IMG/VR virus record: IMGVR_UViG_3300043468_001158
Length of the DNA: 64,000 bases
Strand: one strand, 5' to 3'
Source of the DNA: a virus
Taxonomy: Duplodnaviria; Caudoviricetes
The position numbers were made by a program, and so were the translations under genes. Under the pieces are notes generated by a model, which was not told the DNA's origin, made no database searches, and saw only the letters and a program-made list of their open reading frames with translations. Positions 1 to 64,000 of this stretch are shown here, piece after piece (positions within the stretch are counted from its first letter, which is position 1; every line of letters starts with the position of its first letter).

Positions 1-2012
1 GTCAAAACTTTGACGAAGAATTCCTGAAAGACCAAATGTTGAACGACGATGACCTGAAAGTCGATAGTGAAGGTCGTCTGTTGTATATGGACAAAGGTCC
101 ATCAAAAGATGAACTTGCAGACCTTGCAAAAATTCCATTAATGCCAGCTATGGATGCTCCTACAGGCACTGACCTTTACAAACTGCATTCAAGACCTGGT
201 GCTTCAAAAGTTCTTTATTTGGACTTCACTGGTCCATATATCCCAGCGGGTACTGCTTGGTTAGGTGGTATGCCAATTCAAGCTGTTCCTTATACTCAAA
301 ACATTTATGCCATCTGGAAAGGTGTCATGGATGATTATGCTCCATTCGATGTTGATGTTACAACTGAACAACCTTCTGCTGAAGCAATGGAAAGAACTGA
401 TTTCTACGACAAAAATTTTGGTTTCAAAGTTGTTATTTCTGGTTCAACTGATATGGGTATCTGCCGTGGCATGTGTGGTGGTGTTTCATACGTCAATGTG
501 TTTGCTTCAGTCAATAACAAAAATGTCCAACCTTCATGGGTATTTTCTGAAATGTATCCGGTCAATAATAGAGAAAGATACATTGCAACAGTTATTTCTC
601 ACGAATCCGGTCATTCATTAGGATTGATGCATAAAGGTATTGGACCTCATGAAGGTTTTCAAAAGACCGATGCGTACTATGATGGTCGTTATCACGAACC
701 TTCAGTAATTCATGGTGCATTACGGACACATACCCCAATCATGGGTAGAGGTTACTATTCAGTCATTCCTCAATGGTCAGATGGTAGCTATAGTATGTGG
801 TCCAATAACAAACAAGATGATTTGGCATACATTGCAGAATCAATTCCTCGTATCCCTGCAGATACTACCAATACTAAAGAAACTGCTTCACCATTTCAAA
901 CTGCTAATGTAAGCAATGTCAATGGTGTTCGGACATACATCACAAAAACTGTAGGTCTAATCGAAGTAGCTGAAGATGTCGATTACTACACATTCGATGT
1001 TCAAAATGCGGCAAGTGATGTTGATTTCTTGATATCAAATTGCCAAGTTTGTGAAGCTACTGAAGTAATCAACATGGATTTTGGTAACTTGCATATCTTT
1101 GCAACCTTATACGATGAAGCTGGAAACGTAGTAAAAGAGTTCAAAGAAAAGTCGCCAAGTGTTAGAATCAATATGACTCTAAACCCAGGTAAATACTACA
1201 TTGCAATAACGTCAGGTTCTTATGCAAGAAAAATAAACCCAAATACTTACGACGAATATAGCTTCTTCGCAAATGGTGACCATGAAGGCTATACAAACCA
1301 TGGAAGCTTGGGTTACTATTCAATCACTGGTTACTACTCTTCAGGTCTGACTCCAACTGCTCCAAGTGCGATAATTGATGTAAACAAATCATCTGGAACT
1401 ACTCCTCTGACAGTAAACTTTAGCTCAGCAAGAACAGGTGGTGGTAATAGCACAATCACTTCTTATGACTGGGACTTCGGTAATGGTGAAACCTCAACAA
1501 TTGCAAATCCAACAACTACATTCACACAACACGGTGAGTACAATGTCTTCTTGACTGTCACAAACAAAGCTGGCTTTTCAAATACTACATTCATCCAAAT
1601 CAAAGTAACAACACCTCCTCCTCCAGTGTATTCAGGTGAATCCGTATCAGTAAAAGCAATCACTATCAATACTGCAAAAGCTGCTGGCTCAACTACTAAA
1701 GTAACTGCTTCAATCGCTCTGAAAAATAAATCCGGTAATCCAGAAATAACAACCTTAGTCACAGGAACATTCAGTGGTAACTTGACAACTGGTACAGGCA
1801 AAAAACTGAAAGTGGTATCAATCTTGAATAATACATTCAAAGCAAAACTGAACAAAAGAACACAAACATTAGACATAGCTTATCCAAAAGCACTGCCTAA
1901 AGGAGTGAAAGGAACACTGACCTTCAACATCTCAAGTATCACTCCAACATCAGATACAATCAAATATCAACCAGAGAAAAACATAACAACAAGTGCATTG
2001 AAAACCTTCTAA
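1..2012 (+). CDS. Zn-dependent metalloprotease (metzincin-like) with PPC-like and PKD domains; 5'-truncated by window edge
   Basis: HESGHSLGLMH = HExxHxxGxxH zinc motif; downstream 'IMG' Met-turn; PKD signature 'YDWDFGNG...TFTQHGEYNVFLTVTN'. Frame is open from base 3 (QNFDEEFLKDQ) into the tracked ATG at 36, so the true start lies upstream. Confidence 0.85.
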   Translation, partial: QNFDEEFLKDQMLNDDDLKVDSEGRLLYMDKGPSKDELADLAKIPLMPAMDAPTGTDLYKLHSRPGASKVLYLDFTGPYIPAGTAWLGGMPIQAVPYTQNIYAIWKGVMDDYAPFDVDVTTEQPSAEAMERTDFYDKNFGFKVVISGSTDMGICRGMCGGVSYVNVFASVNNKNVQPSWVFSEMYPVNNRERYIATVISHESGHSLGLMHKGIGPHEGFQKTDAYYDGRYHEPSVIHGALRTHTPIMGRGYYSVIPQWSDGSYSMWSNNKQDDLAYIAESIPRIPADTTNTKETASPFQTANVSNVNGVRTYITKTVGLIEVAEDVDYYTFDVQNAASDVDFLISNCQVCEATEVINMDFGNLHIFATLYDEAGNVVKEFKEKSPSVRINMTLNPGKYYIAITSGSYARKINPNTYDEYSFFANGDHEGYTNHGSLGYYSITGYYSSGLTPTAPSAIIDVNKSSGTTPLTVNFSSARTGGGNSTITSYDWDFGNGETSTIANPTTTFTQHGEYNVFLTVTNKAGFSNTTFIQIKVTTPPPPVYSGESVSVKAITINTAKAAGSTTKVTASIALKNKSGNPEITTLVTGTFSGNLTTGTGKKLKVVSILNNTFKAKLNKRTQTLDIAYPKALPKGVKGTLTFNISSITPTSDTIKYQPEKNITTSALKTF

Positions 2013-2029
2013 TCAAAAAGTGAAGTAAA

Positions 2030-2064
2030 AGAAAGGAGATGAATGTAAAGTTCATCTCCTTTTT
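2030..2064 (+). terminator. Intrinsic terminator after protease gene
   Basis: ggagatgaa-tgtaaag-ttcatctcc stem-loop followed by ttttt. Confidence 0.85.
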
Positions 2065-2123
2065 GCTATGTGATGAAATGACTAGAATATGAAGAGTAGA
2101 GAGGGAGAAACTGAATATAATAT

Positions 2124-2208
2124 ATACCCTTAGTCTGTCAGTTTTTCGGGTAATAAAATCAACTGCTTAGACATGAGCGAAATCAATTATATAGTCTGTC
2201 AGTTTTTC
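2124..2208 (+). repeat. 23-bp motif atacccttagtctgtcagttttt plus a second 17-bp copy; inverted copy at 30937-30959
   Basis: tagtctgtcagtttttc at 2131-2147 and 2192-2208; 2124-2146 equals the reverse complement of 30937-30959. Confidence 0.9.
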
Positions 2209-2353
2209 AAATGCTTTTCTTCAAAAACCTCATTTTTCTTCAAAAAGTACTGCCAGTTTAGTCATGAAAAAATAAGCATTTGAAAAATAGTATATAAATC
2301 AATAAGTTACGAATATAATGATAAATATTTTTAGTAATAAAATCAACTGCTTA
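2157..2353 (+). promoter_or_regulatory. Cluster of three IHF-consensus sites (WATCAANNNNTTR)
   Basis: AATCAACTGCTTA 2157-2169, AATCAATAAGTTA 2297-2309, AATCAACTGCTTA 2341-2353. Confidence 0.7.
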
Positions 2354-2418
2354 GAAAAAGATAAACTTCTGGTTTTACGATTTCTGCTAAACCTTTAGTG
2401 ATATATTAGACAGACATA

Positions 2419-2426
2419 TAAATACA
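2419..2426 (+). promoter_or_regulatory. T4-type late promoter
   Basis: Exact TATAAATA upstream of ORF 2494. Confidence 0.7.
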
Positions 2427-2493
2427 TTAGAGCATAAGCAATTTATTCCAAACCTCTTTCCACATAACGAACATACACACGGAGAATACTAAA

Positions 2494-3117
2494 ATGGCAT
2501 TCGAACTACTAAACGAATTGCAAACATTGATGCAAGAAGACAAATCAAAAAAACAACAAGAGTTCTTATTAGTAGAACGAGTTGATAAGTTGTTAGGTCA
2601 TCTACATGCGATGTTAGCAAACAAAGAAAACCCTCTTGAAGACGTAGACGTTGAAGAACTTTCTACTCAATTGGCTGGATTACAACTTCTTGGCAAGAAA
2701 GACCATCGTGATGCAATGGATGATTTCTCTAAACTTGACCAAGCAGGTGTGTCTAAAAACTTCTACAAATTTCTTGACCAAATTGATGACCCACGTCAAA
2801 CTCCAGACTTCAACGACAAACGTTCAGCTGATGACTTGTTGAAATACATTGCTACAACTCACGCACCTTCTGTGGTCAGTGATTGGAAGAATGCTATTGA
2901 AGCGGCACAAAATGGAGATGTGAAATCATTGGCAAAAATCAAAGATGCGGTCAATAAGATGTATACTTTCTATCAAGCACAATTCAACAAGTTACATTCG
3001 CACTTCAAAGTTGGCGGTTCATTTGATGACTTAGTGCCAGGTGCCGTTCCAGGTGCTTCAACTACTGGACCAGTGCCAGGAACCGTTCCTATGGACGCAA
3101 TGAAACAAGCTGCGTAA
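2494..3117 (+). CDS. Hypothetical late protein, possible internal head protein
   Basis: GGAG RBS, late promoter upstream, N-terminus MAFELLNE resembling a prohead-protease-cleaved leader. Confidence 0.75.
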   Translation: MAFELLNELQTLMQEDKSKKQQEFLLVERVDKLLGHLHAMLANKENPLEDVDVEELSTQLAGLQLLGKKDHRDAMDDFSKLDQAGVSKNFYKFLDQIDDPRQTPDFNDKRSADDLLKYIATTHAPSVVSDWKNAIEAAQNGDVKSLAKIKDAVNKMYTFYQAQFNKLHSHFKVGGSFDDLVPGAVPGASTTGPVPGTVPMDAMKQAA

Positions 3118-3133
3118 TAAACCTCTTCACTCC

Positions 3134-3173
3134 AATTTCAGAGACAGTTGACTTTTTATCTGTCTCTGAAATT
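3134..3173 (+). terminator. 14-bp perfect hairpin separating late gene from Ro60 operon promoter
   Basis: aatttcagagacag (3134-3147) / ctgtctctgaaatt (3160-3173). Confidence 0.65.
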
Positions 3174-3178
3174 ATCCG

Positions 3179-3207
3179 TTTACATATGTCACATTCTGTG
3201 ATAGAAT
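3179..3207 (+). promoter_or_regulatory. Sigma70-type promoter driving ncRNA + Ro60 operon
   Basis: TTTACA-17 bp-TAGAAT with extended -10 TG; predicted TSS about 3214. Confidence 0.75.
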
Positions 3208-3223
3208 ATAATCTCAAACTTGA

Positions 3224-3526
3224 ACAGTACGTATAAAGATGCGGTCTTCTTTCACTACCGATTAGTGATGATTATCTTAACTGACGTAGTTTCAGTTCTT
3301 GATTGAACTGACGTTTGCTGGTGGATGAGGCTAATCAGATCGTTGTTAGACCGAATGCTAACTATGAGACAGGATGAATTCTCCTGTGTAGGACGTATAG
3401 CTCTGAATAGTTATACTAGATTGTTGAAAAGAATACTCTCAAACGGGTTTCATTAGTATTTCTTCAATTGAAATCTTCGTTACTAGAATTTTGTAGTAAA
3501 AGAAGACCTATCTTTATACGTACTGT
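3224..3526 (+). ncRNA. ~300-nt structured ncRNA, candidate Y-like RNA (Ro60 ligand)
   Basis: 5' acagtacgtataaagat (3224-3240) pairs perfectly with 3510-3526; then G-U, bulged C3242, ggtcttcttt (3243-3252) pairing with 3499-3508, then 5 more bp; internal hairpins at 3260/3336, 3345-3362, 3369-3387, 3395-3416, 3424-3467; lies between the promoter and the Ro60 RBS. Confidence 0.75.
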
Positions 3527-3571
3527 GTCAAAACTTTTTGCTTTCTATTCTAAACAGGAGCCGTGATTCAT

Positions 3572-5203
3572 ATGTCAAATGCAACTAACCTCTACAAATC
3601 AGTAGTTCCAACTAAAGATTCTACTACTCCTCAAACTAAAGTAATTCCAGGTCGTGAAACCGAAATGGTTTCCAATCATGCTGGTGGTGTAGTCTTTGCA
3701 GTATCAGATATGATGTATCTTGACAGGTTCTTGATACTTGGTTCTGAACAACCAAGCTTCTATGCATCAGCTCAAAAGCTAACACAAGAAGCTGCGTCTA
3801 ATGTTATCAAGTTGATTGCTAAAGACCCAGTGTCAGTGGTCAATCGTGTGGTTGAAATCTCTAATGCTGGACGTGCTCCTAAAAACGACAGTGCTATCTT
3901 TGTATTGGCTCTTGTTGCAGTATCACCTAATAACGAAGCTCGTCAATTAGCTTTTGATGCACTTCCAAAAGTATGCAGAACTGGTACTCATTTGTTCCAA
4001 TTCGTTGACCTTATCAATTCAATGGGTAAATGGAATGCAGTGACTAAACGTGGTATTGCAAACTGGTATAACAGCAAAGATGTATCTCGTCTTGCATTTC
4101 AACTGTTGAAGTATCAACAACGTAATGGCTGGTCTCATCGTGATGTATTGCGATTGGCTCATGTAAAACCTGATAGCAACACTCGCTCTTCATTGTATCG
4201 TTGGGTAGCTGCAAAAGATAGCGAAGCAAAACGAATCGCTGCATATGAAGCTCCAAGAATTGTTGAGTTTCATTCAGCATTACATAAAGAGCCATCTAAA
4301 TCGTTGGCACTTGAATGTATCGAAGAGTTCGATATGACTTGGGAAATGTTGCCAACTGAACTTTTGAAAGATGTTGATATCTGGGCTGCTTTGATTCGTA
4401 ACATGGGTTATACTGCATTGCTTCGCAACTTGGGTCGCTTCTCTTCATTGGGAATGACTAAAGGTTTGTCTTCTACTTTGAAGGACATAGTAGCTGGTCT
4501 TAGCAATGTTGAAGCTTTGAAACGTGGAAGAGTTCATCCTATCACAATTTTGAATGCATTGAAAACTTATAGCCAAGGTCATGGTGACAAAGGCTCAATG
4601 AGCTGGGATGTTTCAACTCATGTGAAAGGTATATTGAACGATGTTTTCTATGAAGCATTCAACTTCATAGAACCAACTGGTAAAAACTTCTTCATTGGGG
4701 TTGATTGTTCTGGTTCAATGTTTGGAGCTAATGTTGTAGGATTACCAAACTTGACTGCTGCAGAAGTAGCAGGTGTGATGGCATTAGCAATCGCAAAACG
4801 TGAACCAAACTATTGGATTGGTGGCTTCAATACTAAGATGTCTGAACTGAAGATACATCCACAAATGCAATTGCCTGAAGTGCTGAAGGTCATCAGAAGC
4901 TTTTCATGGGGTGGTACAGATTGTGCATTGCCAATGATTCATGCAACTCAACATAAGATGGATGTCGATTGCTTTGTAACTATTACAGATAATGAAACTT
5001 GGGCTGGTCGTGTTCATCCAACTGAAGCACTTCGTGATTATCGTAAAGTGATGAACAAACCAAATGCTTGTAATATGGTACTTGGTACTTCAACTACTCG
5101 CTTTACTGTAGCTGACCCTAAAGACCCACGTCAATTGGACATCGTTGGATTCGATTCATCAGTACCTCAACTTGTATCGGAGTTTGCACAAGGCAACATA
5201 TGA
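3572..5203 (+). CDS. rsr: Ro60/Rsr RNA-binding protein (TROVE + vWA domains)
   Basis: Characteristic N-terminal 'NHAGGVVF...LDRFLILGSE', 'GRAPKND', 'KYQQRNGWSHRDVLRLAH', 'ALLRNLGR', vWA MIDAS 'VDCSGSM', 'GGTDCALPM', 'TDNETW'. AGGAG at 3556-3560 favours ATG 3572 over GTG 3563. Confidence 0.95.
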   Translation: MSNATNLYKSVVPTKDSTTPQTKVIPGRETEMVSNHAGGVVFAVSDMMYLDRFLILGSEQPSFYASAQKLTQEAASNVIKLIAKDPVSVVNRVVEISNAGRAPKNDSAIFVLALVAVSPNNEARQLAFDALPKVCRTGTHLFQFVDLINSMGKWNAVTKRGIANWYNSKDVSRLAFQLLKYQQRNGWSHRDVLRLAHVKPDSNTRSSLYRWVAAKDSEAKRIAAYEAPRIVEFHSALHKEPSKSLALECIEEFDMTWEMLPTELLKDVDIWAALIRNMGYTALLRNLGRFSSLGMTKGLSSTLKDIVAGLSNVEALKRGRVHPITILNALKTYSQGHGDKGSMSWDVSTHVKGILNDVFYEAFNFIEPTGKNFFIGVDCSGSMFGANVVGLPNLTAAEVAGVMALAIAKREPNYWIGGFNTKMSELKIHPQMQLPEVLKVIRSFSWGGTDCALPMIHATQHKMDVDCFVTITDNETWAGRVHPTEALRDYRKVMNKPNACNMVLGTSTTRFTVADPKDPRQLDIVGFDSSVPQLVSEFAQGNI

Positions 5204-5868
5204 AAATCGTAAGTCCGTTCAAAGACTACTATGATTATCTTGTAGGAGTATACGGCATAGATGAGTCTATTGTCTATGTTCGTAATACTCTTGCAAAAGG
5301 TTATGTTACGACTGAGAAAAAAGTATTTGACTTTCACCCATTTGCTATACCACCTGGTTATAAGACTAAGTATGTAGTAGTGAATGGGCGAAAGTATTTG
5401 TTTGTATGTCCTTCAAATTCTTATCTTGTAAAACCAAGATGGGAATTGTATGATTTCGATAAACATCATGGTCATGAGTTCATATCTCAACGATACTTTA
5501 GAAGGAAAGACCTTGAAGAACAACAAAAAGATTACATTGGTGGAACATCTCAAGCTCTAATTGACCTTTCAAAAGAAGTTGGAACTCCAGTGTTCAGTGT
5601 CACTGGATTTTCATGGATTGAGCGAAGCAAAAAGACTAATCGAAAATATGAATATGCGTTGGATAATGAAGTACCAATGCTGTCTGAACATGGCTTTCCG
5701 AATATCATCCCAGCAAATCAATTGTACCAAGAACTTGAACATTATTTGTGTAATGTATTACGGGATTCTCCTGATACAAAACCGCCAGTAACTATCAGCG
5801 ATAAAGATATGATTGAAAGCAAGGGCTTTGATAAAAAGATAAGCTTCCGTCATAGGAAGAATAAATAG
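5200..5868 (+). CDS. Hypothetical protein translationally coupled to Ro60
   Basis: ATGA start/stop overlap with Ro60 gene; 222 aa. Confidence 0.8.
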   Translation: MKIVSPFKDYYDYLVGVYGIDESIVYVRNTLAKGYVTTEKKVFDFHPFAIPPGYKTKYVVVNGRKYLFVCPSNSYLVKPRWELYDFDKHHGHEFISQRYFRRKDLEEQQKDYIGGTSQALIDLSKEVGTPVFSVTGFSWIERSKKTNRKYEYALDNEVPMLSEHGFPNIIPANQLYQELEHYLCNVLRDSPDTKPPVTISDKDMIESKGFDKKISFRHRKNK

Positions 5869-5896
5869 AATATTGAAACTCCCTTTATAGGAATAA

Positions 5897-6433
5897 ATGA
5901 AACTCAATGTCATAGTAGCACACGATACTAATCGTGTGATAGGTAATAGTAAATCAAACTCTTTGCCTTGGTACCTTCCTCCAGACCTAAAACATTTCAA
6001 GAAACTAACATTAGGTCATCCAGTGATTATGGGTAAGAATACTTATCTATCATTACCAAATCAAAAACCATTACCAGATAGAACGAATATTGTTATTTGC
6101 AGTAATCCTGACGAATTTGAATTCCCATATAATGAATATGAAAATCAAAAGGATTCACCAGTACTAGGTTTCTCTGATTTAACCCGAGCTATTATCTTCT
6201 GCGAAACCTGGTTACAAGCTAAAGAAGCTTTTGTGATTGGTGGAGCAAGAATGTATAATGAAGTATTGAAGAAGCATCAAGTAGATGTTGTATATCGAAC
6301 CTTGATTGATGGAACTTTTGAAGGGGATGTAAAGTTTCCAGAATTGAAAGGGGAGCAATGGGTGTTGAAACCCGGAGACCCCCTTGAATATGAAGGGCTG
6401 ACTTATTACTTTGACGAGCTTGTTAGGGAATAA
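5897..6433 (+). CDS. folA: Dihydrofolate reductase
   Basis: 'IVAHDTNRVIG', 'LPWYLPPDLKHFKKLT', 'VIMGKNTY', 'PLPDRTNIV', 'FVIGGARMY', 'FEGDVKFP'. Confidence 0.95.
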   Translation: MKLNVIVAHDTNRVIGNSKSNSLPWYLPPDLKHFKKLTLGHPVIMGKNTYLSLPNQKPLPDRTNIVICSNPDEFEFPYNEYENQKDSPVLGFSDLTRAIIFCETWLQAKEAFVIGGARMYNEVLKKHQVDVVYRTLIDGTFEGDVKFPELKGEQWVLKPGDPLEYEGLTYYFDELVRE

Positions 6434-7406
6434 CAAAAGTTTGAAGATTGTCAGATACATAATTGAAATTATGGGTTACTCCATTTACAATTATTCTAAT
6501 CAAACCATGTTGGTTTCGATTTCTAACTCCTAATGGATTACTTCTACTATATGTCGCAATGGTCAAAAGGTCCGTAATGTTATTGGTTCTAACAAAGTTA
6601 GAACCGCCACCTCCACCGTAACCTGTGGCATCTCCACCACCTCCACCACCTCCACCATAACCACCTCCACCACCTCCGGCAGAAGCATCTTCATCATTAT
6701 CATTTGAAATATCCCCACCGTTTCCGCCATAACCACCAAGACTATAACCCCATCCACGAGCGTGAGCGGAATTAGCTGCTGCCGCGTTACCACCTTTACC
6801 AGGAGTTGTTGGGTCTGTGTAAGAATCCCCTGAAGCTCCACTGCGTCTTATTCCTACACCACCGGCACCACCGGCACCATTTGCTCCAGCACCGCGACCA
6901 CTTGCATCAGCACCAGTTCCAGCATAACTTCCAGTTCCATCACCATTTAGACCAGCGCCATTTGCTCCTCCACCACCATCTCCACCTGCTCTATCGTTGC
7001 CGCTATAACCACCACCTTGTCCTCCACCACCACCTGCAATAGCAAGTAGAGTACCAGAAGAAGTTGTGATAGCTGAAGCACCACCACCTCCAGCACCATG
7101 ACCAAAAGTATTACCAACGTCTGGGTGTTCACCTCTACTAGCAACCCAAAGATTGAGTGACGTTCCACGTAGCATTTGTCCAGTTATTTGAACTGAACCG
7201 CCACGACCACCTACAGCAACACCACCACCTGGTGCTCCAAAAATTTGAAGGTCTATCGTTGCCCAATTCGGAAATACTTGTTCCCACACTCCGTTATGCT
7301 TTACGAAAACTTTTTGACTGTCTCTCCACACACCATTATGCTTTACCCAAATATGAGTTGGTTCTTTCCAAACTCCATTATGTTTTACTCTTGTAACAGA
7401 AGGCAT
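6423..7406 (-). CDS. Glycine-rich adhesin-like protein
   Basis: Three N-terminal VKHNGVW repeats, poly-Gly motifs (GGGGASAI, GGGYGGGGGG); sits directly after a fibre gene. Confidence 0.7.
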   Translation of the reverse strand: MPSVTRVKHNGVWKEPTHIWVKHNGVWRDSQKVFVKHNGVWEQVFPNWATIDLQIFGAPGGGVAVGGRGGSVQITGQMLRGTSLNLWVASRGEHPDVGNTFGHGAGGGGASAITTSSGTLLAIAGGGGGQGGGYSGNDRAGGDGGGGANGAGLNGDGTGSYAGTGADASGRGAGANGAGGAGGVGIRRSGASGDSYTDPTTPGKGGNAAAANSAHARGWGYSLGGYGGNGGDISNDNDEDASAGGGGGGYGGGGGGGGDATGYGGGGGSNFVRTNNITDLLTIATYSRSNPLGVRNRNQHGLIRIIVNGVTHNFNYVSDNLQTFVIP

Positions 7407-7426
7407 ATAAGCTATTTCCTATTCTT

Positions 7427-9331
7427 TTAGTACTGATACCAAATGTCGCCATCAATTCCGCCAAAAGGTGCTGATGTTGATACATAACGAGTTCCAACTG
7501 CATTGGTTCCTATAACATTTCCAGCACTTACAGAAAGTGGGCCATTCAATATTCCGCCAGCAACAGTTAGTGCTTTAGCGCCATTGACATATAAGTCTTT
7601 GTTTGGCATAACATAACGGGTACCATCATACACAAGTTTTGCTTCACCTGTATTACCTAACATCAAAGTACCTGAAGTTGTTCCAAGTTCTGTATAATGA
7701 ACCGTAACTTGAACGGAATCAAGTGCTACAGTTGCTACACCAACTTCCCAATCATAAGTTTCGGCATATATTCTAATGCCAATACCTTGAGGTCCATTGA
7801 CTGAAGAAGGACTTAGGTTATAACCCCATGTTGAATTGACTCCACCAAAAGTAATTATCCCACCAGGAGCAGCAATAAACTGCTGTTGATAATACTGATT
7901 AGAAGTTGCACTTGGAATAACCATTGATGCAATAAGAAACACATCAACTGAACCACCGGTTACATAATTAGTAATATTGACGGTTACACCAGTAATAGTC
8001 GCATCAGTTGGAATAGCAAATGCGCTAGTATGAAGTTCAATTGACGGTGTTTGATATAAAGCTGAAAGATTGTTTGATGCAACGGGTCCATTTGGACCGC
8101 CAAGAGCATTCGCAGCATTCGCCCAATCACCGGCATCGATAACTTGTGTCATGAACTGAGATGCAGTTTGTGGTGTCCCCAGACCATTGCCTAATATAGT
8201 CAAGGTATCTGACATCGTATCACCATCTTTTCGAACATAATCAGACGGGTCATAAGCAGCTAAAGCAGTTTGTACGAAAGCGGTAGTTGCAACTTTTGTA
8301 GAATTATCACCCGCAGTTGGAGTAATCGTAAATGCTCCACCTGCTAAGTTAGTATTACCTGAAATGTAGTTTTCGCCACTTGAACCAATAATCATTTCAC
8401 CATAAGGAGCACCCCATAAAGAAGGTTCAGCACGGAAACGTAAGTATTGAGCTCCATATAAAGCATGAGCAGTTCCGACTGATACCATACCTTGGTTGTT
8501 ATCAAGAAGTAAGGTATGAGCATCTCTCCCATAGTTTATCAAGCCTGGACCAGTTGGGTGTTCTGGTGAAGTAGCAATGACAAACATTCCAACATCAGTA
8601 GAATCAACCGTTACTCTTAACCCCTCAGTGCTCCAACCAACATAAACTTTATTAGTTGATTGATTAATACCACCACCTTGTTGAACAGGTGTGAATCCTA
8701 ATGAAGAAGTAATGTCACCTGCTGATAGAACTACATTACCAGTATGTCCATTGACGGAAAGTACTTCATTTGCAGAACCATCAAGTCTATCCCAAGCAGT
8801 ACCATTGTAAATTGCTGTATCACCAACATACCATTGATTGATACCTGATAAAGATGTGGTTCCTTGAACTGATACTACCCAGTACTGACCTTTAGTAGGT
8901 GAAGCAGAGGGAGCACTTCCAGAAGTAGCATTCCAAGTTCCTTGATAAACGACTGCACCTACAACTGAAGTAGGAAGAAGTGAAGCAGGAATTCGACCAG
9001 AACCATCAAGCCATGGCATATCAGGCAAATCGAAGTGGTCAATAACCACAACACCTGTCTTTCCATTGACTGATACTACATCTGAACCAACTGCATTTTC
9101 TTCACGAGATACTACGTCTATCTTATCACCAAGAACTGATGGAGTATAAAGAGTAAGCGTTGAACCATTAGGTGCAGAATACTGAGATGGTAATAAACGA
9201 TACCCATTCTGGTAGATTTCTACATTAGCCGGGTCGTAGTTCAATCCAGTAAAGACAGTTTGACCGGCAGTTGCAGTTTGAACATTTTGAGTCTTTAGGA
9301 AGTCGGGATAAGTTGTAACTCCGATATACAT
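7427..9331 (-). CDS. Tail-fibre-like protein
   Basis: Modules 'TATAGQTVF', 'YQGTWNA', 'DNSTKVATTAFV', 'YVRKDGDTMS', C-terminal 'STSAPFGGIDGDIWYQY'. Confidence 0.75.
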   Translation of the reverse strand: MYIGVTTYPDFLKTQNVQTATAGQTVFTGLNYDPANVEIYQNGYRLLPSQYSAPNGSTLTLYTPSVLGDKIDVVSREENAVGSDVVSVNGKTGVVVIDHFDLPDMPWLDGSGRIPASLLPTSVVGAVVYQGTWNATSGSAPSASPTKGQYWVVSVQGTTSLSGINQWYVGDTAIYNGTAWDRLDGSANEVLSVNGHTGNVVLSAGDITSSLGFTPVQQGGGINQSTNKVYVGWSTEGLRVTVDSTDVGMFVIATSPEHPTGPGLINYGRDAHTLLLDNNQGMVSVGTAHALYGAQYLRFRAEPSLWGAPYGEMIIGSSGENYISGNTNLAGGAFTITPTAGDNSTKVATTAFVQTALAAYDPSDYVRKDGDTMSDTLTILGNGLGTPQTASQFMTQVIDAGDWANAANALGGPNGPVASNNLSALYQTPSIELHTSAFAIPTDATITGVTVNITNYVTGGSVDVFLIASMVIPSATSNQYYQQQFIAAPGGIITFGGVNSTWGYNLSPSSVNGPQGIGIRIYAETYDWEVGVATVALDSVQVTVHYTELGTTSGTLMLGNTGEAKLVYDGTRYVMPNKDLYVNGAKALTVAGGILNGPLSVSAGNVIGTNAVGTRYVSTSAPFGGIDGDIWYQY

Positions 9332-9369
9332 ATGATAAGGTTCCTGTTATAAGAAAATTGGTATTAACA

Positions 9370-9378
9370 CTATTTATC
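9370..9378 (-). promoter_or_regulatory. Late-promoter variant GATAAATAG
   Basis: ctatttatc on + strand, ~40 nt upstream of ORF start 9331. Confidence 0.45.
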
Positions 9379-9380
9379 TT

Positions 9381-9917
9381 TTATGGTGTTGGAGGTAAAA
9401 AAGATTCATATGTCGGAAGTGAAGCAATAAAATCATCCGGCTTTGGAAAGATTCCATTTTGGTCAAATGTTGCTAATGCAGTAAAAGCCGTTTCCCATAC
9501 TGAGTCACGCCACGCATTGAAAGCAACACTTTCAATTTGGAACTTTGTAACTGTAGAAGCAGTATATGAGCAAGCTGAAAGTAGATTATCATAACCATAT
9601 TCTTTTGCTTTACTTTCCATAAATGTTGATATTCCAGGAATATAATCATCTATAGTTATTGCAACATTTGCTAATGTAACGAAGTTATTAGATTCATCTA
9701 ATACTTGAATACCAGTTCCAATGGCTCTTTCACACATTTTTTTGTTGAAATCATCTGGAACTATAAAGCTAGAAATACTATCACTAATATCATCATGTCC
9801 GTTCCAATTTATTGTTCCGGTGAATATATCCGGAACAATTGAATAAGTAGTTTGGACATATTCTAAAAAAGAGTTTATGATTGAAACGTCTTTAGTTCTT
9901 ATTACTATATTTTTCAT
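9381..9917 (-). CDS. Fibre-associated protein (assembly-chaperone-like)
   Basis: 'AKEYGYDNLLSACSY...FNAWRDSVW' motif typical of small genes following phage fibre genes; family recognised by eye. Confidence 0.6.
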   Translation of the reverse strand: MKNIVIRTKDVSIINSFLEYVQTTYSIVPDIFTGTINWNGHDDISDSISSFIVPDDFNKKMCERAIGTGIQVLDESNNFVTLANVAITIDDYIPGISTFMESKAKEYGYDNLLSACSYTASTVTKFQIESVAFNAWRDSVWETAFTALATFDQNGIFPKPDDFIASLPTYESFLPPTP

Positions 9918-9922
9918 TTACA

Positions 9923-12880
9923 TTATCCCCATACAGATACAATTGGTTTTCCTTCATATTCTTGAATAGAATATGAAAAAAACGATTCATCATCAATGTC
10001 ATTAGACGCTGGACTCTTCAGATTCAAATAAAGTTCTTCGTTAGCTTGGTCATAATAGAACCAAGCTGCACCGTTATACGCCCAAGAATCACTTGTAGTA
10101 CCAGTATAAACGGGCCAATTTGTACCATCACTATGTTCGCACATATAAACACCAGCATCATATTTCAACACTGTTCCTGTAGAGTTTTTGTACGCTAATT
10201 GAATGTAAAGTTTCTTATGAATTGTTCTTGTAGAAGTAACGTCGGCATTTTCCCAATACCCTACAACTTGAACTTCAATAACTTTGGTATAAACAGTATT
10301 TGCAGCATTGGGTATTAAAATGCTAGTTGAAATAACAGTATTATTTGCAACTCCAGTTAGAACAACACGGCCTTCAGCAATAGTCTTTTTGATATTTGAA
10401 CCTGTCATTTTCCACAATGTTGCATTAGTAGGATTGAATGACAAACCAGATGGAGAAAGCTTGAAGTTTTCCTGATTGTTATACGTTCCTCTAATACCGA
10501 ATGAAGAATCCGGAAGTAATCCCATTCTTGCAGTATTTCCACCACCAGCATCAACTTGAACATATGAAGAAGCTGAAAGTGTTCCAGCAGTAATCTTTTG
10601 TGCAGACAAGTTTCCAATGTATGCATCACCAATAGCGGCTGCCGCAATATAAGTTGAGACATTACCTGCAGTGATTTGACCAGTAATGTTAGTACCAAAA
10701 GCAGCACCAACTGTTGCACCATCTTGAGGACGGCCAGCACCGAAGATTTTTGACCAATCTAAAGCAGCACCACCTGAAGCATCAAGTATGATGTTACCAG
10801 CTGGGTCTCGAATTGTCAATCCATTCGTATTGACTTTTGCTGCGTTTACCGAACCTGTAACAAGTAAGTTACCGTCAATGACTTGGCCTGGAGCAACCCA
10901 TGCACCTCCATTCCAATACTTGACCATTGCAAATGTTGAACCATCGCTAATCGTTACTTCGTCATTTACAACTACACCCGTTGGAAATCTTGCAAGAACC
11001 GTAGCATTAGCAGTAGCATCACTCCACGCACCACCTGATGCATAGAATGAAGATGAACCGCGCGTTCCCGGTTGTCCTGATGGACCTGATGGTCCATCAT
11101 TACCTTGGATTTTTGACCAAGTGTAATCAGCTGGATTAGTACTTTCAACTGATGTCAATTTATTTGCAGCAAGGCCAAGATATGTTTGATTTGTCCATGC
11201 ACCAGTAGTAAACCCAACTGTTCCTGTTGAATTGTTTGCGTATGCAAACCAAGTGTACGTAGGAGCACCGTCAGCTCCAGGAGTTCCTGGTACTCCAGCA
11301 TCACCTTGGATTTTTGACCAAGTATAAAGAGCAGGATTAGTGCTTTCAGTTGAACTTGTTTGATTGTTTGCGATACCAATATATGCTTGACCAGTATTAG
11401 CACCAGTAGTAAACCCAACAGTTCCAGTAGAGTTATCTGCATATGCAATCCATGTATACATTGAATTGCCTTGAGCACCAGCAGCACCAGTTGGACCAGT
11501 AGCTCCTTGAGCTCCAGTAGGTCCTTGGATTTTAGACCAAATGTAATCAGCTGGATTAGTGCTTTCAACTGAAGTTAGTTTGTTTGTTGCTAATCCCAAA
11601 TATGTTTGGTTAGTCCAAGCACCAGTAGTAAATCCTGATGTTCCATCTGCCGAGTTAGCATATGCAAACCAAGTGTAGGTTGTTTGCCCATTGGCTCCTG
11701 GAGTTCCAGGCACACCAGCATCTCCTTGAATTTTCGACCAAGTATAATCGACAGGATTAGTGCTTTCAGTAGAAGAAGTCTTGTTATTTGCTAAACCAAT
11801 GTATGTATGACCAGAAGAAGCACCTGTCGTAAAGTTCAATGTCCCGTCAGCCGAATTCGCATAAGCAATCCAAGTATACATCGAGTTACCTTGAGGACCT
11901 GCAGCACCTGTTGGTCCAGTTGCGCCTTGGTCACCTTGCATTTTAGACCAAGTGTAATCGGCTGGATTTTGACTTTCTGTTGCAGTCAGCTTATTGACTG
12001 CTAAACCTAAGTATGTCTGATTGGTCCATGCACCGGTAGTAAAACCAACAGTTCCTGTTGCGTTATTAGCATATGCAAACCAAGTATAAGTTGTTTCACC
12101 GTTGATACCTGGAGTTCCTGGAACTCCATCTTCACCTTGGATTTTAGACCAAACGTATTGAGTTGGATTAGTGCTTTCAACTGCAGACGTTTTGTTGTTT
12201 GCAATACCAATGTAAGTATGTCCCGAAGAAGCACCTGTCGTAAAGTTCAGTGTTCCGTCTGCTGAATTCGCATAAGCAATCCATGTAAACATCGAATCGC
12301 CTTGAGGACCCGCTGCCCCAGCAGAACCTGTAGTACCTTGAGCACCAGGAGGTCCTTGCATTTTTGACCAAGTGTAATCAGCAGGGTTAGTGCTTTCAGT
12401 TGGGGTTGTCTTATTGACAGCTATTCCCAAATAGGTCTGATTAGTCCATGCACCATTTGTGAAATTCACAGTTCCTGTTGCATTATCCGCATAAGCAAAC
12501 CAAGTGTATAGTGTTTGACCTGCAGGACCAGGACCACCTGTTTGACCCATCGGACCAGCAGGCCCAGTAGGTCCTTGAGGTCCCTCAACAACTTCGTTGA
12601 TACCACCATCAATACGGTCCCATGTAGAACCGTTGTATGATATAATGTCACCTAAGTTCCAGAAATCAATACCACCAATGTTGAATGTTCCTTGAACGGC
12701 AACTTTGTAGTAATGTCCTTTAGTTCCAGTTCCATTAGCGAGTGTTGGAGTATTCGTTGCTGCGTTCCAAGTTCCCTGATAGTTCAATGCACCTGTCACT
12801 GAATCAGGAATCAATCCAACCGGAAGTTTCCCAGTATTATCAACTGCTATTGTGTTTGTAAGAGCTGTAAGTAATGCCAT
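9923..12880 (-). CDS. Collagen-like repeat tail fibre / host-specificity protein
   Basis: Seven ~54-aa 'YTW(F/I)AYA...YxG...ESTNPxDYxWSKxQG' units separated by Gly-X-Y stretches; N-terminal YQGTWNA module. Confidence 0.8.
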   Translation of the reverse strand: MALLTALTNTIAVDNTGKLPVGLIPDSVTGALNYQGTWNAATNTPTLANGTGTKGHYYKVAVQGTFNIGGIDFWNLGDIISYNGSTWDRIDGGINEVVEGPQGPTGPAGPMGQTGGPGPAGQTLYTWFAYADNATGTVNFTNGAWTNQTYLGIAVNKTTPTESTNPADYTWSKMQGPPGAQGTTGSAGAAGPQGDSMFTWIAYANSADGTLNFTTGASSGHTYIGIANNKTSAVESTNPTQYVWSKIQGEDGVPGTPGINGETTYTWFAYANNATGTVGFTTGAWTNQTYLGLAVNKLTATESQNPADYTWSKMQGDQGATGPTGAAGPQGNSMYTWIAYANSADGTLNFTTGASSGHTYIGLANNKTSSTESTNPVDYTWSKIQGDAGVPGTPGANGQTTYTWFAYANSADGTSGFTTGAWTNQTYLGLATNKLTSVESTNPADYIWSKIQGPTGAQGATGPTGAAGAQGNSMYTWIAYADNSTGTVGFTTGANTGQAYIGIANNQTSSTESTNPALYTWSKIQGDAGVPGTPGADGAPTYTWFAYANNSTGTVGFTTGAWTNQTYLGLAANKLTSVESTNPADYTWSKIQGNDGPSGPSGQPGTRGSSSFYASGGAWSDATANATVLARFPTGVVVNDEVTISDGSTFAMVKYWNGGAWVAPGQVIDGNLLVTGSVNAAKVNTNGLTIRDPAGNIILDASGGAALDWSKIFGAGRPQDGATVGAAFGTNITGQITAGNVSTYIAAAAIGDAYIGNLSAQKITAGTLSASSYVQVDAGGGNTARMGLLPDSSFGIRGTYNNQENFKLSPSGLSFNPTNATLWKMTGSNIKKTIAEGRVVLTGVANNTVISTSILIPNAANTVYTKVIEVQVVGYWENADVTSTRTIHKKLYIQLAYKNSTGTVLKYDAGVYMCEHSDGTNWPVYTGTTSDSWAYNGAAWFYYDQANEELYLNLKSPASNDIDDESFFSYSIQEYEGKPIVSVWG

Positions 12881-12899
12881 GTTGTTATAGTTCCCTTAT

Positions 12900-13421
12900 T
12901 TAGATTAGCCACCAACCACGAGTATCATCAATATAGATCAATGTCGTAGCAGAGTTCAAAACGTCAATAGTAACATCTTGTGCTAAACCTTGAATGTTCT
13001 TACCGTTACGAGCAATTGTGCCGGTAGTAGTTCCTGATGCATTGATAATTCGAACAGTCCAATTAGGAAGAGGATTTGACGGAAGTGTAAGAACGCAAGA
13101 AGCAGTCATGACATATGTTTGTCCGTTTGTCAATTCGCCATTCGCTGCAATAAGAAGTGGTGCATTAGAAAATACTGCATATTTCAAATCAGCTTTATAA
13201 CCAATAACTTCTATCTTATCATTCAATGCAGCTGGAGTAGAAAGAACAACTGACATACCCGTGTTTGCAGTATATTGAGACGGGTTTAGATGAACCCCAT
13301 TCTTATACACATCAAGTGCAGTTGGATTGTATTGACAAGTGAAAGTTGTTTGACCGGCTGTTGCAGTAAAGACATTATGTGTTCTATACACATCATGAGC
13401 TTGTTGTCCAAGGAGTGCCAT
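12900..13421 (-). CDS. Virion structural protein sharing the TATAGQT module with 7427-9331
   Basis: 'TATAGQTTF...DVYKNGVHLNPSQY' vs 'TATAGQTVF...EIYQNGYRLLPSQY'. Confidence 0.65.
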   Translation of the reverse strand: MALLGQQAHDVYRTHNVFTATAGQTTFTCQYNPTALDVYKNGVHLNPSQYTANTGMSVVLSTPAALNDKIEVIGYKADLKYAVFSNAPLLIAANGELTNGQTYVMTASCVLTLPSNPLPNWTVRIINASGTTTGTIARNGKNIQGLAQDVTIDVLNSATTLIYIDDTRGWWLI

Positions 13422-13436
13422 AAGTTATGTCCTTAT

Positions 13437-13772
13437 TTATGCAGGAAGTGCTTGTTCAGCTGTTGCCAAGAAGCTAATAACTGCGTCACATGTTGCAGCA
13501 GATGACTTGATACTAATGACATCAGTTTCACGTAAAGTAATCGGCTTGTCAAAAATCAATGATGTGCCTGCAGGAATTGTCAAGTTCTTGCCAACATAAC
13601 GTGACCCGAATCCACCTTTGTTCAATGTAACCTGAATATCAACTGTGATAGTATTGATTGCATCAGTATTAGCAATATACAATGAATGGATAACACATTC
13701 ATAGTCAGCTGGACATGTATATAGCGGTGTTAGTGTAGTTCCAACAGCAATGGCTGCGTTTCTGAATGCCAT
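13437..13772 (-). CDS. Small beta-rich late protein
   Basis: 111 aa; late promoter upstream. Confidence 0.7.
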   Translation of the reverse strand: MAFRNAAIAVGTTLTPLYTCPADYECVIHSLYIANTDAINTITVDIQVTLNKGGFGSRYVGKNLTIPAGTSLIFDKPITLRETDVISIKSSAATCDAVISFLATAEQALPA

Positions 13773-13820
13773 AAGATAGGTACTCCGTACTTATTTGTTT
13801 GTTATTAAGAGATGATAAAC

Positions 13821-13828
13821 TATTTATA
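13821..13828 (-). promoter_or_regulatory. T4-type late promoter
   Basis: tatttata on + = TATAAATA on -, upstream of ORF ending at 13772. Confidence 0.7.
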
Positions 13829-13840
13829 GTTTTAGACTAT

Positions 13841-14617
13841 TTACCAAATAATGCGAACCATACCATCATTACCTGGACCACCTGCATAGTTTCCACCATT
13901 ATTGCCTGTAGTAGCACCACCTCCACCTCCAGCGCCAGGTCCAACACCTGCGGCACCGGAACCAGTTCCACCTACTCCACCGGTCGAATATCCAGGAACA
14001 TATCCACCAGCGCCACCATTTTGAGCAGATGAAGAAGCTGTGACAAAACCGCCACTAGTACCATTCACGCTATTTGTGCCAGAAGTCCCTCTGCCAGGTC
14101 TCCACCAAGTCCCACCACTAGTTGTAGGTTTTCCGCCATTAGCTGCAACTACAGTAGTTGTATTAATAGTTGAACTACCAGGTGTAGAACCTCCTGATTG
14201 GTTAAACGCTGGCCAAGCAGAACCCCCAGCACCAACTACACATGATAATACTTGACCAGGCGAAACATTTAGTGTTCCCGTCATAAGTGCTCCGGCACCA
14301 CCTCCACCTCCACCTGAACAATACGGGTCTTTTTCAGAACCACCACCACCACCAGCTCCACCACCAATAACTACATAAGATATTATGTAAATCCCAGATG
14401 GAACGGTAAAATTATACGTACCAGCAACTGATTGAGTCCAAGTTCCAGTTGAAAATGGTGGCTTTCCATAGAAATTACTTAGCGCGATGGTTCCCGAAGG
14501 AACCTCGGCTAAAGTACGAAGAGCACTTTCATTTAGACTAGATGTTGCATAAGTCCCTCTTCCAAGTTGAGTATTGATATTGCTAATTGATATTGTACCA
14601 GATGTTTGCAAAGCCAT
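13841..14617 (-). CDS. Glycine-rich distal fibre adhesin-like protein
   Basis: N-terminal 'MALQTSGTISISNI...SGTIALSNFYGK' followed by 'VIGGGAGGGGG' Gly-rich domain. Confidence 0.7.
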   Translation of the reverse strand: MALQTSGTISISNINTQLGRGTYATSSLNESALRTLAEVPSGTIALSNFYGKPPFSTGTWTQSVAGTYNFTVPSGIYIISYVVIGGGAGGGGGSEKDPYCSGGGGGGAGALMTGTLNVSPGQVLSCVVGAGGSAWPAFNQSGGSTPGSSTINTTTVVAANGGKPTTSGGTWWRPGRGTSGTNSVNGTSGGFVTASSSAQNGGAGGYVPGYSTGGVGGTGSGAAGVGPGAGGGGGATTGNNGGNYAGGPGNDGMVRIIW

Positions 14618-14661
14618 ATCTAATTCCCTTTATATGTAAGTTTTACTTTATGTACGCTGTA

Positions 14662-15333
14662 TTAAGGTGCTGGTTGAATTGAGGCAGCGGCAGCGGCAGC
14701 ATCAGCAGCAACGGTTTCAGCTTCAGTAGCTGCAGTTTGAGCGCTATTTGAATCAGACAATGCTTGTGCTGATGCATTTGATGAAGTAACTTGACCTAAT
14801 GCTATAGATGCTGCAGCTCGTGCAACATTAGCTGCATTTTGAGCGGCTTGAGCTGCGGCTAATGCAGCAACTGGGTCATTTGCTGATATAGCAGCATTTA
14901 CGTCTGCTAAAGCTGCTTCTGCAGCCACTTTAGCAGCAAGTACATCAGCAAGTGACGATGCAACAATAGATTCAACTGCGGCTATAGCAGCCTGTCTTGC
15001 AGCTTCAAGAGCAGCTAAGTCAGTATCACGTTTGATTGCTAAATGCAAGTACAATGAACGAATAGCAGTATAGATTTCGCCATAAGTCATAGTGTTTGCA
15101 GTATTATCACCAGTGTCTGGGTCAATTAGAGTAACTACAGTATCTTTGTTTGCCGGAGTAAAAGTTCCAAAAACATTTCCTAAATCACGGTGAGCTGCAC
15201 CATCAGGTAATACTACGACAAGTTCTTCATTGAACATGATTTCTGGATTTTGTCCATAAACATTCGAAATCGTAGCACTTTTAGCACGTTGATATGAAGT
15301 TGAATTGACATTAGATTCGTTATAGTTAGGCAT
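14662..15333 (-). CDS. Hypothetical protein with Ala-rich helical C-terminus
   Basis: 223 aa ORF in the same operon orientation. Confidence 0.7.
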   Translation of the reverse strand: MPNYNESNVNSTSYQRAKSATISNVYGQNPEIMFNEELVVVLPDGAAHRDLGNVFGTFTPANKDTVVTLIDPDTGDNTANTMTYGEIYTAIRSLYLHLAIKRDTDLAALEAARQAAIAAVESIVASSLADVLAAKVAAEAALADVNAAISANDPVAALAAAQAAQNAANVARAAASIALGQVTSSNASAQALSDSNSAQTAATEAETVAADAAAAAASIQPAP

Positions 15334-15345
15334 AAGTTTTTCCTT

Positions 15346-15990
15346 TTAGTTTGGATTAGTGTTTAGCGTTAGTGTATTTACGGTTTCTGGTGGCTTTTCT
15401 AATAGATTAGCCAATTGTCTTTCACCAGTCAATAAAAAGTTTTCTTCAAATCCACGAATGTTTTGAATATCCTGATGCATATTCATCAAGCTTTCACGAG
15501 CCCCATCTGCACCAGCTAATTGACGTTGTAGTCGTTGTTCAAAATGAATACTTTCTTCGTTTTCAAACTCTTCACGTGAATACTTAGGAAGAGCTTTGAA
15601 GTGTTCATATAATTGATTAAGTTCAACAACTGCATCATTGATAAGTTTGTTACTATAAGTTAAACCCTCCGTCTTCTGTTGAATTTCTAACTCAGCTCTT
15701 CTTCTATCAAACTTATTCGTTTCTGGATTTGCAATCTTTTCTTGAAGTTCTTCAATATCAATGTCCATTCGAAGACGGGAATACTTTGCTTCACGTAAAG
15801 CTTCAAGTTTGGACATCATTCTTAAACCTATTGAACGATAAGCTCTTGCTGGAGTTATTGAACCTCCAATCACAAAATTTTCCGTTTGAAATTGTGAGTT
15901 TTCAAACGGAATATTGTAAAAAGCTTCATTTAGCTCAGCAATAATATCATTGACATTTTCAGTATTGATCGTTGTTGTTATAGAGTTCAT
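15346..15990 (-). CDS. Hypothetical coiled-coil protein
   Basis: Likely start MNSITT at 15990 (tracked start 16074 overlaps the upstream gene); charged helical sequence. Confidence 0.7.
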   Translation of the reverse strand: MNSITTTINTENVNDIIAELNEAFYNIPFENSQFQTENFVIGGSITPARAYRSIGLRMMSKLEALREAKYSRLRMDIDIEELQEKIANPETNKFDRRRAELEIQQKTEGLTYSNKLINDAVVELNQLYEHFKALPKYSREEFENEESIHFEQRLQRQLAGADGARESLMNMHQDIQNIRGFEENFLLTGERQLANLLEKPPETVNTLTLNTNPN

Positions 15991-16021
15991 ATTATGTTTA
16001 TTAAGATTGTTAAAATTATAT

Positions 16022-18817
16022 TTATATAGCAGAAAGTGCTGCCGCTCTTGATTTAGGCACAGATAAAACTGCATCTCTAACTAAACATGTATTTGTTGAA
16101 TACAATAATTTATCAATCATTTTATATGAAACGGTATTTCCGAAATTAGAGCCACCTGCAATGTATCCTGATATTTCAGTTCCAAATCCTCGTCCAGCTT
16201 GTCTTGCTTGAGACATAGCAGCAATAGAAGTTCCATTCCAAGTATCAGTTGAAAATGTAAATTCATAAATCGCAGTAGTTGTTGAAGCTGAAGTTGTTCC
16301 GCCATAATAATATCCCTTCGTTGAGGAATTTGTTGCCCCAGCATTAGCTCGTGAAGTTGGGACAATGTTTCCTAATGAAGTTATTGTAGTATCTGTGCCA
16401 AATAACATTTTATCAGTTCTATTGAAATATGATGGAGTTGTATTCATTCCGCCATTCCAATATCCAGCACTTGACGAATTAAATGCTGCAACGGCATATC
16501 TTCCGGCTGATAAAGTGGCAGCTGTAGCATAATAGGCTTCTGTTGCAAATGTCCAACCGTCACATTTTGTATATGATGTTGTAGAAGCAGCATTACGACC
16601 ACCAGCCCAATAACCTTTTGATGCACTATTAACACCATCAAGATTTGCTCTCGCACCATCTGCTAAAACTTGAGCCGTATCAGAATATGCTTTAGATGAA
16701 TAAGAAAATTTGAAGATTTTGTTAGTAGTTGTGGTGCCGGCTACTAAGTCACCACCAGCAAAATAACCAGTAGTTACTGATGAAACTGCGCCTTGACATC
16801 TACTTGCTGGTGATATTGATGTTGATGATAAATAACATGCTTCAGATGAAAAATCATATACTTCAATACCACTTTGCATTACATTAGTATCATCCTTATA
16901 TCCTCCAAACAAATACCCACTTAAGTTATAGTTATTGAATAATGTAGCAGCTCCTACGGATGCTAAATCAGTTGTGGTAAAAGATAATGATAATGAAGTT
17001 GCTGACATTGCGCTTGAACTAAAATTTATAGCTTCAGTGCTGCTAAATCTAGTAGTTCCATTATAGCCACCAGAAATGTACCCATTTGTTAGGGATGAAC
17101 TTCCAGCAGCATCATATCGAGCAGTAGCTAATACTGAGCCATAAGTTCCAGTTGTCAATGATGAAGTTGATGTAGATAAGTGTGTAAATCCATTAACAGT
17201 TGTCACTGCTGAAGATGTCCAACCACCACAATAGAATGCAATAGAATATGAAGTCGACCCAACAGCTGTAGCACTATACCGTGATGTAGCAAAAGTTGCA
17301 GTTGCAGTAGTTGAAGTTTCACTTCCTAAATGGGTTCCTGATATGATAGATGATGTAGACCCGCCAACAGTTGAACCACCCATCATCCAACCATATGTAC
17401 TATTTGGCGCAGAAAAACCTGTCCCATAATAAAGCGGTGAAGGTATTGCATTACTAACTGCAACTCGAGATTCGGTATCAAACACAAAACCTTCAATTAA
17501 CCCAGTTACTGAAACACCTTGCCAACCTCCACATGAATATCCACGTGCATAACTTTGAAATGTAGACATAGCATATCGTGCAGTTGATAATGTCATCGAC
17601 GTTGTTTTTTGAACTTCGGTGCTATAATGAATACCATCAATTAGCGTCCGTGCAGTGCCATTAGTTCCTCCCAGAAAGTATCCAATTCTTGCTGATGAAA
17701 TACCACGAAGCGCGGTTCGTGCAAGTGAAAGATTAGAACCTGCAAAACGAGTAGAACCTAATGTTGCATAATCAATACATTCTATAAGCGTTGAGTATAC
17801 ACCAGATGAAGTATTTCCACCAGCAACATATGAACGACCTGTCATATTATGGAATACTCGGGTCCAAACACCAGCACCCATTGATTGACCAATACTTAGT
17901 GTGCTTGAAACATTTGTGGTTGCATGTGATAAGAATCCAATCTTTTTGATAGAAGATAAGATACTTGCTGCAGTATTTTCTCCACCTAACAAATAACCTG
18001 CTTGTGTAGAATTGACCCCTTGAGCATAAGTTGTTGCACTAGTAAAAACAGCAGAAACCGAAAAAGTTGTAGTTGATATGATATTGAAACCAGAAACATT
18101 CGTTTGACCACCTGATGAAGCCGCAGTACTTGAACCACTGGCACAAAAACCAACTGTTGTATTGTCTAATCCTGCTGCAGCCGTTCTAGCACTTCCTAAA
18201 ACTGCTGAAGGATTTAGTGATGTTATCGTACTAAATGTCAATCCATCAATTTCAGTTGAGACTGAACCTGAAACTCCGCCAATACCAAATCCTGTATCTG
18301 TTCCAGAAACCCCTGCAGGATATCCTCGAGCAACAGCTGCTCTAGTAGCATATACCCCAGATGAATAGGTTGAATAGTTTACGCTAGTAGTTGATTGAGA
18401 TTCGGTACCAATTGAACCGCCATTTGTTCCATAATATCCACTCCATAAAAAACCTGATGTCGGTCCATTCAAAGAGCCTGCATTGGTAATAGCTGAACCA
18501 AGAACTGCAGTTATTGCTAACATTGATTCTGTAGTGAAATTGATACCATCGATATCATTTACTCTTGTACCGGTATCAGAGTTATACCCCCCGCAAATTA
18601 GTCCAACAGTAGGACTTGATAATCCAGTACATTGTCTTCTTATGTTTGTGATAAACAATGCAGGAGTAAAAGTCGTTTCTGTTGCGTAATCAATAGCAGT
18701 AAACACATTCGTACTTGCTGCTGCCGGAGTTTTACCACCTACTGAATAACCAACACCTTGAAGTAAGCTAGGGTCAACTGTCGTAATATCAATATTTACT
18801 TTATAGAAGAAAGCCAT
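16022..18817 (-). CDS. Kelch-like beta-propeller repeat protein
   Basis: Roughly 19-20 repeats of ~46 aa, e.g. 'ATLSAGRYAVAAFNSSSAGYWNGG', with GG doublets and following Y/F. Confidence 0.65.
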   Translation of the reverse strand: MAFFYKVNIDITTVDPSLLQGVGYSVGGKTPAAASTNVFTAIDYATETTFTPALFITNIRRQCTGLSSPTVGLICGGYNSDTGTRVNDIDGINFTTESMLAITAVLGSAITNAGSLNGPTSGFLWSGYYGTNGGSIGTESQSTTSVNYSTYSSGVYATRAAVARGYPAGVSGTDTGFGIGGVSGSVSTEIDGLTFSTITSLNPSAVLGSARTAAAGLDNTTVGFCASGSSTAASSGGQTNVSGFNIISTTTFSVSAVFTSATTYAQGVNSTQAGYLLGGENTAASILSSIKKIGFLSHATTNVSSTLSIGQSMGAGVWTRVFHNMTGRSYVAGGNTSSGVYSTLIECIDYATLGSTRFAGSNLSLARTALRGISSARIGYFLGGTNGTARTLIDGIHYSTEVQKTTSMTLSTARYAMSTFQSYARGYSCGGWQGVSVTGLIEGFVFDTESRVAVSNAIPSPLYYGTGFSAPNSTYGWMMGGSTVGGSTSSIISGTHLGSETSTTATATFATSRYSATAVGSTSYSIAFYCGGWTSSAVTTVNGFTHLSTSTSSLTTGTYGSVLATARYDAAGSSSLTNGYISGGYNGTTRFSSTEAINFSSSAMSATSLSLSFTTTDLASVGAATLFNNYNLSGYLFGGYKDDTNVMQSGIEVYDFSSEACYLSSTSISPASRCQGAVSSVTTGYFAGGDLVAGTTTTNKIFKFSYSSKAYSDTAQVLADGARANLDGVNSASKGYWAGGRNAASTTSYTKCDGWTFATEAYYATAATLSAGRYAVAAFNSSSAGYWNGGMNTTPSYFNRTDKMLFGTDTTITSLGNIVPTSRANAGATNSSTKGYYYGGTTSASTTTAIYEFTFSTDTWNGTSIAAMSQARQAGRGFGTEISGYIAGGSNFGNTVSYKMIDKLLYSTNTCLVRDAVLSVPKSRAAALSAI

Positions 18818-18833
18818 GATTCATTCTCCTATA

Positions 18834-19496
18834 TTAAGCAACCCAAAGAGTATCAAAATCAATAGCTCGTAATTGTGCAAGAGTAGTTGAATTGTTGATA
18901 GCTTCCGCAATAGATTTCTCTTTATTGAAACAAGATTGAACATGAGTAATCACAGCAGAAGCAAGAGCACTAATTGCAGATGCATCTAATGATACCCATG
19001 AACCATCACTTGCTTTCCAATTGATAGTAATTGACGGATTGATAAGTGATGCAGTATAAGCTCCATTCAAAGTTGCTTGGGATTCTCTGTCAGTTTTGAT
19101 AGCGCTTCCATTGACATCAATACTGGCTACTTCTTTGTCATAACGATAGTTTGCTAATTGATTGAGCATTTGAACTTTACCTTCAGTTAGAATACTTGCT
19201 ACTTGTTGAGCAACAGTAGTAGTGACTCCATTTTCAGTGCTATCAGATAAAGTATCTTCGATAGGGGTGGTGACATAGGTTTGTTTCCATACTCCATTGT
19301 CAAGCGCTGGGGCTTGACGAACGGATTCTGTAAAACGTGGAGCATCATAAGGAAAAGCCGCTATTTCTAGCGGTTCAAATCCAATTGAGCTAAGGTGTGC
19401 AATATCAATGATTTGTGGAAAACAAATGTGTTCAAAGCGACGTTTGATTTCTTCGTATGATACTGGTTGTAATGTTGCGACTTCTAAAAATTGCAT
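18834..19496 (-). CDS. DUF4376-like fibre-associated protein
   Basis: 'RYDKEVASIDVNG...TDRESQATL...WKASDGSWVSL...HVQSCF' matches my recollection of DUF4376. Confidence 0.65.
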   Translation of the reverse strand: MQFLEVATLQPVSYEEIKRRFEHICFPQIIDIAHLSSIGFEPLEIAAFPYDAPRFTESVRQAPALDNGVWKQTYVTTPIEDTLSDSTENGVTTTVAQQVASILTEGKVQMLNQLANYRYDKEVASIDVNGSAIKTDRESQATLNGAYTASLINPSITINWKASDGSWVSLDASAISALASAVITHVQSCFNKEKSIAEAINNSTTLAQLRAIDFDTLWVA

Positions 19497-19541
19497 AATG
19501 GTTTATCTCCGAGTGAATGTTAGTATATGATGTATTTAGTA

Positions 19542-22500
19542 TTAGCGACTATCTTTAGATACCATTACACCTCTCCAAGTAGTACCACCGTCTCTTGTAT
19601 AGAATGTTAGAATGTCAGTACCTGATGCAGTAAGAGTTGGAGCAGCACCACTTGACCATTTAGTACCAGATGGCCATGTAACTGTATAAGCACCACCATT
19701 AGTTAGTTCAAGTGTGAATGATGCCGCATTACCTGATGCTGGAGCACCAGAAAATGTATAAGTAGTTGCACCGTTCAATGTCATAGAAACCATTGAGCCA
19801 TTTAGAACATTGATATTTTGAGCACCTGATACTGCTCCGTAGTTGTTAGCAACTTCAACATAGCTATGAGCCAGGAATGACTTATTGTTATAAGTTCTAA
19901 CATAAGCAGAATCAGACATGTAGATACCACCGCCATATGATTCATTATACCAGCCTTGAGCACCAGAACTTCTAAACCAACCACCAGTGTATATTTGTCC
20001 ATTTGCTGTGAAATTGCCAGTAACTGTACCTCCGCCAATTGGCAAAGCATAAGACCCAACATTTACACTATCAACAATAACTTTCCATGCTCCCCATGAA
20101 TTAGATGATAATTCACGAAGATAAAAGTTATCATCCCAGTATCCTTTAGACATTTGCCATCCATATCTATCACCTGCATAATGACCCATTGCAGTCATCC
20201 ATGTAATATGTGAAGCAACAGGAGCATTTGCTGGAGGACCATTATACAAGTAAAAACCACTTTTTTGCGTTGTGACATTATTCATATCTGAGATAGTATC
20301 AGTAGCTGCAGCGCCATTCGTTCCAGAACAAATATTAGCTAAGGAAATTCCGCCTACAGCGCTTGAATCATCAGCGACACGAGCACTATCTACACGAACA
20401 CCATAAGTTTGAGAACCATTCCATCCCATCAATGTAGGGAAAGAAGCTGTCCAAGCTTGTGTAGAATTTGTGCTATTGACTGCAGTTCCATCTGGCGAAG
20501 TACCGGCAGAAGCATCAAAGATTGAATGACCATTACCATAGTTCTTCCATGCCAACTGTCCAACTACTGCAGAAATAGTACCATTTGTGCTCCAAGTAGA
20601 ACGAGTAGTAGATAAATTTACTGCGGTTCCTAAAATATTAAACCACATTGGCATTGATGATATACAATTAGACCCATCAAATCCAAAATACTTAGTACCA
20701 GTATTACCAAAGTAAATGTAACCTGTTGTTGGAGTAGCAGCTCGTGACGAAGTAATGTCGCTGCTTGATAAGGTTCCGCCAATCCAAACTGCTCCACCTT
20801 CATTAATACGCATTCTTTCTAAATTATTTGTCATAAAGACTATTGGAGTATTTGTTCCTGTTCTTAGTTCAGATTGGGCTCCATTTGAAGTCAAGGCAAT
20901 AGTAGAAGAACCATTCGCTACCGTCAATCCAGTATAAGAACCATCAGTACTTGTTATTGCGATAGAAGAACCACTATTGTCAATATCTTGAACAGTTAAA
21001 AACCCACGAATAGTTCCAGAACCATAAACATCAAGTTTTGAATATGCAGTAGAACCACCAATTGCAACATTACCAGCATTGTCAATACGCATTCTTTCTG
21101 TGCCAGCAACATTGAATGTAAAATTAGGAGTGCTAGAACCACTTGCGTTTAAGGTTACTATCCCATTAGTTTCATCAAATATTTGTTCTAAATATGGATT
21201 TTTCGTTTGACCTAAAATACCTGTACGTTGGAGAACATTAGAACCAGTAGCATTTTTTCTTACCTCTAATGAAACTGTAGGAGCTGATATTCCAATACCT
21301 ACGTTGCCTTGAGAAAGTCTCATTCGTTGAACGCCTTCAGTAGCAAACGAAATGTCTCCATTATTTGTATGAATAGATAATCCATTTGTATTGATTGCTT
21401 CGAGAGCACAACCATTGGCGTTGTTCATACCAGAGTTATAGGTCATGGTTCCGGCAGTTGTTTTTCCGTAATAAGTTATATTGACAGAAGACCATGAAGA
21501 AGCATAAAAATCATGAGCACCTGCAAGAAGTGTTGCCGCATCAGTTGTGTGTTGTGATTGAGCACAAATATTACTATTGACTACAAAATTATGTAAAGAT
21601 GGATTTGTAGCTCCATTGACACCGACATTGACACGTCCAGTATAACTAATACGCATTCTTTCTGTTGGAGCCGCAGCGTTAGATGTATGGAAAGTCAAAT
21701 CAATTTGATTGCTACCATTATTGATTGCTCGAATTTGAGCATCACGTACTGACACCCCATTATTGCCAGGGTCCAAGCTAAGCGCGACTGCAGAATTTGC
21801 AGTCGCAGAAGTATTGACAAAACGAGCAACTCCAATAGCCGCTCCAGCTGATGTGCCAAAAGCTTGTAATGTTCCTTGTGACGCTGTAGCAGTTCCACCG
21901 ATACCAACGTTACCAGTAGTGTTTAACGTTGCAAGTGATAACAACCCACTTGATGGATTGTATGTAAGACCTGAGTCTGTCGCTAATGTAACACCCGTAC
22001 CTTGTGAAGTTGCAAACGTTGGAAAGTAAGATGCATTGGTTTGATTATCAGATGCAGACACTGAACCACCTGCAACTGTTGTCCATGATGGTGCAGCAGA
22101 AGGACCACCTGATGTTAGTACCTGACCGGCAGTACCATAGTTAGCTCCGCCAATACCCCATTGTCCAGAAGCACCTATACGAAAACGTTCTGTTGCGTTA
22201 GTATGGAAAGATAATGGGAATGATTGATAGTTACCAAAATTTACGGTGGTTCCATTACTGCTTAATAAAACGTCCGTTTCAAAGGTTGCACCATCATACA
22301 TTGACCATTTTTGAGCATATGAATTTATTGCTCTATCATTCGACATAGCAAGTTTTGCACCAAGGCCAGTAGGATTAACTCCAATACCAACATTACCAGC
22401 AGTATCAATACGCAAACGTTCTGCGCCACTTGTTTGAAAAACAATAGGAAGAAATGAACCAGTACCAATTTTATCAGCCCAAATGTTTGCTTGTATTGAT

Positions 22501-22760
22501 GTAATATTGATACCAGCTCTAGCACTATTAAACATATCTGAAGAACCATAAACTACAAACTGAGATGATGTAGCAGTTCCATTTGGAATAGCAGATATAG
22601 TAGTATTAGTATTAGCAGTACTAGTTTGAAATGCAACGCGATTAGAATGTGTTGCATTATCAAAATCACCTTGAATACGAGCTCCTGTAGAATCAAATAT
22701 CAGATTAGCTCCGACATTGACTCCGTTTTTTACTTTGAAATTTGAATTGTTGATTGCCAT
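19542..22760 (-). CDS. Long tail fibre-like protein
   Basis: Repeated 'TERMRI/GNVGIG' shaft motifs; C-terminal 'FTLELTNGG...WPSGTKW...PTLTASGTDILTF' domain. Confidence 0.8.
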   Translation of the reverse strand: MAINNSNFKVKNGVNVGANLIFDSTGARIQGDFDNATHSNRVAFQTSTANTNTTISAIPNGTATSSQFVVYGSSDMFNSARAGINITSIQANIWADKIGTGSFLPIVFQTSGAERLRIDTAGNVGIGVNPTGLGAKLAMSNDRAINSYAQKWSMYDGATFETDVLLSSNGTTVNFGNYQSFPLSFHTNATERFRIGASGQWGIGGANYGTAGQVLTSGGPSAAPSWTTVAGGSVSASDNQTNASYFPTFATSQGTGVTLATDSGLTYNPSSGLLSLATLNTTGNVGIGGTATASQGTLQAFGTSAGAAIGVARFVNTSATANSAVALSLDPGNNGVSVRDAQIRAINNGSNQIDLTFHTSNAAAPTERMRISYTGRVNVGVNGATNPSLHNFVVNSNICAQSQHTTDAATLLAGAHDFYASSWSSVNITYYGKTTAGTMTYNSGMNNANGCALEAINTNGLSIHTNNGDISFATEGVQRMRLSQGNVGIGISAPTVSLEVRKNATGSNVLQRTGILGQTKNPYLEQIFDETNGIVTLNASGSSTPNFTFNVAGTERMRIDNAGNVAIGGSTAYSKLDVYGSGTIRGFLTVQDIDNSGSSIAITSTDGSYTGLTVANGSSTIALTSNGAQSELRTGTNTPIVFMTNNLERMRINEGGAVWIGGTLSSSDITSSRAATPTTGYIYFGNTGTKYFGFDGSNCISSMPMWFNILGTAVNLSTTRSTWSTNGTISAVVGQLAWKNYGNGHSIFDASAGTSPDGTAVNSTNSTQAWTASFPTLMGWNGSQTYGVRVDSARVADDSSAVGGISLANICSGTNGAAATDTISDMNNVTTQKSGFYLYNGPPANAPVASHITWMTAMGHYAGDRYGWQMSKGYWDDNFYLRELSSNSWGAWKVIVDSVNVGSYALPIGGGTVTGNFTANGQIYTGGWFRSSGAQGWYNESYGGGIYMSDSAYVRTYNNKSFLAHSYVEVANNYGAVSGAQNINVLNGSMVSMTLNGATTYTFSGAPASGNAASFTLELTNGGAYTVTWPSGTKWSSGAAPTLTASGTDILTFYTRDGGTTWRGVMVSKDSR

Positions 22761-22774
22761 GTTTGTGTTGCTCC

Positions 22775-25612
22775 TTATTTAGATTCTAATACTTTGATAC
22801 GAGCTTCAAGTTCTTTGATAGCTTCAAGTAATACTGGAATGAGTTTGTCATATGCTACAGTTCTATAACTTTCACCTTCAATTTCAGTTGAAGTCATTAC
22901 TATTTCTGGCATGACTGCTTGAACTTGGTCGGCTAAAATACCATAATCTTTCTTACCAGCTTTGCCTTTTGTATGCTCAATTCCTTCTTTCCATGTAAAG
23001 GTTCCACCATCAATTGCATTGACAATATCAAGAGGGTTTTGAATGACTTGGAAGTTCTCTTTTAGACGAGGGTCAGAATATGCAGTAACGTTGCCAGCTG
23101 CAGTAATATCGCCCATACAATAAAAGTTGCTAGTTCCGTAATCTACACGATTTGCCCAACCACCAACGCTATTTAGCATACCAATACCAGCACCGTCTGC
23201 ATAGAAATATCCACGAGTTGTTCCGGCTGGTGCCATTTGAATTGAACCGGACATTGTACCGCCAGTCAAAGGCAATGCATAAGAGCTAAAGTTGCTTGAA
23301 TGCAAGAACCTTACCCAAGAACCCCATGTGCCATTTTGAACATTACGTGAATAAAGCTCAGTAGCATTATCTTCCCAACCCCATGCATTTTGTCTTCCCC
23401 AATAACCACCAGCATTAGAATGACGCATGTTTTCGATAAACCACCAAGTACCTGTTGGGCCACCAACAGATGATTCAGTCCATGAACGACGTGCTGCAGT
23501 TGTTTCAGTAAAGTAAGTATTCCAGTTGCCAGTTGTTCCAAAATTCATTCCCTGATATGTAGCAACTGTAGAAGTTGCCGAGTTTCCTGAACAAGACGAT
23601 GATGTACCTGAAGTAGTAGCGTAGCTGACACTAAAATTTGATGGATTATAGACGTAGATGTTAGAACCATCATTACTTCCCCATAACCATGAAGGTTGTC
23701 CTCCTTGACCTGACCAATTGAATGTCATTGCTGTTCCATTGCCACCACTTTGAGATAAAGTAGAAGCTTTAGTTGCAAGAGTCGCAGTTGCAGCATTTCC
23801 TGTACAAGAAGCTGAACTTCCTAAAATATTGAAATACATTGGCATTGATGTTACAAAGTTAGAACCATCAAAACCGCAATACTTAGTACCAGTATTACCA
23901 AAGTAAATGTAACCTGTAGTTGCAGCAGCAGAACGATAAGCAGTAATGTCACCGGTTGTTAATGAACCAGCAGCAACAAGATTGTTACCGTTCAGTTCTA
24001 CATAATTAGTTCCATTGCTAAAGATACGAATAATACCATTACTATCAAGTGCTTGAATACCGCATCTAAAAGTACCACCTGACGTACCTGAAAGTAACCA
24101 AGTAGCAGAAGCAGCGGTTCCCATCGTTGTATTGAATGCACCAGTTGTTTGGCCATTAGTTGTGCCCCAACCTGTAGAAAAACCTGATGCACGTACATTA
24201 TGAGGCGTATAGATACCGTTTGTATCAATGAGAGCTCTTTCTGTTCCCCATGCACCAGTATAAGCTCCAGTTCTAAAGCTTATTCCACCTGCATCAGTTA
24301 CCGCAATACCTGCATATGATGGAGTTCCACCATTATAGTTCTTGAATGTAAGAGCAGGGTCGTCAGTACCACCAGTCGTTTCCAGTTGAAGAACTGAACC
24401 GTATGTTGCATTACCAGGATGCTTCATTTGAATACTTGTGCCATCACCAATACGAATACGTTCGACTGAAGAAGTAGCAATTGAAATAGGACCAGTATTA
24501 GTATGAATTGAAATACCGGCCGAATTGATAGCTTCAATAGCACAAGCATTTGCATTGTTCATACTTGGATTGTACGTCATAGTACCAGCGGTGGTTTTAC
24601 CCATATATGACATATTGATACTTGACCAAGAACTATTGTAATAGTCATGAGCAACTGCTTGAATAGATGAACGAGCTGTTGTGCTTTGAGCTTGAGAAGA
24701 AATATAGCCTGTTGATACTAACAGAGCATTAGCATCAGGAGCAGTTGCAGCATTTACACCTACCGTTACTTGACCTGCAGCATTGATACTCATTCTTTCA
24801 ACACCACCACCGGAAACACCATCAGCTTTAGTGCCAAAGCTGATAACCGCACCTTTGTTATTGGCAGTTGAACCAGTTGTACCGGAAGAGATGTATGCAT
24901 TTCTGAGAGAACTTGATGAAGTATTACCTACATCATACCATTCAATGTTACCGTTGTTTCCTGAACCTGCGACCGAGTTTGCAAGTTGTAATGAACCTTG
25001 GTCACCAGAACCCATAATAGTCAAATAACGTCTATTGCTGGCTGGAGCTAATTGGGTAGAAGTTCCAATAAGAACATTACCGGTGAAGTAAGAACCCAAA
25101 GTTGAATGAATAGAAAGTGAATTCCCCCATGTTACTGCTGCCCCTGGAACACCAATTACTGAAGTTCCTAGAAATAATGAACCGTCAACTGCATCTGTAG
25201 CAATTGAAATAACTCCAGCCCCACCATTACTATCACTTACTCCTTTAGCATACAATGCACCAGTAGCACTTTGATAATGTCCAGAACGAATGTTGAAGTT
25301 TCCACCACCATCATTCCATGAAATACGTTTATGAGCACCATCATCTAATAGAATTGCACCACCACCTCCACTTAGCCATAATGCTCCATCAGTAAGAGAT
25401 TGAGTTGTTGTATTTGTCGATTTTATCATCAACGCAGTAGTATTACCATTGGTGACTACGGTGTCCAATGTTTGACTACCACCCGCATTAGCAAGTACAT
25501 ATGCACGAGTCGCTGCATCTGACGCATTAACTGGGTCAGCTACATTAGTGATGGTTTTTGAGTTGTTATCAAGGCCATTTTTGACCAAGAAGCGATTGTT
25601 GTTGATTGCCAT
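22775..25612 (-). CDS. Tail fibre with C-terminal peptidase S74 intramolecular chaperone
   Basis: 'YSDPRLKENF...YGILADQVQAVMPEIV...VAYDKLIPVLLEAIKEL' autocleavage/chaperone signature. Confidence 0.85.
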   Translation of the reverse strand: MAINNNRFLVKNGLDNNSKTITNVADPVNASDAATRAYVLANAGGSQTLDTVVTNGNTTALMIKSTNTTTQSLTDGALWLSGGGGAILLDDGAHKRISWNDGGGNFNIRSGHYQSATGALYAKGVSDSNGGAGVISIATDAVDGSLFLGTSVIGVPGAAVTWGNSLSIHSTLGSYFTGNVLIGTSTQLAPASNRRYLTIMGSGDQGSLQLANSVAGSGNNGNIEWYDVGNTSSSSLRNAYISSGTTGSTANNKGAVISFGTKADGVSGGGVERMSINAAGQVTVGVNAATAPDANALLVSTGYISSQAQSTTARSSIQAVAHDYYNSSWSSINMSYMGKTTAGTMTYNPSMNNANACAIEAINSAGISIHTNTGPISIATSSVERIRIGDGTSIQMKHPGNATYGSVLQLETTGGTDDPALTFKNYNGGTPSYAGIAVTDAGGISFRTGAYTGAWGTERALIDTNGIYTPHNVRASGFSTGWGTTNGQTTGAFNTTMGTAASATWLLSGTSGGTFRCGIQALDSNGIIRIFSNGTNYVELNGNNLVAAGSLTTGDITAYRSAAATTGYIYFGNTGTKYCGFDGSNFVTSMPMYFNILGSSASCTGNAATATLATKASTLSQSGGNGTAMTFNWSGQGGQPSWLWGSNDGSNIYVYNPSNFSVSYATTSGTSSSCSGNSATSTVATYQGMNFGTTGNWNTYFTETTAARRSWTESSVGGPTGTWWFIENMRHSNAGGYWGRQNAWGWEDNATELYSRNVQNGTWGSWVRFLHSSNFSSYALPLTGGTMSGSIQMAPAGTTRGYFYADGAGIGMLNSVGGWANRVDYGTSNFYCMGDITAAGNVTAYSDPRLKENFQVIQNPLDIVNAIDGGTFTWKEGIEHTKGKAGKKDYGILADQVQAVMPEIVMTSTEIEGESYRTVAYDKLIPVLLEAIKELEARIKVLESK

Positions 25613-25650
25613 AATTCCCTATCCTTATGAACTATTTTAGAAATAGTATA

Positions 25651-25678
25651 ATGGAGAGAGCTCTATGGCTCTCTCCAT
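25651..25678. terminator. Intergenic hairpin between fibre genes
   Basis: atggagagagc-tctatg-gctctctccat 11-bp stem. Confidence 0.6.
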
Positions 25679-25688
25679 GATTTGCTTA

Positions 25689-28600
25689 TTAAGCTGCTAT
25701 TGTTGTTGCCACCACTTTGAATACTGTTACAGCATTAGCTACAGTTGCAGCAATCAAACGAATTTGACCGCCACTAATATCAACCGCAAAAGTTGCTAAT
25801 GAAGAACCTGTAAACATTGTTCCATATTCATTGACCCAAGTATCAGTGCCGTTATGAATGACATGGATTTTAGTAGTATGATACGAAGTTCCAGAAGTTG
25901 CTTGTATCAAGTATTCAACAGTTCTATACGATGCTGAAGCTAGTTGCATAATCACTTGGTTTGCATCAGTCGTAGAAGTGGTAAGTGATGTTGAAGAAGT
26001 ATTGCCGCATGCAGTACCAAACTGAGTAGCAGTGACTGTTCCACTTGCTGATACATTAGTTGTGCTAAAAGTACCAGTTCCACTAAAAGTATATGTATAA
26101 TGTGTTGCTACAGAATCTAACGTTCCCGCAGTTGAAGCTACAAATAACTGAGCACCTGATGCACCACTATTTCTTAGCACATAACCATAAGTATTAGTGC
26201 CAAGATGTTTCCAACCAGCATTCCAATACATCCCATTACTAATGTAAGAACCCTCAGTAGAACCAGATGAATACAAATAGCTTGGTATTACGTTAGCTGG
26301 TAATGAACCACTTGTTACATTAGATGCATTTAGATTGGTAAGATTCGCACCAGATACCGCACCAAAAGAACCTGACCAAGTACCAGAAGTAATAGTACCA
26401 ACAGATGTCAAGCTTGAAGAAACTATTGAAGAACCTAAAGTAGTCGCATTCAATACATCAACATTGTTGATTTTGAATGCTTTACCAGTTGCTAAGTTCC
26501 AGTTTTCAGAAGAAGTCCAGTTAGCATTAGCATTATCCCAAAGAATAGTTTTGTCAGTAGCACCTTTCAATGTAATACCACCACCATCAGCAGTGACGTT
26601 TGTTGGAGTTGTAACTGAGCCAAGTTCTATGTTCTTATCATCAACAGTAAGAGTTGTTGAATTGACAGTGGTTGTTGTACCATTGATAGTAAGATTTCCA
26701 GTAACGACTAAGTTAGTAGAAAAAGTTGCATTAGTTGCATCAAATGTTACATATGTAGTAGCAGCATTACCAAATGCATGAGTTCCTAAACTCGGGTCAC
26801 GTTCCCACCAGGTTTTACTATCAGTTCCTGGAGTACCAAAAGAAACATCAATAGCAACACCTTGATGAAGTTTTACATTGTCCCATCCAGCACCAACACT
26901 TTTTCTAACTAAGTAGCTAATATCTTTTACTGTATTTCCGTCAGCTGATGCATTTTGAATAACGATTGCAACATTATTTCCGACAGAAGCACCGATGTTA
27001 GTAGTATTAGTAACATTGATAGTTCCAACTTTTCCGATATTGGCAGCTGTTCCTAATGTCAATCCGCCAGAATTGAATGTTGCAAATACAGTACCACCAT
27101 CTTGACTTCGAATATATGTTGTAGATGCATCAAGATAAGCAGCTCCACCCCATAACTCAAAATTAGAACCACCGTTATTCTCTGAACGAAGAACTAAGGC
27201 ACCACCTACTGCAGTATTAGTAATGTTCAAAATACCTGTTTGATTGACAATAGCAGAATTAGTACCATCATGAACCATGTACAAGTCATTTCCTGTACCA
27301 ACATAAATGGCATTATTATCTTCGACTTTTACATGACCACCAAATATGGCTGAAGCAGATGATAATGATAATTCTGACGTTCCACCAATATAGAAGTTAT
27401 AACTATTAGCTGTTCTGTCATATGCAATGTAATCTGTGCTATCAAACACAACTATCGGATTTGCGCCGGATGCGCCCATATAAAAGTTACTAGTAATAGA
27501 ACTAGGATAGAATGATGTAGAACCACTAGCTTCTACAGCCATACGTTTTGTAAGCGTAGTGCCTAATTGAGTTAAAAACTCAATGTTGCCATTGTCAGTA
27601 ACTCCATCAAAAGTCGAACCAGCGACGAAGTGAATTCTAGCAACATCATCAGATCCTGAGCCGTTCCAACCCCAACCGGCGACACTGCCAAGAATATCAC
27701 CTGATTGAACTACAGCTGGAGCCGCAGAAGAACCGCGAGCTGATTGAAGTTCAATAGCTGGAAATCCACCAGCAAATCCGCTGTTATAATTTAGTATTGC
27801 GATACCTGGCCATTGAGCGACAGTTGAACTAGTGTTTTGTACTATCAATCTTGTAGAAGCATCAGCAGCTGAAATTAAAGGAGCAGTACTAAAAGTTTTG
27901 AAACCAGTAATAGTTTCAGTTCCTGCTAAATGAACAACGTTACTATCAGTTGCTAATGTTGCAGTATCTAAAGTCCAAGTATCAGCAGCAGTCTTTTTCA
28001 AATAACCTGAAGTACCAGCAAGTGCAGCAATAGCAGTTAAGTCTGCATCAAGAGCTTGCTTATTATTCAATTGAGTTTGAATAGCAGATGTTACACCTGA
28101 TAAGTAATTGACTTCAGCAGAAGTAGCAGTGATTGCATCAATCCAAGTATTTTGAGCAGATGTCAAATGAATGGTTTCATCAGTAGTATGTGATAACGGA
28201 GCCGCATCAGTAATACCATAACCTGCAAGTGTAGTTGCTCTGCCAGTAACATCAGCCCAAGCTAAGTAAGCATCGATTGTGCCTTTAGTACCAACTACTA
28301 TGTCACCGACAGATGACGTAACTTCTGGAACAAATGTGAATTTACCGGTACTTTTATCATATCCAAAGAAACCTTCTTTCTCATTAGTGCCATTATGCCA
28401 TTTAAATTTCCATCCTCTATCGTATGCATTGTTAGCTTGGCCGCCTAAAGAAGCTATCAAAGGAATGTATTGACGAGTATAGAAGCTAGAACATGTAACA
28501 GTACCTTGACAGTTCATATTTGTTGAAGTACCTAAACTTCCAGTAATATCACATCCGGCGGCATTGAAATAAGCAATCGTTGTTCCACCTTGTGTTCTAA

Positions 28601-30764
28601 TAGATGTTGCGGCAGAATCGATAAATAAACTGCCATTCAATAGTTCTATATTACTACCAGCTCCAGAATAGCAATTCAAGTAAATTGCTTGAGCTCCATT
28701 TACTGTCAAGTTACCAGTGCTATTAGTAATGGTGGCATGTGCACCGGAATGCGTCAATCCTAAATCGTTATCAGTACCTAAGTAGAAGTTACTTGCATCT
28801 GGAAGTTTGATACCTGCACTGAAGGTTTTCAAACCAGTAGCAGTTTCAGCTCCAGCCAAATGCATCGCTAAACTGTCAGTTGCATAAGTAGTAGTATCTA
28901 ATGTCCATGTATCAACAGCAGTTTTCTTCAAGAAACCTGAAGTTCCAGCCAGTGCAGCAATAGCAGTCAAATCTGCGTCAAGAGCTTGAGCATCGGTAAT
29001 TCCATAACCTGCAAGTGTGGTAGGATTGCTACCAGCAGTGACACGTCCAAAGTCATCAGTAGTGACTGATTTGTATGTACCTGCAGTACCAACTTTGACA
29101 AGTGATAATTGAGCATTGGTCAATGTGCTTGAAGTAGTACCATCAACTGTAGTCATCAATCCGCCAGTCGCATATACATCAACACCGACTTCATCAGTTG
29201 GCAATTGAGCAATACCTGCACCAAGATTGACATCAAGTGTGTTACCTGATTTGACTAAACCAACACCAGCAGTAATACCTGAAGCTCCATTGAACTGAGT
29301 AAATGCAATAGCATCTGTTTCTAAAGTTGATACATTATTGACTTGTGTCCAACCTGTATCAGCAAAAGTAGTACCACCTTCAACAAATACTGCAGCACTA
29401 TTCACTTCGTTGATTGGAGTAGTTGCATCCATATCTGTTGAACGAGTCCAAGCACCAGCAGCCACGACATAGATACCGTTAGCAGAAGCAGTTGTTTGAT
29501 TTTTCACAAGAACTCGATTACCAGCAACAAGTGCAACACCATCAACTGTTTGAGCACCTGATAAAGTGATGTTTCCATTAGTTGCAGCTTTTACTGAATT
29601 CTTCCATGTCAAGCCCGCTAAGTTGCCATCAACATAGTTCTTATTCACTGCATCAGTACCAACTGAAGGAGCATCAGTCAATGTGATATGTTGTCCTGTT
29701 GGAATGACAATACTTCCTGTCATTGAACCACCAGCTTTAGGAAGAGCTGCAGAAGCGACATCATAAGCAGATTTCACAGCAGTAGAAGTAGCAGCTAATA
29801 CTGAAGAAGTAGTTGAAGTACTATCTGAAAGTTGAGCAACACCAGCTTGAGATGTAGAAGCTGATTGAATTGCAACTGATTGAATACCAGTAACATGACC
29901 ATTAGCATCAAATGTCAAATCCTGAACATATGTCAATCCTGAGTTATTCGCAGATGTTGCACCTGATACTGATGGATGAGCAGTCAAGTAAGTGTTAGTA
30001 TCTAATGCCCATGTATTAGCACCAGTTTTTGTAAGAATACCTGAAGTACCCGCAAGTCCAGCAATTGATGATAAGTCTCCATCAAGCGGTTGTGCATCAG
30101 TAATACCATAACCACCAAGTGTAGTTGGCTTGCCAGTTAGTGATGCAAATGTTGGTGTTGCAGCTGATATTGCTGAATTGACTTCTGCTTTAGTATAAGT
30201 TTCAGTTTTAGTATATGCATCAGTGATACCATAACCTGCAAGAGTATCTGGTTCTCCTTCAATTGCGTCCCAAGAAACGAGAGCTGGTTGAACCTCTACC
30301 CAAATAGCATCATAGTCATCCCAATAATAAAAGCCTTTTGAAGCACCACCGATAGGTGTAGTAGCATAAAACATTTGAAAATTTTCTGGAGTACTTGGCC
30401 ATTCGTCACCAACCATCAATTTGCCAGGAGCTCCAGCAACTGCATTCAATCCAGATTGTGTTGCATATTGAGTAGTATCTAAACTCCAAGTATTTGCTGC
30501 AGTCTTTTTCAATAAACCAGTATTACCAACTAATGAAGCGATTGCGACTAAATCTGGGTCCATTTCAGCGGAAGCAATCTTTATCCAAATGGTTGTTGGC
30601 GAAACTTGCGAACAGTAGTGAAGTCCAACATCGCCAGATGTCAAGTAAAAAAGCTCACCAATGTCAGGTGGGTTTGCTGGGCCGGTAGGAAAAGAAGTCC
30701 CATGAGCGACTACTGGGTTAGTAATCTGAGAGCCTTCAAGAAGTGTTAATCCATCTATCTTCAT
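25689..30764 (-). CDS. Large (1691 aa) proximal tail fibre-like protein
   Basis: Multiple 'TTLAGYGITDA' and 'DADLTAIAALAGT' repeats, 'KNSVKAAT...RVLVKNQT...NGIYVV' module. Confidence 0.8.
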   Translation of the reverse strand: MKIDGLTLLEGSQITNPVVAHGTSFPTGPANPPDIGELFYLTSGDVGLHYCSQVSPTTIWIKIASAEMDPDLVAIASLVGNTGLLKKTAANTWSLDTTQYATQSGLNAVAGAPGKLMVGDEWPSTPENFQMFYATTPIGGASKGFYYWDDYDAIWVEVQPALVSWDAIEGEPDTLAGYGITDAYTKTETYTKAEVNSAISAATPTFASLTGKPTTLGGYGITDAQPLDGDLSSIAGLAGTSGILTKTGANTWALDTNTYLTAHPSVSGATSANNSGLTYVQDLTFDANGHVTGIQSVAIQSASTSQAGVAQLSDSTSTTSSVLAATSTAVKSAYDVASAALPKAGGSMTGSIVIPTGQHITLTDAPSVGTDAVNKNYVDGNLAGLTWKNSVKAATNGNITLSGAQTVDGVALVAGNRVLVKNQTTASANGIYVVAAGAWTRSTDMDATTPINEVNSAAVFVEGGTTFADTGWTQVNNVSTLETDAIAFTQFNGASGITAGVGLVKSGNTLDVNLGAGIAQLPTDEVGVDVYATGGLMTTVDGTTSSTLTNAQLSLVKVGTAGTYKSVTTDDFGRVTAGSNPTTLAGYGITDAQALDADLTAIAALAGTSGFLKKTAVDTWTLDTTTYATDSLAMHLAGAETATGLKTFSAGIKLPDASNFYLGTDNDLGLTHSGAHATITNSTGNLTVNGAQAIYLNCYSGAGSNIELLNGSLFIDSAATSIRTQGGTTIAYFNAAGCDITGSLGTSTNMNCQGTVTCSSFYTRQYIPLIASLGGQANNAYDRGWKFKWHNGTNEKEGFFGYDKSTGKFTFVPEVTSSVGDIVVGTKGTIDAYLAWADVTGRATTLAGYGITDAAPLSHTTDETIHLTSAQNTWIDAITATSAEVNYLSGVTSAIQTQLNNKQALDADLTAIAALAGTSGYLKKTAADTWTLDTATLATDSNVVHLAGTETITGFKTFSTAPLISAADASTRLIVQNTSSTVAQWPGIAILNYNSGFAGGFPAIELQSARGSSAAPAVVQSGDILGSVAGWGWNGSGSDDVARIHFVAGSTFDGVTDNGNIEFLTQLGTTLTKRMAVEASGSTSFYPSSITSNFYMGASGANPIVVFDSTDYIAYDRTANSYNFYIGGTSELSLSSASAIFGGHVKVEDNNAIYVGTGNDLYMVHDGTNSAIVNQTGILNITNTAVGGALVLRSENNGGSNFELWGGAAYLDASTTYIRSQDGGTVFATFNSGGLTLGTAANIGKVGTINVTNTTNIGASVGNNVAIVIQNASADGNTVKDISYLVRKSVGAGWDNVKLHQGVAIDVSFGTPGTDSKTWWERDPSLGTHAFGNAATTYVTFDATNATFSTNLVVTGNLTINGTTTTVNSTTLTVDDKNIELGSVTTPTNVTADGGGITLKGATDKTILWDNANANWTSSENWNLATGKAFKINNVDVLNATTLGSSIVSSSLTSVGTITSGTWSGSFGAVSGANLTNLNASNVTSGSLPANVIPSYLYSSGSTEGSYISNGMYWNAGWKHLGTNTYGYVLRNSGASGAQLFVASTAGTLDSVATHYTYTFSGTGTFSTTNVSASGTVTATQFGTACGNTSSTSLTTSTTDANQVIMQLASASYRTVEYLIQATSGTSYHTTKIHVIHNGTDTWVNEYGTMFTGSSLATFAVDISGGQIRLIAATVANAVTVFKVVATTIAA

Positions 30765-30825
30765 GTGATTGGTCCTTTATGTGTAATAGAGAATGAGAGT
30801 ATTATTTGAACTTGCGAACTACTGC

Positions 30826-30833
30826 TATTTATA
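30826..30833 (-). promoter_or_regulatory. T4-type late promoter for fibre operon
   Basis: tatttata on + = TATAAATA on -. Confidence 0.7.
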
Positions 30834-30936
30834 AGATAATATGATTTATGTATCGGTTTAGAAACAATTGAACAATGTTTTTCTTATGTGGAAGAAACAC
30901 TAAAATATGTCATTTTTATGTCATTTATGTGGAAGA

Positions 30937-30959
30937 AAAAACTGACAGACTAAGGGTAT
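30937..30959 (-). repeat. Inverted copy of the 23-bp motif at 2124-2146
   Basis: aaaaactgacagactaagggtat is the exact reverse complement. Confidence 0.9.
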
Positions 30960-31040
30960 TATATTATGTTTAGAATGTCCTCCTTGTAGATGATAGTCTT
31001 CTTTTATGTAGTTTCATGTTTATTTCTAGTCTTCTTTTTA

Positions 31041-31125
31041 TAACTTATTGATTTTATTACACTTTTATTTTATCATTGTCTTCGTAACTTATTGATTTTA
31101 TTACAACTTTTTCAAACATATTGAT
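31041..31125 (-). promoter_or_regulatory. IHF-consensus cluster
   Basis: TAACTTATTGATT at 31041-31053 and 31085-31097 (perfect); one-mismatch site at 31113-31125. Confidence 0.7.
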
Positions 31126-31151
31126 TTTATTGCTTGTTAGCCATAACATTT

Positions 31152-31181
31152 TTGCACTTTTTCTCAAAAATGTGATATAAT
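31152..31181 (+). promoter_or_regulatory. Sigma70-type promoter for gp42-like gene
   Basis: TTGCAC-18 bp-TATAAT with TG extension. Confidence 0.6.
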
Positions 31182-31223
31182 GAACATTATTCACGGTAAA
31201 AGTCTAAGGAGAAGGTATTCACA

Positions 31224-31907
31224 ATGATTTGCACAACATTAACAGTATTCAATATCAGAAACTTATTTGTTGAATTGTTTCAACGAGGACAATTTGTAAT
31301 TGATAAATCAGGTGTCAAAACAGTTGAACTTATCAATGCAAGTTTTATTGCTGATGAAGATTCTATTTTTGGAACCCCATCTTCTGATTGGCATGAACGA
31401 GAACTTCAATGGTATTTGTCTCAATCAAGAAATGTAAATGATATTCCATCACCTATTCCAAAGATATGGGGAGAAATAGCAGATCATAGTGGTTTTATCA
31501 ATAGTAATTACGGATGGTGCATATTCTCATATGACAATGGAAATCAATTCAATGAATGTTTCAATGCATTGAATAAAAATCCTGATACTCGTCAGGCGAT
31601 TATGATTTATAATCGTCCATCAATGCATGAAGATTCAAAAGAATTTGGACGTAATGATTTTATGTGTTGTCAAAATGTGCAATATTTTATTCGAGATAAT
31701 CAATTGATAGCTATCGCAAACTGGAGAAGTAGCGATGCGGTATTTGGATATAAAGGGGATTTGTTTTGGAACAGATATGTGTTGGATAAATTACATAGTC
31801 AATTGCTAATAAAATATCCAACACTTCAAAAAGGTCCAATCATTTGGAACGCGGCATCACTTCACGTTTATGAACGCCACTTCCGCTTGATTGAGAAACT
31901 TATCTAA
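31224..31907 (+). CDS. gp42: dCMP hydroxymethylase (or related dCMP-modifying ThyA-fold enzyme), T4 gp42 homolog
   Basis: Colinear with T4 gp42 as I recall it: 'IDKSGVKTVELINASFIADE', 'RELQWY', 'INSNYGW', 'NPDTRQAIMIYNRPSM', 'DFMCC' (catalytic Cys), 'RSSDAVFGYKGD' (Asp at the dCMP-specificity position), 'SLHVYERHF'. Confidence 0.9.
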   Translation: MICTTLTVFNIRNLFVELFQRGQFVIDKSGVKTVELINASFIADEDSIFGTPSSDWHERELQWYLSQSRNVNDIPSPIPKIWGEIADHSGFINSNYGWCIFSYDNGNQFNECFNALNKNPDTRQAIMIYNRPSMHEDSKEFGRNDFMCCQNVQYFIRDNQLIAIANWRSSDAVFGYKGDLFWNRYVLDKLHSQLLIKYPTLQKGPIIWNAASLHVYERHFRLIEKLI

Positions 31908-33755
31908 TTGTTCAAAGAATACAGTTGAATTGAATGAAGATTGAATCCCAGCAAGTTTGCATTGTTGTTCAATAAGAATAGCTCTGTCTAAATCTTCTAA
32001 AGAACGAATGTTATGTTCTTCGGCAAGAGGCTTATTCAAATCTTGTCCTTGCAAATCAAAAACATAATGTAATAATTTACCTATAAGTTCTTGATTATAA
32101 AGTTCTTTCCAATAAGGTTTGCGATATCTTCCAGCATTTACATCTTGCGACAGTTTTGAAAGTATTTGATATTCTTCTTTAGTAATTTTGAATTTTTGAA
32201 GAATAGATTCTTCTGCAGCTGGTGGAGTATCTTCAGTTTTATCTTTTCCGTCCAACCCGTCACTGGGTTTTTCTTCTTTTTCATTCCTGTCATCACTTGT
32301 AGTTTTTTCTTCAGTTTCTTCTTCAGGCTTTAGCAATGGCTCTTCATCATCATCTTTCGGTTTTGAAGTATCTGTTTTTGGGTCATCTTTTTCATCTTTA
32401 GCAGGAGCCTGTTCATCAGGAGCTTTTAATACCTTACTTAGTAATTCGCTAATCTTACGACTATGTTTTTCACCAAATTGAATAATAAGATGATCTTCAA
32501 TAAATTCTTTGAAAGCTGCTGGAGTTTTTGGACGTCCTTCTTCAGACCAAGCTTTATGTAAGGAATCAACTGTAATCTTACGACCTCCTAGTCCTAGTAA
32601 TCCTTCACTTAGGATATCATCTTCTAAATCAGAAACATCTGTTTGTTCACGAAGTTGTTCATCAAGTTCCTCTTTAGTTAGTATTGAAAAATCCTTTCTA
32701 CCATATGAACGTAATGCAATGTTACTTATCTGTTTGAGAGTTTTTTTCGTAAGACCTTTTAATATAACACTCAAATTGATTGTATCTTCTAATGATGCTG
32801 CTGAATAAACACCATGGTTCCAAATAAAGATTTTGTTTTTGCCTTTATTTGCATGTTCAAGTGCTTCAATAAATTTGCAACCTTTGATCTTAAATTTGAT
32901 ATTATCAGAAGGTCTAGTAAAAATAGTAAAGGCGAGGGGAATAAATGTGGTAGATCGGCCGATTGTATACAATGGCCTAGGTTCAGAACCATCTTCCGCA
33001 AAAAAATCAGCTTTTTTGATAATAAGTTTGATAAGTTCTTTATTTTCATTGACTACATCAATTAATGGTTTATCTTTGTTAGCCTCAGTCCAAGCTTCTA
33101 ATGCTTGATAATTATCAACAGTTTTTTCATATACATTTTGTTTTATCTGTTGATGTTGAAGAAGAGAATTGACATAATCTCCAAAATCTTTAGCTTTGAA
33201 CTTACCATTTCCACTATTGATGAAATCAGCCATTGCCTTAACAGTTGACATTAGAACTCGTCTTATAAAAACAAATTCTTCACCATTAGCTAACCATTTT
33301 GAAATAAATGGTTTTGTTTCAAGTGACTGTTCTTTATCAGCAATCGAATTGAAAGAGGAAGATATTGAACTAGTAAAAAATTGACGATGTTTATATTCAT
33401 AGAGGCTATCGTCAGTAAAATATTCTCTAACTTGCTTCTTCAATGCATCATAACTTTCAGCAGATTTCTTATCATCACGGTCAGCTTTCGCTTTTTCATC
33501 TTCATCATGAGCTTTATCTTTTTCTTCCTGTTTCTTTTGATCTTCTTCAGCTTTTTCTTCAGCAGTTTTATCAATTCCGCCAAAAAATTTTTTGTTTAGT
33601 TTGAATAGTTCATCATTTTGTCTAATACCCAATTCAACTTTTTTGAATAATTCAATTATCTGTTCATCAGTATATTTAGAACCGGAGGGATTAGCTTCAT
33701 TCAAAACAAAGTTATTGATTCCTGCAAGTTTTGCAATAGTATTAGTAGAAAACAT
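31857..33755 (-). CDS. Large acidic late protein, possible head-associated protein
   Basis: Probable start MFSTNTIAKLAGI at 33755; KLAGI motif at both ends; D/E/K-rich linker; late promoter upstream. Confidence 0.75.
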   Translation of the reverse strand: MFSTNTIAKLAGINNFVLNEANPSGSKYTDEQIIELFKKVELGIRQNDELFKLNKKFFGGIDKTAEEKAEEDQKKQEEKDKAHDEDEKAKADRDDKKSAESYDALKKQVREYFTDDSLYEYKHRQFFTSSISSSFNSIADKEQSLETKPFISKWLANGEEFVFIRRVLMSTVKAMADFINSGNGKFKAKDFGDYVNSLLQHQQIKQNVYEKTVDNYQALEAWTEANKDKPLIDVVNENKELIKLIIKKADFFAEDGSEPRPLYTIGRSTTFIPLAFTIFTRPSDNIKFKIKGCKFIEALEHANKGKNKIFIWNHGVYSAASLEDTINLSVILKGLTKKTLKQISNIALRSYGRKDFSILTKEELDEQLREQTDVSDLEDDILSEGLLGLGGRKITVDSLHKAWSEEGRPKTPAAFKEFIEDHLIIQFGEKHSRKISELLSKVLKAPDEQAPAKDEKDDPKTDTSKPKDDDEEPLLKPEEETEEKTTSDDRNEKEEKPSDGLDGKDKTEDTPPAAEESILQKFKITKEEYQILSKLSQDVNAGRYRKPYWKELYNQELIGKLLHYVFDLQGQDLNKPLAEEHNIRSLEDLDRAILIEQQCKLAGIQSSFNSTVFFEQLDKFLNQAEVAFINVK

Positions 33756-33801
33756 TATATGAGTAACCCGTGTACATGAGAAATATGTTATGATAAACAA
33801 C

Positions 33802-33809
33802 TATTTATA
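33802..33809 (-). promoter_or_regulatory. T4-type late promoter
   Basis: tatttata on + = TATAAATA on -. Confidence 0.7.
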
Positions 33810-33840
33810 CAGAATGTCTAACAGGAAGAGGTCTTAGCAC

Positions 33841-33869
33841 TGTACATTAGCCATCAAATGTGTTATAAT
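33841..33869 (+). promoter_or_regulatory. Sigma70-type promoter
   Basis: TGTACA-17 bp-TATAAT with TG extension, back-to-back with the late promoter. Confidence 0.65.
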
Positions 33870-33905
33870 GTTTAATGAACATCCAATAAAGAAGAGCCAA
33901 CATCA

Positions 33906-35645
33906 ATGCTAAAATACGAACAAGCAATTCTTGACTCGTTCAAGAAGCTAGGCAAAACTCCACGAGGTCATCAGCTTGCTGACATTCATTACATTCTCGA
34001 AGCATACCTTGACAGGGGCAAAACCAAAGTTATACTTTCAGCTCCAACGGGAAGTGGTAAGTCAATCATAGGTGCAGTTGTTGCTGATGTGCTACATGCT
34101 TTATCAACTGACAAGAACCATCATGGCCATCATATTGATGATGTTGTTGAACGTGAAGGCTCATTTATTCTGGTTGGCACAAACATTCTTGCAACTCAGT
34201 ATGCGGATACCTTTGAAAATGTAAGGGATTTTCTTCAAGTAAAAGGCGCAAACAACTACGAATGTCGAGCTCTTTCAACTTTCACTGACCCAGTCTTTGC
34301 AGATAGTTGCTGCGAATCTGACATGAAGAAGTCAAAGCAAGCTGACCTATTACAAATGGTTGATAAGTATTGTGGTAAATGTGAATATGCATATGTTCGT
34401 AAAGCAAAACATAAAGTTCAACATCTTATTACGAATTACAGTTACTTCTTTATCGACCGGCTTTTTACTAAACAGCATGCTTATAGAACAATTACCGTTT
34501 GGGATGAAGCACATACTCTAAACGATACTTTTGCTGAACATTGTGCAGTCTTTGTTTCTGATAAACGACTAACTCAAATCGCAGAAGAAATTACTGAAGT
34601 ATTACAATTCACCGAACTTGAAGTATTTAAGTTTCTAAAAGACTTTAAGAATTCTATTAAGAATGGACATATTACTGAAAACAATTACTTGGAGTATCTA
34701 GAGAAACTTCATAAGTTCTATAAACGAGTAGAAGATGAAGGGAAACTTCAAGCAAAATCTCTAATGATTCAATCTAATCTAAAAGAATATGGAAAGATTA
34801 GTAAGATAGCTAAAAAGTATGGGGATATGGCATGTAAGATTGGTGATTTACTTTCATATATGTATGAACATATCTTTGAGCTGAATACTACAACAAAAGA
34901 ACTTATCGTCAAACCAATCTTTGTTGGCGATATGTTTCAAACTTTAGTCAATTCAAAGTATCAGCTTTTTATGTCGGCTACGGTTTCTGGACCATTACTC
35001 ATTGATACTTTAGCTCTTAATCCTGATGAAGTGGAGTTTATCAAACTCCCACCATACTTCCCGGTCGATAATAAGAAAATGATATTTCTTAGTGTCGATA
35101 AACTAAACTATGTTTCAATGAAAGACCCTAAAGTTCAAACAAAACTTGTAAAGGCTTGTGTCAAATTAGTTGATAGACATATCAATGAAGGAGAAAATGG
35201 GATTATCCTAACACCAAGTTTTGATGTTACTGAAATGATTTCTAAAAGTCTTACACATGTCAAATTGTTTCAACATGAACGTGGCACTAAACTTGCTCCT
35301 TTAGTTGAAAAGTTCAAAAAATGTAATGAGCCATCAGTTCTGATTTCACCAAGTATGTTTGAAGGTTTATCACTTGATGACGACTTGTCACGATTTCAGA
35401 TTTACGTCAAAGCACCATATGCATCTTTAGGTGAAAAACGAGTCAAGTATATTGCAGACAATTACAAACAGCTGTATGAACTGCAAACCATACTTCGCAT
35501 CATTCAGGGAGCAGGTCGTTCAGTTAGAAGTGAAGAAGATTATGCAACAACTTACATGTTAGACTCGATGTTGTCCTACTTATGGAAAAGTCGACTGAAT
35601 GAATGGAAAGATGAGTTCAGTGTATCATATCAAACACTAATGTAA
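33906..35645 (+). CDS. DinG/Rad3-like SF2 helicase
   Basis: Walker A 'SAPTGSGKS', 'VKGANNYEC', 'DEAH', 'MSAT', 'EGLSL', 'IQGAGRSVR'; Cys cluster CxxxC/CxxC in the Fe-S region. Confidence 0.85.
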   Translation: MLKYEQAILDSFKKLGKTPRGHQLADIHYILEAYLDRGKTKVILSAPTGSGKSIIGAVVADVLHALSTDKNHHGHHIDDVVEREGSFILVGTNILATQYADTFENVRDFLQVKGANNYECRALSTFTDPVFADSCCESDMKKSKQADLLQMVDKYCGKCEYAYVRKAKHKVQHLITNYSYFFIDRLFTKQHAYRTITVWDEAHTLNDTFAEHCAVFVSDKRLTQIAEEITEVLQFTELEVFKFLKDFKNSIKNGHITENNYLEYLEKLHKFYKRVEDEGKLQAKSLMIQSNLKEYGKISKIAKKYGDMACKIGDLLSYMYEHIFELNTTTKELIVKPIFVGDMFQTLVNSKYQLFMSATVSGPLLIDTLALNPDEVEFIKLPPYFPVDNKKMIFLSVDKLNYVSMKDPKVQTKLVKACVKLVDRHINEGENGIILTPSFDVTEMISKSLTHVKLFQHERGTKLAPLVEKFKKCNEPSVLISPSMFEGLSLDDDLSRFQIYVKAPYASLGEKRVKYIADNYKQLYELQTILRIIQGAGRSVRSEEDYATTYMLDSMLSYLWKSRLNEWKDEFSVSYQTLM

Positions 35646-35713
35646 CAATCGTGTAATAACTCATTTGATTGTTTCCTTTTATGAAACAGCTAATTATAGA
35701 AAATAGCTATGTA

Positions 35714-35726
35714 AATCAATAGGTTG
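35714..35726 (+). promoter_or_regulatory. IHF-consensus site
   Basis: AATCAATAGGTTG matches WATCAANNNNTTR. Confidence 0.5.
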
Positions 35727-35810
35727 AAAAAGTCTGTTTGATAAATACTTATGGAGGTTGTGTTACAATATAATCTCCATAATTGTTAAACTACTACAAG
35801 AGAAAACAAA

Positions 35811-35981
35811 ATGAACACACCATTGAAATACTTAGGAATTGCCTTAGGCGGCATATTCTTCTGGGCGGTGAGTGGTTTTGTACATGAAGGCCAACTCATC
35901 AACGCTTGCGAGAAAGGAAAAACGGTAACCACCACTCATCCTTCTTATAACCTACAAGGATGCAAGCTCGTCAAACGATAA
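35811..35981 (+). CDS. Small (56 aa) membrane/exported protein, not in ORF track
   Basis: MNTPLKYLGIALGGIFFWAVSGFVHEG...; hydrophobic N-terminus, purine-rich RBS. Confidence 0.6.
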   Translation: MNTPLKYLGIALGGIFFWAVSGFVHEGQLINACEKGKTVTTTHPSYNLQGCKLVKR

Positions 35982-36023
35982 CACGTTTTTAGTGTGATAT
36001 CATATACCAATAATAAGATGCTA

Positions 36024-36052
36024 TTTACTTGAGCTGACGTTTGTGTTATAAT
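36024..36052 (+). promoter_or_regulatory. Sigma70-type early promoter
   Basis: CTA-TTTACT-17 bp-TATAAT with TG extension. Confidence 0.75.
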
Positions 36053-36091
36053 TGTGCTATACATCAGTTCAAGTAAAAGGCACACCTCCAC

Positions 36092-36634
36092 ATGAAGCTA
36101 AAACTTCCATACCAACATTATGTGATTGAAGGTATTGATGGACTCGGTAAGAGCACCCTCATCAATGCAATCAAAAATGCAGACGGTTTCTTTCACTACA
36201 TTCATTACGAAAAACCGCAAGCACTTGATGTGTATGATAATGACTTATTCACATATCAATCAAATAGTTTCCAATATGGGTTTGAATTATTAGAACAACA
36301 GATAGTACCATTCATCTTTGACCGCTTTCATCTTGGCGAACTTGTTTATGCACATCGTTATAGAGGTTATGATGGTGAATATGTCTTTAGCATGGAACGC
36401 GATTACAAAGTTGAAAAATGGAGTCATGTCAAACTCATCCTACTTGTGACTTCAAACTGGTCTCACATTGTGGATGATGGATTATCATTTGACTTTTCTG
36501 CTAAAGAACAAGAGCAAGAAGATTTCATTAGAGCAATACAACAATCCCAATTCCCACGTCGTCAAATCATTGATATCTGTCATAAAGATGGACGTCGTAA
36601 AACACCCCAAGAACTATTAGAGGAGATTTCCTAA
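36092..36634 (+). CDS. Thymidylate/dNMP kinase-like protein
   Basis: P-loop 'IEGIDGLGKST' and 'IFDRFHLGELVY' typical of the TMK family. Confidence 0.85.
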   Translation: MKLKLPYQHYVIEGIDGLGKSTLINAIKNADGFFHYIHYEKPQALDVYDNDLFTYQSNSFQYGFELLEQQIVPFIFDRFHLGELVYAHRYRGYDGEYVFSMERDYKVEKWSHVKLILLVTSNWSHIVDDGLSFDFSAKEQEQEDFIRAIQQSQFPRRQIIDICHKDGRRKTPQELLEEIS

Positions 36635-36635
36635 G

Positions 36636-38138
36636 ATGGCCGTCATCGAAACAAAAATACCAAAACAACTGTATGTCACTCTCAGACAAGAACGACGAGT
36701 AGAACCTGATGATGCACCATTAGGCTTTGCTTCTCCATACGAACCTGGTACAAGTGGCTTCAAGAAAAGACAAAAAACCCAATTAGAATGGGCTTATCAA
36801 GTTTCACATCCTCATACAACATTTACCATTCATGACCTTCATAGAATAAATGTCTATCAAAATCAATTGTCGCTTATGTATTCACAGGATGATACGTCTG
36901 GTGAAGTCAAGATGTTTGAATGGGTTGACGATGAAACATTACCACGATTAGAAGCTAAAGATAATGATGACTGGCTAAAACAATACTTACCAAATACCTA
37001 TTGCGGCAAGTCTCGTCAAGAAGTTACTGACGACCATCCAATGGCACCTAAGATTCTTGACAATGTTCCGCTTTCTGGTTATCAATTGACTAAAGAAGTT
37101 CGTCGTACTGGTTGGAATGGTGGTAATGTTGTATGGCGAATTCTTGACCCGCGTGGATTCCAGCTTGAAATCAGTTCAGCTAATCTTGCTCGTATCATTG
37201 ATTGCTCGACTATTACTGAAGGTGTCATTATGGAACCTTGTATCTGGGGACGGTCAGGAGCTGCAAATGTATTGCTTCCAATGTCATCAGACATTTGTAA
37301 AGCTGCTTATGTGAATACTGAGCGAGCTGAAAAAAAGAAGATTCCATTGAAAGAAGTGTCAATCGGCGATCATGTTAGGATTCAAGAATCTTCAAAGAAT
37401 GAAGATATTGTGTATGAGTATCTTGGTAAATTCACGATTATCACTGGCTCAACACGTAATGAATTTTACCCATATACCACATTCAGTGGCATACATGTAG
37501 CTCGTGACAATTATGAACGGTATGTATTACGCAGGGTTGATTTTGTTGGAGGCAAAAATCAAATAGCTTATGAGTTCTATTCAACTCCAACTGTATATGA
37601 AATAGTTCAAAAGACTTTAGTTCCTAAAGATAAAGTTGAAGTATGTCAAAGACTAAATGACCTTGCATCAAGTAGATTCTTTGGGACTGATGAAACTCAT
37701 TCGCATTTATCTTATGATTCTCGTATTGTTGGATTCTGTATTGGCAAACCATCAGATTTTTCTTTATCATTAGAAAAAGTAGATGATGATGTAGATGAAT
37801 ATGCTAGAAATTGGACTATGTATGAAAGTCAATTTGAAAACTCAAAAGTCAAATCTTATTTCGTTCGTAAAGACAATCAATTATATATGATTGCTAATAA
37901 TAGAAATAATATTAGATTAGTTCCATGCAAAATAGATAAAGTTTCTATAAATTTTGAAACTAAAGTAGTAAAACATTCAAGTGGTTATTATGCTCGTAAT
38001 ATGGAAGTTCCAGTGACTTACGATTTAGATATATTGCCACCAAATGATAAAGAATGGTTTCAATTAGTTCTAAATCTAAATGGAAACAAAATACAACAAT
38101 CCTTATATCAATTCAACGACATTTCAATAAATGACTGA
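36636..38138 (+). CDS. Conserved phage hypothetical protein
   Basis: 500 aa; 'GFASPYE' and 'DPRGFQLEISSANL' motifs recognised from large phages. Confidence 0.75.
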   Translation: MAVIETKIPKQLYVTLRQERRVEPDDAPLGFASPYEPGTSGFKKRQKTQLEWAYQVSHPHTTFTIHDLHRINVYQNQLSLMYSQDDTSGEVKMFEWVDDETLPRLEAKDNDDWLKQYLPNTYCGKSRQEVTDDHPMAPKILDNVPLSGYQLTKEVRRTGWNGGNVVWRILDPRGFQLEISSANLARIIDCSTITEGVIMEPCIWGRSGAANVLLPMSSDICKAAYVNTERAEKKKIPLKEVSIGDHVRIQESSKNEDIVYEYLGKFTIITGSTRNEFYPYTTFSGIHVARDNYERYVLRRVDFVGGKNQIAYEFYSTPTVYEIVQKTLVPKDKVEVCQRLNDLASSRFFGTDETHSHLSYDSRIVGFCIGKPSDFSLSLEKVDDDVDEYARNWTMYESQFENSKVKSYFVRKDNQLYMIANNRNNIRLVPCKIDKVSINFETKVVKHSSGYYARNMEVPVTYDLDILPPNDKEWFQLVLNLNGNKIQQSLYQFNDISIND

Positions 38139-38670
38139 TACTAATCCGCTATTCATTTCAGATACTCACTGGTTTCATCAGAACATAATCAAATATTGTA
38201 ATAGACCATTTGAATCCGCTGATGAAATGAATGAAACTTTACTAACAAACTGGAATGCAAAAGTCAAACCTCAAGATACTGTTTATTTCTTAGGGGATTT
38301 TGCTTTTGCTCCACATGATAAGGTAAAAGCCGTTCTTGACCGGCTTAATGGAAATATTCATTTATGTCGAGGCAATCATGACAAACCTTTGAATAGCCTT
38401 CATCATTACTTTACTTCAGTCTTTGATTTGAAAACGATTATGATAAAGGATGAAACCTGTATCAATGGAGTTCAGCCAATTGTTCTTTGTCATTATCCAT
38501 TATTGACTTGGGATAGACAAAGATATAATAGTTGGATGCTTCATGGTCATGTTCATTCCCCTATCAATACTAAATCATCTGTCAAAAGATATGATGTTGG
38601 AGTAGATGCTAATAACTATACACCTATTTCTTATTTAGAATTGAAAGAATGGTTCAATACTGATAAATAG
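38131..38670 (+). CDS. Calcineurin-like metallophosphoesterase
   Basis: 'SDTH', 'LGDF', 'GNHD', 'CHYP', 'HGHVH' motifs. Confidence 0.9.
   Translation: MTDTNPLFISDTHWFHQNIIKYCNRPFESADEMNETLLTNWNAKVKPQDTVYFLGDFAFAPHDKVKAVLDRLNGNIHLCRGNHDKPLNSLHHYFTSVFDLKTIMIKDETCINGVQPIVLCHYPLLTWDRQRYNSWMLHGHVHSPINTKSSVKRYDVGVDANNYTPISYLELKEWFNTDK
38662..38670 (+). promoter_or_regulatory. Late-promoter variant upstream of NTase cassette
   Basis: GATAAATAG ~48 nt upstream of ORF 38718. Confidence 0.45.
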
Positions 38671-38717
38671 AAGTTATATAGACACTCTCTAATATCATAC
38701 ACAGGACATTCTTTATT

Positions 38718-39812
38718 ATGCTTACTTTTTCATCTTATCTTTTAGAAGATAAACTTCCTCGTGCTATTTTATGCGAAGGAGGAAATGTTCAGATTGGTGA
38801 CCATGCGGCTCAACATATTAACTTAGAAGACCACGATAGAGATATCGTGTCAGATGTTATTATGAAGTCACTGGTTGAATTGAACCATTCCTTCAAAGAA
38901 GATACCGGGCTTTACATCTGGAAACCATCAGTTCTCAAAGACGGAAAGATTTTCTCAGGTTCAACTAAACACTTTTTCGATAGTCGTATTCCAACAGAAA
39001 CTTTTGTCAAACACAAAAAGTCCGTTGGCGATATTGATTTGATGGTTGATGAAAACTTGAAGAAACAAATCATCGCTTTCATCTCTGACCGCAAAGGCGA
39101 AAACTTTGGAAGTTTGGAGCTAATAGGTTCTCAACAATCCGGCGACCAAACAATCACTCTTTGGAAGTTGGAACCTATGGGTATCAATGTTCAGGTTGAT
39201 TTGGAGTATGTAGAATTTCTAAAAGATGAGCCGACTGAATGGTCTGAGTTTTCACATTCGGCTTCTTTTGAAGATATGGAAATTGGTATCAAAGGAGCCT
39301 TCCATAAACTTCTAATGACGTCACTAATGGGACATACAAAAGCTGATGCCATTCTTCAAATGAAGACTAAGCAGAAAGATATCAAAGCTGGAACTCATGC
39401 TCTTTCAATCAAGGGATTACGTAAAAAGTTTGAAAAGATTGGCGAACTTGATGGAAAGAATGTTGTCAGAGAAACGGGTTCTAAAGAATGGAACCGCAAC
39501 TTCTATGATATCTTAAGAGAGATTTTCGGTAAAGAAGCAAGTGCCGATGAAGTCAAAATGTTTTGGTCTTATACTGGAATTCTAAAGCTTTTGAAAAAGA
39601 ATATGGCTAAAGATGATTTGAAAAAAGTATTTGAAGAATTCATTGATAGATTATTTGGCGAAGGAGCACAAGGTTTATATCGTGGTGACCCAAATCGAGA
39701 TTTAGATGAAAAGATGGTTGCGTTGAAATATGCTAAAGAGAAATTAAATCTAGATTTAGACGAACATGCATTGCATAGATTACAAAAAGAATTCTACGAA
39801 AAGTACAAGTAA
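38718..39812 (+). CDS. Pol-beta-superfamily nucleotidyltransferase-like protein
   Basis: 'FSGS' ... 'GDIDL' ... 'VQVDL' acidic triad; N-terminal MLTFSSYLLE leader. Confidence 0.7.
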   Translation: MLTFSSYLLEDKLPRAILCEGGNVQIGDHAAQHINLEDHDRDIVSDVIMKSLVELNHSFKEDTGLYIWKPSVLKDGKIFSGSTKHFFDSRIPTETFVKHKKSVGDIDLMVDENLKKQIIAFISDRKGENFGSLELIGSQQSGDQTITLWKLEPMGINVQVDLEYVEFLKDEPTEWSEFSHSASFEDMEIGIKGAFHKLLMTSLMGHTKADAILQMKTKQKDIKAGTHALSIKGLRKKFEKIGELDGKNVVRETGSKEWNRNFYDILREIFGKEASADEVKMFWSYTGILKLLKKNMAKDDLKKVFEEFIDRLFGEGAQGLYRGDPNRDLDEKMVALKYAKEKLNLDLDEHALHRLQKEFYEKYK

Positions 39813-40490
39813 ATGATTACATTCAAAGAATACTTATTAGGGGAGATGACATTAGTCGACCCTGCGGTATCTGCCAAAATGTTATACGATTATTTAGATG
39901 ATATAGAACCTTTGATTATTCATGGTGGTGGAGTAACTCATATTGGTGACATTGAAGAATATCAAGTATATCATACTAAGTATAACAATTATGAAGTATA
40001 TGCTTTAAGAAAGGATGATGAAGTTGCTTGTGTATTCAAATGTATGTTTAGAACCTTTCCGATAATTGATAAAGTTCTTTATGTGTTTATCATGGTAACA
40101 AAACCCTCGTTTCAGGGTAAAGCTTTATCTGCAAAAATGATACACTTTTTCAATACTCGAGAAGTATGGCATGTGCTCATTGATGACTTATTATCTCCAT
40201 CGAATAAGAATAACCTAGAAAAGATTGCTAAAGATGAAAATTCTTCAGCATGCTGGTATAATGTAAAGACTGGTGAAATTGAGCCATTCAAAAATACTGA
40301 AGGAAAATACACATTCAATTTTGCTCATCCTGAAACACATTGGCAAATTCTTTTTCAGAAAAGACATAAAGGCGATAATGAAGATATCTTTAAGACTGAA
40401 GAAGTTTATTCAAGATTTTGGAAAAGGGAACATATAGCAGAATGTCGTATGATTAATGGATATGAACATTTAGGACTAGGAACCGATTAA
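39813..40490 (+). CDS. GNAT-like acetyltransferase
   Basis: 'VTKPSFQGKALS' acetyl-CoA-binding-like motif; paralog of 41397-42095; N-terminal MITFKEYLLGE leader. Confidence 0.55.
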   Translation: MITFKEYLLGEMTLVDPAVSAKMLYDYLDDIEPLIIHGGGVTHIGDIEEYQVYHTKYNNYEVYALRKDDEVACVFKCMFRTFPIIDKVLYVFIMVTKPSFQGKALSAKMIHFFNTREVWHVLIDDLLSPSNKNNLEKIAKDENSSACWYNVKTGEIEPFKNTEGKYTFNFAHPETHWQILFQKRHKGDNEDIFKTEEVYSRFWKREHIAECRMINGYEHLGLGTD

Positions 40491-40492
40491 GA

Positions 40493-41437
40493 ATGATTAC
40501 ATTTAGACAATTTTTAGCAGAAGAAAGCGAAAGCGAAATCGCTAAAACAAAGCGACAAGGCATTGTGCATTTTCAAGACATGAAGCCGGTTGAAGCATTA
40601 CAGTTTCTTCGTAAAATCAAAGATGAGATGAAGGGTAAGTTGAAAGACATTCCCGTTACTCTCAAAGTTGATGGAGGTTCTTTACGATTTGGTAAAGATA
40701 AGAAAGGTGAATACTTTCTGGAAACTGGTAATAGCGGTCCTATTCAGTCTAAGAAAGCTTTTTCAACTTTCAACCGTGATAAAGGTGTAACCTCTGAAGT
40801 CATCATTCAACGTGCTATGCATTATGATGATATCTATGACCATATTGAAGATAGTAAGATATGGGAAACTTTACCAAATGATGCTAAAGTGTCATGCGAA
40901 ATCCTATACAATCCAATGGGTGAAGAAGTCGAAGATGACCACTTAAAGTTCGTATCAGTGAAGTACAATGCTCATAAACTTGGAAAGCTAATGACATTGG
41001 TTCCAATCACAGTCACTGTATCTTCTACTGGAGCAGCACATCCTGATAAAGACAAGATTATTGATGACCTGCTTAATCAGTCGGATAAAGACATCAAAAT
41101 CATTTCGCCTAAACTGAAACCTCTTACTTTAGATGTTGAGGCTCACTTGAAACCACTTGAGTCCATTGGTGAAGATGCAGAGCAAATCCTGAAATCCCTG
41201 AAGCATGCTGACAAACCATTGAAGCTAGAGTATCAAGTCATTCTGAATGCAATCAAAGCTCGTGTAGCCGATGCTATCATGCAACATCCAATCAAAGGTA
41301 GGGATGTCATAGGGGATGAAATAGAAGGGTACGTAGTAGAACTCTCCGGAAAGCTTTATAAAGTCACTACTCCAAAGTTCAAACAAGCTAAGAAAGATGA
41401 GAAAAAAAAGACTACAGGAATCAGCTTTAGAATTTGA
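40493..41437 (+). CDS. ATP-dependent ligase/capping-type nucleotidyltransferase-like domain protein
   Basis: Motif I 'LKVDG', 'CEILY' (III), 'EGYVV' (IV), 'LYKV' (V); N-terminal MITFRQFLAEE leader. Confidence 0.65.
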   Translation: MITFRQFLAEESESEIAKTKRQGIVHFQDMKPVEALQFLRKIKDEMKGKLKDIPVTLKVDGGSLRFGKDKKGEYFLETGNSGPIQSKKAFSTFNRDKGVTSEVIIQRAMHYDDIYDHIEDSKIWETLPNDAKVSCEILYNPMGEEVEDDHLKFVSVKYNAHKLGKLMTLVPITVTVSSTGAAHPDKDKIIDDLLNQSDKDIKIISPKLKPLTLDVEAHLKPLESIGEDAEQILKSLKHADKPLKLEYQVILNAIKARVADAIMQHPIKGRDVIGDEIEGYVVELSGKLYKVTTPKFKQAKKDEKKKTTGISFRI

Positions 41438-42095
41438 AGTTACTGACTTATCTTATATTGATAAAGTACCAAATCATTCTCGTGATTTTAGGGCATTTAA
41501 GTTTCTAAATGAAGATTCAGCACAACCATTACCAGAACTAACCAAAAATGAACTTGCAAAAATTGATATGGATTCATGTAAGCTTTTTGGAACAATGAAT
41601 CAAATTGATATCTATCTAAGTGGTATATATGCAGGTCATCATACATTTGTTATTTTTGATGAAAAAACTAAAAACCCATTAGCATTCATAGTAGTGCAGA
41701 CCCAACCAATAATGTTGGCAGGCGAAGAACGAACACTAGAAGTTAGGTCTTGGACTCATCCAGCAGAACGAGGAAAAGGCTATGCTACTACCTTATATCA
41801 ATTTCTTGTTAAAAAACTTGAGTTGAAGTTAGTATGCGATGATATGTTATCGGATGATGCAGTCAAAATGTATAAACAGTTCATAGCAAAACGAAAATTT
41901 GATAACATTAGTTTTTATAATGAAAAGACTAAACAGGTTCAAGACGATGAACCCTCAAATTTATGGACAATGCCAAATCAGTGGCGAATTTTTCTAGAAT
42001 CATTTGATTCTATTGGCGGTCCGAAACCATTGTTTGGCAAGCCTGGTCTTAGACATATTGGCGAATCATGTTATGATAACATTGGATTTGATTAA
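41397..42095 (+). CDS. GNAT-like acetyltransferase
   Basis: 'WTHPAERGKGYATTLY' = R-x-x-G-x-A motif A; start uncertain. Confidence 0.7.
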   Translation: MRKKRLQESALEFEVTDLSYIDKVPNHSRDFRAFKFLNEDSAQPLPELTKNELAKIDMDSCKLFGTMNQIDIYLSGIYAGHHTFVIFDEKTKNPLAFIVVQTQPIMLAGEERTLEVRSWTHPAERGKGYATTLYQFLVKKLELKLVCDDMLSDDAVKMYKQFIAKRKFDNISFYNEKTKQVQDDEPSNLWTMPNQWRIFLESFDSIGGPKPLFGKPGLRHIGESCYDNIGFD

Positions 42096-42133
42096 AATTG
42101 TGAAGCCAGTAACAGTTTTCAGCCATTGAACTA

Positions 42134-42162
42134 TTTACAAGACATCTTTTACAAGATACAAT
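42134..42162 (+). promoter_or_regulatory. Sigma70-type early promoter
   Basis: CTA-TTTACA-17 bp-TACAAT. Confidence 0.75.
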
Positions 42163-42199
42163 AGTTCCATATACAGAGATGAGTATAGGAACTGCTACG

Positions 42200-42898
42200 A
42201 TGAGCACTCAAAAACCAAAAACCGTATTAGCAATAAGTGATGTCTTTTCCCGTATTCCTACGAAAAAACCATCAAAATGCACAGTGACACTGGACTCAGG
42301 ACAACGAGTTCCAGTCACACCTTCATTGGTACGTATCTTCAGTCTTCATGCAATTCATAATCATGCTCTTGAATGTAGCATTTGTGGTTGTATGGCTACA
42401 CATCTACAACAAGATTTTCAACGCCAAGCCGATGGAACCAATTGTGAAATTTGGCAATTGAAAGCTTGGAACAAAGAAAGTGAAAGACAAGTCTATCTAA
42501 ACGTTGATCATATTCTTCCACGTTCATTAGGTGGTACTTTAGAACCTTCAAATATGCGGATTGCATGTTCTCGTTGTAATGTAAAACGTGGAACTTCATT
42601 AGAAGGTATTGAACTTCCAGAACATATTCAAGTTCATAGCACGTTCTTCAATCTTCAAAAAACAATTGAATACTTGATAAAGAAGTATGCTACAAAAGTG
42701 AAAAAATTCAATGTTAAAATTGTTCATTTCAAAAACTACATCAACAAATACCTGATTGCTCGTAGCCAAAGTTATCGTCGTACAACCGATAGAACCATCT
42801 TCAGAAAAGCTGTTAGCTGTGGTCTAACTCAAATCGGCTTTACCTTTGCAATTGATGAACTTGATGCAATCGTAGATGCCAGTGCAATCGCCCTATAA
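42200..42898 (+). CDS. HNH endonuclease-like protein
   Basis: 'CSICG' zinc knuckle, 'VDHILPRSLGG...NMRIACSRCNVKRG'; AGGA RBS favours ATG 42200. Confidence 0.85.
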   Translation: MSTQKPKTVLAISDVFSRIPTKKPSKCTVTLDSGQRVPVTPSLVRIFSLHAIHNHALECSICGCMATHLQQDFQRQADGTNCEIWQLKAWNKESERQVYLNVDHILPRSLGGTLEPSNMRIACSRCNVKRGTSLEGIELPEHIQVHSTFFNLQKTIEYLIKKYATKVKKFNVKIVHFKNYINKYLIARSQSYRRTTDRTIFRKAVSCGLTQIGFTFAIDELDAIVDASAIAL

Positions 42899-42920
42899 TA
42901 CAAAGAGAGAATAACCCCAT

Positions 42921-43511
42921 ATGAAAGAAATGAATGTCCAATTTTCAGAAAACTTTGCCCAATTGTACAAAGACGAAGTTCGCAATAATGAACAACGTCT
43001 TGAAGCTGATGGCTTAATTCGAACTATTCAAAACATTGGTTTATCTCGTACATACAGGCTTCGGCAGTTTCGTTCTCTAATGCGACAATATTGGATTTAT
43101 CGAAACAAAGATAACTTGAAGCCGTTTCAAATTGCTTCTCAATTACCATTTGTTGAATTCGAATCTGACCTGTTCATTGAGAATACCAAACAACATGTCA
43201 AGTATCTTGAAGACACCGGATTTACAAAGTTGGATATTGACCTATTGCAACATATGATACATGATATGCTTTATCCCTATTGTGCAGGTGTTTATTTCCA
43301 TTCAGGACTGAACCTTGTTGTTAGAACAATGGAACCAGCATTCCTAAAAGATGTACAAAATGCTAAGTACTTCTTAGCTCATTTGCCAAAATCAATTAGA
43401 CAAAGTGATCATAAAGACATCTTCCGTTCTTTCTTGTACTACCAACATGCAATGCGGTCTTTAGGAGGAAATGAACAAAGAGGTTCTTTAGCAGAACTGT
43501 TACCAAAGTAA
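42921..43511 (+). CDS. Hypothetical protein
   Basis: 196 aa ORF with RBS-like AGAGAG. Confidence 0.7.
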   Translation: MKEMNVQFSENFAQLYKDEVRNNEQRLEADGLIRTIQNIGLSRTYRLRQFRSLMRQYWIYRNKDNLKPFQIASQLPFVEFESDLFIENTKQHVKYLEDTGFTKLDIDLLQHMIHDMLYPYCAGVYFHSGLNLVVRTMEPAFLKDVQNAKYFLAHLPKSIRQSDHKDIFRSFLYYQHAMRSLGGNEQRGSLAELLPK

Positions 43512-43523
43512 CAGTTTTAGCTA

Positions 43524-43552
43524 TTTACAAGTCTGTGGTTTGTTGATACAAT
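43524..43552 (+). promoter_or_regulatory. Sigma70-type early promoter
   Basis: CTA-TTTACA-17 bp-TACAAT with TG extension. Confidence 0.75.
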
Positions 43553-43586
43553 AGACCCATACTAAATCAATACGGAGTTTACTACG

Positions 43587-44180
43587 ATGACAACTAAATC
43601 AGCCACTGAACAATACGCAGCAATCAAAGTCAATCATGTCAAATACTTGGACGAGTTGAAGATTGTTGATGCTAACTTGGTTCGCATTCGCCCATTGCTT
43701 GAAGCTGAAAAAGGTTTCAACAAGTTGAACGGCACAAAAATCAACTTTATCAAAGAAGAGTTCCGTGTTGCCAAAGATGAGCAACTTCGCTTGTATGGCA
43801 TCTTGAAAAAAATCAATGCAGACCTTCGTGCGTTACGTGCCGGTGTTGATGCAGAACGTCATACTGCTCCTAAAGGTACAGGAAGCAAAAAAGCTCCACG
43901 TGACCCAAGTGTAAAAGCTGCCGCAAAGGCTGCAAAGGAAGCTGCTAAAGAAGCAGATAAAGCTGCAAAGAAAGCTGCTAAAGAAGCAGAACGTGAAAGA
44001 ACAAAAGCTGAACGTGATGCAAGACGTGAAGCTCGTCGTGAAGAATTGGAATTTATGAATAAGCCTGCATGTGGATACAACTTTCCATTATTGACTGATG
44101 CCGAACGTGCTGGTACAAAAATCATGAACCAAGTTTTTGCTAAGGTTGCTAAATCAACAGTTGTTGGTCCTGGAGTATAA
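43587..44180 (+). CDS. Basic Lys/Ala/Arg-rich early protein
   Basis: GGAG RBS; 'KAAAKAAKEAAKEADKAAKK...RREARREE' low-complexity helix. Confidence 0.75.
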   Translation: MTTKSATEQYAAIKVNHVKYLDELKIVDANLVRIRPLLEAEKGFNKLNGTKINFIKEEFRVAKDEQLRLYGILKKINADLRALRAGVDAERHTAPKGTGSKKAPRDPSVKAAAKAAKEAAKEADKAAKKAAKEAERERTKAERDARREARREELEFMNKPACGYNFPLLTDAERAGTKIMNQVFAKVAKSTVVGPGV

Positions 44181-44184
44181 CTAC

Positions 44185-44985
44185 ATGTCAAAATACTACG
44201 TAAGATTTGTCCATTTCGCTCCGGATAATAAATCACAAAAAACTCCGGAAAATCCAAATCCTCAAGATAAGTCTTTGGTCTGGGCAATGTTGTATGATGA
44301 AGAAAGCCAAAGTGAATATGGTTCTCTCGCATGCGGATACATTCCAAATCGTTTGAACCTTGAAGAAATTGATAAGGAACAACATTATAGTGTCAATATG
44401 ATTACTTCATATTATATGGAGCATTTGAATGGTGGGCGAACTAACAATCGTCAATATGCCAGAATTGAAGATTATTGGAATGACCCATGTGTAAAAGATA
44501 AAGTTCAAGCTAAGTATCGTGAAGGTATGGAGTTCTGCTTTGCTTATATTGGCGACCCTGATCGTCTTGATGTTATCTATGAATTTACTATCAAAGCTAC
44601 ATTTGGACATCAATATAAACTGACTGGACATTTATATGATGATGCGACTCCTCCTGAAAGCTGGTATAATGAAGTTCATGCTAAACTGATTACCGAACTA
44701 AATGGCTTAGAAGTATTTGAGTCTGCTAGTGAAGCTATTCAGGGTCAATCTAAAGCAGATGACCTATTTGGCGAAAGATACTTCCCAGTTGCTAAAGCTC
44801 CGGTTTGGCAATACAAACAGTTGATTGAAGCTTGTCATGCATTCAAAGGTTGCTCAAACCCATTATATGATGACAAGTTTGTGTATATTGGTATTAGAAG
44901 CAAACAGGATGAACTTTGTGAAATAAACGAAATCTATAGTATCGAAGGTGGTGCTATACTCAAAAATAGAGAATGGAATTGGTAA
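44185..44985 (+). CDS. Hypothetical protein
   Basis: Probable start MSKYYVRF at 44185 (GGAG ~10 nt upstream). Confidence 0.75.
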   Translation: MSKYYVRFVHFAPDNKSQKTPENPNPQDKSLVWAMLYDEESQSEYGSLACGYIPNRLNLEEIDKEQHYSVNMITSYYMEHLNGGRTNNRQYARIEDYWNDPCVKDKVQAKYREGMEFCFAYIGDPDRLDVIYEFTIKATFGHQYKLTGHLYDDATPPESWYNEVHAKLITELNGLEVFESASEAIQGQSKADDLFGERYFPVAKAPVWQYKQLIEACHAFKGCSNPLYDDKFVYIGIRSKQDELCEINEIYSIEGGAILKNREWNW

Positions 44986-44991
44986 GAACTT

Positions 44992-45549
44992 ATGATAACA
45001 ACTTATAAAGAACAACTCAAAAACCAACTTATATCAAAATTTGTGGAATTCAATAATGTAAAAATACCGCAGATTGAACAAGCGTTAGAAAAATCAATAA
45101 AAGAACATTTTCAATACGAAAAAAACAAAACTGTTGAGGTAGGTAAATTATATAGTCCATTTATTACTAATTTTATAATGAACAGCCTTCAACAAATCAT
45201 ACCTGGTTTTGAAGAATGTAAAACTGAAGGATATGATTTTTTGATAAACGATATTGCGGTTGAAAACAAAATTACTTTTTCTGATAAGTCTCAATGGACA
45301 GGAAACAAATATTCGTCAAAAGTGAGTAATCATTTATTGACTAAATGTTGTCTTGACGATGAATTTAGAATTTTAAGTTTTATTACAATGCATGTCGATT
45401 TAGATAAAATGAATTCGAAATGGACTTCAGGAAATGATAGTTCAGGCTTCACAAAATTACAAATTCTTAAAGAAGACTTGGATGAAGTGTCTCTTATTTA
45501 CGGAAACCCTCTCGTCACAAAAAGAGCAACCTACTTACAATTTATATGA
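44992..45549 (+). CDS. Putative PD-(D/E)XK restriction-endonuclease-like protein
   Basis: 'GYDFLINDIAVENK' resembles D-x(n)-E-x-K; visibly AT-richer than flanks. Confidence 0.45.
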   Translation: MITTYKEQLKNQLISKFVEFNNVKIPQIEQALEKSIKEHFQYEKNKTVEVGKLYSPFITNFIMNSLQQIIPGFEECKTEGYDFLINDIAVENKITFSDKSQWTGNKYSSKVSNHLLTKCCLDDEFRILSFITMHVDLDKMNSKWTSGNDSSGFTKLQILKEDLDEVSLIYGNPLVTKRATYLQFI

Positions 45550-45731
45550 TAACAACTGAACAACGATTACATGCTCTATTACACGGTCTTGGCCTGAGTA
45601 CTGATAGTATCAATAAGGTCAAGCTCTATAATGCAGAGCAAATACGAGATGTCGGTAAAGCAATTTCTGATGGCCGACTGTTTGATGTATCTTTAGATAG
45701 ACAACTCAATGTAAAGGTGAAACGATCATGA
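45546..45731 (+). CDS. Small hypothetical protein (paralog of next ORF)
   Basis: ATGA coupling; 'LHALLHGLGLSTDSI'. Confidence 0.7.
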   Translation: MITTEQRLHALLHGLGLSTDSINKVKLYNAEQIRDVGKAISDGRLFDVSLDRQLNVKVKRS

Positions 45732-45952
45732 ACACAAAAGAAGCTCAATTACGTGCATTGCTTGGTGGCTTAGGCCTAACTCATGAAAGCATTGAACGTG
45801 CAGTCAATATGGACCCATCTGAACTTTGTGAAGTTGGTGCGACATTGACGCAAGGTTCAAATGTTGAAGTTAGTCTCAATGAAGCTTTTGAAATTGAAAT
45901 GTCTTGGGACCCGTCATATAAACCGGAAGTAGCTTCACAACTTGAGTCTTAA
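45728..45952 (+). CDS. Small hypothetical protein (paralog of previous ORF)
   Basis: ATGA coupling; 'LRALLGGLGLTHESI'. Confidence 0.7.
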   Translation: MNTKEAQLRALLGGLGLTHESIERAVNMDPSELCEVGATLTQGSNVEVSLNEAFEIEMSWDPSYKPEVASQLES

Positions 45953-45989
45953 AATCGTAAATCTGATAACTGGTTATCACTTGCCACTA

Positions 45990-46018
45990 TTTACAAGTTG
46001 CGGCAAGTGATGTATAAT
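45990..46018 (+). promoter_or_regulatory. Sigma70-type early promoter embedded in an inverted repeat
   Basis: TTTACA-17 bp-TATAAT; tcacttgcc (45977-45985)/ggcaagtga (46002-46010) flank the -35. Confidence 0.75.
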
Positions 46019-46059
46019 GGACACATACAAACAAACTGATACGAGAGGAGTATTTTATA

Positions 46060-46227
46060 ATGATGACAATTTACCTGGCAATTTCAACTTTTTTCTTTTT
46101 CTTTTTGGCTTATATTTGGTCTTCAAGAAATTTGCGAAATTCGTCTTTCAAATTTTCTCTTTTTGTGATGGCCCTGTTTAGCTCTTTTATGTTGCTAAAC
46201 AATTTAGGCTATATTGTCAAGTTGTAA
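46060..46227 (+). CDS. Small (55 aa) two-TM membrane protein, not in ORF track
   Basis: GAGGAG RBS; MMTIYLAISTFFFFFLAYIWSSRNLRNSSFKFSLFVMALFSSFMLLNNLGYIVKL. Confidence 0.7.
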   Translation: MMTIYLAISTFFFFFLAYIWSSRNLRNSSFKFSLFVMALFSSFMLLNNLGYIVKL

Positions 46228-46262
46228 ATAGATTCCATTATAACTCGTGAAAAACAAATCAT

Positions 46263-48167
46263 ATGACAAAACATATTGCACAAACTTATCAAGTTCTTGA
46301 TGAGATTGACCACGTAAGAAAAAGAACTGGCATGTATTGCGGTTCTACTTCTTTACAAACATCAAAAGAATGGGTTTATCAACCTGAAGATAAAAGGATG
46401 GTGCAACAAGAAATTACTTACATTCCTGCTTTTGTCAAAATCTTTTCTGAAATCCTTGACAACGCAATCGACGAAGCTAAGCGAGCACCTGAAGTTCTTG
46501 ATACAATCAAGGTAGAACTTCGTGATGATGGCTACATTTCGGTTCATGATAATGGCCGAGGCATCCCCGTTGAAATACATCCTGAGACTGGAACATATGT
46601 CGCTGAAACCATCTTCTCTAACCTGCGAGCTGGTTCAAACTTCAACGATGATGAAGACCAATCTCTAATTGGTACAAATGGTGTTGGTAGCACACTAACC
46701 AATATCTTGAGTTCAGAGTTCAAAATTGAAAGCTGCGATGGGAATAAGTTGTTTCGTATGGAGTTCTGGAATGGCTTACGTGAGAAATCAGAAGCCAAGG
46801 TTACATCAAGTAGCAAGAACCATACTAAGATTACATTCAAACCTGATTACGAATTCTTCAACCTAAAAGGCGGGTTGGACGAAGACCATAAGTTGAAGCT
46901 CATCAAAAAAGTTGTTGATGCTGCAGCTAATAATGTAGGTGTTAAGTTCTATGTCAATGGCGAACGTATAGTAATGAAGAGCTTTGCAGATTATATTGCT
47001 CTTTATGATGAACAGTACGTCTTTGAATCCACTGAAGATTGGAAAGTTGGTATTTCTGCATCTGACGGATTTGACCAAATAAGCTTTATCAATTCAGTCG
47101 AAACTTATCAAGGTGGCACACATATCGATTATGTTATGTGGCAAATCGTTGATAGACTTCGCGAGTTCTTCAAAAAGAAACATAAAGTCGAAGTGAAACC
47201 TGGTGACCTTCGTGCTCATATGCGAGTCTATATCTCCGGCACTGTCAATCGTCCCAAGTTTAGCTCGCAGACTAAAGAGAACATGATTTCTCCTGTTAGC
47301 GAATGGAAAACTACATGGCGAGTATCTGACAAGTTTGTCAAGCAATTGACTCAATCATCTATTATCCAATCAGTTCTTGACTGGGTTGAAGCGAAGGAAA
47401 AAGCAAACGAACTTGCTGAACTTCGTAAGATGAATAAGGATGTCAATAAGTCTGACCCACGTAAGGTTCCAAAGTTCTCTGATGCAAACGAACGTAAAGA
47501 CCGTCATCAATGCGAACTCTATCTAGCTGAAGGGGACTCTGCTCGTACTTCAATCCAAGCTGCTCGCGGTAAGAACCCTTACATCGGCTCATTCTCACTT
47601 CGTGGGAAACCACTTAACGTGATGGATGCTGACAATAAAGACATTGTTGGAAACGCGGAAATTAAGAACATTATGACTATCACCGGACTTGAAATCGGTA
47701 AGAAAGTCGAGTCACTTGAAGACTTGCGGTTTGGTAAGATTGTGACTATGACTGATGAAGACCTTGACGGCATGCATATCACTTCACTGCTCCATAACTT
47801 CTTCGCTCGCTTCTGGCCAGAGCTATTTGAACTTGGTGCTATCTATCGTCTAAGAACCCCTCTTTACATTGTCACTGTCACTGGTGCTAAGAAAGGTGAT
47901 GAACCACTTGAGTTCTTCAGCGATGAAGACTACAAAGCATGGGCTCAACAAGGCATCAAGCACAAGTTTGAATACTTCAAAGGTTTAGGAACATTCGAGT
48001 CACATCAGTTCAAAAAGATTATCGATAACCGTGAAAAGTACTTAGTCAAAATCTCAGCTTTGCAGAACGAAGATGTTGAAGGATTGAACTTGGCTTTCTC
48101 AAATCGTGAAGCTGATAACAGAAAGGAATGGCTAATGAGTGCTAGTTATTTTCACTCATACGACTAA
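46263..48167 (+). CDS. gp39: Type IIA DNA topoisomerase, ATPase/TOPRIM subunit (GyrB/gp39+60-like, unsplit)
   Basis: 'HVRKRTGMYCG', 'EILDNAIDE', 'DNGRGIP', 'GTNGVG', 'EGDSA', 'LRGKPLNV', 'TDEDLDG', 'FKGLG'. Confidence 0.95.
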   Translation: MTKHIAQTYQVLDEIDHVRKRTGMYCGSTSLQTSKEWVYQPEDKRMVQQEITYIPAFVKIFSEILDNAIDEAKRAPEVLDTIKVELRDDGYISVHDNGRGIPVEIHPETGTYVAETIFSNLRAGSNFNDDEDQSLIGTNGVGSTLTNILSSEFKIESCDGNKLFRMEFWNGLREKSEAKVTSSSKNHTKITFKPDYEFFNLKGGLDEDHKLKLIKKVVDAAANNVGVKFYVNGERIVMKSFADYIALYDEQYVFESTEDWKVGISASDGFDQISFINSVETYQGGTHIDYVMWQIVDRLREFFKKKHKVEVKPGDLRAHMRVYISGTVNRPKFSSQTKENMISPVSEWKTTWRVSDKFVKQLTQSSIIQSVLDWVEAKEKANELAELRKMNKDVNKSDPRKVPKFSDANERKDRHQCELYLAEGDSARTSIQAARGKNPYIGSFSLRGKPLNVMDADNKDIVGNAEIKNIMTITGLEIGKKVESLEDLRFGKIVTMTDEDLDGMHITSLLHNFFARFWPELFELGAIYRLRTPLYIVTVTGAKKGDEPLEFFSDEDYKAWAQQGIKHKFEYFKGLGTFESHQFKKIIDNREKYLVKISALQNEDVEGLNLAFSNREADNRKEWLMSASYFHSYD

Positions 48168-48179
48168 TTGTGTTATAAT
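48151..48179 (+). promoter_or_regulatory. Possible sigma70-type promoter for topoisomerase A subunit
   Basis: TTCACT-17 bp-TATAAT with TG extension. Confidence 0.5.
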
Positions 48180-48204
48180 AATACCATATTCATAAAGGAA
48201 CACT

Positions 48205-49575
48205 ATGGCTAAAACCGCAACTATTATCAACTACACTTTAGGTCAGACCGATGAACTCACATGTAAAGAGTTTATAGATACTAAGCTAAAGTTGTTTTCC
48301 GCGCATTCTAACGTGCGTGGTATTCCCTTCTTAGGAGATGGGTTCAAGCAATCTCATCGTAAAGCAATTTGGGGTATGCTATGTCGAGGTGAAGGTGCTG
48401 ATAAAGATACGATTGAACGACTTGCTGCAAGAGCTTGCTCTGATACGGACTATCATCACGGCGCGGCAAGTATGGAAGGAACTTTGGTCACATTGGCTCA
48501 AAAGTTCATCGGCTCTAACAACATGCCTTTAGTTGAAGGCTTTGGGCAATTCGGTAATCGACTATCGCGTAAGTCTGCTTCTGCTCGCTACATCAAAGCA
48601 AAGATTTCACCGAACTTTCGTAAGGTCTTTCGTAAAGAAGATGACCTCATCTTACAACATCATTACTCCAATGGCGATAAGATAGAGCCTCTCTACTTCA
48701 TCCCGATACTTCCAGTGTGTTTGCTTAACGGTGCTGACGGTATAGGTACAGGACACTCTACATACATCCTTGGTTACAATCCTAATGACCTTAAGTCCGC
48801 AATTCAACAGGTCTTGAAAGGTAAAAAGCTGAAACCCGGCACGTTGAAACCTTGGTATGATGGTTACAAAGGTACAATTGAACGTGACCCTGTTACAAAT
48901 CAAGTAGAGATTAGAGGTGTCTATCAAGAGGAAGGTAACCTTACCATTCGTGTGACCGAGTTACCGGTCGGTGTTCAAGATGAACATTACGAGGCTCATC
49001 TACATAAGCTAATGGACAAAGAAATCATCAAGAACTTTGTCAATCAGTCTGATGAAGAAGGTTTCGATTATCTTATTACTGCTCCTCGTTCTACTACTTC
49101 TAAAGACCCTGAAGAACTAATGAAGCTCCTTAAGTTGGTCTCTAAAGAAACTGAGAACTTGACATTATGGGATACGAATGGTGCTTTACGTCGATTTGAT
49201 AATGTTGAACAAATCATTGAAGAATTCGTTGAATGGCGAATTGCTCGTTATGAAGATAGACGACAAGCTCTTATCAAACTAACTGAAGAAGACATCTTAT
49301 GGTTAGATGAACGTATTCGGTTCATCAATTTCTACTTAGTAAATACTGAAAAGTTCCGTAATACTGGTAAGAAAGACTTGCTTGAACTCTTGTCAATACA
49401 AGAAGACTTTACTCGTCCTGAAGCATTATTGAACTTGAGCATTTGGTATCTAACTAAGGACAAGATTGAAGAGCTTGAAAAAGAGCTTGAAGCTAAGCTT
49501 GCATACTTAGAGCAATTACAAGGTGATACACCGGTTGCAATGTATGCTAAAGAAATCAGCGAACTGAAACTATAA
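48205..49575 (+). CDS. gp52: Type IIA DNA topoisomerase, breakage-reunion subunit (GyrA/gp52-like)
   Basis: 'DGFKQSHRK', 'YHHG', 'GQFGNR', 'ASARY' catalytic Tyr, 'LLNGADGIGTG', 'ELPVG'. Confidence 0.95.
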   Translation: MAKTATIINYTLGQTDELTCKEFIDTKLKLFSAHSNVRGIPFLGDGFKQSHRKAIWGMLCRGEGADKDTIERLAARACSDTDYHHGAASMEGTLVTLAQKFIGSNNMPLVEGFGQFGNRLSRKSASARYIKAKISPNFRKVFRKEDDLILQHHYSNGDKIEPLYFIPILPVCLLNGADGIGTGHSTYILGYNPNDLKSAIQQVLKGKKLKPGTLKPWYDGYKGTIERDPVTNQVEIRGVYQEEGNLTIRVTELPVGVQDEHYEAHLHKLMDKEIIKNFVNQSDEEGFDYLITAPRSTTSKDPEELMKLLKLVSKETENLTLWDTNGALRRFDNVEQIIEEFVEWRIARYEDRRQALIKLTEEDILWLDERIRFINFYLVNTEKFRNTGKKDLLELLSIQEDFTRPEALLNLSIWYLTKDKIEELEKELEAKLAYLEQLQGDTPVAMYAKEISELKL

Positions 49576-49591
49576 GAGGAATAAACATATC

Positions 49592-50158
49592 ATGGCTACA
49601 ATATCAGAACATTCTACTGCACCGATTGGCATTTTATACCCAAAGCAATCACGACATTTTTATGTCAAGTTCAATGAGTTTTCTGGAAAATTAACACCAC
49701 CAGAGCTTGAACGATTATCGTCTCAAGTACTTTCAGTAAGTACTTTTGATGCATTTCCAAAATCTGGTGATGGTATTCGAATTGAAATGGAAGACGATAA
49801 AGGTGGATTACTTGATGCGATTTTGGCAAAGATACATAAACAACGTATTGCATTAGATATTGAAGTTCTATTGTTGGATGATGGGAACAACATACTCAAA
49901 ACTATTGATTATGGTAAATGCTATGTTTATGCTGATATGTATAGTGGTTTGACATATGGTGGTGCTGAAGATTACACATCTACGGCTAATGTATCAAGTT
50001 CTCTTCCTGAAATTGATGTTCGAATACTTGAAAAAAGTGAATGGATTCAATTAGCCTATAACTGGCTCAAATCAATTCAACTTTCAAATAGAGTTGGTTC
50101 GTTATCAAATCAATACCCAGCAACAGTTCGTCGTACTCTTTCGTTCAAAAAGATATGA
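49592..50158 (+). CDS. Divergent tail-tube-like (gp19-fold) protein
   Basis: 'GILYPKQSRHF', 'LSSQV', 'IEMEDD', 'LDDGN..LKTI..GKC', 'YSGLTY' echo my recollection of jumbo-phage tail tube motifs. Confidence 0.4.
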   Translation: MATISEHSTAPIGILYPKQSRHFYVKFNEFSGKLTPPELERLSSQVLSVSTFDAFPKSGDGIRIEMEDDKGGLLDAILAKIHKQRIALDIEVLLLDDGNNILKTIDYGKCYVYADMYSGLTYGGAEDYTSTANVSSSLPEIDVRILEKSEWIQLAYNWLKSIQLSNRVGSLSNQYPATVRRTLSFKKI

Positions 50159-50454
50159 GTGACAGCCAACAAGAACTTCTACCATTTGACCAATGGTTCA
50201 ACGAGAATGATGCATCTATCATAGATGCCGATGCGTATCAATGTGCTAAAGCTGCTTGGTATGCAGCTCTTCGTTGGGTAGCTGAAGAGCAACCTGTAAC
50301 TGCATGGCAATGTGAAACTGATGAACGAGTGATTACCGATAAGACTCGTAATAACCCGCTGTTCAAAGCAACTCGTGCAACCTTTAACGTTCCACTTTTT
50401 AGACATCCACATCATGCAACTAAAACCAGACGAAATCTTTCTGAAGACTCTTGA
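50155..50454 (+). CDS. Hypothetical protein
   Basis: ATGA coupling; 'FDQWF...AKAAWYAA' pattern common in small phage proteins. Confidence 0.65.
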   Translation: MSDSQQELLPFDQWFNENDASIIDADAYQCAKAAWYAALRWVAEEQPVTAWQCETDERVITDKTRNNPLFKATRATFNVPLFRHPHHATKTRRNLSEDS

Positions 50455-50647
50455 AAAAGACTGTCCTGCAGTTCTTGATGCTATCAATGCTCAAGGCGAT
50501 TGGCATTTAGCCGATGCTCGAGAATTGTCAATGCAAATTCGAATGGCCCTTCATCAGTGCTATTTATTAGGTCGTTCTGATGAACGAGACCTTTGGACAC
50601 AAGAACTTGCTGATAAGTGGAAGCGTGAATACGACGAACGTAATTAA
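50414..50647 (+). CDS. Hypothetical protein
   Basis: Probable start MQLKPDE at 50414; stop overlaps next start. Confidence 0.6.
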   Translation: MQLKPDEIFLKTLEKDCPAVLDAINAQGDWHLADARELSMQIRMALHQCYLLGRSDERDLWTQELADKWKREYDERN

Positions 50648-51129
50648 TGTCCTCTATAGAGCAGCACTTATCAAATCTTGAACTAACACTCAGCGAACTG
50701 AATGAAGCTTCGCTAAAGAAGTCTTATCGCCGTTTGGCAATGAAGTATCATCCTGATAGAACAAAAGGGGATGATACTTGGTTCAAACGTATCAAAGCTT
50801 CTTACGAATGGTTAGATGCAAATCTTGAGGTTGTATTGAACCCACCACCTAAAACAGAACCTTCCTCTGGTCAGGTGTATTGGTCTTCCTTTAGTGATAA
50901 GCCAAATCCAATGAAGCAACAAAGGTCATCGGCTCAACAATCTTATGGCCCAAAAAAGCCATATGTCTATCCGCAGAATATTCCAAAGTGGAACGGGATG
51001 TCATCATTAGACAGTGATTGGGAAGTTGCCCGATTTGAAAAGAAGAGCGATGATTTCATAGGTTCTGAATTTTCCGGTGATTATGTTAAGAAGAAGAAAC
51101 CCACTCAAACAAAAGATAATGATAGATGA
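50647..51129 (+). CDS. J-domain protein (type C)
   Basis: 'LKKSYRRLAMKYHPDR...FKRIKASYEWL' HPD motif; disordered C-terminal tail. Confidence 0.9.
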   Translation: MSSIEQHLSNLELTLSELNEASLKKSYRRLAMKYHPDRTKGDDTWFKRIKASYEWLDANLEVVLNPPPKTEPSSGQVYWSSFSDKPNPMKQQRSSAQQSYGPKKPYVYPQNIPKWNGMSSLDSDWEVARFEKKSDDFIGSEFSGDYVKKKKPTQTKDNDR

Positions 51130-51944
51130 ATAGACAAGAAGCATTTCAACATTTAGGCATTCCACCAACTGCATCTGAAGCTGAAGTCAAGAAAGCTTAT
51201 CGTAAGATGGCAGCAAAGCATCATCCTGACAAAGGTGGTAAAGAAGAAGACTTCAAACGTATCAAAGAAGCTTATGAATTGATTAGTGACCCTGCGAAGT
51301 TTTCAACTCGAAGTGGAGGAGGCGGGGGAACTCATTCAACCCATGGAACTTATACCCAGTCTGATTTAGAAGAGATGCTTCGTAAGGCTCGTGAACGAAT
51401 GAGTGGAAGCAATTCAAAAGTCTATCATGATTTCTTCAATTACGAACAGCCTAAACAACAATCATCGGCCTCTCAAATCAATGCAAAGATTAGCATCACT
51501 CTTGAAGAAGCTTTTGAGGGAGTTACAAAGCGAGTCAATATTCCCGGACTTGACCATCAAATCATTGCAAATGCTACACCTGGAACGAAAGATGGTGATA
51601 TAATACATGTAGCTCTTGACAACATGGTTAGAGTACATCTAATGATTGTTGTCAAGCCTCATGAGGTCTTTGAACTTGATGGCATCAATCTAAAAGTGAC
51701 AATGAACGGTCCAATGATTGACTTCTATACTGGAGCATCTTTGACTGTTCCAACGATTGAAGGTGGAAAGCTCAATGTCAAACTTCCACCAAACTCATTG
51801 GGCGAAACGACTTTACGTATCAAGGGGAAAGGCTTTATTGATAAAGTGTCTAAACAAAGAGGGAATCTATACGTAATCATCAAACCTGATTTACCACCAC
51901 TAACTGAAGAACAAATCGACAAACTGAAGGAAATACTCATATGA
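51126..51944 (+). CDS. dnaJ: DnaJ/CbpA-like co-chaperone
   Basis: J domain 'KKAYRKMAAKHHPDKGG', G-rich linker, C-terminal 'ISITLEEAFEG', 'VPTIEG', 'LRIKGKG', 'GNLYV'. Confidence 0.9.
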   Translation: MNRQEAFQHLGIPPTASEAEVKKAYRKMAAKHHPDKGGKEEDFKRIKEAYELISDPAKFSTRSGGGGGTHSTHGTYTQSDLEEMLRKARERMSGSNSKVYHDFFNYEQPKQQSSASQINAKISITLEEAFEGVTKRVNIPGLDHQIIANATPGTKDGDIIHVALDNMVRVHLMIVVKPHEVFELDGINLKVTMNGPMIDFYTGASLTVPTIEGGKLNVKLPPNSLGETTLRIKGKGFIDKVSKQRGNLYVIIKPDLPPLTEEQIDKLKEILI

Positions 51945-52402
51945 AACCAAATCCATTAGCACAAGATATCTTATCAGCTATTGAAGCTAACCTACCATCA
52001 CTTGCTGCATCACAACTCAAAGAAGTGCTCAACAAAGCATCTGAAGATGCTGAAAATAGAGCTTGGTTAGAAACTGAATTGAAGAAAGAGATTGCACAGG
52101 CCAAGTCTCTTCAACAAGAAGTTTATCAACTCAAAACTCAAGTTGAATATCTAGAAGCTAAAGCTGAACGAGTTGAAGAACTTGAAAAAGAACTACGTGA
52201 AAAGCTTCAAACGATTGAAATTGACAAAATGACAATCAAACTTGATGCAGCAAATCAACGCTGCATGGTCGTAGAGCAATTAGTTGGTAAAGTCTTTGGA
52301 CATCCATATGTTACGGTTGGTAAGACGTCTAATGGCCAGCATCCTGGTGGAGTCTATTTCAACAATACTGAAACTGTTTCTACTACTGAGACGAAAGTGT
52401 GA
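51941..52402 (+). CDS. Coiled-coil hypothetical protein
   Basis: Heptad-rich E/K/L segment; ATGA coupling. Confidence 0.75.
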   Translation: MKPNPLAQDILSAIEANLPSLAASQLKEVLNKASEDAENRAWLETELKKEIAQAKSLQQEVYQLKTQVEYLEAKAERVEELEKELREKLQTIEIDKMTIKLDAANQRCMVVEQLVGKVFGHPYVTVGKTSNGQHPGGVYFNNTETVSTTETKV

Positions 52403-52486
52403 TATAATATCACTTTATCTAATCTGATGACATACACATACGAGGACTAATCATATGAATCAACACTAAAATAGGAAATACTCAAT

Positions 52487-52894
52487 ATGAGCACAAATCA
52501 TTACCAAGACATTCTGGATTTTCACAACAAATTTGGAGTGCCTCTTGCTCCAACTCATACTCTTCTTGAAGGTGAAGCTTTAGAGTTTCGTCTAAACTTC
52601 TTACAAGAAGAACTTGATGAATTACGTAAAGCACATGATGAAGGTAATCTTGATGATGCAGTTGACGCATTGATTGACCTTGAAGTTGTGCTGCTCGGAA
52701 CTGCTCAATTTATGGGTATTTCACCTGAAGCTTACGAAGAACATTGGGAAGAAGTTCATACTGCTAACATGGCAAAAGAACGTTGTACTGATGCTTCACA
52801 ATCAAAACGTGGAACGTCTTTAGATATTCGCAAGCCTGCTGGGTGGGTGAAACCTTCTCATACGCCAATCATTGAAAAATACAAAGCTGAATAA
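52487..52894 (+). CDS. MazG-like all-alpha NTP pyrophosphohydrolase (PRA-PH/DR2231-type)
   Basis: 'DFHNKFG', 'LQEELDEL', 'VDALIDL', 'EVHTANMAK', 'KPAGW'. Confidence 0.85.
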   Translation: MSTNHYQDILDFHNKFGVPLAPTHTLLEGEALEFRLNFLQEELDELRKAHDEGNLDDAVDALIDLEVVLLGTAQFMGISPEAYEEHWEEVHTANMAKERCTDASQSKRGTSLDIRKPAGWVKPSHTPIIEKYKAE

Positions 52895-52909
52895 TGAGGT
52901 TATAAACCT

Positions 52910-53200
52910 ATGAATGCCATTCCTTATGCCGGTGATGAGCCTGATGTCTTTGAAGAACCAGATGCTCTTCAACCTACTTCCGGTTTTGAACCTTCAATTC
53001 CTTGGCCTGATCCGACTCCAGAACAATTGAATGCATTATGGTTCAATCGTATTTGGGATGCTATCAAGACTTGGGATATCAATGTGCCGGGAGCTTATGA
53101 GGGCTATTGTGGTGCAACAGGTAATCATGTTGTGCATATTCTAAATGCAATTACAGCTGATCATCAAAAGTATTTCAATGAACACGAACAGTGGAAATAA
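52910..53200 (+). CDS. Hypothetical protein
   Basis: GAGG RBS; 96 aa. Confidence 0.7.
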   Translation: MNAIPYAGDEPDVFEEPDALQPTSGFEPSIPWPDPTPEQLNALWFNRIWDAIKTWDINVPGAYEGYCGATGNHVVHILNAITADHQKYFNEHEQWK

Positions 53201-53967
53201 TGAAGACTAAACACTTCCGCTTTGAAAAGATGAATGCTCGAGTTAGTCGATGGATAGAAGTAACGTTGAATTCTGGAACTCCAGATAGTGACTACAATAC
53301 TTCGCCATACATAACCTTTCGAGCATTTGATTATGTGTTTGAGATAAGCAGATTGCCAAGCTGGCTTTTACAACCATATGAAGAATGGGTGAATGTCTCA
53401 TATCCTGGTTGCGAACCAGGAAGAGGCTATACTCAATGTGATGAACGTTCTTATGGGTTTTCAATCTTTGACGACCATTTCAATCTTCGTTATGGTCGTA
53501 TGTCGGATTCATCTGTTCTTGAACAACGTATAGGTTTTACCTTACCATGGCTTGATGAAGAGCTTGTTCGCATTACACTGCTCAATCCTGACTATACGAC
53601 AATTCAAACTAATCTAGTTGGCTGGTCATTTCCCCAACGTGAAGAGTTTGAAAAGCAAGTGCCTAAAATGATTTACACTTTCACTGATGCGGATGGTTCT
53701 GAAAATCGAGCAGTGTGTTATATGGAAGAACGTGAATGGCGAAAAGGTAGAAGTAAATTGTGGAAGTGGTTACGACTGTTCAATAAGCCAAATGTTCAAA
53801 GATATCTTGATGTTGAATTTGACCGAGAAGCTGGCAAGGAACAAGGCTCTTACAAAGGTGGAGTATGTTCGTTATGCACCCCAATAGAAAGTCTAACAAC
53901 TCCACTTGATACATTCAAGAAGTGGGCGGAAAAAGAAAGAATCACTAACATACAACGAGTTCAATAA
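53200..53967 (+). CDS. Hypothetical protein
   Basis: TAATG coupling to upstream stop. Confidence 0.75.
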   Translation: MKTKHFRFEKMNARVSRWIEVTLNSGTPDSDYNTSPYITFRAFDYVFEISRLPSWLLQPYEEWVNVSYPGCEPGRGYTQCDERSYGFSIFDDHFNLRYGRMSDSSVLEQRIGFTLPWLDEELVRITLLNPDYTTIQTNLVGWSFPQREEFEKQVPKMIYTFTDADGSENRAVCYMEEREWRKGRSKLWKWLRLFNKPNVQRYLDVEFDREAGKEQGSYKGGVCSLCTPIESLTTPLDTFKKWAEKERITNIQRVQ

Positions 53968-54851
53968 TGACATACATACTAAAAGAATATGACGACGCAC
54001 TTGCTTCCATTTACAATACTGGTTGGGAAATGCCAGTTGAAAGAACAGGTAAAGGATGTCGTGTCAAGTTAGGTATTACTACACGTTATGACATTAGCAA
54101 ACAGTTTCCAGTATTGTCATATCGAAAGATGGCTTGGAAATCATTTGTCAAAGAAGTCCTGTGGTACATTTCAGGTAGCGATAACATTCACGACCTTGAA
54201 AAGATGGGTTGCAATGTTTGGACTCCTTGGATAAATGATGAATTTACTCAAAGAGCTGGATTGAAACAAGGTTCAATAGGTTTTGGTTATGGACCTAACC
54301 TGATTCATTATGGTGCAGAGTTTAGCAGTATTCATCCACTTCGTGGCGGATTCAATCAATTGGACTACGTCATCAATACCCTCAAAACTAGCCCAGGCTC
54401 AAGACAGGCAATGTTTGTGATGTGGCGACCTGACAGGTTCAATCAAGTCTTATTACCGGCTTGTCATTTTGCTTATCACTTTATGGTCTCTCCAAATGAA
54501 GCCGGCGAAATGAAAGTTTTGAACTGCGAAATCTTTCAACGCTCTGCAGATTATCCTATTGGTGTTCCTGCCAACATCTTTATGGGTGCAGTCTTTACCT
54601 ATTTGATTGCTCAACAATTGGATATGGTTCCAGGCGAGTTGATTCATTCTGCTTCTCATGCTCATATCTACCATAATGCTTTGAAAGAAACAGAAGAATA
54701 TCTTTTTGATAGAGTTGAAAACTTGATTGCATTTGAGTCACCAGTCATGGTCATAAATAAACGTGATAGCATCTATGATTATACTATAGATGACTTCACT
54801 TTAGAAGGATATGAATCCTATGACAAAATCAACTTCCCTATTGCAGTCTAA
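53967..54851 (+). CDS. thyA: Thymidylate synthase
   Basis: 'ERTGKG', 'KEVLWYISG', 'LPACH' catalytic Cys, 'QRSAD...GVPANI' (Asn = dUMP specificity), 'HAHIY'. Confidence 0.95.
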   Translation: MTYILKEYDDALASIYNTGWEMPVERTGKGCRVKLGITTRYDISKQFPVLSYRKMAWKSFVKEVLWYISGSDNIHDLEKMGCNVWTPWINDEFTQRAGLKQGSIGFGYGPNLIHYGAEFSSIHPLRGGFNQLDYVINTLKTSPGSRQAMFVMWRPDRFNQVLLPACHFAYHFMVSPNEAGEMKVLNCEIFQRSADYPIGVPANIFMGAVFTYLIAQQLDMVPGELIHSASHAHIYHNALKETEEYLFDRVENLIAFESPVMVINKRDSIYDYTIDDFTLEGYESYDKINFPIAV

Positions 54852-54853
54852 TA

Positions 54854-55243
54854 ATGAATACTAGAATCAAAGCTCAAACTCCACTCACACATGCAATCAT
54901 TAATTCAATGGTTCGTAAGATTGACTATTGGCTTAATCAGTTGAATGATAACAATGATGAACCATTTACTTTCTTTGAATCTGAAAACTTTATCTGGGAT
55001 GTATCTGATACTGATGTTGTTCCAGGTTTGACAATCAATCATCCTGATGGTATTGTCAAGATTTGGTGGTCCCACGATACTGATGAACAATCTGCTCAGT
55101 TCTATACGAACATTGATAAATCAGCTGAACAAGATTTGACATATTACATTTCACTTGAACAATTGGTTCTTAAAGACATTAAAGTTCTAGAAGAAACACT
55201 AATCAAACAAATCCAATTGTCATTTGCTCAAGAAGCAGAATAA
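54854..55243 (+). CDS. Hypothetical acidic protein
   Basis: 129 aa ORF directly after thyA. Confidence 0.7.
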   Translation: MNTRIKAQTPLTHAIINSMVRKIDYWLNQLNDNNDEPFTFFESENFIWDVSDTDVVPGLTINHPDGIVKIWWSHDTDEQSAQFYTNIDKSAEQDLTYYISLEQLVLKDIKVLEETLIKQIQLSFAQEAE

Positions 55244-55260
55244 CCTCCCCCTCCTTATAA

Positions 55261-55294
55261 ATCTAGCAAGATAGGAAATGTCTTGCTAGATTTT
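55261..55294 (+). terminator. Intrinsic terminator ending early/middle block
   Basis: atctagcaaga / tcttgctagat stem followed by ttt. Confidence 0.75.
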
Positions 55295-55317
55295 ACTCTA
55301 TAAGTTTTTGAAAAAGT

Positions 55318-55326
55318 CATAAATAG
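55318..55326 (+). promoter_or_regulatory. Late-promoter variant CATAAATAG
   Basis: One mismatch to TATAAATA, upstream of ORF 55375. Confidence 0.6.
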
Positions 55327-55374
55327 ATTTTACATTATAAGTAATCTACACAAACATTTCAATATCAACTTTAT

Positions 55375-56838
55375 ATGAGTATATCGTTCAAATCATTCTT
55401 ACTAGAAACTCAATTCGATACATCCGAGCTTATTGAAAAGACTGCTCGTTCAGGAGAATATGATTCTAAGTGGCGAACCTATATCCTAAAAAAGCTTATC
55501 AATAAACATGAACCTCTTGAATTGAAAGATGGGACAAAGATTGTTATTGATACTGAAAATGCATTAGTCAAACATTTATTAGCTCTTATTCCAGATAAAA
55601 ATGAAAAGCTTATTGGAGATAAAGCCAATGAGCTAAAAGACTTTCTCAAGAAAGAAAAACCATTCGTTGATAAAAGTGGAACTGCATATAAGTTATCAGA
55701 TATCAAAAAGTCTGAAGCATTTGGTGGTGGCACTAAAGGTTCAGGTGGTGGAGCAGCTGATACTGAAAAGAATGAAAGCTTACAATGCGTTGCTCTTGCA
55801 TTACGTCAGAATAAAAACAAAAAAATTGACATTGATGATTTCAATGAAGATGATATCAAAGAATCTGATAAGTATTTCGATATTTCATTTACTTATAGTA
55901 ATCCTCAAGAATTAGCAGATGAATTAGTTTCAAATGAAACGTGGTCTAAAGTGTATGTCAATACTGCAAATAAACTATTTTCTTATTTGAAACTAGATGA
56001 AACTCTAAACTTTTATAGAGGTAATTCATGGGTTAAATCTTTATATGATTTAGCTAAGAAACTTGATAAGAATGACAATTCTACTTTTTCTAACTTTAAC
56101 AAATGGAATCCTGCAGATATATGGTTAGTAAAAGATTCTATCAAAGTTCCCCATGATATGACATCTTTATTAGAACTCAATCAATGGCTTATTGATAAGT
56201 TCAAAGACCGCACAGTAATCGGAGTATCACTGAAAAAAACCGAAGATGCTTCCGTCAAAGAAATCAATCTTGATAATGCAATTGAAGATATTGCTAAGAT
56301 TGATGGTATTAAGTTTATGATTGAATCTCGAAATGATATCTTTAGAGCTAAAGATGCTTATATAGTTTTTGATGAAGATAAACTTCAATTAAGAACTGAC
56401 CAAAAAGATAAACCTGTCAATATTCAAGGTGAAATAAAAGGAACTAAAGCGGCTCACGGAAAAATCGGATTTGGAAACATTCAAAAGATTCTAAAAAATC
56501 TAAATCTATCTCAATTAGAATCTGCTGCAGAACTAAAAAGTTTGATAGATAATTCAACTCTTGATAAAAAGAAACGTTATATCAAATTGATTCCAAAGAT
56601 GACACAATATGTCAAGAGTATTTCAAATCATTATTCAATCGATTATATTGAAGAACAATTTTTAGCAAGTAAAAATACTGAAAGCGATGGTTGGGTTATT
56701 TCAAAACTTCAAGCAGTTCAGCTAATAAGTATATTGAAAAAAGAATCAGAACAAACTCAAATCGATTTTGTTCTAAATGCTATTACTATTGCAGCAAGCA
56801 AAAGTGATTTATCTTCCGTTTATGCTAAAGTAAGTTAG
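55375..56838 (+). CDS. Late protein with PD-(D/E)XK-like nuclease motifs
   Basis: 'TEKNES' helix, 'KWNPADIW', 'IGVSLKK'; N-terminal MSISFKSFLLE leader. Confidence 0.55.
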   Translation: MSISFKSFLLETQFDTSELIEKTARSGEYDSKWRTYILKKLINKHEPLELKDGTKIVIDTENALVKHLLALIPDKNEKLIGDKANELKDFLKKEKPFVDKSGTAYKLSDIKKSEAFGGGTKGSGGGAADTEKNESLQCVALALRQNKNKKIDIDDFNEDDIKESDKYFDISFTYSNPQELADELVSNETWSKVYVNTANKLFSYLKLDETLNFYRGNSWVKSLYDLAKKLDKNDNSTFSNFNKWNPADIWLVKDSIKVPHDMTSLLELNQWLIDKFKDRTVIGVSLKKTEDASVKEINLDNAIEDIAKIDGIKFMIESRNDIFRAKDAYIVFDEDKLQLRTDQKDKPVNIQGEIKGTKAAHGKIGFGNIQKILKNLNLSQLESAAELKSLIDNSTLDKKKRYIKLIPKMTQYVKSISNHYSIDYIEEQFLASKNTESDGWVISKLQAVQLISILKKESEQTQIDFVLNAITIAASKSDLSSVYAKVS

Positions 56839-56851
56839 GGAAAACAATAAT

Positions 56852-57283
56852 ATGCCAAACTCAGTCGTTAAGTCTTTTGCCAAACGTGCAAATAAATCAG
56901 AATCTGAAGTAGAAAAACTTTGGAAAGAAACCGAAGAAGAAGTCAAAGATAAGTTCAAGTTCAAAACTTCTGCATATTGGGCTTATGTAAATAAAACAGT
57001 TCAACATAAGTTAGGTTTAGCAAAAGAATCGCTTTCATTTAGAGACTATTGTTCTATTATTTTGAATGAAGATAAAAAAGAACCCTTTAAAATTGGACAA
57101 GTTGTAAAACTCTGTAAAGCAATAAAAGATATTCCCGATGCAACCATTGGAGAAACTTTTTCTATTATCGATATAGATGAAAAGTCAGGAGATATCAAAA
57201 TATCAAATGCCTTTGGACCAGAATATCAAGATACGTATTTCAAAAAAGATTATTTTACTACAATTGAGGCAAAAGATAAATAA
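56852..57283 (+). CDS. Hypothetical late protein
   Basis: 143 aa; basic helical N-terminus, internal 'LSFRDY...LNE' leader-like motif. Confidence 0.7.
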   Translation: MPNSVVKSFAKRANKSESEVEKLWKETEEEVKDKFKFKTSAYWAYVNKTVQHKLGLAKESLSFRDYCSIILNEDKKEPFKIGQVVKLCKAIKDIPDATIGETFSIIDIDEKSGDIKISNAFGPEYQDTYFKKDYFTTIEAKDK

Positions 57284-57489
57284 TGAAAAAGGAAACACCT
57301 AGCGATTTCGCTGCAAAATCGATTCGTAAAGATTTTTCTGCGAAAAAGAAAGGAAACGGGAATAAAGATTCCGTTGTTTTTGAAGATAAGCGTCCTGGTT
57401 CAGAACCATACAAAAAACCTAAGACGCATTTCAAACATTATCTTGAAGAACATTTAGATGATGAAGATGAATCTTTAGATTACTTATAA
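57283..57489 (+). CDS. Small basic/acidic hypothetical protein
   Basis: TAATG coupling; 68 aa. Confidence 0.7.
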   Translation: MKKETPSDFAAKSIRKDFSAKKKGNGNKDSVVFEDKRPGSEPYKKPKTHFKHYLEEHLDDEDESLDYL

Positions 57490-57513
57490 ATCAATAAAGG
57501 GAGAAAGTTTGAT

Positions 57514-58044
57514 ATGTTAGTCGTTCCAATAAAGGGAGATATCATAACGACAGAAGATGGTGATGAATTTACCGTTGCAGGATTTACAAACTTTAGAGAT
57601 AAAGGTCCGGCAGTTTATGTAAAGAGTAATCCTGATTCAGAATCTAAATCTACTTTACCTATTTACTTTTTTGATATCAAAAATCTAAACGGTATCAAAG
57701 TAGAGTTCAACAATTCTTCTAAAGTATTGAATGCTCTTGGGATGTTGAAGAGAAAGCTTCATTTACCCCAAAAAGATGATTACATCATTATTGAAATTGA
57801 CGATGATGACAAAGAAGAAGATACGGATACATCAACTAAAAAGGTAAAGGTAAAAGAACTTAAACTTCACAATAAAAACATTGGCTTATCGCGAGGATTA
57901 GTTATACTTGGAGATGATGCGGTCATCTATTCCCTTGAAAGTATAAATAGGATAAAGCGTTCTCATGGTGATAGCTTTTTTGACAAAAGTCAATTCCTAA
58001 AACTTTATAAAGACTATCTTGGATACAATGGCAAACATAAATAA
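57514..58044 (+). CDS. Hypothetical protein
   Basis: GGGAG RBS; 176 aa. Confidence 0.75.
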   Translation: MLVVPIKGDIITTEDGDEFTVAGFTNFRDKGPAVYVKSNPDSESKSTLPIYFFDIKNLNGIKVEFNNSSKVLNALGMLKRKLHLPQKDDYIIIEIDDDDKEEDTDTSTKKVKVKELKLHNKNIGLSRGLVILGDDAVIYSLESINRIKRSHGDSFFDKSQFLKLYKDYLGYNGKHK

Positions 58045-58261
58045 TAACGATTTTTTTGCTCAGCTAATTGAAAGTTCTTCTAAGACAAGATATCAAGAGT
58101 TTATCGCTGAAATGGGAATTGAGAAAGTAAAAGTTCTAATACCAGTCAGCAAAGCAAAAGACTTCGAAAAAGAAGCTATTACTGAAGCTCCGTCTTTCAT
58201 TAAAGAACTGAAAGCAATTGTTCAAAAGTATGATGGTATTCTAAGCGAAGAGGCAATCTAA
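58019..58261 (+). CDS. Hypothetical protein containing 'YQEFIAE'
   Basis: Start probably MANIN (58028); internal match to the T4 IP capsid-targeting sequence. Confidence 0.7.
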   Translation: MDTMANINNNDFFAQLIESSSKTRYQEFIAEMGIEKVKVLIPVSKAKDFEKEAITEAPSFIKELKAIVQKYDGILSEEAI

Positions 58262-58264
58262 ACT

Positions 58265-58924
58265 ATGACTCAATTATACACTAATAATGCCTTATCATTA
58301 TTAGAAAATTCGCTTACGTCGTCAGGGCTAGAAATACATGTTATTCCTGGGGACGGGGTATTATACCCCCAACCGACCAATCCTGGTGACTTCTTTCTTG
58401 TTACTTTAGAAGACCCTCATAATGCAGGTCAAACTGAGATTGTCAAAATCATTCAGCGAATTGGTGACGCTCTTTACATTGACCCGATTTTTGGCAGAGG
58501 TTTTGATGATACGACTGCTAGAGCTTGGGCTCCTGATGTTCTAGTCGATCATCGCATTACTGCTTATACTCTTCGCAAGATTGAACAAGTCAAAGGAGCA
58601 GTTACTAATCCTGACGACCCTAACATTGTTCAATCAAATCAATCGCTAATAAGTGATACGTATGAAGTCGTATTTCCAAACAATCTTTCATGTAAATGGA
58701 TTGTCACTGTTCTTCATGAACCTACGGGTCGTATTTCAATTGCTGAAGTTCTTGCTGCATACCGACCTGCTCCACTTACTCCATCATATACTGTCTATGC
58801 AAAGACTGGAGATAATCTCAAATATACGATGAGTGTAGTTTCAAGTGGTTCTGAAATGAGATTGGTTGTAAATAATACAGATACTGTCGATTTTCGCATA
58901 AATTGCATAAGATTGAACTATTGA
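58265..58924 (+). CDS. Virion structural protein with tail-fibre-type N-terminal domain
   Basis: 'YTNNALSLL...GDGVLYP...FLVTLED...EIVKI...RGFDDTTARAW' head domain seen on phage tail proteins. Confidence 0.6.
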   Translation: MTQLYTNNALSLLENSLTSSGLEIHVIPGDGVLYPQPTNPGDFFLVTLEDPHNAGQTEIVKIIQRIGDALYIDPIFGRGFDDTTARAWAPDVLVDHRITAYTLRKIEQVKGAVTNPDDPNIVQSNQSLISDTYEVVFPNNLSCKWIVTVLHEPTGRISIAEVLAAYRPAPLTPSYTVYAKTGDNLKYTMSVVSSGSEMRLVVNNTDTVDFRINCIRLNY

Positions 58925-58976
58925 GAATAAATACAGAATAATTATCTAACTAAATCTATTACAAGGAGTAATAACA

Positions 58977-60518
58977 ATGAGTGAAAGTTTCTTTCAAATC
59001 TATCGCGGTCTAGAAATTGACGAGACCGTCCAATATCTTCAAGGTGCAGGCGCACCTGGTGCCGGTGATTCTGGTAATGCATTAGTTGGTTCAGTTTATA
59101 CTGACAACTTGAATGGCGACATTTGGACCAAAATCACAGCTGGTGTTGGTGTTCAACATTGGTCAAAAATGGCTTCAGAAACTTGGGTCAATAACAACAT
59201 CTCTGGCACTATTTCATGGAGAGAGCCTGCAGTTGTAATTGATACAACTTCTACTACTTTACCTTCTGGTCCTGCTTCTGCAGTTGTTGATGGTGTAACA
59301 CTTGTTGATGGCGATCGTGTTCTTTTCTCTGGATTATCTGGCGTTCCTAACGTCTATATCTATGATACTACAACCGAGTCATTTACCCAAGACAACAATT
59401 CATTGTCTCAAGGTGATACTATCTACATCGATAGTGGTACAAACGGCGGTACTCGTTGGACCTACAATGGTACAGCTTGGGTTCGTTTTGATAGTGCTTC
59501 ACTTGACGAACTTGCTTACATCCGTGCTTATGATGGCAAACCTGCAGCTGGTAACTTAGCTCCTGTTTATACTTCTACTACTATTGTAACACAAGGTTCT
59601 AACCTTACTGTTGCAATCAGTGCATTAGATGCTGAACTTGGTGCTGGTGTTTCAACTGGTAACTTCATTTCTGCATCAGACAGTTTGAACACAAATGTTC
59701 AATCTCTTGATACTGAATTAGGTGCTAATGTTACTAATGGTAACTACATCTTAGCTGCTAACAAAATGAATGGCAACATTCAAGCTCTTGATACAGCTTT
59801 TGGCGCTCCAACCGGAACTGGTAACTGGATTTCTAATGCACAACATGTCAATGGCAACTTACTTGCTCTTGATACTGAAATCGGTGCTAACGTTTCTAAT
59901 GGTAATCACATTCTTGCGATCAATACCATCAATGAAAACATCCAAGAACTTGATACTAGCTTAGGTGCTACAGTTACTTCTGGAAACTACATCATCAACA
60001 GCAATAGCACAAACACTAATGTTCAAGCATTAGATACTGCTCTTGGTGTGAATGTAACTTCTGGTAACTTCATCTTATCAACCAACAAAATCAACAACAA
60101 CATTCAAGCTCTTGATACCGAAATTGGTGCTCAAGTTACTTCAGGTACTTACATCCTGAATACTAACAGCATCAACCAAAACGTTCAAGCGATTGATGTA
60201 GCTCTTACTGAAATCAGCAAAGAAAGCACTGTTACTAACGTAACTACTTCAACTGCTGTTGATACTGTAGCTGCTACTGTTGCTAAATGGATTGTCAAAG
60301 TAACTGATGCTGCTAACTCTGCAAACGTTACTGCTTACGAAGTATTTGGTGCAAGCAATGGTCTTACTGCTGACTTTACCAAATTTGCTACATTGAAACT
60401 TGGTTCAACTATTCCAGGTCTTTCAATTGCAGTTGCTCTTTCAGGTGCTAACTTACAACTTTCAGTTGCTTCTACTGCAGCTGTCAATGTAACTGCTCGT
60501 AGAGTGTCAAGCATCTAA
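58977..60518 (+). CDS. Structural protein with 27-aa tandem repeats
   Basis: About 7-8 repeats of '(A/S)LDTE(L/I)GAxVxxGNxI...NxQ'; GGAG RBS. Confidence 0.8.
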   Translation: MSESFFQIYRGLEIDETVQYLQGAGAPGAGDSGNALVGSVYTDNLNGDIWTKITAGVGVQHWSKMASETWVNNNISGTISWREPAVVIDTTSTTLPSGPASAVVDGVTLVDGDRVLFSGLSGVPNVYIYDTTTESFTQDNNSLSQGDTIYIDSGTNGGTRWTYNGTAWVRFDSASLDELAYIRAYDGKPAAGNLAPVYTSTTIVTQGSNLTVAISALDAELGAGVSTGNFISASDSLNTNVQSLDTELGANVTNGNYILAANKMNGNIQALDTAFGAPTGTGNWISNAQHVNGNLLALDTEIGANVSNGNHILAINTINENIQELDTSLGATVTSGNYIINSNSTNTNVQALDTALGVNVTSGNFILSTNKINNNIQALDTEIGAQVTSGTYILNTNSINQNVQAIDVALTEISKESTVTNVTTSTAVDTVAATVAKWIVKVTDAANSANVTAYEVFGASNGLTADFTKFATLKLGSTIPGLSIAVALSGANLQLSVASTAAVNVTARRVSSI

Positions 60519-60540
60519 TTTCTTAGTAGTAGTACAATAA

Positions 60541-60584
60541 ACTAGAAGGAGGAGCATCAGAAATGGTGTATCCTCCTTCTTAGT
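60541..60584 (+). terminator. Hairpin after ORF 58977-60518
   Basis: agaaggagga ... tcctccttct stem. Confidence 0.6.
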
Positions 60585-60598
60585 ATTGGTGTTATGAC

Positions 60599-60607
60599 CA
60601 TAAATAG
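60599..60607 (+). promoter_or_regulatory. Late-promoter variant CATAAATAG
   Basis: 35 nt upstream of ATG 60642. Confidence 0.6.
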
Positions 60608-60641
60608 CTTATGGCATATCATACACAATCAACAGGCAAGC

Positions 60642-63600
60642 ATGACTATCATTGACAATTCATTCACTGTTTCTGACCTAAGCATAAATGACCAATTGCT
60701 TATTTTCGGTGGAGACCAAGACCCGTCAGTTACACAGGAAGAAGCACCAAAAGGTTCGTTGTTCTTACGTACTACAGGTCATATCTTTCTAAAGACTGGT
60801 CCTAATAACGCTGATTGGACAACACTTTCAATCATTGATAGACTATCAGCAATTAGTTCAGCCGATAGTACTCCAGGATATCTTCAAGATAAGATAGTTC
60901 CAGCATCTAACTTGCAAGTAGCATTGCTAAATGCAAGTGGTAATGAACAACTTCAATTAGACTTAGCAAATACTGGTATCGCAGCAGGTTCTTATACTCG
61001 CTTAGTAATTGATAGCAAAGGACGTGCTACTTCAGGAACTAATCCTACTACACTTGCTGGATATGGAATAGTTGATGCTCAACCACTGAATGCTAATCTA
61101 ACATCAATTAGTGGAAGTTCAACCTTAGGCTTTCTAACAAGAACTGCTCCAGGAACTATTGTTACTCGTTCTCTTACTACTTCAACCTTAGACATTGTCA
61201 ATCCATCAGGAACTGCTGGTAATGCTTCAATTGATTTGGCTGCAATAGGTCTCCCAGTTTCGAATAGCTTTGTCAAAATCACAACTGACAACTTTGGCCG
61301 TGTATCAGCTACGTCATCAGTTACTTCTTCTGACATCATAACCTCTTTAGGCTATACTCCAGTGAATAATGCTGGTGATAGCATGACTGGCTTATTGACA
61401 CTTTCAGGTGACCCAACAAATCCACTTCATGCTACGACTAAGCAATATGTTGATAATGCAATCACTGGTCTTGACTTCAAGACCTCAGTAAAAGCTGCGA
61501 CGACTGCTAACATCACTTTATCAGGTGCTCAAACAATTGACGGAATTGCTCTTGTAGCTGGGGATAGAGTGCTTGTCAAAAATCAGACAACTACTTCGCA
61601 AAATGGCATCTATGTCGTTGCAACTGGAGCTTGGTCTCGTGCAACTGATGCGGACAATTCTGGTAATGGTGCTGAAGTAACAACAGGAATGTATTGCTAT
61701 GTTGATCAAGGTTCAACTCAAGCTTCTTCTGGTTGGACACTAACTACAACTGGAACTATCACTCTTGGAACAACAGGTCTTGTCTTTACTCAGTTCAATG
61801 GTTTAGGTCAAATCACGGCAGGAAATGGTCTTTCTAAGACAGGCAATACTCTGAACGTTGGAACCGGTTCAAGCACTCGCATTGTTGTTGGAACTGATAC
61901 TATCGACCTTGCAACGTCAGGTGTAACTGCCGGAACGTACAATACGATTACTGTTGATGCTTATGGACGTGCAACAGTTGGAGCAAATACTGCATATCTA
62001 ACAGGTAATCAATCAATCAGTTTGACAGGTGATGCAACAGGTTCAGGAACGACTTCAATCCCAGTGACACTTGCAAATGTGGTAACTGCAGGAACATCTC
62101 CAAAAGTGACTTACAATGCTAAGGGTTTAGTAACTGGTGGAACTTCGCTGATTGCATCTGACATTCCATCACTTGATTGGTCTAAGATTACGACTGGCAA
62201 ACCAACAACTCTTGCTGGTTATGGTATCACGGATGCACAACCACTTAGCCCAAGACTAACAAGCTTAGCGACAAATGCAGTGTTTGGACTTATTGTCAAT
62301 CTTCCAGGAAACGTAGTAGATTCCCGCATACTTCATTCCAACACTCTTGACGTTGTATTTGCTGATGGCATTAGTGGAAACCCAACAGTTGATTTGCCTT
62401 TCTTTGGAACTGCAGGAACTTACAACAACGTAACAGTTGATGTGTATGGCCGTGTATCTTCTGGTTCTAATGTTGCATATCTTACTGGAAATCAAAGTAT
62501 CACTATCACTGGTGATGGTAATGGTTCAGGAACTACTTCAATTCCATTCACTCTTAATACTGTCAATGGAAATGTTGGTTCTTTCGGAAGCTCAACAGCT
62601 GTTCCTCAATTGACAGTGAATGCTAAAGGTTTGGTGACTGCGGTTACTAATACTTCGATTGCTTTCCCAGTGACTTCAGTTGCAGGTATGACTGGAACAG
62701 TAACACTAACATCATCTAATGTTGGACTTGGAAGTGTTCAAAATGCTCTTCAAGTTATCAATGCTGGTGGTGCTACATCTCTTGCATCTGGAACTTTAGT
62801 ATCAAGACCGTCAGCAGGAACAGCAAATCGTTTCTATGTGACGACTGATACTGCTGGACTTTATCGTGACAATGGTTCATCTTGGGACCTAATACTTCCA
62901 GCTCTTTCAGGTGATGTCAATTCATCTGCAGGCAATACAACATTGACACTTGCGACGATTGGAACTCCAGTTTCGAATAGCTTTGTCAAAATCACAACCG
63001 ATACTAAAGGTCGTGTATCTGCCACAAGCTCGGTGACTTCTTCTGACATTACGACAGCTTTAGGCTATACTCCAGTCAATAAAGCTGGTGATAGTATGAC
63101 TGGTGCTATTACTTTATCAGGTGACCCAACATTACCGCTTCATGCGGCAACTAAGCAGTATGTTGATAATGTAGTCACAGGACTTGATTTCAAGAACTCT
63201 GTACGAATAGCTTCAACTGGAAACCTAACTCTTTCAGGACTTCAAACGATTGATGGCATAGTCTCAGTTATTGGTGACCGCATCTTAGTGAAAGACCAAA
63301 CGACAGCTTCTCAAAATGGCATCTATGTGATTGCTTCTGGTGCTTGGACACGTTCTACAGATGCAGATAGCAATGCAGAAGTGACATCAGGTCTTTACAC
63401 ATACGTTGAACAAGGAACTAACAATGCTGGGTCTGGTTGGGTGCTATCTACATCTAATCCTATCACGGTTGGAACTACATCTCTTACATTTACTCAGTTC
63501 AATGGACTTGCTCAATTGATTGCAGGTAATGGCCTAACTAAGACTGGGAATACTCTTAACGTAAATGCAGCAGGTGGAAGTCCTATTCAAGTCAATGCCG

Positions 63601-64000
63601 ATAATATTGACCTCATAAACTCTGGTATTGTTGCTGGAACTTACAATAACATTACGGTTGATGCGAGAGGATTAGCTTGGGCTGGTTCTAATGTAGCTTA
63701 TTTGACAAGCAATCAAAACATCACTTTATCGGGTGATGTATCTGGTTCTGGAACGACTGCTATTACGGCAACTCTTGCAAACTCTGGTGTTGTGGCTGGT
63801 ACTTACAATGGTATCACTGTCAATGCTAAGGGTATTGTGACTAATGCGGTCAATCAAAACTACTTGACTGCTAATCAAACGATTACGATTACAGGTGATG
63901 CAACTGGTTCAGGAACTACTTCCATTCCATTGACATTGAATGTCGTGCCAATTATCAAAGGTGGTACTGGTCAAACGACTGCTCTTGCCGGTTTCAATGC
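60642..64000 (+). CDS. Large fibre-like structural protein, 3'-truncated (missing from ORF track)
   Basis: Frame read by hand from ATG 60642 (MTIIDNSFTV...) to the window end without a stop; TTLAGYGI(T/V)DAQPL repeats and a duplicated 'RVLVKNQT...NGIYV' module. Confidence 0.85.
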   Translation, partial: MTIIDNSFTVSDLSINDQLLIFGGDQDPSVTQEEAPKGSLFLRTTGHIFLKTGPNNADWTTLSIIDRLSAISSADSTPGYLQDKIVPASNLQVALLNASGNEQLQLDLANTGIAAGSYTRLVIDSKGRATSGTNPTTLAGYGIVDAQPLNANLTSISGSSTLGFLTRTAPGTIVTRSLTTSTLDIVNPSGTAGNASIDLAAIGLPVSNSFVKITTDNFGRVSATSSVTSSDIITSLGYTPVNNAGDSMTGLLTLSGDPTNPLHATTKQYVDNAITGLDFKTSVKAATTANITLSGAQTIDGIALVAGDRVLVKNQTTTSQNGIYVVATGAWSRATDADNSGNGAEVTTGMYCYVDQGSTQASSGWTLTTTGTITLGTTGLVFTQFNGLGQITAGNGLSKTGNTLNVGTGSSTRIVVGTDTIDLATSGVTAGTYNTITVDAYGRATVGANTAYLTGNQSISLTGDATGSGTTSIPVTLANVVTAGTSPKVTYNAKGLVTGGTSLIASDIPSLDWSKITTGKPTTLAGYGITDAQPLSPRLTSLATNAVFGLIVNLPGNVVDSRILHSNTLDVVFADGISGNPTVDLPFFGTAGTYNNVTVDVYGRVSSGSNVAYLTGNQSITITGDGNGSGTTSIPFTLNTVNGNVGSFGSSTAVPQLTVNAKGLVTAVTNTSIAFPVTSVAGMTGTVTLTSSNVGLGSVQNALQVINAGGATSLASGTLVSRPSAGTANRFYVTTDTAGLYRDNGSSWDLILPALSGDVNSSAGNTTLTLATIGTPVSNSFVKITTDTKGRVSATSSVTSSDITTALGYTPVNKAGDSMTGAITLSGDPTLPLHAATKQYVDNVVTGLDFKNSVRIASTGNLTLSGLQTIDGIVSVIGDRILVKDQTTASQNGIYVIASGAWTRSTDADSNAEVTSGLYTYVEQGTNNAGSGWVLSTSNPITVGTTSLTFTQFNGLAQLIAGNGLTKTGNTLNVNAAGGSPIQVNADNIDLINSGIVAGTYNNITVDARGLAWAGSNVAYLTSNQNITLSGDVSGSGTTAITATLANSGVVAGTYNGITVNAKGIVTNAVNQNYLTANQTITITGDATGSGTTSIPLTLNVVPIIKGGTGQTTALAGFN

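Follow-up and report, generated by a model that had tools for sequence, protein, structure and literature searches.

A large, processed Y-like RNA upstream of a phage Ro60 gene, and the possibility that it is circular

Introduction

From bacteria to humans, Ro60 proteins have Y RNAs as their obligatory partners. Here we describe an RNA encoded directly upstream of the Ro60 gene of a tailed phage (IMG/VR record IMGVR_UViG_3300043468_001158), which is a real, expressed and processed relative of the bacterial Y RNAs: a known kind of RNA in a new and enlarged variant. Within the 64,000 nt of phage DNA that were analyzed (the window; the RNA, its promoter-like site and the Ro60 gene lie on its plus strand), the abundant RNA covers positions 3238 to 3512. 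It most probably acts as the partner (Y) RNA of the phage Ro60, built on an enlarged YrlA design, with Ro60 binding as a prediction. A plausible further property, circularity, is taken up first, together with the RNA evidence.

A discrete and abundant RNA in lake metatranscriptomes

The RNA evidence comes from assembled contigs of lake metatranscriptomes, which carry neither strand, exact ends nor the share of joined molecules. Separate contigs of a 273- to 275-nt RNA are found in five RNA runs. In the four deep ones (X16, X17, X22 and X23), contigs running from 3238 or 3239 to 3511 or 3512 have depths of 318, 416, 1177 and 227 as against 7.6 to 67 for the contigs of the Ro60 mRNA, a 17- to 30-fold difference. 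The fifth, X18, is a small run from another study and has the RNA at 60 and the mRNA at 13, the RNA being present as a linear piece only. In a further run, X35, a minor fraction of the words occurred, yet none could be placed on the window. An earlier reading of the sequence alone had predicted a discrete transcript of about 300 nt, and the separate contig of about 275 nt bears this out. The contigs run unbroken across the loop of an acceptor-like hairpin described below. The mRNA contigs begin at 3529 (X16) or 3531 (X17 and X22), and in X17 letters of the Illumina adapter stand immediately 5′ of 3531. Positions 3513–3530 thus form a spacer that is removed between the RNA and the Ro60 mRNA.

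In all four deep runs the RNA contig is a closed cycle, with 3511 or 3512 joined head-to-tail to 3238 or 3239. The joints are 3512 to 3238 (X16 and X23), 3512 to 3239 (X17) and 3511 to 3239 (X22); each cyclic contig has the length of its cycle plus 30 letters, and the joint jumps back 273 to 275 bases. An assembly artifact caused by the inverted repeat that flanks the element was considered and rejected, as the perfect repeat of 17 bp is shorter than the 31-letter words and the joint stays on the same strand with no turning back. Both RNA ends fall at paired positions within a 33-pair duplex. Judged by the joints, these ends are either blunt or staggered by 1 nt, whereas RNase III leaves a 2-nt 3′ overhang, so trimming or another nuclease has to be assumed. 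At least some of the RNA molecules appear to have both ends joined, and a circular form is plausible but short of proof, since the share of joined molecules cannot be read from contigs. No circular Y RNA was described in the literature searched.

The phage itself encodes an enzyme that could make such a joint. Rnl1 of phage T4 is a tRNA-repair ligase that seals stem-closed ends, and a ligase of this type is encoded at about 98967–100070 of this phage contig and in all five related phage contigs, four of which are complete genomes. Since Rnl1 is common in large phages, its presence lends the circle weak support. Neither RtcB nor RNase III is encoded in this contig or the five related genomes. 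A second ‘RNA_ligase’ domain match, at contig position 19026, proved to be an NAD-dependent DNA ligase and was set aside.

The strongest rival, to which we give close to an even chance, is a linear Y-like RNA ending at 3238/3239 and 3511/3512, with a joint produced in the library or the assembly. On reaching the 5′ end of a blunt stem, reverse transcriptase could switch to the neighboring 3′ end, and few chimeras would be needed to close the cycle: Logan contigs require few reads per word, and at depths of 227 to 1177 about 1% of chimeras would suffice. The three junction variants lie within 1 nt of each other, and all four cyclic contigs come from one study and one library type, with the linear piece alone seen in the other study. 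However, every deep run gives a closed cycle, even those with the lowest depths (227 and 318). The joint shows no microhomology, and a nascent cDNA end cannot pair with the 3′ end of the RNA. The library descriptions and the presence of TruSeq adapter letters suggest that the cDNA was random-primed and that no RNA was ligated during preparation. The presence in the phage of a ligase for stem-closed ends also speaks against a purely linear RNA.

Closing stem and internal layout

The region 3224–3526 is closed by a stem of 33 pairs that can be read directly from the sequence, with one G-U pair, one bulged C and one mismatch. Seventeen perfect pairs (3224–3240 with 3510–3526) are followed by G3241-U3509 and the bulged C3242, by 10 pairs (3243–3252 with 3499–3508) that start with GGUC/GACC, by a C3253/A3498 mismatch and by 5 further pairs (3254–3258 with 3493–3497). 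This is exactly, pair by pair, the geometry claimed in the sequence-only reading. The lower part, 3224–3237, pairs with 3513–3526 and is missing from the abundant RNA, whose contigs begin at 3238/3239; its 3′ strand belongs to the removed spacer. What is retained is a basal stem in which 3238–3258 pairs with 3493–3512 and which holds both the bulged C3242 and the C3253/A3498 mismatch. The folding check proposed in that reading also came out in favor of structure: RNAfold gives −105.1 kcal/mol for 3215–3535 versus −69.4 ± 5.0 kcal/mol for 100 dinucleotide shuffles (z = −7.1), with no shuffle as good. Two details need correcting, as the minimum-energy fold has about eight internal hairpins instead of five, and the stretch described as free of open reading frames contains one of 43 codons (3325–3456) within the structured RNA.

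At the top of the basal stem lies the 5′ docking motif, CCGA ... GAUGAUUAUC (3258–3276), for which the family consensus is RCCG-N5-12-GRUUAYC. It overlaps the 5′ strand of an upper stem (3262–3271), in a position like that of an anticodon stem, which pairs with 3477–3486 by both sequence and fold. A variable region follows (3277–3340) with lineage-specific hairpins in the fold, such as 3293–3310, and its length and sequence differ strongly among loci. Next come CGUUG and a T-arm-like hairpin (3341–3362; stem 3345–3349/3358–3362, with the 8-nt loop ACCGAAUG) and an acceptor-stem-like hairpin (3369–3392; 3369–3374/3382–3387, then G3388 and UAGG at 3389–3392). An extended region in the position of a D arm (3391–3469) encloses two hairpins, with the GG of UAGG opposite the UU of UUGAA; its closing pairs in the window are just two G-U pairs, and the element is weak here. 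The 3′ docking side (3468–3493) consists of UUGAAAUCU, the 3′ strand of the upper stem and AAUUUUG, in which G3493 pairs with C3258.

A family of RNAs upstream of phage Ro60 genes

At least 27 distinct uncultured phages have RNAs of this type, 240 to 330 bases long, 5′ of their Ro60 genes; the core between anchor positions measures 221 to 332 nt. A blastn search of the region against phage genomes found no match, and a comparison of the element with the first 21 loci gave chance matches only, so the family was traced through the Ro60 protein and by eye. In 17 of the 27 relatives the element has a companion, a small second RNA that carries the same docking motif.

Covariation in related phages, put forward earlier as a check, is seen in the closing stem, the upper stem, the T-arm-like hairpin and the 7-pair acceptor-like hairpin. 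For the closing stem, the best partner of the 5′ arm is its own 3′ arm in 26 of 27 loci, with duplex energies of −24.8 kcal/mol for cognate and −7.3 kcal/mol for non-cognate arms, and the arms are just 28% identical. Across the 27 loci, 85.9% of closing-stem cells are paired versus 46.6% in shuffles (none of 500 reaches the observed value), and RNAalifold finds compensatory changes at 23 of 27 pairs. The innermost five pairs of the upper stem are 96.3% paired, with a covariation of 0.50 versus 0.25 in shuffles. The T-arm-like stem shows both-sided changes at all four of its pairs, and the acceptor-like hairpin has a covarying 7-pair stem followed by an invariant UGUAG and a nearly invariant G. 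Taken together, these two helices are 92.8% paired versus 65.7% in shuffles, with a covariation of 0.77 versus 0.23. The family pairs at the D-arm position (columns 387–389/483–485) are 91% paired.

Because the full-length MAFFT alignment mis-registers the T-like arm of the window, this arm was tested with a separate covariance model, R1, built from 20 relatives with the window's own clade left out. In the 64-kb window R1 has a single match, at 3328–3395 (36.1 bits, E = 3.7e-5), which takes in the T-like arm, the 7-pair acceptor-like hairpin and UAGG.

The docking motif and Ro60 as the predicted binder

The conserved Ro-site-like motif is CCGA at the top of the stem (3258–3261). The bulged C3242, offered by the sequence-only reading as the counterpart of the bulged C of animal Y RNAs, is not conserved, and the closest relatives bulge elsewhere. 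In alignment A2 the positions C15, C16, G17 and those of UUA-C are invariant, the CCG topping the closing stem, and the 3′ side carries a conserved block, CYGAAAUYUCCGAY-N5-AUUUUUG. In all 27 loci the 3′ G has the first C of CCG as its pairing partner (column pair 15/518). Upstream of Ro60 the docking motif occurs 146 times in sense and once in antisense. It is tied to Ro60 genes in 78 of 121 loci, including Ro60s that are just 40% identical, is carried by RNAs with wholly different bodies, and occurs three times in the Y RNA region of mycobacteriophage ET08, which holds known YrlA/YrlB. One other copy in the window, at 37068, lies inside a 500-codon open reading frame at chance expectation and was discarded. 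A motif that is tied to Ro60 genes and common to differing bodies points to Ro60, the shared neighbor, as the binder. We therefore infer from these sequence patterns that Ro60 would bind the RNA at the CCGA/AUUUUUG docking site.

It is improbable, in our view, that the RNA works independently of Ro60, for example by mimicking tRNA to decoy host anticodon nucleases or tRNA-modifying enzymes, or by partnering another phage protein. Such a role would fit the T-like arm and the 7-pair acceptor-like stem being the best conserved internal parts, as well as the presence of a tRNA-repair ligase in the phage. The authors who studied Salmonella YrlA have speculated that it might inhibit an anticodon nuclease (PMC7790460). 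However, the link of the docking motif to Ro60 genes (78 of 121 loci) persists across differing bodies, and an RNA bound by Ro60 could equally serve as a decoy, so that the two roles are not alternatives.

Relationship to YrlA and YrlB

Covariance searches do not place the element in a described family. Rfam gave no match at gathering scores in the window or 19 relatives and only chance miRNA and sRNA matches at E values up to 10 (window) or up to 5 (17 relatives). Even with E values of up to 10 allowed, neither the YrlA (RF02553) nor the Y_RNA model of Rfam matched the window, and YrlA matched none of the 17 relatives at E up to 5; no Y RNA family was thus recovered in the cmscan comparison suggested earlier. 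The gathering score of RF02553 is 69 bits, and the known YrlA of ET08 reaches just 37 bits. The R1 model scores ET08 YrlA at 6.1 bits, which is not significant. With no covariance-model match in either direction, the case for homology to YrlA is built on the docking motif and on the sequence in which the elements occur.

Like YrlA/YrlB, the RNA lies beside Ro60 on the same strand and is closed by a stem of its 5′ and 3′ ends, atop which sits a Ro-site motif (GNCGAA in YrlA, RCCGA(U) in the phage family). Of the YrlA motif GNCGAAN0-1G, the window has ACCGAUUAG at 3257–3265, in which the NCGA core is present and the first G and second A are absent. The CGGUUAYC that follows the Ro site in the phage family also occurs three times in the ET08 locus. 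The order GUUG, T arm, closed acceptor-like hairpin and (G)UAG is that of the Rfam YrlA consensus. The T-like hairpin has a covarying stem of 4 to 5 pairs, a YCGAA-containing 8-nt loop and a purine at the T54 position. With a docking motif as in ET08 and an element order as in YrlA, the earlier statement that no tRNA-like T arm is present appears to be wrong, as the R1 match also indicates, and the proposal of a distinct class of Y-like RNA gives way to an enlarged variant of the YrlA design.

The differences from YrlA are nonetheless considerable. The T-like loop has 8 nt (RYCGAAYR) versus the canonical 7, and a linker of 5 to 6 nt separates the T arm from the acceptor-like hairpin, unlike in YrlA. 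The latter hairpin has 7 pairs followed by UAGG in the family, and 6 pairs plus a G/G mismatch (3368–3388) in the window. The canonical D arm of YrlA (GCUCA..GGUAGAGC) is absent; in its place are UAGG and long variable hairpins closed by 2 to 5 pairs, and no D loop with GG was found in the family. ARAGORN reports neither a tRNA nor a tmRNA in the window. Also unlike YrlA are the variable region with its several hairpins and the 3′ docking strand, AUUUUUG here and CACCAUG there. Finally, characterized Y RNAs are 80 to 130 nt long (Chen et al. 2014, PMC4201824), compared with the 273 to 275 nt spanned by the contig; the earlier observation that the element is far longer than known bacterial Y RNAs therefore stands.

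Promoter, Ro60 gene and 5′ untranslated region

A promoter-like site lies where claimed, at 3179–3207, with TTTACA-17-TAGAAT and a TG ahead of the −10 hexamer. Of 27 related loci, 18 have a T(T/G)TACA-17-TAnAAT-like site, matching at 9 or more of 12 positions, ahead of their first Y-like module, and in run X22 the depth of the Ro60 mRNA contig exceeds that of the upstream-gene contig about 10-fold. The gene at 3572–5203 encodes a true Ro60 (Rsr), as had been proposed, with Pfam matches to TROVE (7e-35) and vWA_Ro60 (6e-51) and PDB matches to 2NVO (D. radiodurans Rsr, E = 2e-111), 9NEN (1e-100) and 1YVP (3e-99). Its start codon lies 60 nt past the end of the RNA on the same strand, an arrangement seen in at least 27 distinct loci. 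The central idea of the sequence-only reading, a large Y-like RNA 5′ of a phage Ro60 on the same strand and with its own promoter-like site, is supported. The flanking open reading frames, 2494–3117 and 5200–5868, match no Pfam family, the second matching solely phrog_4243 (unknown function), and neither is kept beside Ro60 in 21 loci with long flanks.

The 5′ untranslated region of Ro60 holds a small hairpin, the ‘mini-handle’ (3536–3563; UUUUG-CUUU, a 12-nt loop and GGAGC-CG), whose 3′ strand includes the Shine-Dalgarno sequence GGAG (3557–3560). A UUYG-stem-loop-stem-CCG hairpin is found at this position in 25 of 27 loci, with the stem variants GCUGC/GCAGC, GCUGUC/GACAGC, GCUGG/CCAGC and GUCCAG/CUGGAC. 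The sequence-only reading had offered an autoregulatory leader as one option. That the element acts only in cis on Ro60, as an attenuator or Ro60-bound operator and not as a free RNA, is very unlikely: it does lie between promoter and start codon with no terminator between, a conserved hairpin overlaps the Shine-Dalgarno sequence, and extra pairing between the −10 region and the ribosome-binding region is possible in the window and its relatives L026 and L106, but a separate and much deeper RNA contig, apart from the mRNA in five runs and with sharp limits inside the stem, does not fit a leader, and the companion RNA that shares the docking motif in most relatives is how Y RNA genes, not leaders, behave.

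A proposed pathway

The pathway we favor for this partner RNA of Ro60 would begin with transcription, from the promoter at 3179–3207, of a precursor in which the RNA and the Ro60 message are linked. A nuclease specific for double strands would then cut the long closing stem, freeing the RNA (about 3238–3512) and leaving the Ro60 mRNA with a 5′ end near 3531; host RNase III is the presumed nuclease, because the phage encodes none. The released RNA keeps a closing stem of about 19 pairs with the docking site on top (CCGA 5′ and AUUUUUG 3′). Past the docking site come the upper stem and a degenerate, circularly permuted tRNA-like body, in the order variable region, T-like arm, 7-pair acceptor-like hairpin, UAGG and extended D-arm-position hairpin. 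If other Y RNAs are a guide, this body might act as a tRNA mimic or as a tether for an effector, host PNPase being one candidate. The RNA accumulates far above the mRNA.

The most economical source of the joint would be the Rnl1-type ligase of the phage, resealing ends that resemble a broken stem-loop. When frayed, the end would form a loop of 7 to 9 nt on the GGUC/GACC helix, similar to a cleaved anticodon loop, and the closed ring would be immune to exonucleases. The mini-handle ahead of the ribosome-binding site could let free Ro60 repress its own translation. The full scheme, in which a stem cut and Rnl1 resealing yield a circular Y RNA that serves as an exonuclease-proof scaffold for Ro60 and possibly host PNPase in the infected cell, with Ro60 self-repression through the mini-handle, is tentative, and we would put it somewhat below an even chance.

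Comparison with other systems

Animal Y RNAs, such as human Y1 and Y4, likewise have a stem formed by their ends with a conserved helix bound by Ro60. The 5′ strand of human Y4, GGUCCGAUGGUAGUGGGUUAUC, is very close to the CCGAUGGUAAUGAUUAUC carried by L026 and L106, the nearest relatives of the window. Products of polymerase III about 100 nt long, animal Y RNAs lack a tRNA-like body, and their bulged C sits within GGUC-C-GA, whereas the bulged C3242 here is unconserved.

Another likeness is to permuted tRNA genes, which combine a circularly permuted tRNA-type layout with a head-to-tail joint and a helix that holds the ends. The permuted tRNA genes of Cyanidioschyzon merolae are reportedly expressed through a circular RNA intermediate, according to Soma et al. 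in 2007, and in archaea circular RNAs are made by RtcB. These systems use a splicing endonuclease at a bulge-helix-bulge and an RtcB-type ligase, and they yield functional tRNAs. In contrast, the cut here falls in plain duplex and no RtcB is encoded.

Among phages, Thermus phage phiLo has a Ro60 with candidate Yrl1 and Yrl2 RNAs directly upstream (PMC12135203, 2025). Both RNAs are small, and their definition is based on prediction together with binding in vitro; assembly with host PNPase is reported, and YrlA is not mentioned in that paper (PMC12135203). Common to the two phages are a Ro60, candidate Y RNAs upstream of it, a stem formed by the RNA ends and a CGAA-type motif. The two Ro60s are distant, at E = 7e-7 compared with 2e-111 between the present protein and D. 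radiodurans Rsr. The assembly with PNPase in phiLo offers a plausible effector model for this RNA.

Implications

As the family makes clear, the YrlA design can grow two- to three-fold in size while its docking site stays in place and its tRNA-like body is remodeled. Its members are natural variants with which the parts that dock Ro60 can be separated from those that recruit effectors. As the family is missing from Rfam, it goes unannotated in phage genomes, and the RNA described here is among the few phage Y RNAs with expression evidence and defined ends in nature, as seen in metatranscriptomes. This RNA of a giant freshwater phage may also be the first circular Y RNA. If so, phage RNA ligases, so far regarded as tRNA repair enzymes, would be linked to the biogenesis of a regulatory RNA, and it would be explained how a scaffold for a 3′-to-5′ exonuclease escapes that very enzyme.

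Structure and setting of the large RNA

The window belongs to a 106-kb viral contig, estimated to be 42% complete, from a virus of freshwater lakes. The large RNA, a Y-like element upstream of the phage Ro60 gene, is closed by a duplex that can be read from the sequence as first drawn, with 17 pairs (3224-3240/3510-3526). Above these lie a G3241/U3509 pair, a bulged C3242, a 10-pair helix (3243-3252/3499-3508), a C3253/A3498 mismatch and a 5-pair top helix (3254-3258/3493-3497). For 3215-3535, RNAfold gives -105.1 kcal/mol against -69.4 +/- 5.0 for dinucleotide shuffles (z = -7.1), a stability reached by 0 of 100 shuffles. The promoter reported at 3179-3207 is borne out as a promoter-like site (TTTACA, 17 nt including TG, TAGAAT), and the downstream gene (3572-5203) is a canonical Ro60 with Pfam TROVE and vWA_Ro60 matches. 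Its PDB matches include D. radiodurans Rsr (E = 2e-111), RO60 entry 9NEN (1e-100) and Xenopus Ro60 1YVP (3e-99).

Several features surround this unit. A strong 14-pair hairpin at 3134-3173, past the stop codon of the preceding gene (2494-3117), is likely a terminator, though the U run behind it is poor. In the window and two related loci (L026, L106), the -10 promoter region can pair with the Ro60 ribosome-binding region (3188-3223/3527-3568), which would lengthen the stem to ~380 nt; this pairing matters solely where transcription reads through from that preceding gene. A dihydrofolate reductase gene (5897-6433) is found within ~0-2.5 kb after Ro60 in 9 of 21 relatives (L001-L004, L006, L012, L016, L017, L020). 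The intervening ORF (5200-5868; phrog_4243, unknown function), which overlaps the Ro60 stop codon, is not conserved next to Ro60 in the 21 relatives.

A conserved family with a predicted Ro60 docking site

A Ro60 protein search of viral and metagenome contigs gathered 185 loci, among which only the nearest relatives (Ro60 71-72% identical) have nucleotide similarity to the window. Nearly all carry 400-600 ORF-free bases upstream of Ro60, and an RNA of common plan lies within them at no fewer than 27 distinct loci. The closing stem is followed by RCCG-N5-12-GRUUAYC and a variable region; the core consists of CGUUG with a YCGAA-loop hairpin, a short linker, a 7-pair hairpin and UGUAGG; the 3' part runs through at least one long hairpin and CYGAAAUYUCCGAY-N5-AUUUUUG into the second strand of the closing stem.

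Covariation in related phages, a check proposed in the sequence-only reading, is seen in several helices across the 27 loci. When the 24 nt before CCG were paired with the 24 nt after UUUG from cognate and non-cognate loci, mean duplex energy was -24.8 kcal/mol within a locus and -7.3 +/- 3.6 between loci; the best partner was the locus's own arm in 26 of 27 cases, with arms merely 28% identical. RNAalifold on a MAFFT alignment of these loci (A2) predicted the 15 top closing-stem pairs, and 23 of the 27 pairs that it predicted show compensatory changes. The closing stem is 85.9% paired (46.6% in shuffles), with a covariation of 0.93 against 0.20 and 0 of 500 shuffles equal, and the signal is lost when partners are shifted by 1-2 columns. 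The same tests are passed by the upper stem (NUUGG/CCGAN), the 7-pair hairpin, and the helix between the GG of UAGG and the CY of CYGAA. Read on the opposite strand, the G-U pairs of the covarying helices would become C-A mismatches, which makes the plus strand the functional one.

The closing stem ends at its top in invariant nucleotides, with CCG in the 5' strand and UUUG in the 3' strand; the first C of CCG is paired with the G of UUUG in 27/27 loci. The 5' docking motif is strongly and tightly associated with Ro60. In the 900 nt upstream of the gene it has 146 sense matches (1.35 per kb) and 1 antisense match (0.01 per kb); in the gene and downstream there are 40 sense matches (0.12 per kb) and 1 antisense (0.00 per kb). 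At least one sense upstream motif is present in 78 of 121 loci. In the window it is CCGA at 3258-3261 that is conserved, and not the bulged C3242; the bulges of the nearest relatives lie at other places. Mycobacteriophage ET08, which is among the phages where YrlA was first reported, also carries the motif, with three copies in its Y RNA region (GCCGA ... CGGUUAYC; ...CAUG-U before the 3' stem strand). Because the motif is common to both, the predicted site is that of ordinary bacterial and phage Y RNAs. Ro60 probably binds at CCGA/AUUUUUG.

Additional docking motifs are found at other loci. In 17 of the 27 large-RNA loci, a second motif and small RNA stand beside the large RNA; the window's clade has the large RNA alone, and either lost the small Y-like RNA or never had one. 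The second motif precedes the large RNA by ~100-170 nt (L029, L031, L037, L039, L044, L045, L048 and others) and has an upstream 5' arm such as GGAACCG..GGUUAUC; in ~10 of the 17 loci it belongs, by eye, to a small Y-like RNA of ~100-150 nt ending CUCUUUGUUCC. Four loci with Ro60 ~40% identical (L181, L089, L081, L073) carry 4-7 tandem motifs upstream of Ro60, which are probably small Y RNA arrays. At two more distant loci (L076, L100), the motif occurs upstream of Ro60 among apparent ordinary tRNA genes (GTAGCTCAG...GGTTCGAATCC), and Ro60 appears to be situated in a tRNA cluster.

A tRNA-like core and the relation to YrlA

Covariance model R1 covers the T-like arm, 7-pair hairpin and UGUAGG of 20 relatives, with the window and its nearest relatives excluded. 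Searched on both strands of the 64-kb window, it gave a single, full-length match at 3328-3395 (36.1 bits, E = 3.7e-5), and it has 30 matches over 81 loci. On the match alignment its two helices are 92.8% paired (65.7% in shuffles), with a covariation of 0.77 against 0.23 (0/500) that falls to 0.07-0.10 when partners are slid. Given this single match and the covariation of both helices, the earlier statement that there is no T-arm is not right. YrlA carries a circularly permuted tRNA-like domain on its Ro-binding stem (Chen et al. 2014, PMC4201824), and the GUuG, T arm, acceptor-like hairpin and GUAGCUC of its Rfam consensus resemble the CGUUG, T-like arm, 7-pair stem and UAGG found here. Judged by sequence, the core of the window family is likewise a circularly permuted tRNA-like domain on a predicted Ro-binding stem. 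The predicted mimicry is degenerate: compared with the canonical domain, there are 8 nt in the T-like loop, the T-like arm and the acceptor-like stem are set apart by a linker, and long hairpins replace the D arm.

The Rfam scan suggested in the sequence-only reading gave no match to YrlA (RF02553) in the window or 17 relatives at permissive thresholds, and R1 scored only 6.1 bits on ET08 YrlA. As neither model matches across, the large RNA is not YrlA as modelled; its predicted plan is nonetheless that of YrlA, with the docking site in common. At 275 nt, it is longer than characterised Y RNAs (80-130 nt; PMC4201824). Rather than a distinct class, it represents a branch of phage YrlA-type Y RNAs that is enlarged and unannotated. 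That it is a real, conserved, expressed and Ro60-linked Y-type RNA is very likely; the finding is better supported than the first reading could know, yet it is not a new class.

Expression and RNA ends

Expression can be followed in assembled Logan contigs from lake metatranscriptome runs; each contig has one depth figure, and the contigs show neither strand nor the fraction of joined molecules. In X16, a 305-nt RNA contig runs through 3420-3512 and then 3238-3449 at a depth of 318, with flanking contigs at 2.6 (2998-3251) and 9.6 (3529-3917). X17 has a 304-nt contig joining 3512 to 3239 (depth 416; flanks 2400-3230 at 17 and 3531-5400 at 15), X22 a 303-nt contig joining 3511 to 3239 (depth 1177; flanks ending at 3129 at 6.8 and from 3531 at 67), and X23 a 305-nt contig joining 3512 to 3238 (depth 227; flank 3483-4100 at 7.6). 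In X22, the contig from upstream thus stops at 3129, before hairpin 3134-3173; the X16 and X17 contigs pass it. All four cyclic contigs come from one study; X18, a tiny run from another, has a linear piece (3239-3447, depth 60) and Ro60 contigs at 13. Every cyclic contig is the cycle plus exactly 30 letters long, which we take as the mark of a cycle that closes in a graph of 31-letter words. The joined ends lie opposite each other in the stem (pairs 3238/3512 and 3239/3511), 2-4 pairs below C3242. A DNA artefact is an unlikely source of the depth, as enrichment is limited to 275 bases. An artefact of the inverted repeat can be ruled out: its perfect part is only 17 bp, and the joint keeps the same strand.

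Adapter letters directly 5' of 3531 in X17 indicate a defined RNA end; the simplest reading is that the processed Ro60 mRNA begins here. In X20, a ~94% identical contig spans only the RNA interior (3261-3444, 4.4x), which suggests that a related strain makes this RNA too. More than 10 further lake metatranscriptomes hold a small share of the RNA's words, many of them 8-12%; in X35, no contig matched the window.

A hairpin in the Ro60 leader

A UUYG-stem-loop-stem-CCG hairpin, the mini-handle, lies between the large RNA and the ribosome-binding site in 25 of 27 loci; complementary variants of its stem include GCUGC/GCAGC, GCUGUC/GACAGC, GCUGG/CCAGC and GUCCAG/CUGGAC. Its junction is that of the docking site, with one strand ending in C followed by CG and, opposite, a G after UUU; unlike the docking site, its helix is loop-closed. 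In the window it lies in the Ro60 5' UTR (3536-3563), and its 3' strand carries the Shine-Dalgarno GGAG. Free Ro60 might bind here and repress its own translation, a proposal of low confidence, and such a role in autoregulation is rather improbable. It is equally possible that the mini-handle, as a 5' hairpin, stabilises the processed Ro60 mRNA.

Proposed processing and function

In the proposed mechanism, promoter firing would yield a precursor, and a double-strand cut would release the ~275-nt RNA and the Ro60 mRNA. The nuclease may be host RNase III; the ends implied by the joints are flush or staggered by a single nucleotide, against the 2-nt overhang of RNase III, so trimming or another enzyme must be assumed. 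No RtcB or RNase III is encoded on the window's contig (106 kb, estimated 42% complete) or on five related Ro60-bearing phage contigs, namely four complete genomes (336-368 kb) and one fragment of 148 kb with an estimated completeness of 42%. The window's contig encodes a T4 Rnl1-type RNA ligase (RNA_lig_T4_1, 85 bits, plus the Rnl1 C-terminal domain) outside the window, at ~98967-100070 (L187:1333-2436), and all five related contigs encode Rnl1. Rnl1 joins 5'-phosphate and 3'-hydroxyl ends, and its natural role is resealing broken anticodon loops. After the cut, fraying of the last four weak pairs beside the bulged C could leave a 'broken loop' of 7-9 nt at the end of the GGUC/GACC helix, which may make a suitable Rnl1 substrate; the predicted circular fold has the same 7-9-nt loop shape. 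Rnl1 is a doubtful candidate for the circularising ligase.

The large RNA would dock Ro60 through the CCGA/AUUUUUG site, and its remodelled tRNA-like body would engage an effector. The precedent for such an effector is host PNPase, in D. radiodurans and in Thermus phage phiLo (PMC12135203); the body may also act as a tRNA decoy (PMC7790460). The large RNA may be circularised, in part or altogether, and would then be shielded from exonucleases. That a meaningful share is circular in vivo is a tentative reading, which we place close to an even chance and not above it. If true, the circular form is the part likely to surprise specialists.

What the first reader, a model, noticed from the sequence alone, without database searches (positions are those of the whole stretch)
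3224..3526. Large Y-like non-coding RNA co-transcribed with a phage Ro60
Seen: between a good sigma70 promoter (3179-3207) and the Ro60 RBS lies ~300 nt with no ORF. Its ends form a long duplex: 17 perfect bp, a G-U pair, a single bulged C (3242), 10 perfect bp (GGUC/GACC core), a mismatch and 5 more bp. Five internal hairpins lie inside. Known: Ro60/Rsr binds Y RNAs through a stem formed by their 5' and 3' ends (bulged C in animal Y RNAs), and bacterial Y RNA genes (Deinococcus Yrn1/Yrn2, Salmonella YrlA/YrlB) lie next to rsr. Those RNAs are only ~100-130 nt and YrlA is tRNA-like. This element is about three times longer and I see no tRNA-like T-arm. Inference: a distinct class of phage Y-like RNA, or a Ro60-bound autoregulatory leader, forming a phage RNP that may scaffold or divert host RNases or RNA repair.
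Basis: partly seen in the sequence, partly recalled or inferred. Interest (0 to 1): 0.92.

Follow-up and report, generated by a model that had tools for sequence, protein, structure and literature searches.

The report
Giant Y RNA beside phage Ro60
The roughly 300-nt gap upstream of this phage's Ro60 gene encodes a structured non-coding RNA from a conserved, previously uncatalogued family of unusually large Y RNAs (the RNA partners of Ro60), found so far only in uncultured, mostly jumbo-sized phages.

Summary

- **The RNA is real and conserved.** Window 3220-3531 (+) folds far better than shuffles (z -7.1). A covariance model built only from 10 relatives finds it at 3250-3501 (45 bits, E about 1e-13), the only significant match in the window.
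- **The family is well supported.** The same RNA lies upstream of Ro60 in at least 33 distinct loci from uncultured phages and metagenomes. In 24 sequences held out of training, 92% of cells pair against 36-42% in slid controls, and 38 of 42 pairs show compensatory changes.
- **It carries the Y RNA signature.** This is a terminal stem, a bulged C within CCGA, 11 nt, then UUAUC. On the 3' strand the second stem is followed by a small loop, UU and G. Spacing matches human Y1 and Y4.
- **One correction.** C3242 lies in a window-specific outer extension of the stem.
- **It is not YrlA.** Neither Rfam YrlA nor Y_RNA matches. The roughly 200-nt interior of 6-9 hairpins is new.

I read it as a Ro60-bound Y RNA, co-transcribed with ro60 and probably cut out of the transcript. 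Ro60 binding, processing and effector partners are inferred, not shown. It is a new variant of a known kind.

The parts
3179..3207 (+). Sigma-70-type promoter (TTTACA, 17 nt, TAGAAT, TG-extended). The predicted start is near 3214.
   Evidence: Relatives carry (G)TTTAC(A/T), 17 nt, TAnAAT at the same place upstream of their first Y RNA (read).
3220..3258 (+). 5' arm of the terminal stem P1. It is 33 bp from 3224 and 37 bp in the minimum-free-energy fold. It includes the window-specific bulged C3242.
   Evidence: P1 is present in all 21 long RNAs that were measured (10-37 bp, median 18), with unrelated sequences and 4-6 pair types per position.
3258..3261 (+). CCGA. C3258 pairs with G3493, C3259 is the conserved bulge, and G3260-A3261 pair with U3492-U3491. 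This is the presumed core of the Ro60 recognition site.
   Evidence: The C-G pair is invariant in 24 of 24 held-out sequences. The arrangement and spacing match human Y1 and Y4 5' ends and the mycobacteriophage Bxz1 Y RNAs.
3262..3271 (+). 5' strand of the second stem, P2. It pairs with 3477-3486.
   Evidence: Helix 3 pairs in 100% of cells with compensatory changes, and helix 2 in 83-88%.
3272..3276 (+). Conserved UUAUC that closes the stem module and opens the interior.
   Evidence: UUAYC occurs in 20 of the 21 long RNAs (UUAAC in L006), 11 nt after CCG in the window. It is also present in human Y1 and Y4.
3318..3338 (+). Hairpin with the core GUGGAUGAGGCUAAUC. It probably corresponds to the family's conserved GUUGAAAGACAAGCC hairpin.
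   Evidence: The correspondence is my reading of sequence similarity, and this part of the model alignment was not shown.
3340..3367 (+). Hairpin with loop ACCGAAUG (CGAA at 3352-3355), resembling a T-loop.
   Evidence: It aligns to model helix 8. That helix pairs in 91-94% of cells, and all 4 of its pairs show compensatory changes.
3369..3393 (+). Conserved hairpin (3369-3374 with 3382-3387) followed by the near-invariant GUAGG junction (3388-3392).
   Evidence: It aligns to model helix 9. That helix pairs in 94-98% of cells with 5-6 covarying pairs. GTGTAG(G/A) is found in most relatives.
3470..3476 (+). Conserved GAAAUCU immediately 5' of the P2 3' strand.
3477..3497 (+). P2 3' strand (3477-3486), a small loop AAU(U), U3491-U3492, then GUAGU, which starts the P1 3' arm.
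   Evidence: The human Y1 3' stem fragment has the same layout.
3493..3531 (+). 3' arm of the terminal stem P1.
3540..3561 (+). Weak hairpin in the ro60 leader (GCUUU with GGAGC), flanked by UUUUUG and CCG. Its 3' arm overlaps the Shine-Dalgarno AGGAG at 3556-3560. It is a degenerate copy of a hairpin conserved in relatives.
   Evidence: In 18 of 20 relatives with a recognisable leader, UUG-stem-loop-stem-CCG lies 10-16 nt upstream of the ribosome-binding site.
3572..5203 (+). Ro60 (TROVE plus vWA) gene.
   Evidence: PHROG 850, 'RNA-binding protein', 8e-72. Closest solved structures are D. radiodurans Rsr 2nvo (2e-111) and Xenopus Ro60 1yvp (3e-99).

Best explanation
Window 3220-3531 (+) encodes a member of a conserved family of very large Y RNAs, the non-coding RNA partners of Ro60. 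Family members are 221-387 nt, and this one is about 303-312 nt.

Proposed mechanism:
1. (Inferred) It is transcribed by host sigma-70 polymerase from the promoter at 3179-3207, as the first part of the ro60 transcript.
2. (Inferred) The long, nearly perfect terminal duplex insulates the RNA and probably lets a double-strand-specific nuclease such as host RNase III cut it out of the ro60 mRNA.
3. (Inferred from sequence likeness to known Y RNAs) The phage Ro60 ring binds the conserved inner bulged helix. This helix is ACUAC[C3259]GA with UU-GUAGU, then a 10-bp stem, then UUAUC opposite GAAAUCU.
4. (Speculative) The roughly 200-nt interior of 6-9 hairpins carries conserved sub-motifs: a CGAA-loop hairpin, a hairpin followed by GUAGG, and a GUUGAAAGAC-type hairpin. 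It acts as the effector module that tethers Ro60 to other factors, such as host PNPase, other RNases or tRNA-binding enzymes, or to further Ro60 rings through the CGAA loops.

What is shown: the structure, its conservation and covariation, its fixed position beside ro60, and the Y-type stem signature. What is not shown: transcription, processing, Ro60 binding and partners.
For: - Fold: z -7.1, with exact stem geometry.
- Homology: covariance model R1, trained on 10 relatives without the window, finds the window at 3250-3501 + with 45.2 bits and E about 3e-14. It covers the full model length and is the only significant match in 64 kb.
- Recurrence: R1 also finds a full-length match upstream of ro60, on the same strand, in every other untrained locus of the first set, in 12 of 16 loci from a second scan and in one short MAG contig.
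- Covariation in 24 held-out sequences: 92.4% of cells paired against 35.5-42.0% when partners are slid; 38 of 42 pairs have compensatory changes; score 0.587 against 0.094 or less; 0 of 500 shuffles reach it. The mixed set gives similar values, and so does an independent analysis anchored on sequence motifs.
- Y RNA signature: an invariant C-G pair, then the bulged nucleotide (C in 20 of the 21 long RNAs measured, A in L006), then G, and UUAYC 11 nt after CCG. On the 3' side the layout is GAAAUCU, P2 3' strand, loop, UU, G.
- Same signature elsewhere: the layout and spacing occur in human Y1 and Y4 (sequences in PMC3928194 and PMC7012775) and in the three RNAs upstream of Ro60 in mycobacteriophage Bxz1.
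- Shared and new parts: through this closing module alone, R1 picks up short Y RNAs beside Ro60 in Bxz1 and Streptomyces phage Enygma (21-25 bits). The stem module is therefore shared, and the interior is what is new.
- Strand: G-U pairs in both stems, and matches on the + strand only, fix the strand.
- Precedent: phage Y RNAs upstream of phage ro60 that bind Ro60 and host PNPase are documented for Thermus phage phiLo (PMC12135203). YrlA occurs in 22 phages (PMC4201824).
- Protein: the Ro60 is canonical.
Against: - There is no expression, processing or binding data of any kind. All hosts are unknown and the phages are uncultured.
- No terminator separates the RNA from ro60, so it could act in cis as part of the mRNA.
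- Rfam Y_RNA and YrlA do not match, although YrlA does match the Bxz1 positive control.
- The YrlA 5' motif GNCGAAN0-1G is only partly present. CCG is invariant, but GAA is not.
- The nearest relative has only 58-64% Ro60 identity, so the window-specific hairpins (3278-3311, 3395-3476) and the outer 28 bp of the stem have no direct comparative support.
- The pair counts were made on alignments fitted to the model's structure, which favours pairing.
- No RNase III, PNPase or RtcB gene is found in the 106-kb record. The record is only about 42% complete, so this is weak evidence.
Confidence: 0.8

Rival explanations
1. The element is a cis-acting structured leader of the ro60 mRNA. It stays on the mRNA, and Ro60 or another factor binds it to control ro60 translation or stability. 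It would then not be a free, trans-acting RNA.
For: - One promoter and no intrinsic terminator lie between the element and ro60.
- The element ends only 41-46 nt before the start codon in the window.
- A Y-type site on the protein's own mRNA would be a natural autoregulatory operator.
Against: - In L012, L015 and L041 an ORF of roughly 250-450 nt lies between the RNA and ro60.
- Most relatives have two tandem Y-type RNAs, one short and one long.
- Long terminal stems of 10-37 bp are typical of excised, stable RNAs.
- Salmonella Y RNAs lie in an RNA-repair operon next to rsr, by my own recollection, and are still trans-acting RNAs; phage phiLo likewise has two Y-like RNAs directly upstream of ro60.
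- A separate small hairpin conserved next to the ribosome-binding site fits a cis role better.
Confidence: 0.1
2. It is a structured RNA of another kind that merely sits next to ro60 and does not bind Ro60. Examples would be a tRNA-like or ribozyme-like element, or a decoy for a host defence or nuclease.
For: - The interior has no known counterpart, and Rfam gives nothing.
- Large ornate non-coding RNAs of unknown function are known in phages (from my own knowledge: GOLLD, ROOL).
Against: - It has a fixed position and strand next to ro60 in at least 33 loci.
- The most conserved part is exactly the Y RNA stem signature shared with human, mycobacteriophage and Streptomyces-phage Y RNAs.
- It is absent from the rest of the window and from the 106-kb record.
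Confidence: 0.07
3. It is a DNA-level inverted repeat, such as a mobile-element end or a recombination or replication site, or a chance palindrome with no RNA function.
For: The perfect 17-nt arms are the only perfect inverted repeat of 17 nt or more within 500 nt in the window.
Against: - The relatives' arms have unrelated sequences but keep pairing. G-U pairs would be mismatches in DNA and on the other strand.
- The internal helices also covary.
- The model matches one strand only.
Confidence: 0.02

Closest known systems
Metazoan Y RNAs (human Y1, Y4; Rfam RF00019)
   Same: - The 5' and 3' ends pair into a stem.
- The stem carries a bulged C in ..C[C]GA.. opposite UU-G.
- A second stem of about 9-10 bp follows, then UUAUC.
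- The distance from CCG to UUAUC is identical, 11 nt.
- The 3' strand has the same layout: second stem, 4-nt loop, UU, G.
- Both strands of the Ro-binding helix are recognisable.
   Different: - It is three times longer.
- The interior is a multi-hairpin domain of about 200 nt instead of a pyrimidine-rich loop.
- The outer stem has 28 extra bp.
- It is transcribed by a bacterial-type promoter together with ro60.
- The Rfam Y_RNA model does not match.
YrlA (Rfam RF02553; Salmonella, Mycobacterium, mycobacteriophages; Chen et al. 2014, PMC4201824)
   Same: - It is encoded next to Ro60 on the same strand.
- It is modular, with a stem module plus an effector module.
- CCG(A), about 10 nt, then GGUUAYC on the 5' strand also occurs in the Bxz1 Y RNAs.
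- A hairpin with a UCGAA-type loop is followed by another hairpin and then U-A-G. This recalls the YrlA order of T-arm, acceptor-like hairpin, then UAG.
   Different: - No D-arm is present, and there is no match to the YrlA model in the window or in relatives at E up to 10. The same model does match Bxz1.
- GNCGAAN0-1G is not conserved at the 5' end.
- The RNA is about 2-3 times longer (the YrlA model has 114 positions).
Deinococcus radiodurans Yrn1
   Same: According to PMC4201824, Yrn1 keeps both strands of the metazoan-type Ro-binding helix, as this family does, and it tethers Ro60 (Rsr) to PNPase. The window's Ro60 is closest to D. radiodurans Rsr among solved structures.
   Different: Yrn1 is a small Y RNA with a T-arm-like end. 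No sequence comparison could be run here, and no PNPase link has been shown for this phage.
Thermus phage phiLo Yrl1 and Yrl2 (PMC12135203)
   Same: - These are phage-encoded Y-like RNAs directly upstream of a phage ro60.
- They have hairpins bearing CGAA motifs.
- They bind phage Ro60 in several stoichiometries and form complexes with host PNPase.
- Most relatives of the window also carry two tandem RNAs.
   Different: - The phiLo Ro60 is only distantly related (E 7e-7, against 1e-100 or better for Deinococcus, Xenopus and the RO60 entry 9nen).
- The phiLo RNAs are described as having canonical Y RNA-like features, with one or two hairpins, rather than a 6-9 hairpin interior.

Membership tests
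Y RNA (general class: Ro60-bound RNAs) | Encoded close to the Ro60 gene on the same strand (the bacterial and phage criterion of Chen et al. 2014) | tested here: met
   The RNA ends 41-46 nt before the ro60 start codon, on the same strand. The same holds in at least 33 loci.
Y RNA (general class: Ro60-bound RNAs) | The 5' and 3' ends pair into a long stem | tested here: met
   The stem is 33-37 bp in the window and 10-37 bp across the family, with covariation.
Y RNA (general class: Ro60-bound RNAs) | A conserved bulged helix carrying the Ro60-contacting 5' strand (metazoan GGUCCGA with a bulged C, opposite UUGAC) | tested here: met
   The window has ACUAC[C3259]GA opposite UU-GUAGU. The C-G pair is invariant, the bulged nucleotide is C in 20 of 21 (A in L006), and the spacing to UUAUC equals that of human Y1 and Y4.
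Y RNA (general class: Ro60-bound RNAs) | Physically bound and stabilised by Ro60 | not testable with these tools
   This needs EMSA, RIP or a structure. No tool here predicts RNA-protein complexes.
Y RNA (general class: Ro60-bound RNAs) | Small size, roughly 70-160 nt | tested here: not met
   The window RNA is 303-312 nt, and the family spans 221-387 nt with a median of 304.
YrlA (Rfam RF02553) | tRNA-like domain (T-arm, acceptor-like hairpin, D-arm) recognised by the family model | tested here: not met
   There is no YrlA match at E up to 10 in the window, in 8 relatives or in the L014 gap. The positive control Bxz1 matches at 32.5 bits.
YrlA (Rfam RF02553) | GNCGAAN0-1G motif near the 5' end | tested here: inconclusive
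   The window has ACCGAUUAG. Only CCG is invariant in the family, and the following bases vary (GCU, GGA, GUU, GAU). The motif does occur in internal hairpin loops, for example ACCGAAUG at 3350-3357.
Metazoan Y_RNA (Rfam RF00019) | Match to the family covariance model | tested here: not met
   There is no match at gathering score or at E up to 10. This is expected, because the 200-nt interior cannot be accommodated by a model of a small Y RNA.
Large Ro60-linked phage Y RNA family defined here (model R1) | Full-length match to a model built without the window, with covarying helices | tested here: met
   45.2 bits, E about 3e-14, model positions 1-265.

The most novel reading that the evidence does not exclude
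These RNAs are a separate class of giant Y RNAs peculiar to a clade of uncultured jumbo phages. A metazoan-type Ro60-binding helix is fused to a new multi-hairpin scaffold. That scaffold would load several Ro60 rings through its CGAA loops, or recruit a host factor other than PNPase, to build a phage ribonucleoprotein that redirects host RNA decay or repair during infection. Ro60 would in addition repress its own mRNA through a small mimic of the bulged helix (UUG-stem-CCG) placed just before the ribosome-binding site.
Probability: 0.3. Interest if true: 0.75.

Novelty: new variant of a known kind. Interest (0 to 1): 0.6.

Why it matters
Y RNAs are the defining partners of Ro60, from humans (the lupus and Sjogren autoantigen) to bacteria. 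What their effector modules do is still known for very few of them.

- **A ready-made RNA family.** The family is well supported, with at least 33 loci and strong covariation, and could be submitted to Rfam.
- **An evolutionary link.** The two-stranded, metazoan-type Ro-binding helix is joined to a roughly 200-nt interior that matches nothing in Rfam. This ties animal and phage Y RNAs together more closely than the tRNA-like YrlA RNAs do.
- **A handle on function.** The conserved new sub-motifs can be used as bait to find what phage Ro60 particles act on.
- **Better annotation.** Ro60 loci in jumbo phages are currently labelled only 'RNA-binding protein', and the RNA goes unannotated.

Tried and rejected
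- **Rfam:** no family matched the window, 14 relatives at gathering score, 8 relatives at E up to 10, or the L014 gap. Only chance-level miRNA and snoRNA rows appeared.
- **ARAGORN:** no tRNA or tmRNA was found in the window, the 106-kb record or 21 loci. It also misses the permuted YrlA of Bxz1, so it says nothing about tRNA-likeness.
- **Closer relatives:** blastn against cultured phages found nothing. The protein search gave at most 41% identity. The viral, metagenome and genome scans gave nothing above 58-64%.
- **MAFFT on all long RNAs:** the interior aligned poorly. I therefore used a well-aligned subclade for the model and let the model align the rest.
- **Long-range pairing:** a pairing between a CCUAC-type internal loop and the conserved GUAGG looked good in L014, L008 and L011. 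It is absent or shifted in most other members and in the window. I dropped it.
- **A second Y RNA:** a regex search of the whole record gave only scattered coding-region matches. The weak R1 match at 57021-57064 (11 bits) is a plain hairpin.
- **The other ORF-free gap (2013-2493):** it has no Y-type motif and z is only -2.3.
- **Partner genes in the 106-kb record:** RtcB, RNase III and RNase PH/PNPase domains were not found. The record is about 42% complete, so this is uninformative.
- **Conserved protein neighbours:** only DHFR downstream is syntenic. The ORF coupled to ro60 (5200-5868) is not conserved in relatives.

Full report
**1. What is in the sequence**

The window is part of a 106-kb IMG/VR virus record estimated to be 42% complete. 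The gene at 3572-5203 (+) is a canonical Ro60:
- Pfam TROVE and vWA_Ro60 both match.
- PHROG 850 matches.
- The best solved relatives are D. radiodurans Rsr (E 2e-111) and Xenopus Ro60 (E 3e-99). The Thermus phage phiLo protein is only distantly related (E 7e-7).

The upstream gene ends at 3117 and is followed by a 14-bp hairpin (3134-3173). A promoter-like site then lies at 3179-3207. Between the promoter and the ro60 ribosome-binding site there is no credible ORF.

It continues inward with a second bulged C (3259), G-U, A-U and a further 10-bp stem. The region folds at -105 kcal/mol against -69 for shuffles, z -7.1. Its 17-nt arms are the only perfect inverted repeat of that size within 500 nt in the window.

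**2. Relatives**

No cultured phage is close. blastn finds nothing, and the best Ro60 protein match in 50,697 phage records is 41% identical. Scans of viral contigs, metagenomes and prokaryote genomes found Ro60 genes of 47-64% identity. Several lie on contigs of 257-368 kb, which is the jumbo-phage size range.

Almost all of these loci have an ORF-free gap of 450-600 nt upstream of ro60. DHFR lies downstream in 7 of the 16 loci searched, as it does in the window. The gaps share short motifs that the window also has:
- CCG, then 8-12 nt, then GGUUAYC;
- GUGUAGG;
- GAAAUCUCCGAC;
- UUUUG.

**3. An objective homology test**

I aligned ten well-aligning relatives without the window (A2). I took the RNAalifold consensus of 42 pairs, 27 of them with compensatory changes, and built covariance model R1 from it.

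- R1 matches the window once, at 3250-3501 (+), with 45.2 bits and a rough E of 3e-14, over the whole model.
- It matches every other untrained locus of the first set full-length.
- It matches 12 of 16 loci from a second scan.
- It matches a 2.3-kb contig binned with an Oscillatoriales MAG.
- It does not match bacterial Dehalococcoidia Ro60 loci.

On 24 sequences that were never in the training set (A6), 92.4% of cells pair against 35.5-42.0% when partners are slid. In addition, 38 of 42 pairs show changes on both sides. The covariation score is 0.587 against 0.094 or less, and no shuffle out of 500 reaches it.

The alignment is fitted to the model, which flatters pairing. However, a separate gapless analysis anchored only on sequence motifs gives 88-89% pairing against 23-56% for shifted partners. 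The family is therefore a real structured RNA on the + strand.

**4. Anatomy**

Each member has the following parts, in order:
1. **Terminal stem P1.** It is 10-37 bp (median 18), and the window's is the longest.
2. **Bulged helix.** An invariant C-G pair, a bulged nucleotide (C in all but one of the 21 RNAs measured), then G.
3. **Second stem P2**, 5-10 bp.
4. **UUAYC.**
5. **Interior.** It is 168-303 nt with 6-9 hairpins.
6. **3' side of the stem module.** GAAAUCU, the P2 3' strand, a 4-9 nt loop, UU (or UC), G, and the P1 3' arm.

Conserved interior elements that align in the window are:
- a hairpin with a CGAA-type loop (3340-3367);
- a hairpin followed by GUAGG (3369-3393);
- probably the GUUGAAAGACAAGCC-like hairpin (3318-3338).

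The remaining window hairpins have no comparative support. CGAA is about twice as frequent in the interiors as in shuffles (54 against 27). Total lengths are 221-387 nt, with a median of 304.

**5. Why it is a Y RNA**

The stem module is the Y RNA signature.
- Human Y1 begins GGCUGGUC-C-GA-AGGUAGUGAG-UUAUC, and its 3' stem reads CUCACUACU-GCAC-UU-GACUAG (PMC3928194).
- Human Y4 begins GGCUGGUC-C-GA-UGGUAGUGGG-UUAUC (PMC7012775).
- The window reads ACUAC-C-GA-UUAGUGAUGA-UUAUC, and on the 3' side UCGUUACUAG-AAUU-UU-GUAGU.

The bulge, the pairs next to it, the 11-nt distance to UUAUC and the layout of the 3' strand are all the same.

The three RNAs upstream of Ro60 in mycobacteriophage Bxz1 carry GGCCGA, about 10 nt, then CGGUUAYC. 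Through this module alone, R1 finds short Y RNAs of 72-75 nt beside Ro60 in Bxz1 and Streptomyces phage Enygma. It finds nothing in Atu_ph07, Big4 or BearBQ.

So the stem module is common to Ro60-linked RNAs, and the large interior is what sets this family apart. The conserved bulge is C3259. C3242 lies in an outer extension of the stem that only the window has.

**6. Why it is not a known family**

Rfam 15 gives no match to Y_RNA, YrlA or anything else. The YrlA model does match its tRNA-like domain in Bxz1, so the negative result is meaningful.

The order of CGAA-loop hairpin, second hairpin and U-A-G recalls the YrlA order of T-arm, acceptor-like hairpin and D-arm. However, no D-arm is present. 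The held literature describes phage Y RNAs (PMC4201824, PMC12135203) but none of this size or architecture.

**7. How it probably works**

- **Transcription.** The promoter type ((G)TTTACA, 17 nt, TAnAAT) recurs upstream of the first Y RNA in relatives. No terminator precedes ro60. The RNA and ro60 are therefore most likely made as one transcript.
- **Trans rather than cis action.** Most relatives encode a short Y RNA and then the long one. Three have an ORF between the RNAs and ro60. This argues for trans-acting, excised RNAs rather than a translational leader.
- **Processing.** The long duplex is a plausible substrate for a double-strand-specific nuclease. This is inference.
- **Partners.** Binding of Ro60 to the inner bulged helix, and tethering of partners by the interior, follow by analogy with Xenopus, Deinococcus and phiLo. 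None of this is shown here.

**8. A second element**

A small hairpin, UUG-stem-loop-stem-CCG, lies 10-16 nt before the ribosome-binding site in 18 of 20 relatives. It stays with ro60 even when an ORF is inserted upstream. Its flanks reproduce the G-C pair, bulged C and G-U of the Y RNA helix.

It could therefore be a Ro60 operator or a processing or stability element. Covariation is modest, with 3 of 7 pairs showing compensatory changes. The window's copy (3540-3561) is degenerate and overlaps the Shine-Dalgarno sequence.

**9. Verdict**

This is a new, large variant of a known kind of RNA. It is of solid interest to the Ro60, Y RNA and phage RNA fields, but it is not a new principle.

Noticed in passing
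window 3540-3561; relatives, for example L001 2973-2991 and L014 2981-2999: A conserved small hairpin, UUG-stem-loop-stem-CCG, lies 10-16 nt upstream of the ro60 ribosome-binding site in 18 of 20 relatives. It stays with ro60 when an ORF is inserted upstream. Its flanks mimic the bulged C helix of the Y RNA. The window copy is weak and overlaps the Shine-Dalgarno sequence. It may be a Ro60 operator or a processing site.
   Followed up: partly
relatives, for example L001 2530-2620, L008 2466-2585, L014 2515-2660: Most relatives encode an additional short Y-type RNA between the promoter and the long RNA. It reads GGAAC[C]GA...GGUUAUC on the 5' side and ...CUCUUUGUUCC on the 3' side, and is roughly 60-170 nt. 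The window, L005, L006 and L013 have only the long one. Rfam does not match the short RNAs either.
   Followed up: partly
L012 2680-2900, L015 2575-2900, L041 1260-1420: In three relatives an ORF is inserted between the Y RNAs and ro60, so the RNA is 250-450 nt from the ro60 start.
   Followed up: no
window 3134-3173: A 14-bp near-perfect hairpin lies just after the upstream gene and just before the promoter. It has no clear T-run, so the terminator scan did not report it. Its only Rfam matches are chance miRNA-like rows.
   Followed up: no
window 2013-2493: This is a second ORF-free gap. It has a strong intrinsic terminator (2030-2064 plus a T-run) and two pairs of direct repeats: a 17-mer at 2131-2147 and 2192-2208, and a 22-mer at 2150-2171 and 2334-2355. 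There is no Y-type motif and the fold z is only -2.3. These may be regulatory sites.
   Followed up: partly
window 5200-5868: A 222-aa ORF overlaps the ro60 stop codon by 4 nt, which suggests translational coupling. It matches only phrog_4243 (function unknown) and is not found next to ro60 in relatives. In several of them DHFR follows ro60 closely (directly in L016) instead.
   Followed up: partly
G000:C1:19026-19481 (outside the window, about 11 kb upstream of its start): A 637-aa frame has an RNA_ligase (PF09414) domain at 30 bits. It is the only candidate RNA-repair or ligase domain found in the record. RtcB, RNase III and RNase PH domains were not found.
   Followed up: no
L048 234-481 (contig JBBIQC010000584.1): A 2.3-kb contig binned into an Oscillatoriales cyanobacterium MAG carries the same ro60 (55% identity) and the long RNA (178 bits). 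It is probably a mis-binned phage fragment, and at best a weak hint of host.
   Followed up: no
L065, L067, L092: Three Ro60 loci of the same clade (52-54% identity) gave no R1 match at E up to 0.01. They may carry a more divergent RNA or none.
   Followed up: no
L014 2720-2735 with 2885-2892; also L008 and L011: A CUACCUA-type internal loop is complementary to the conserved GUAGGUAG junction in part of one subclade, which could form a pseudoknot. The pairing is not conserved across the family or in the window.
   Followed up: yes
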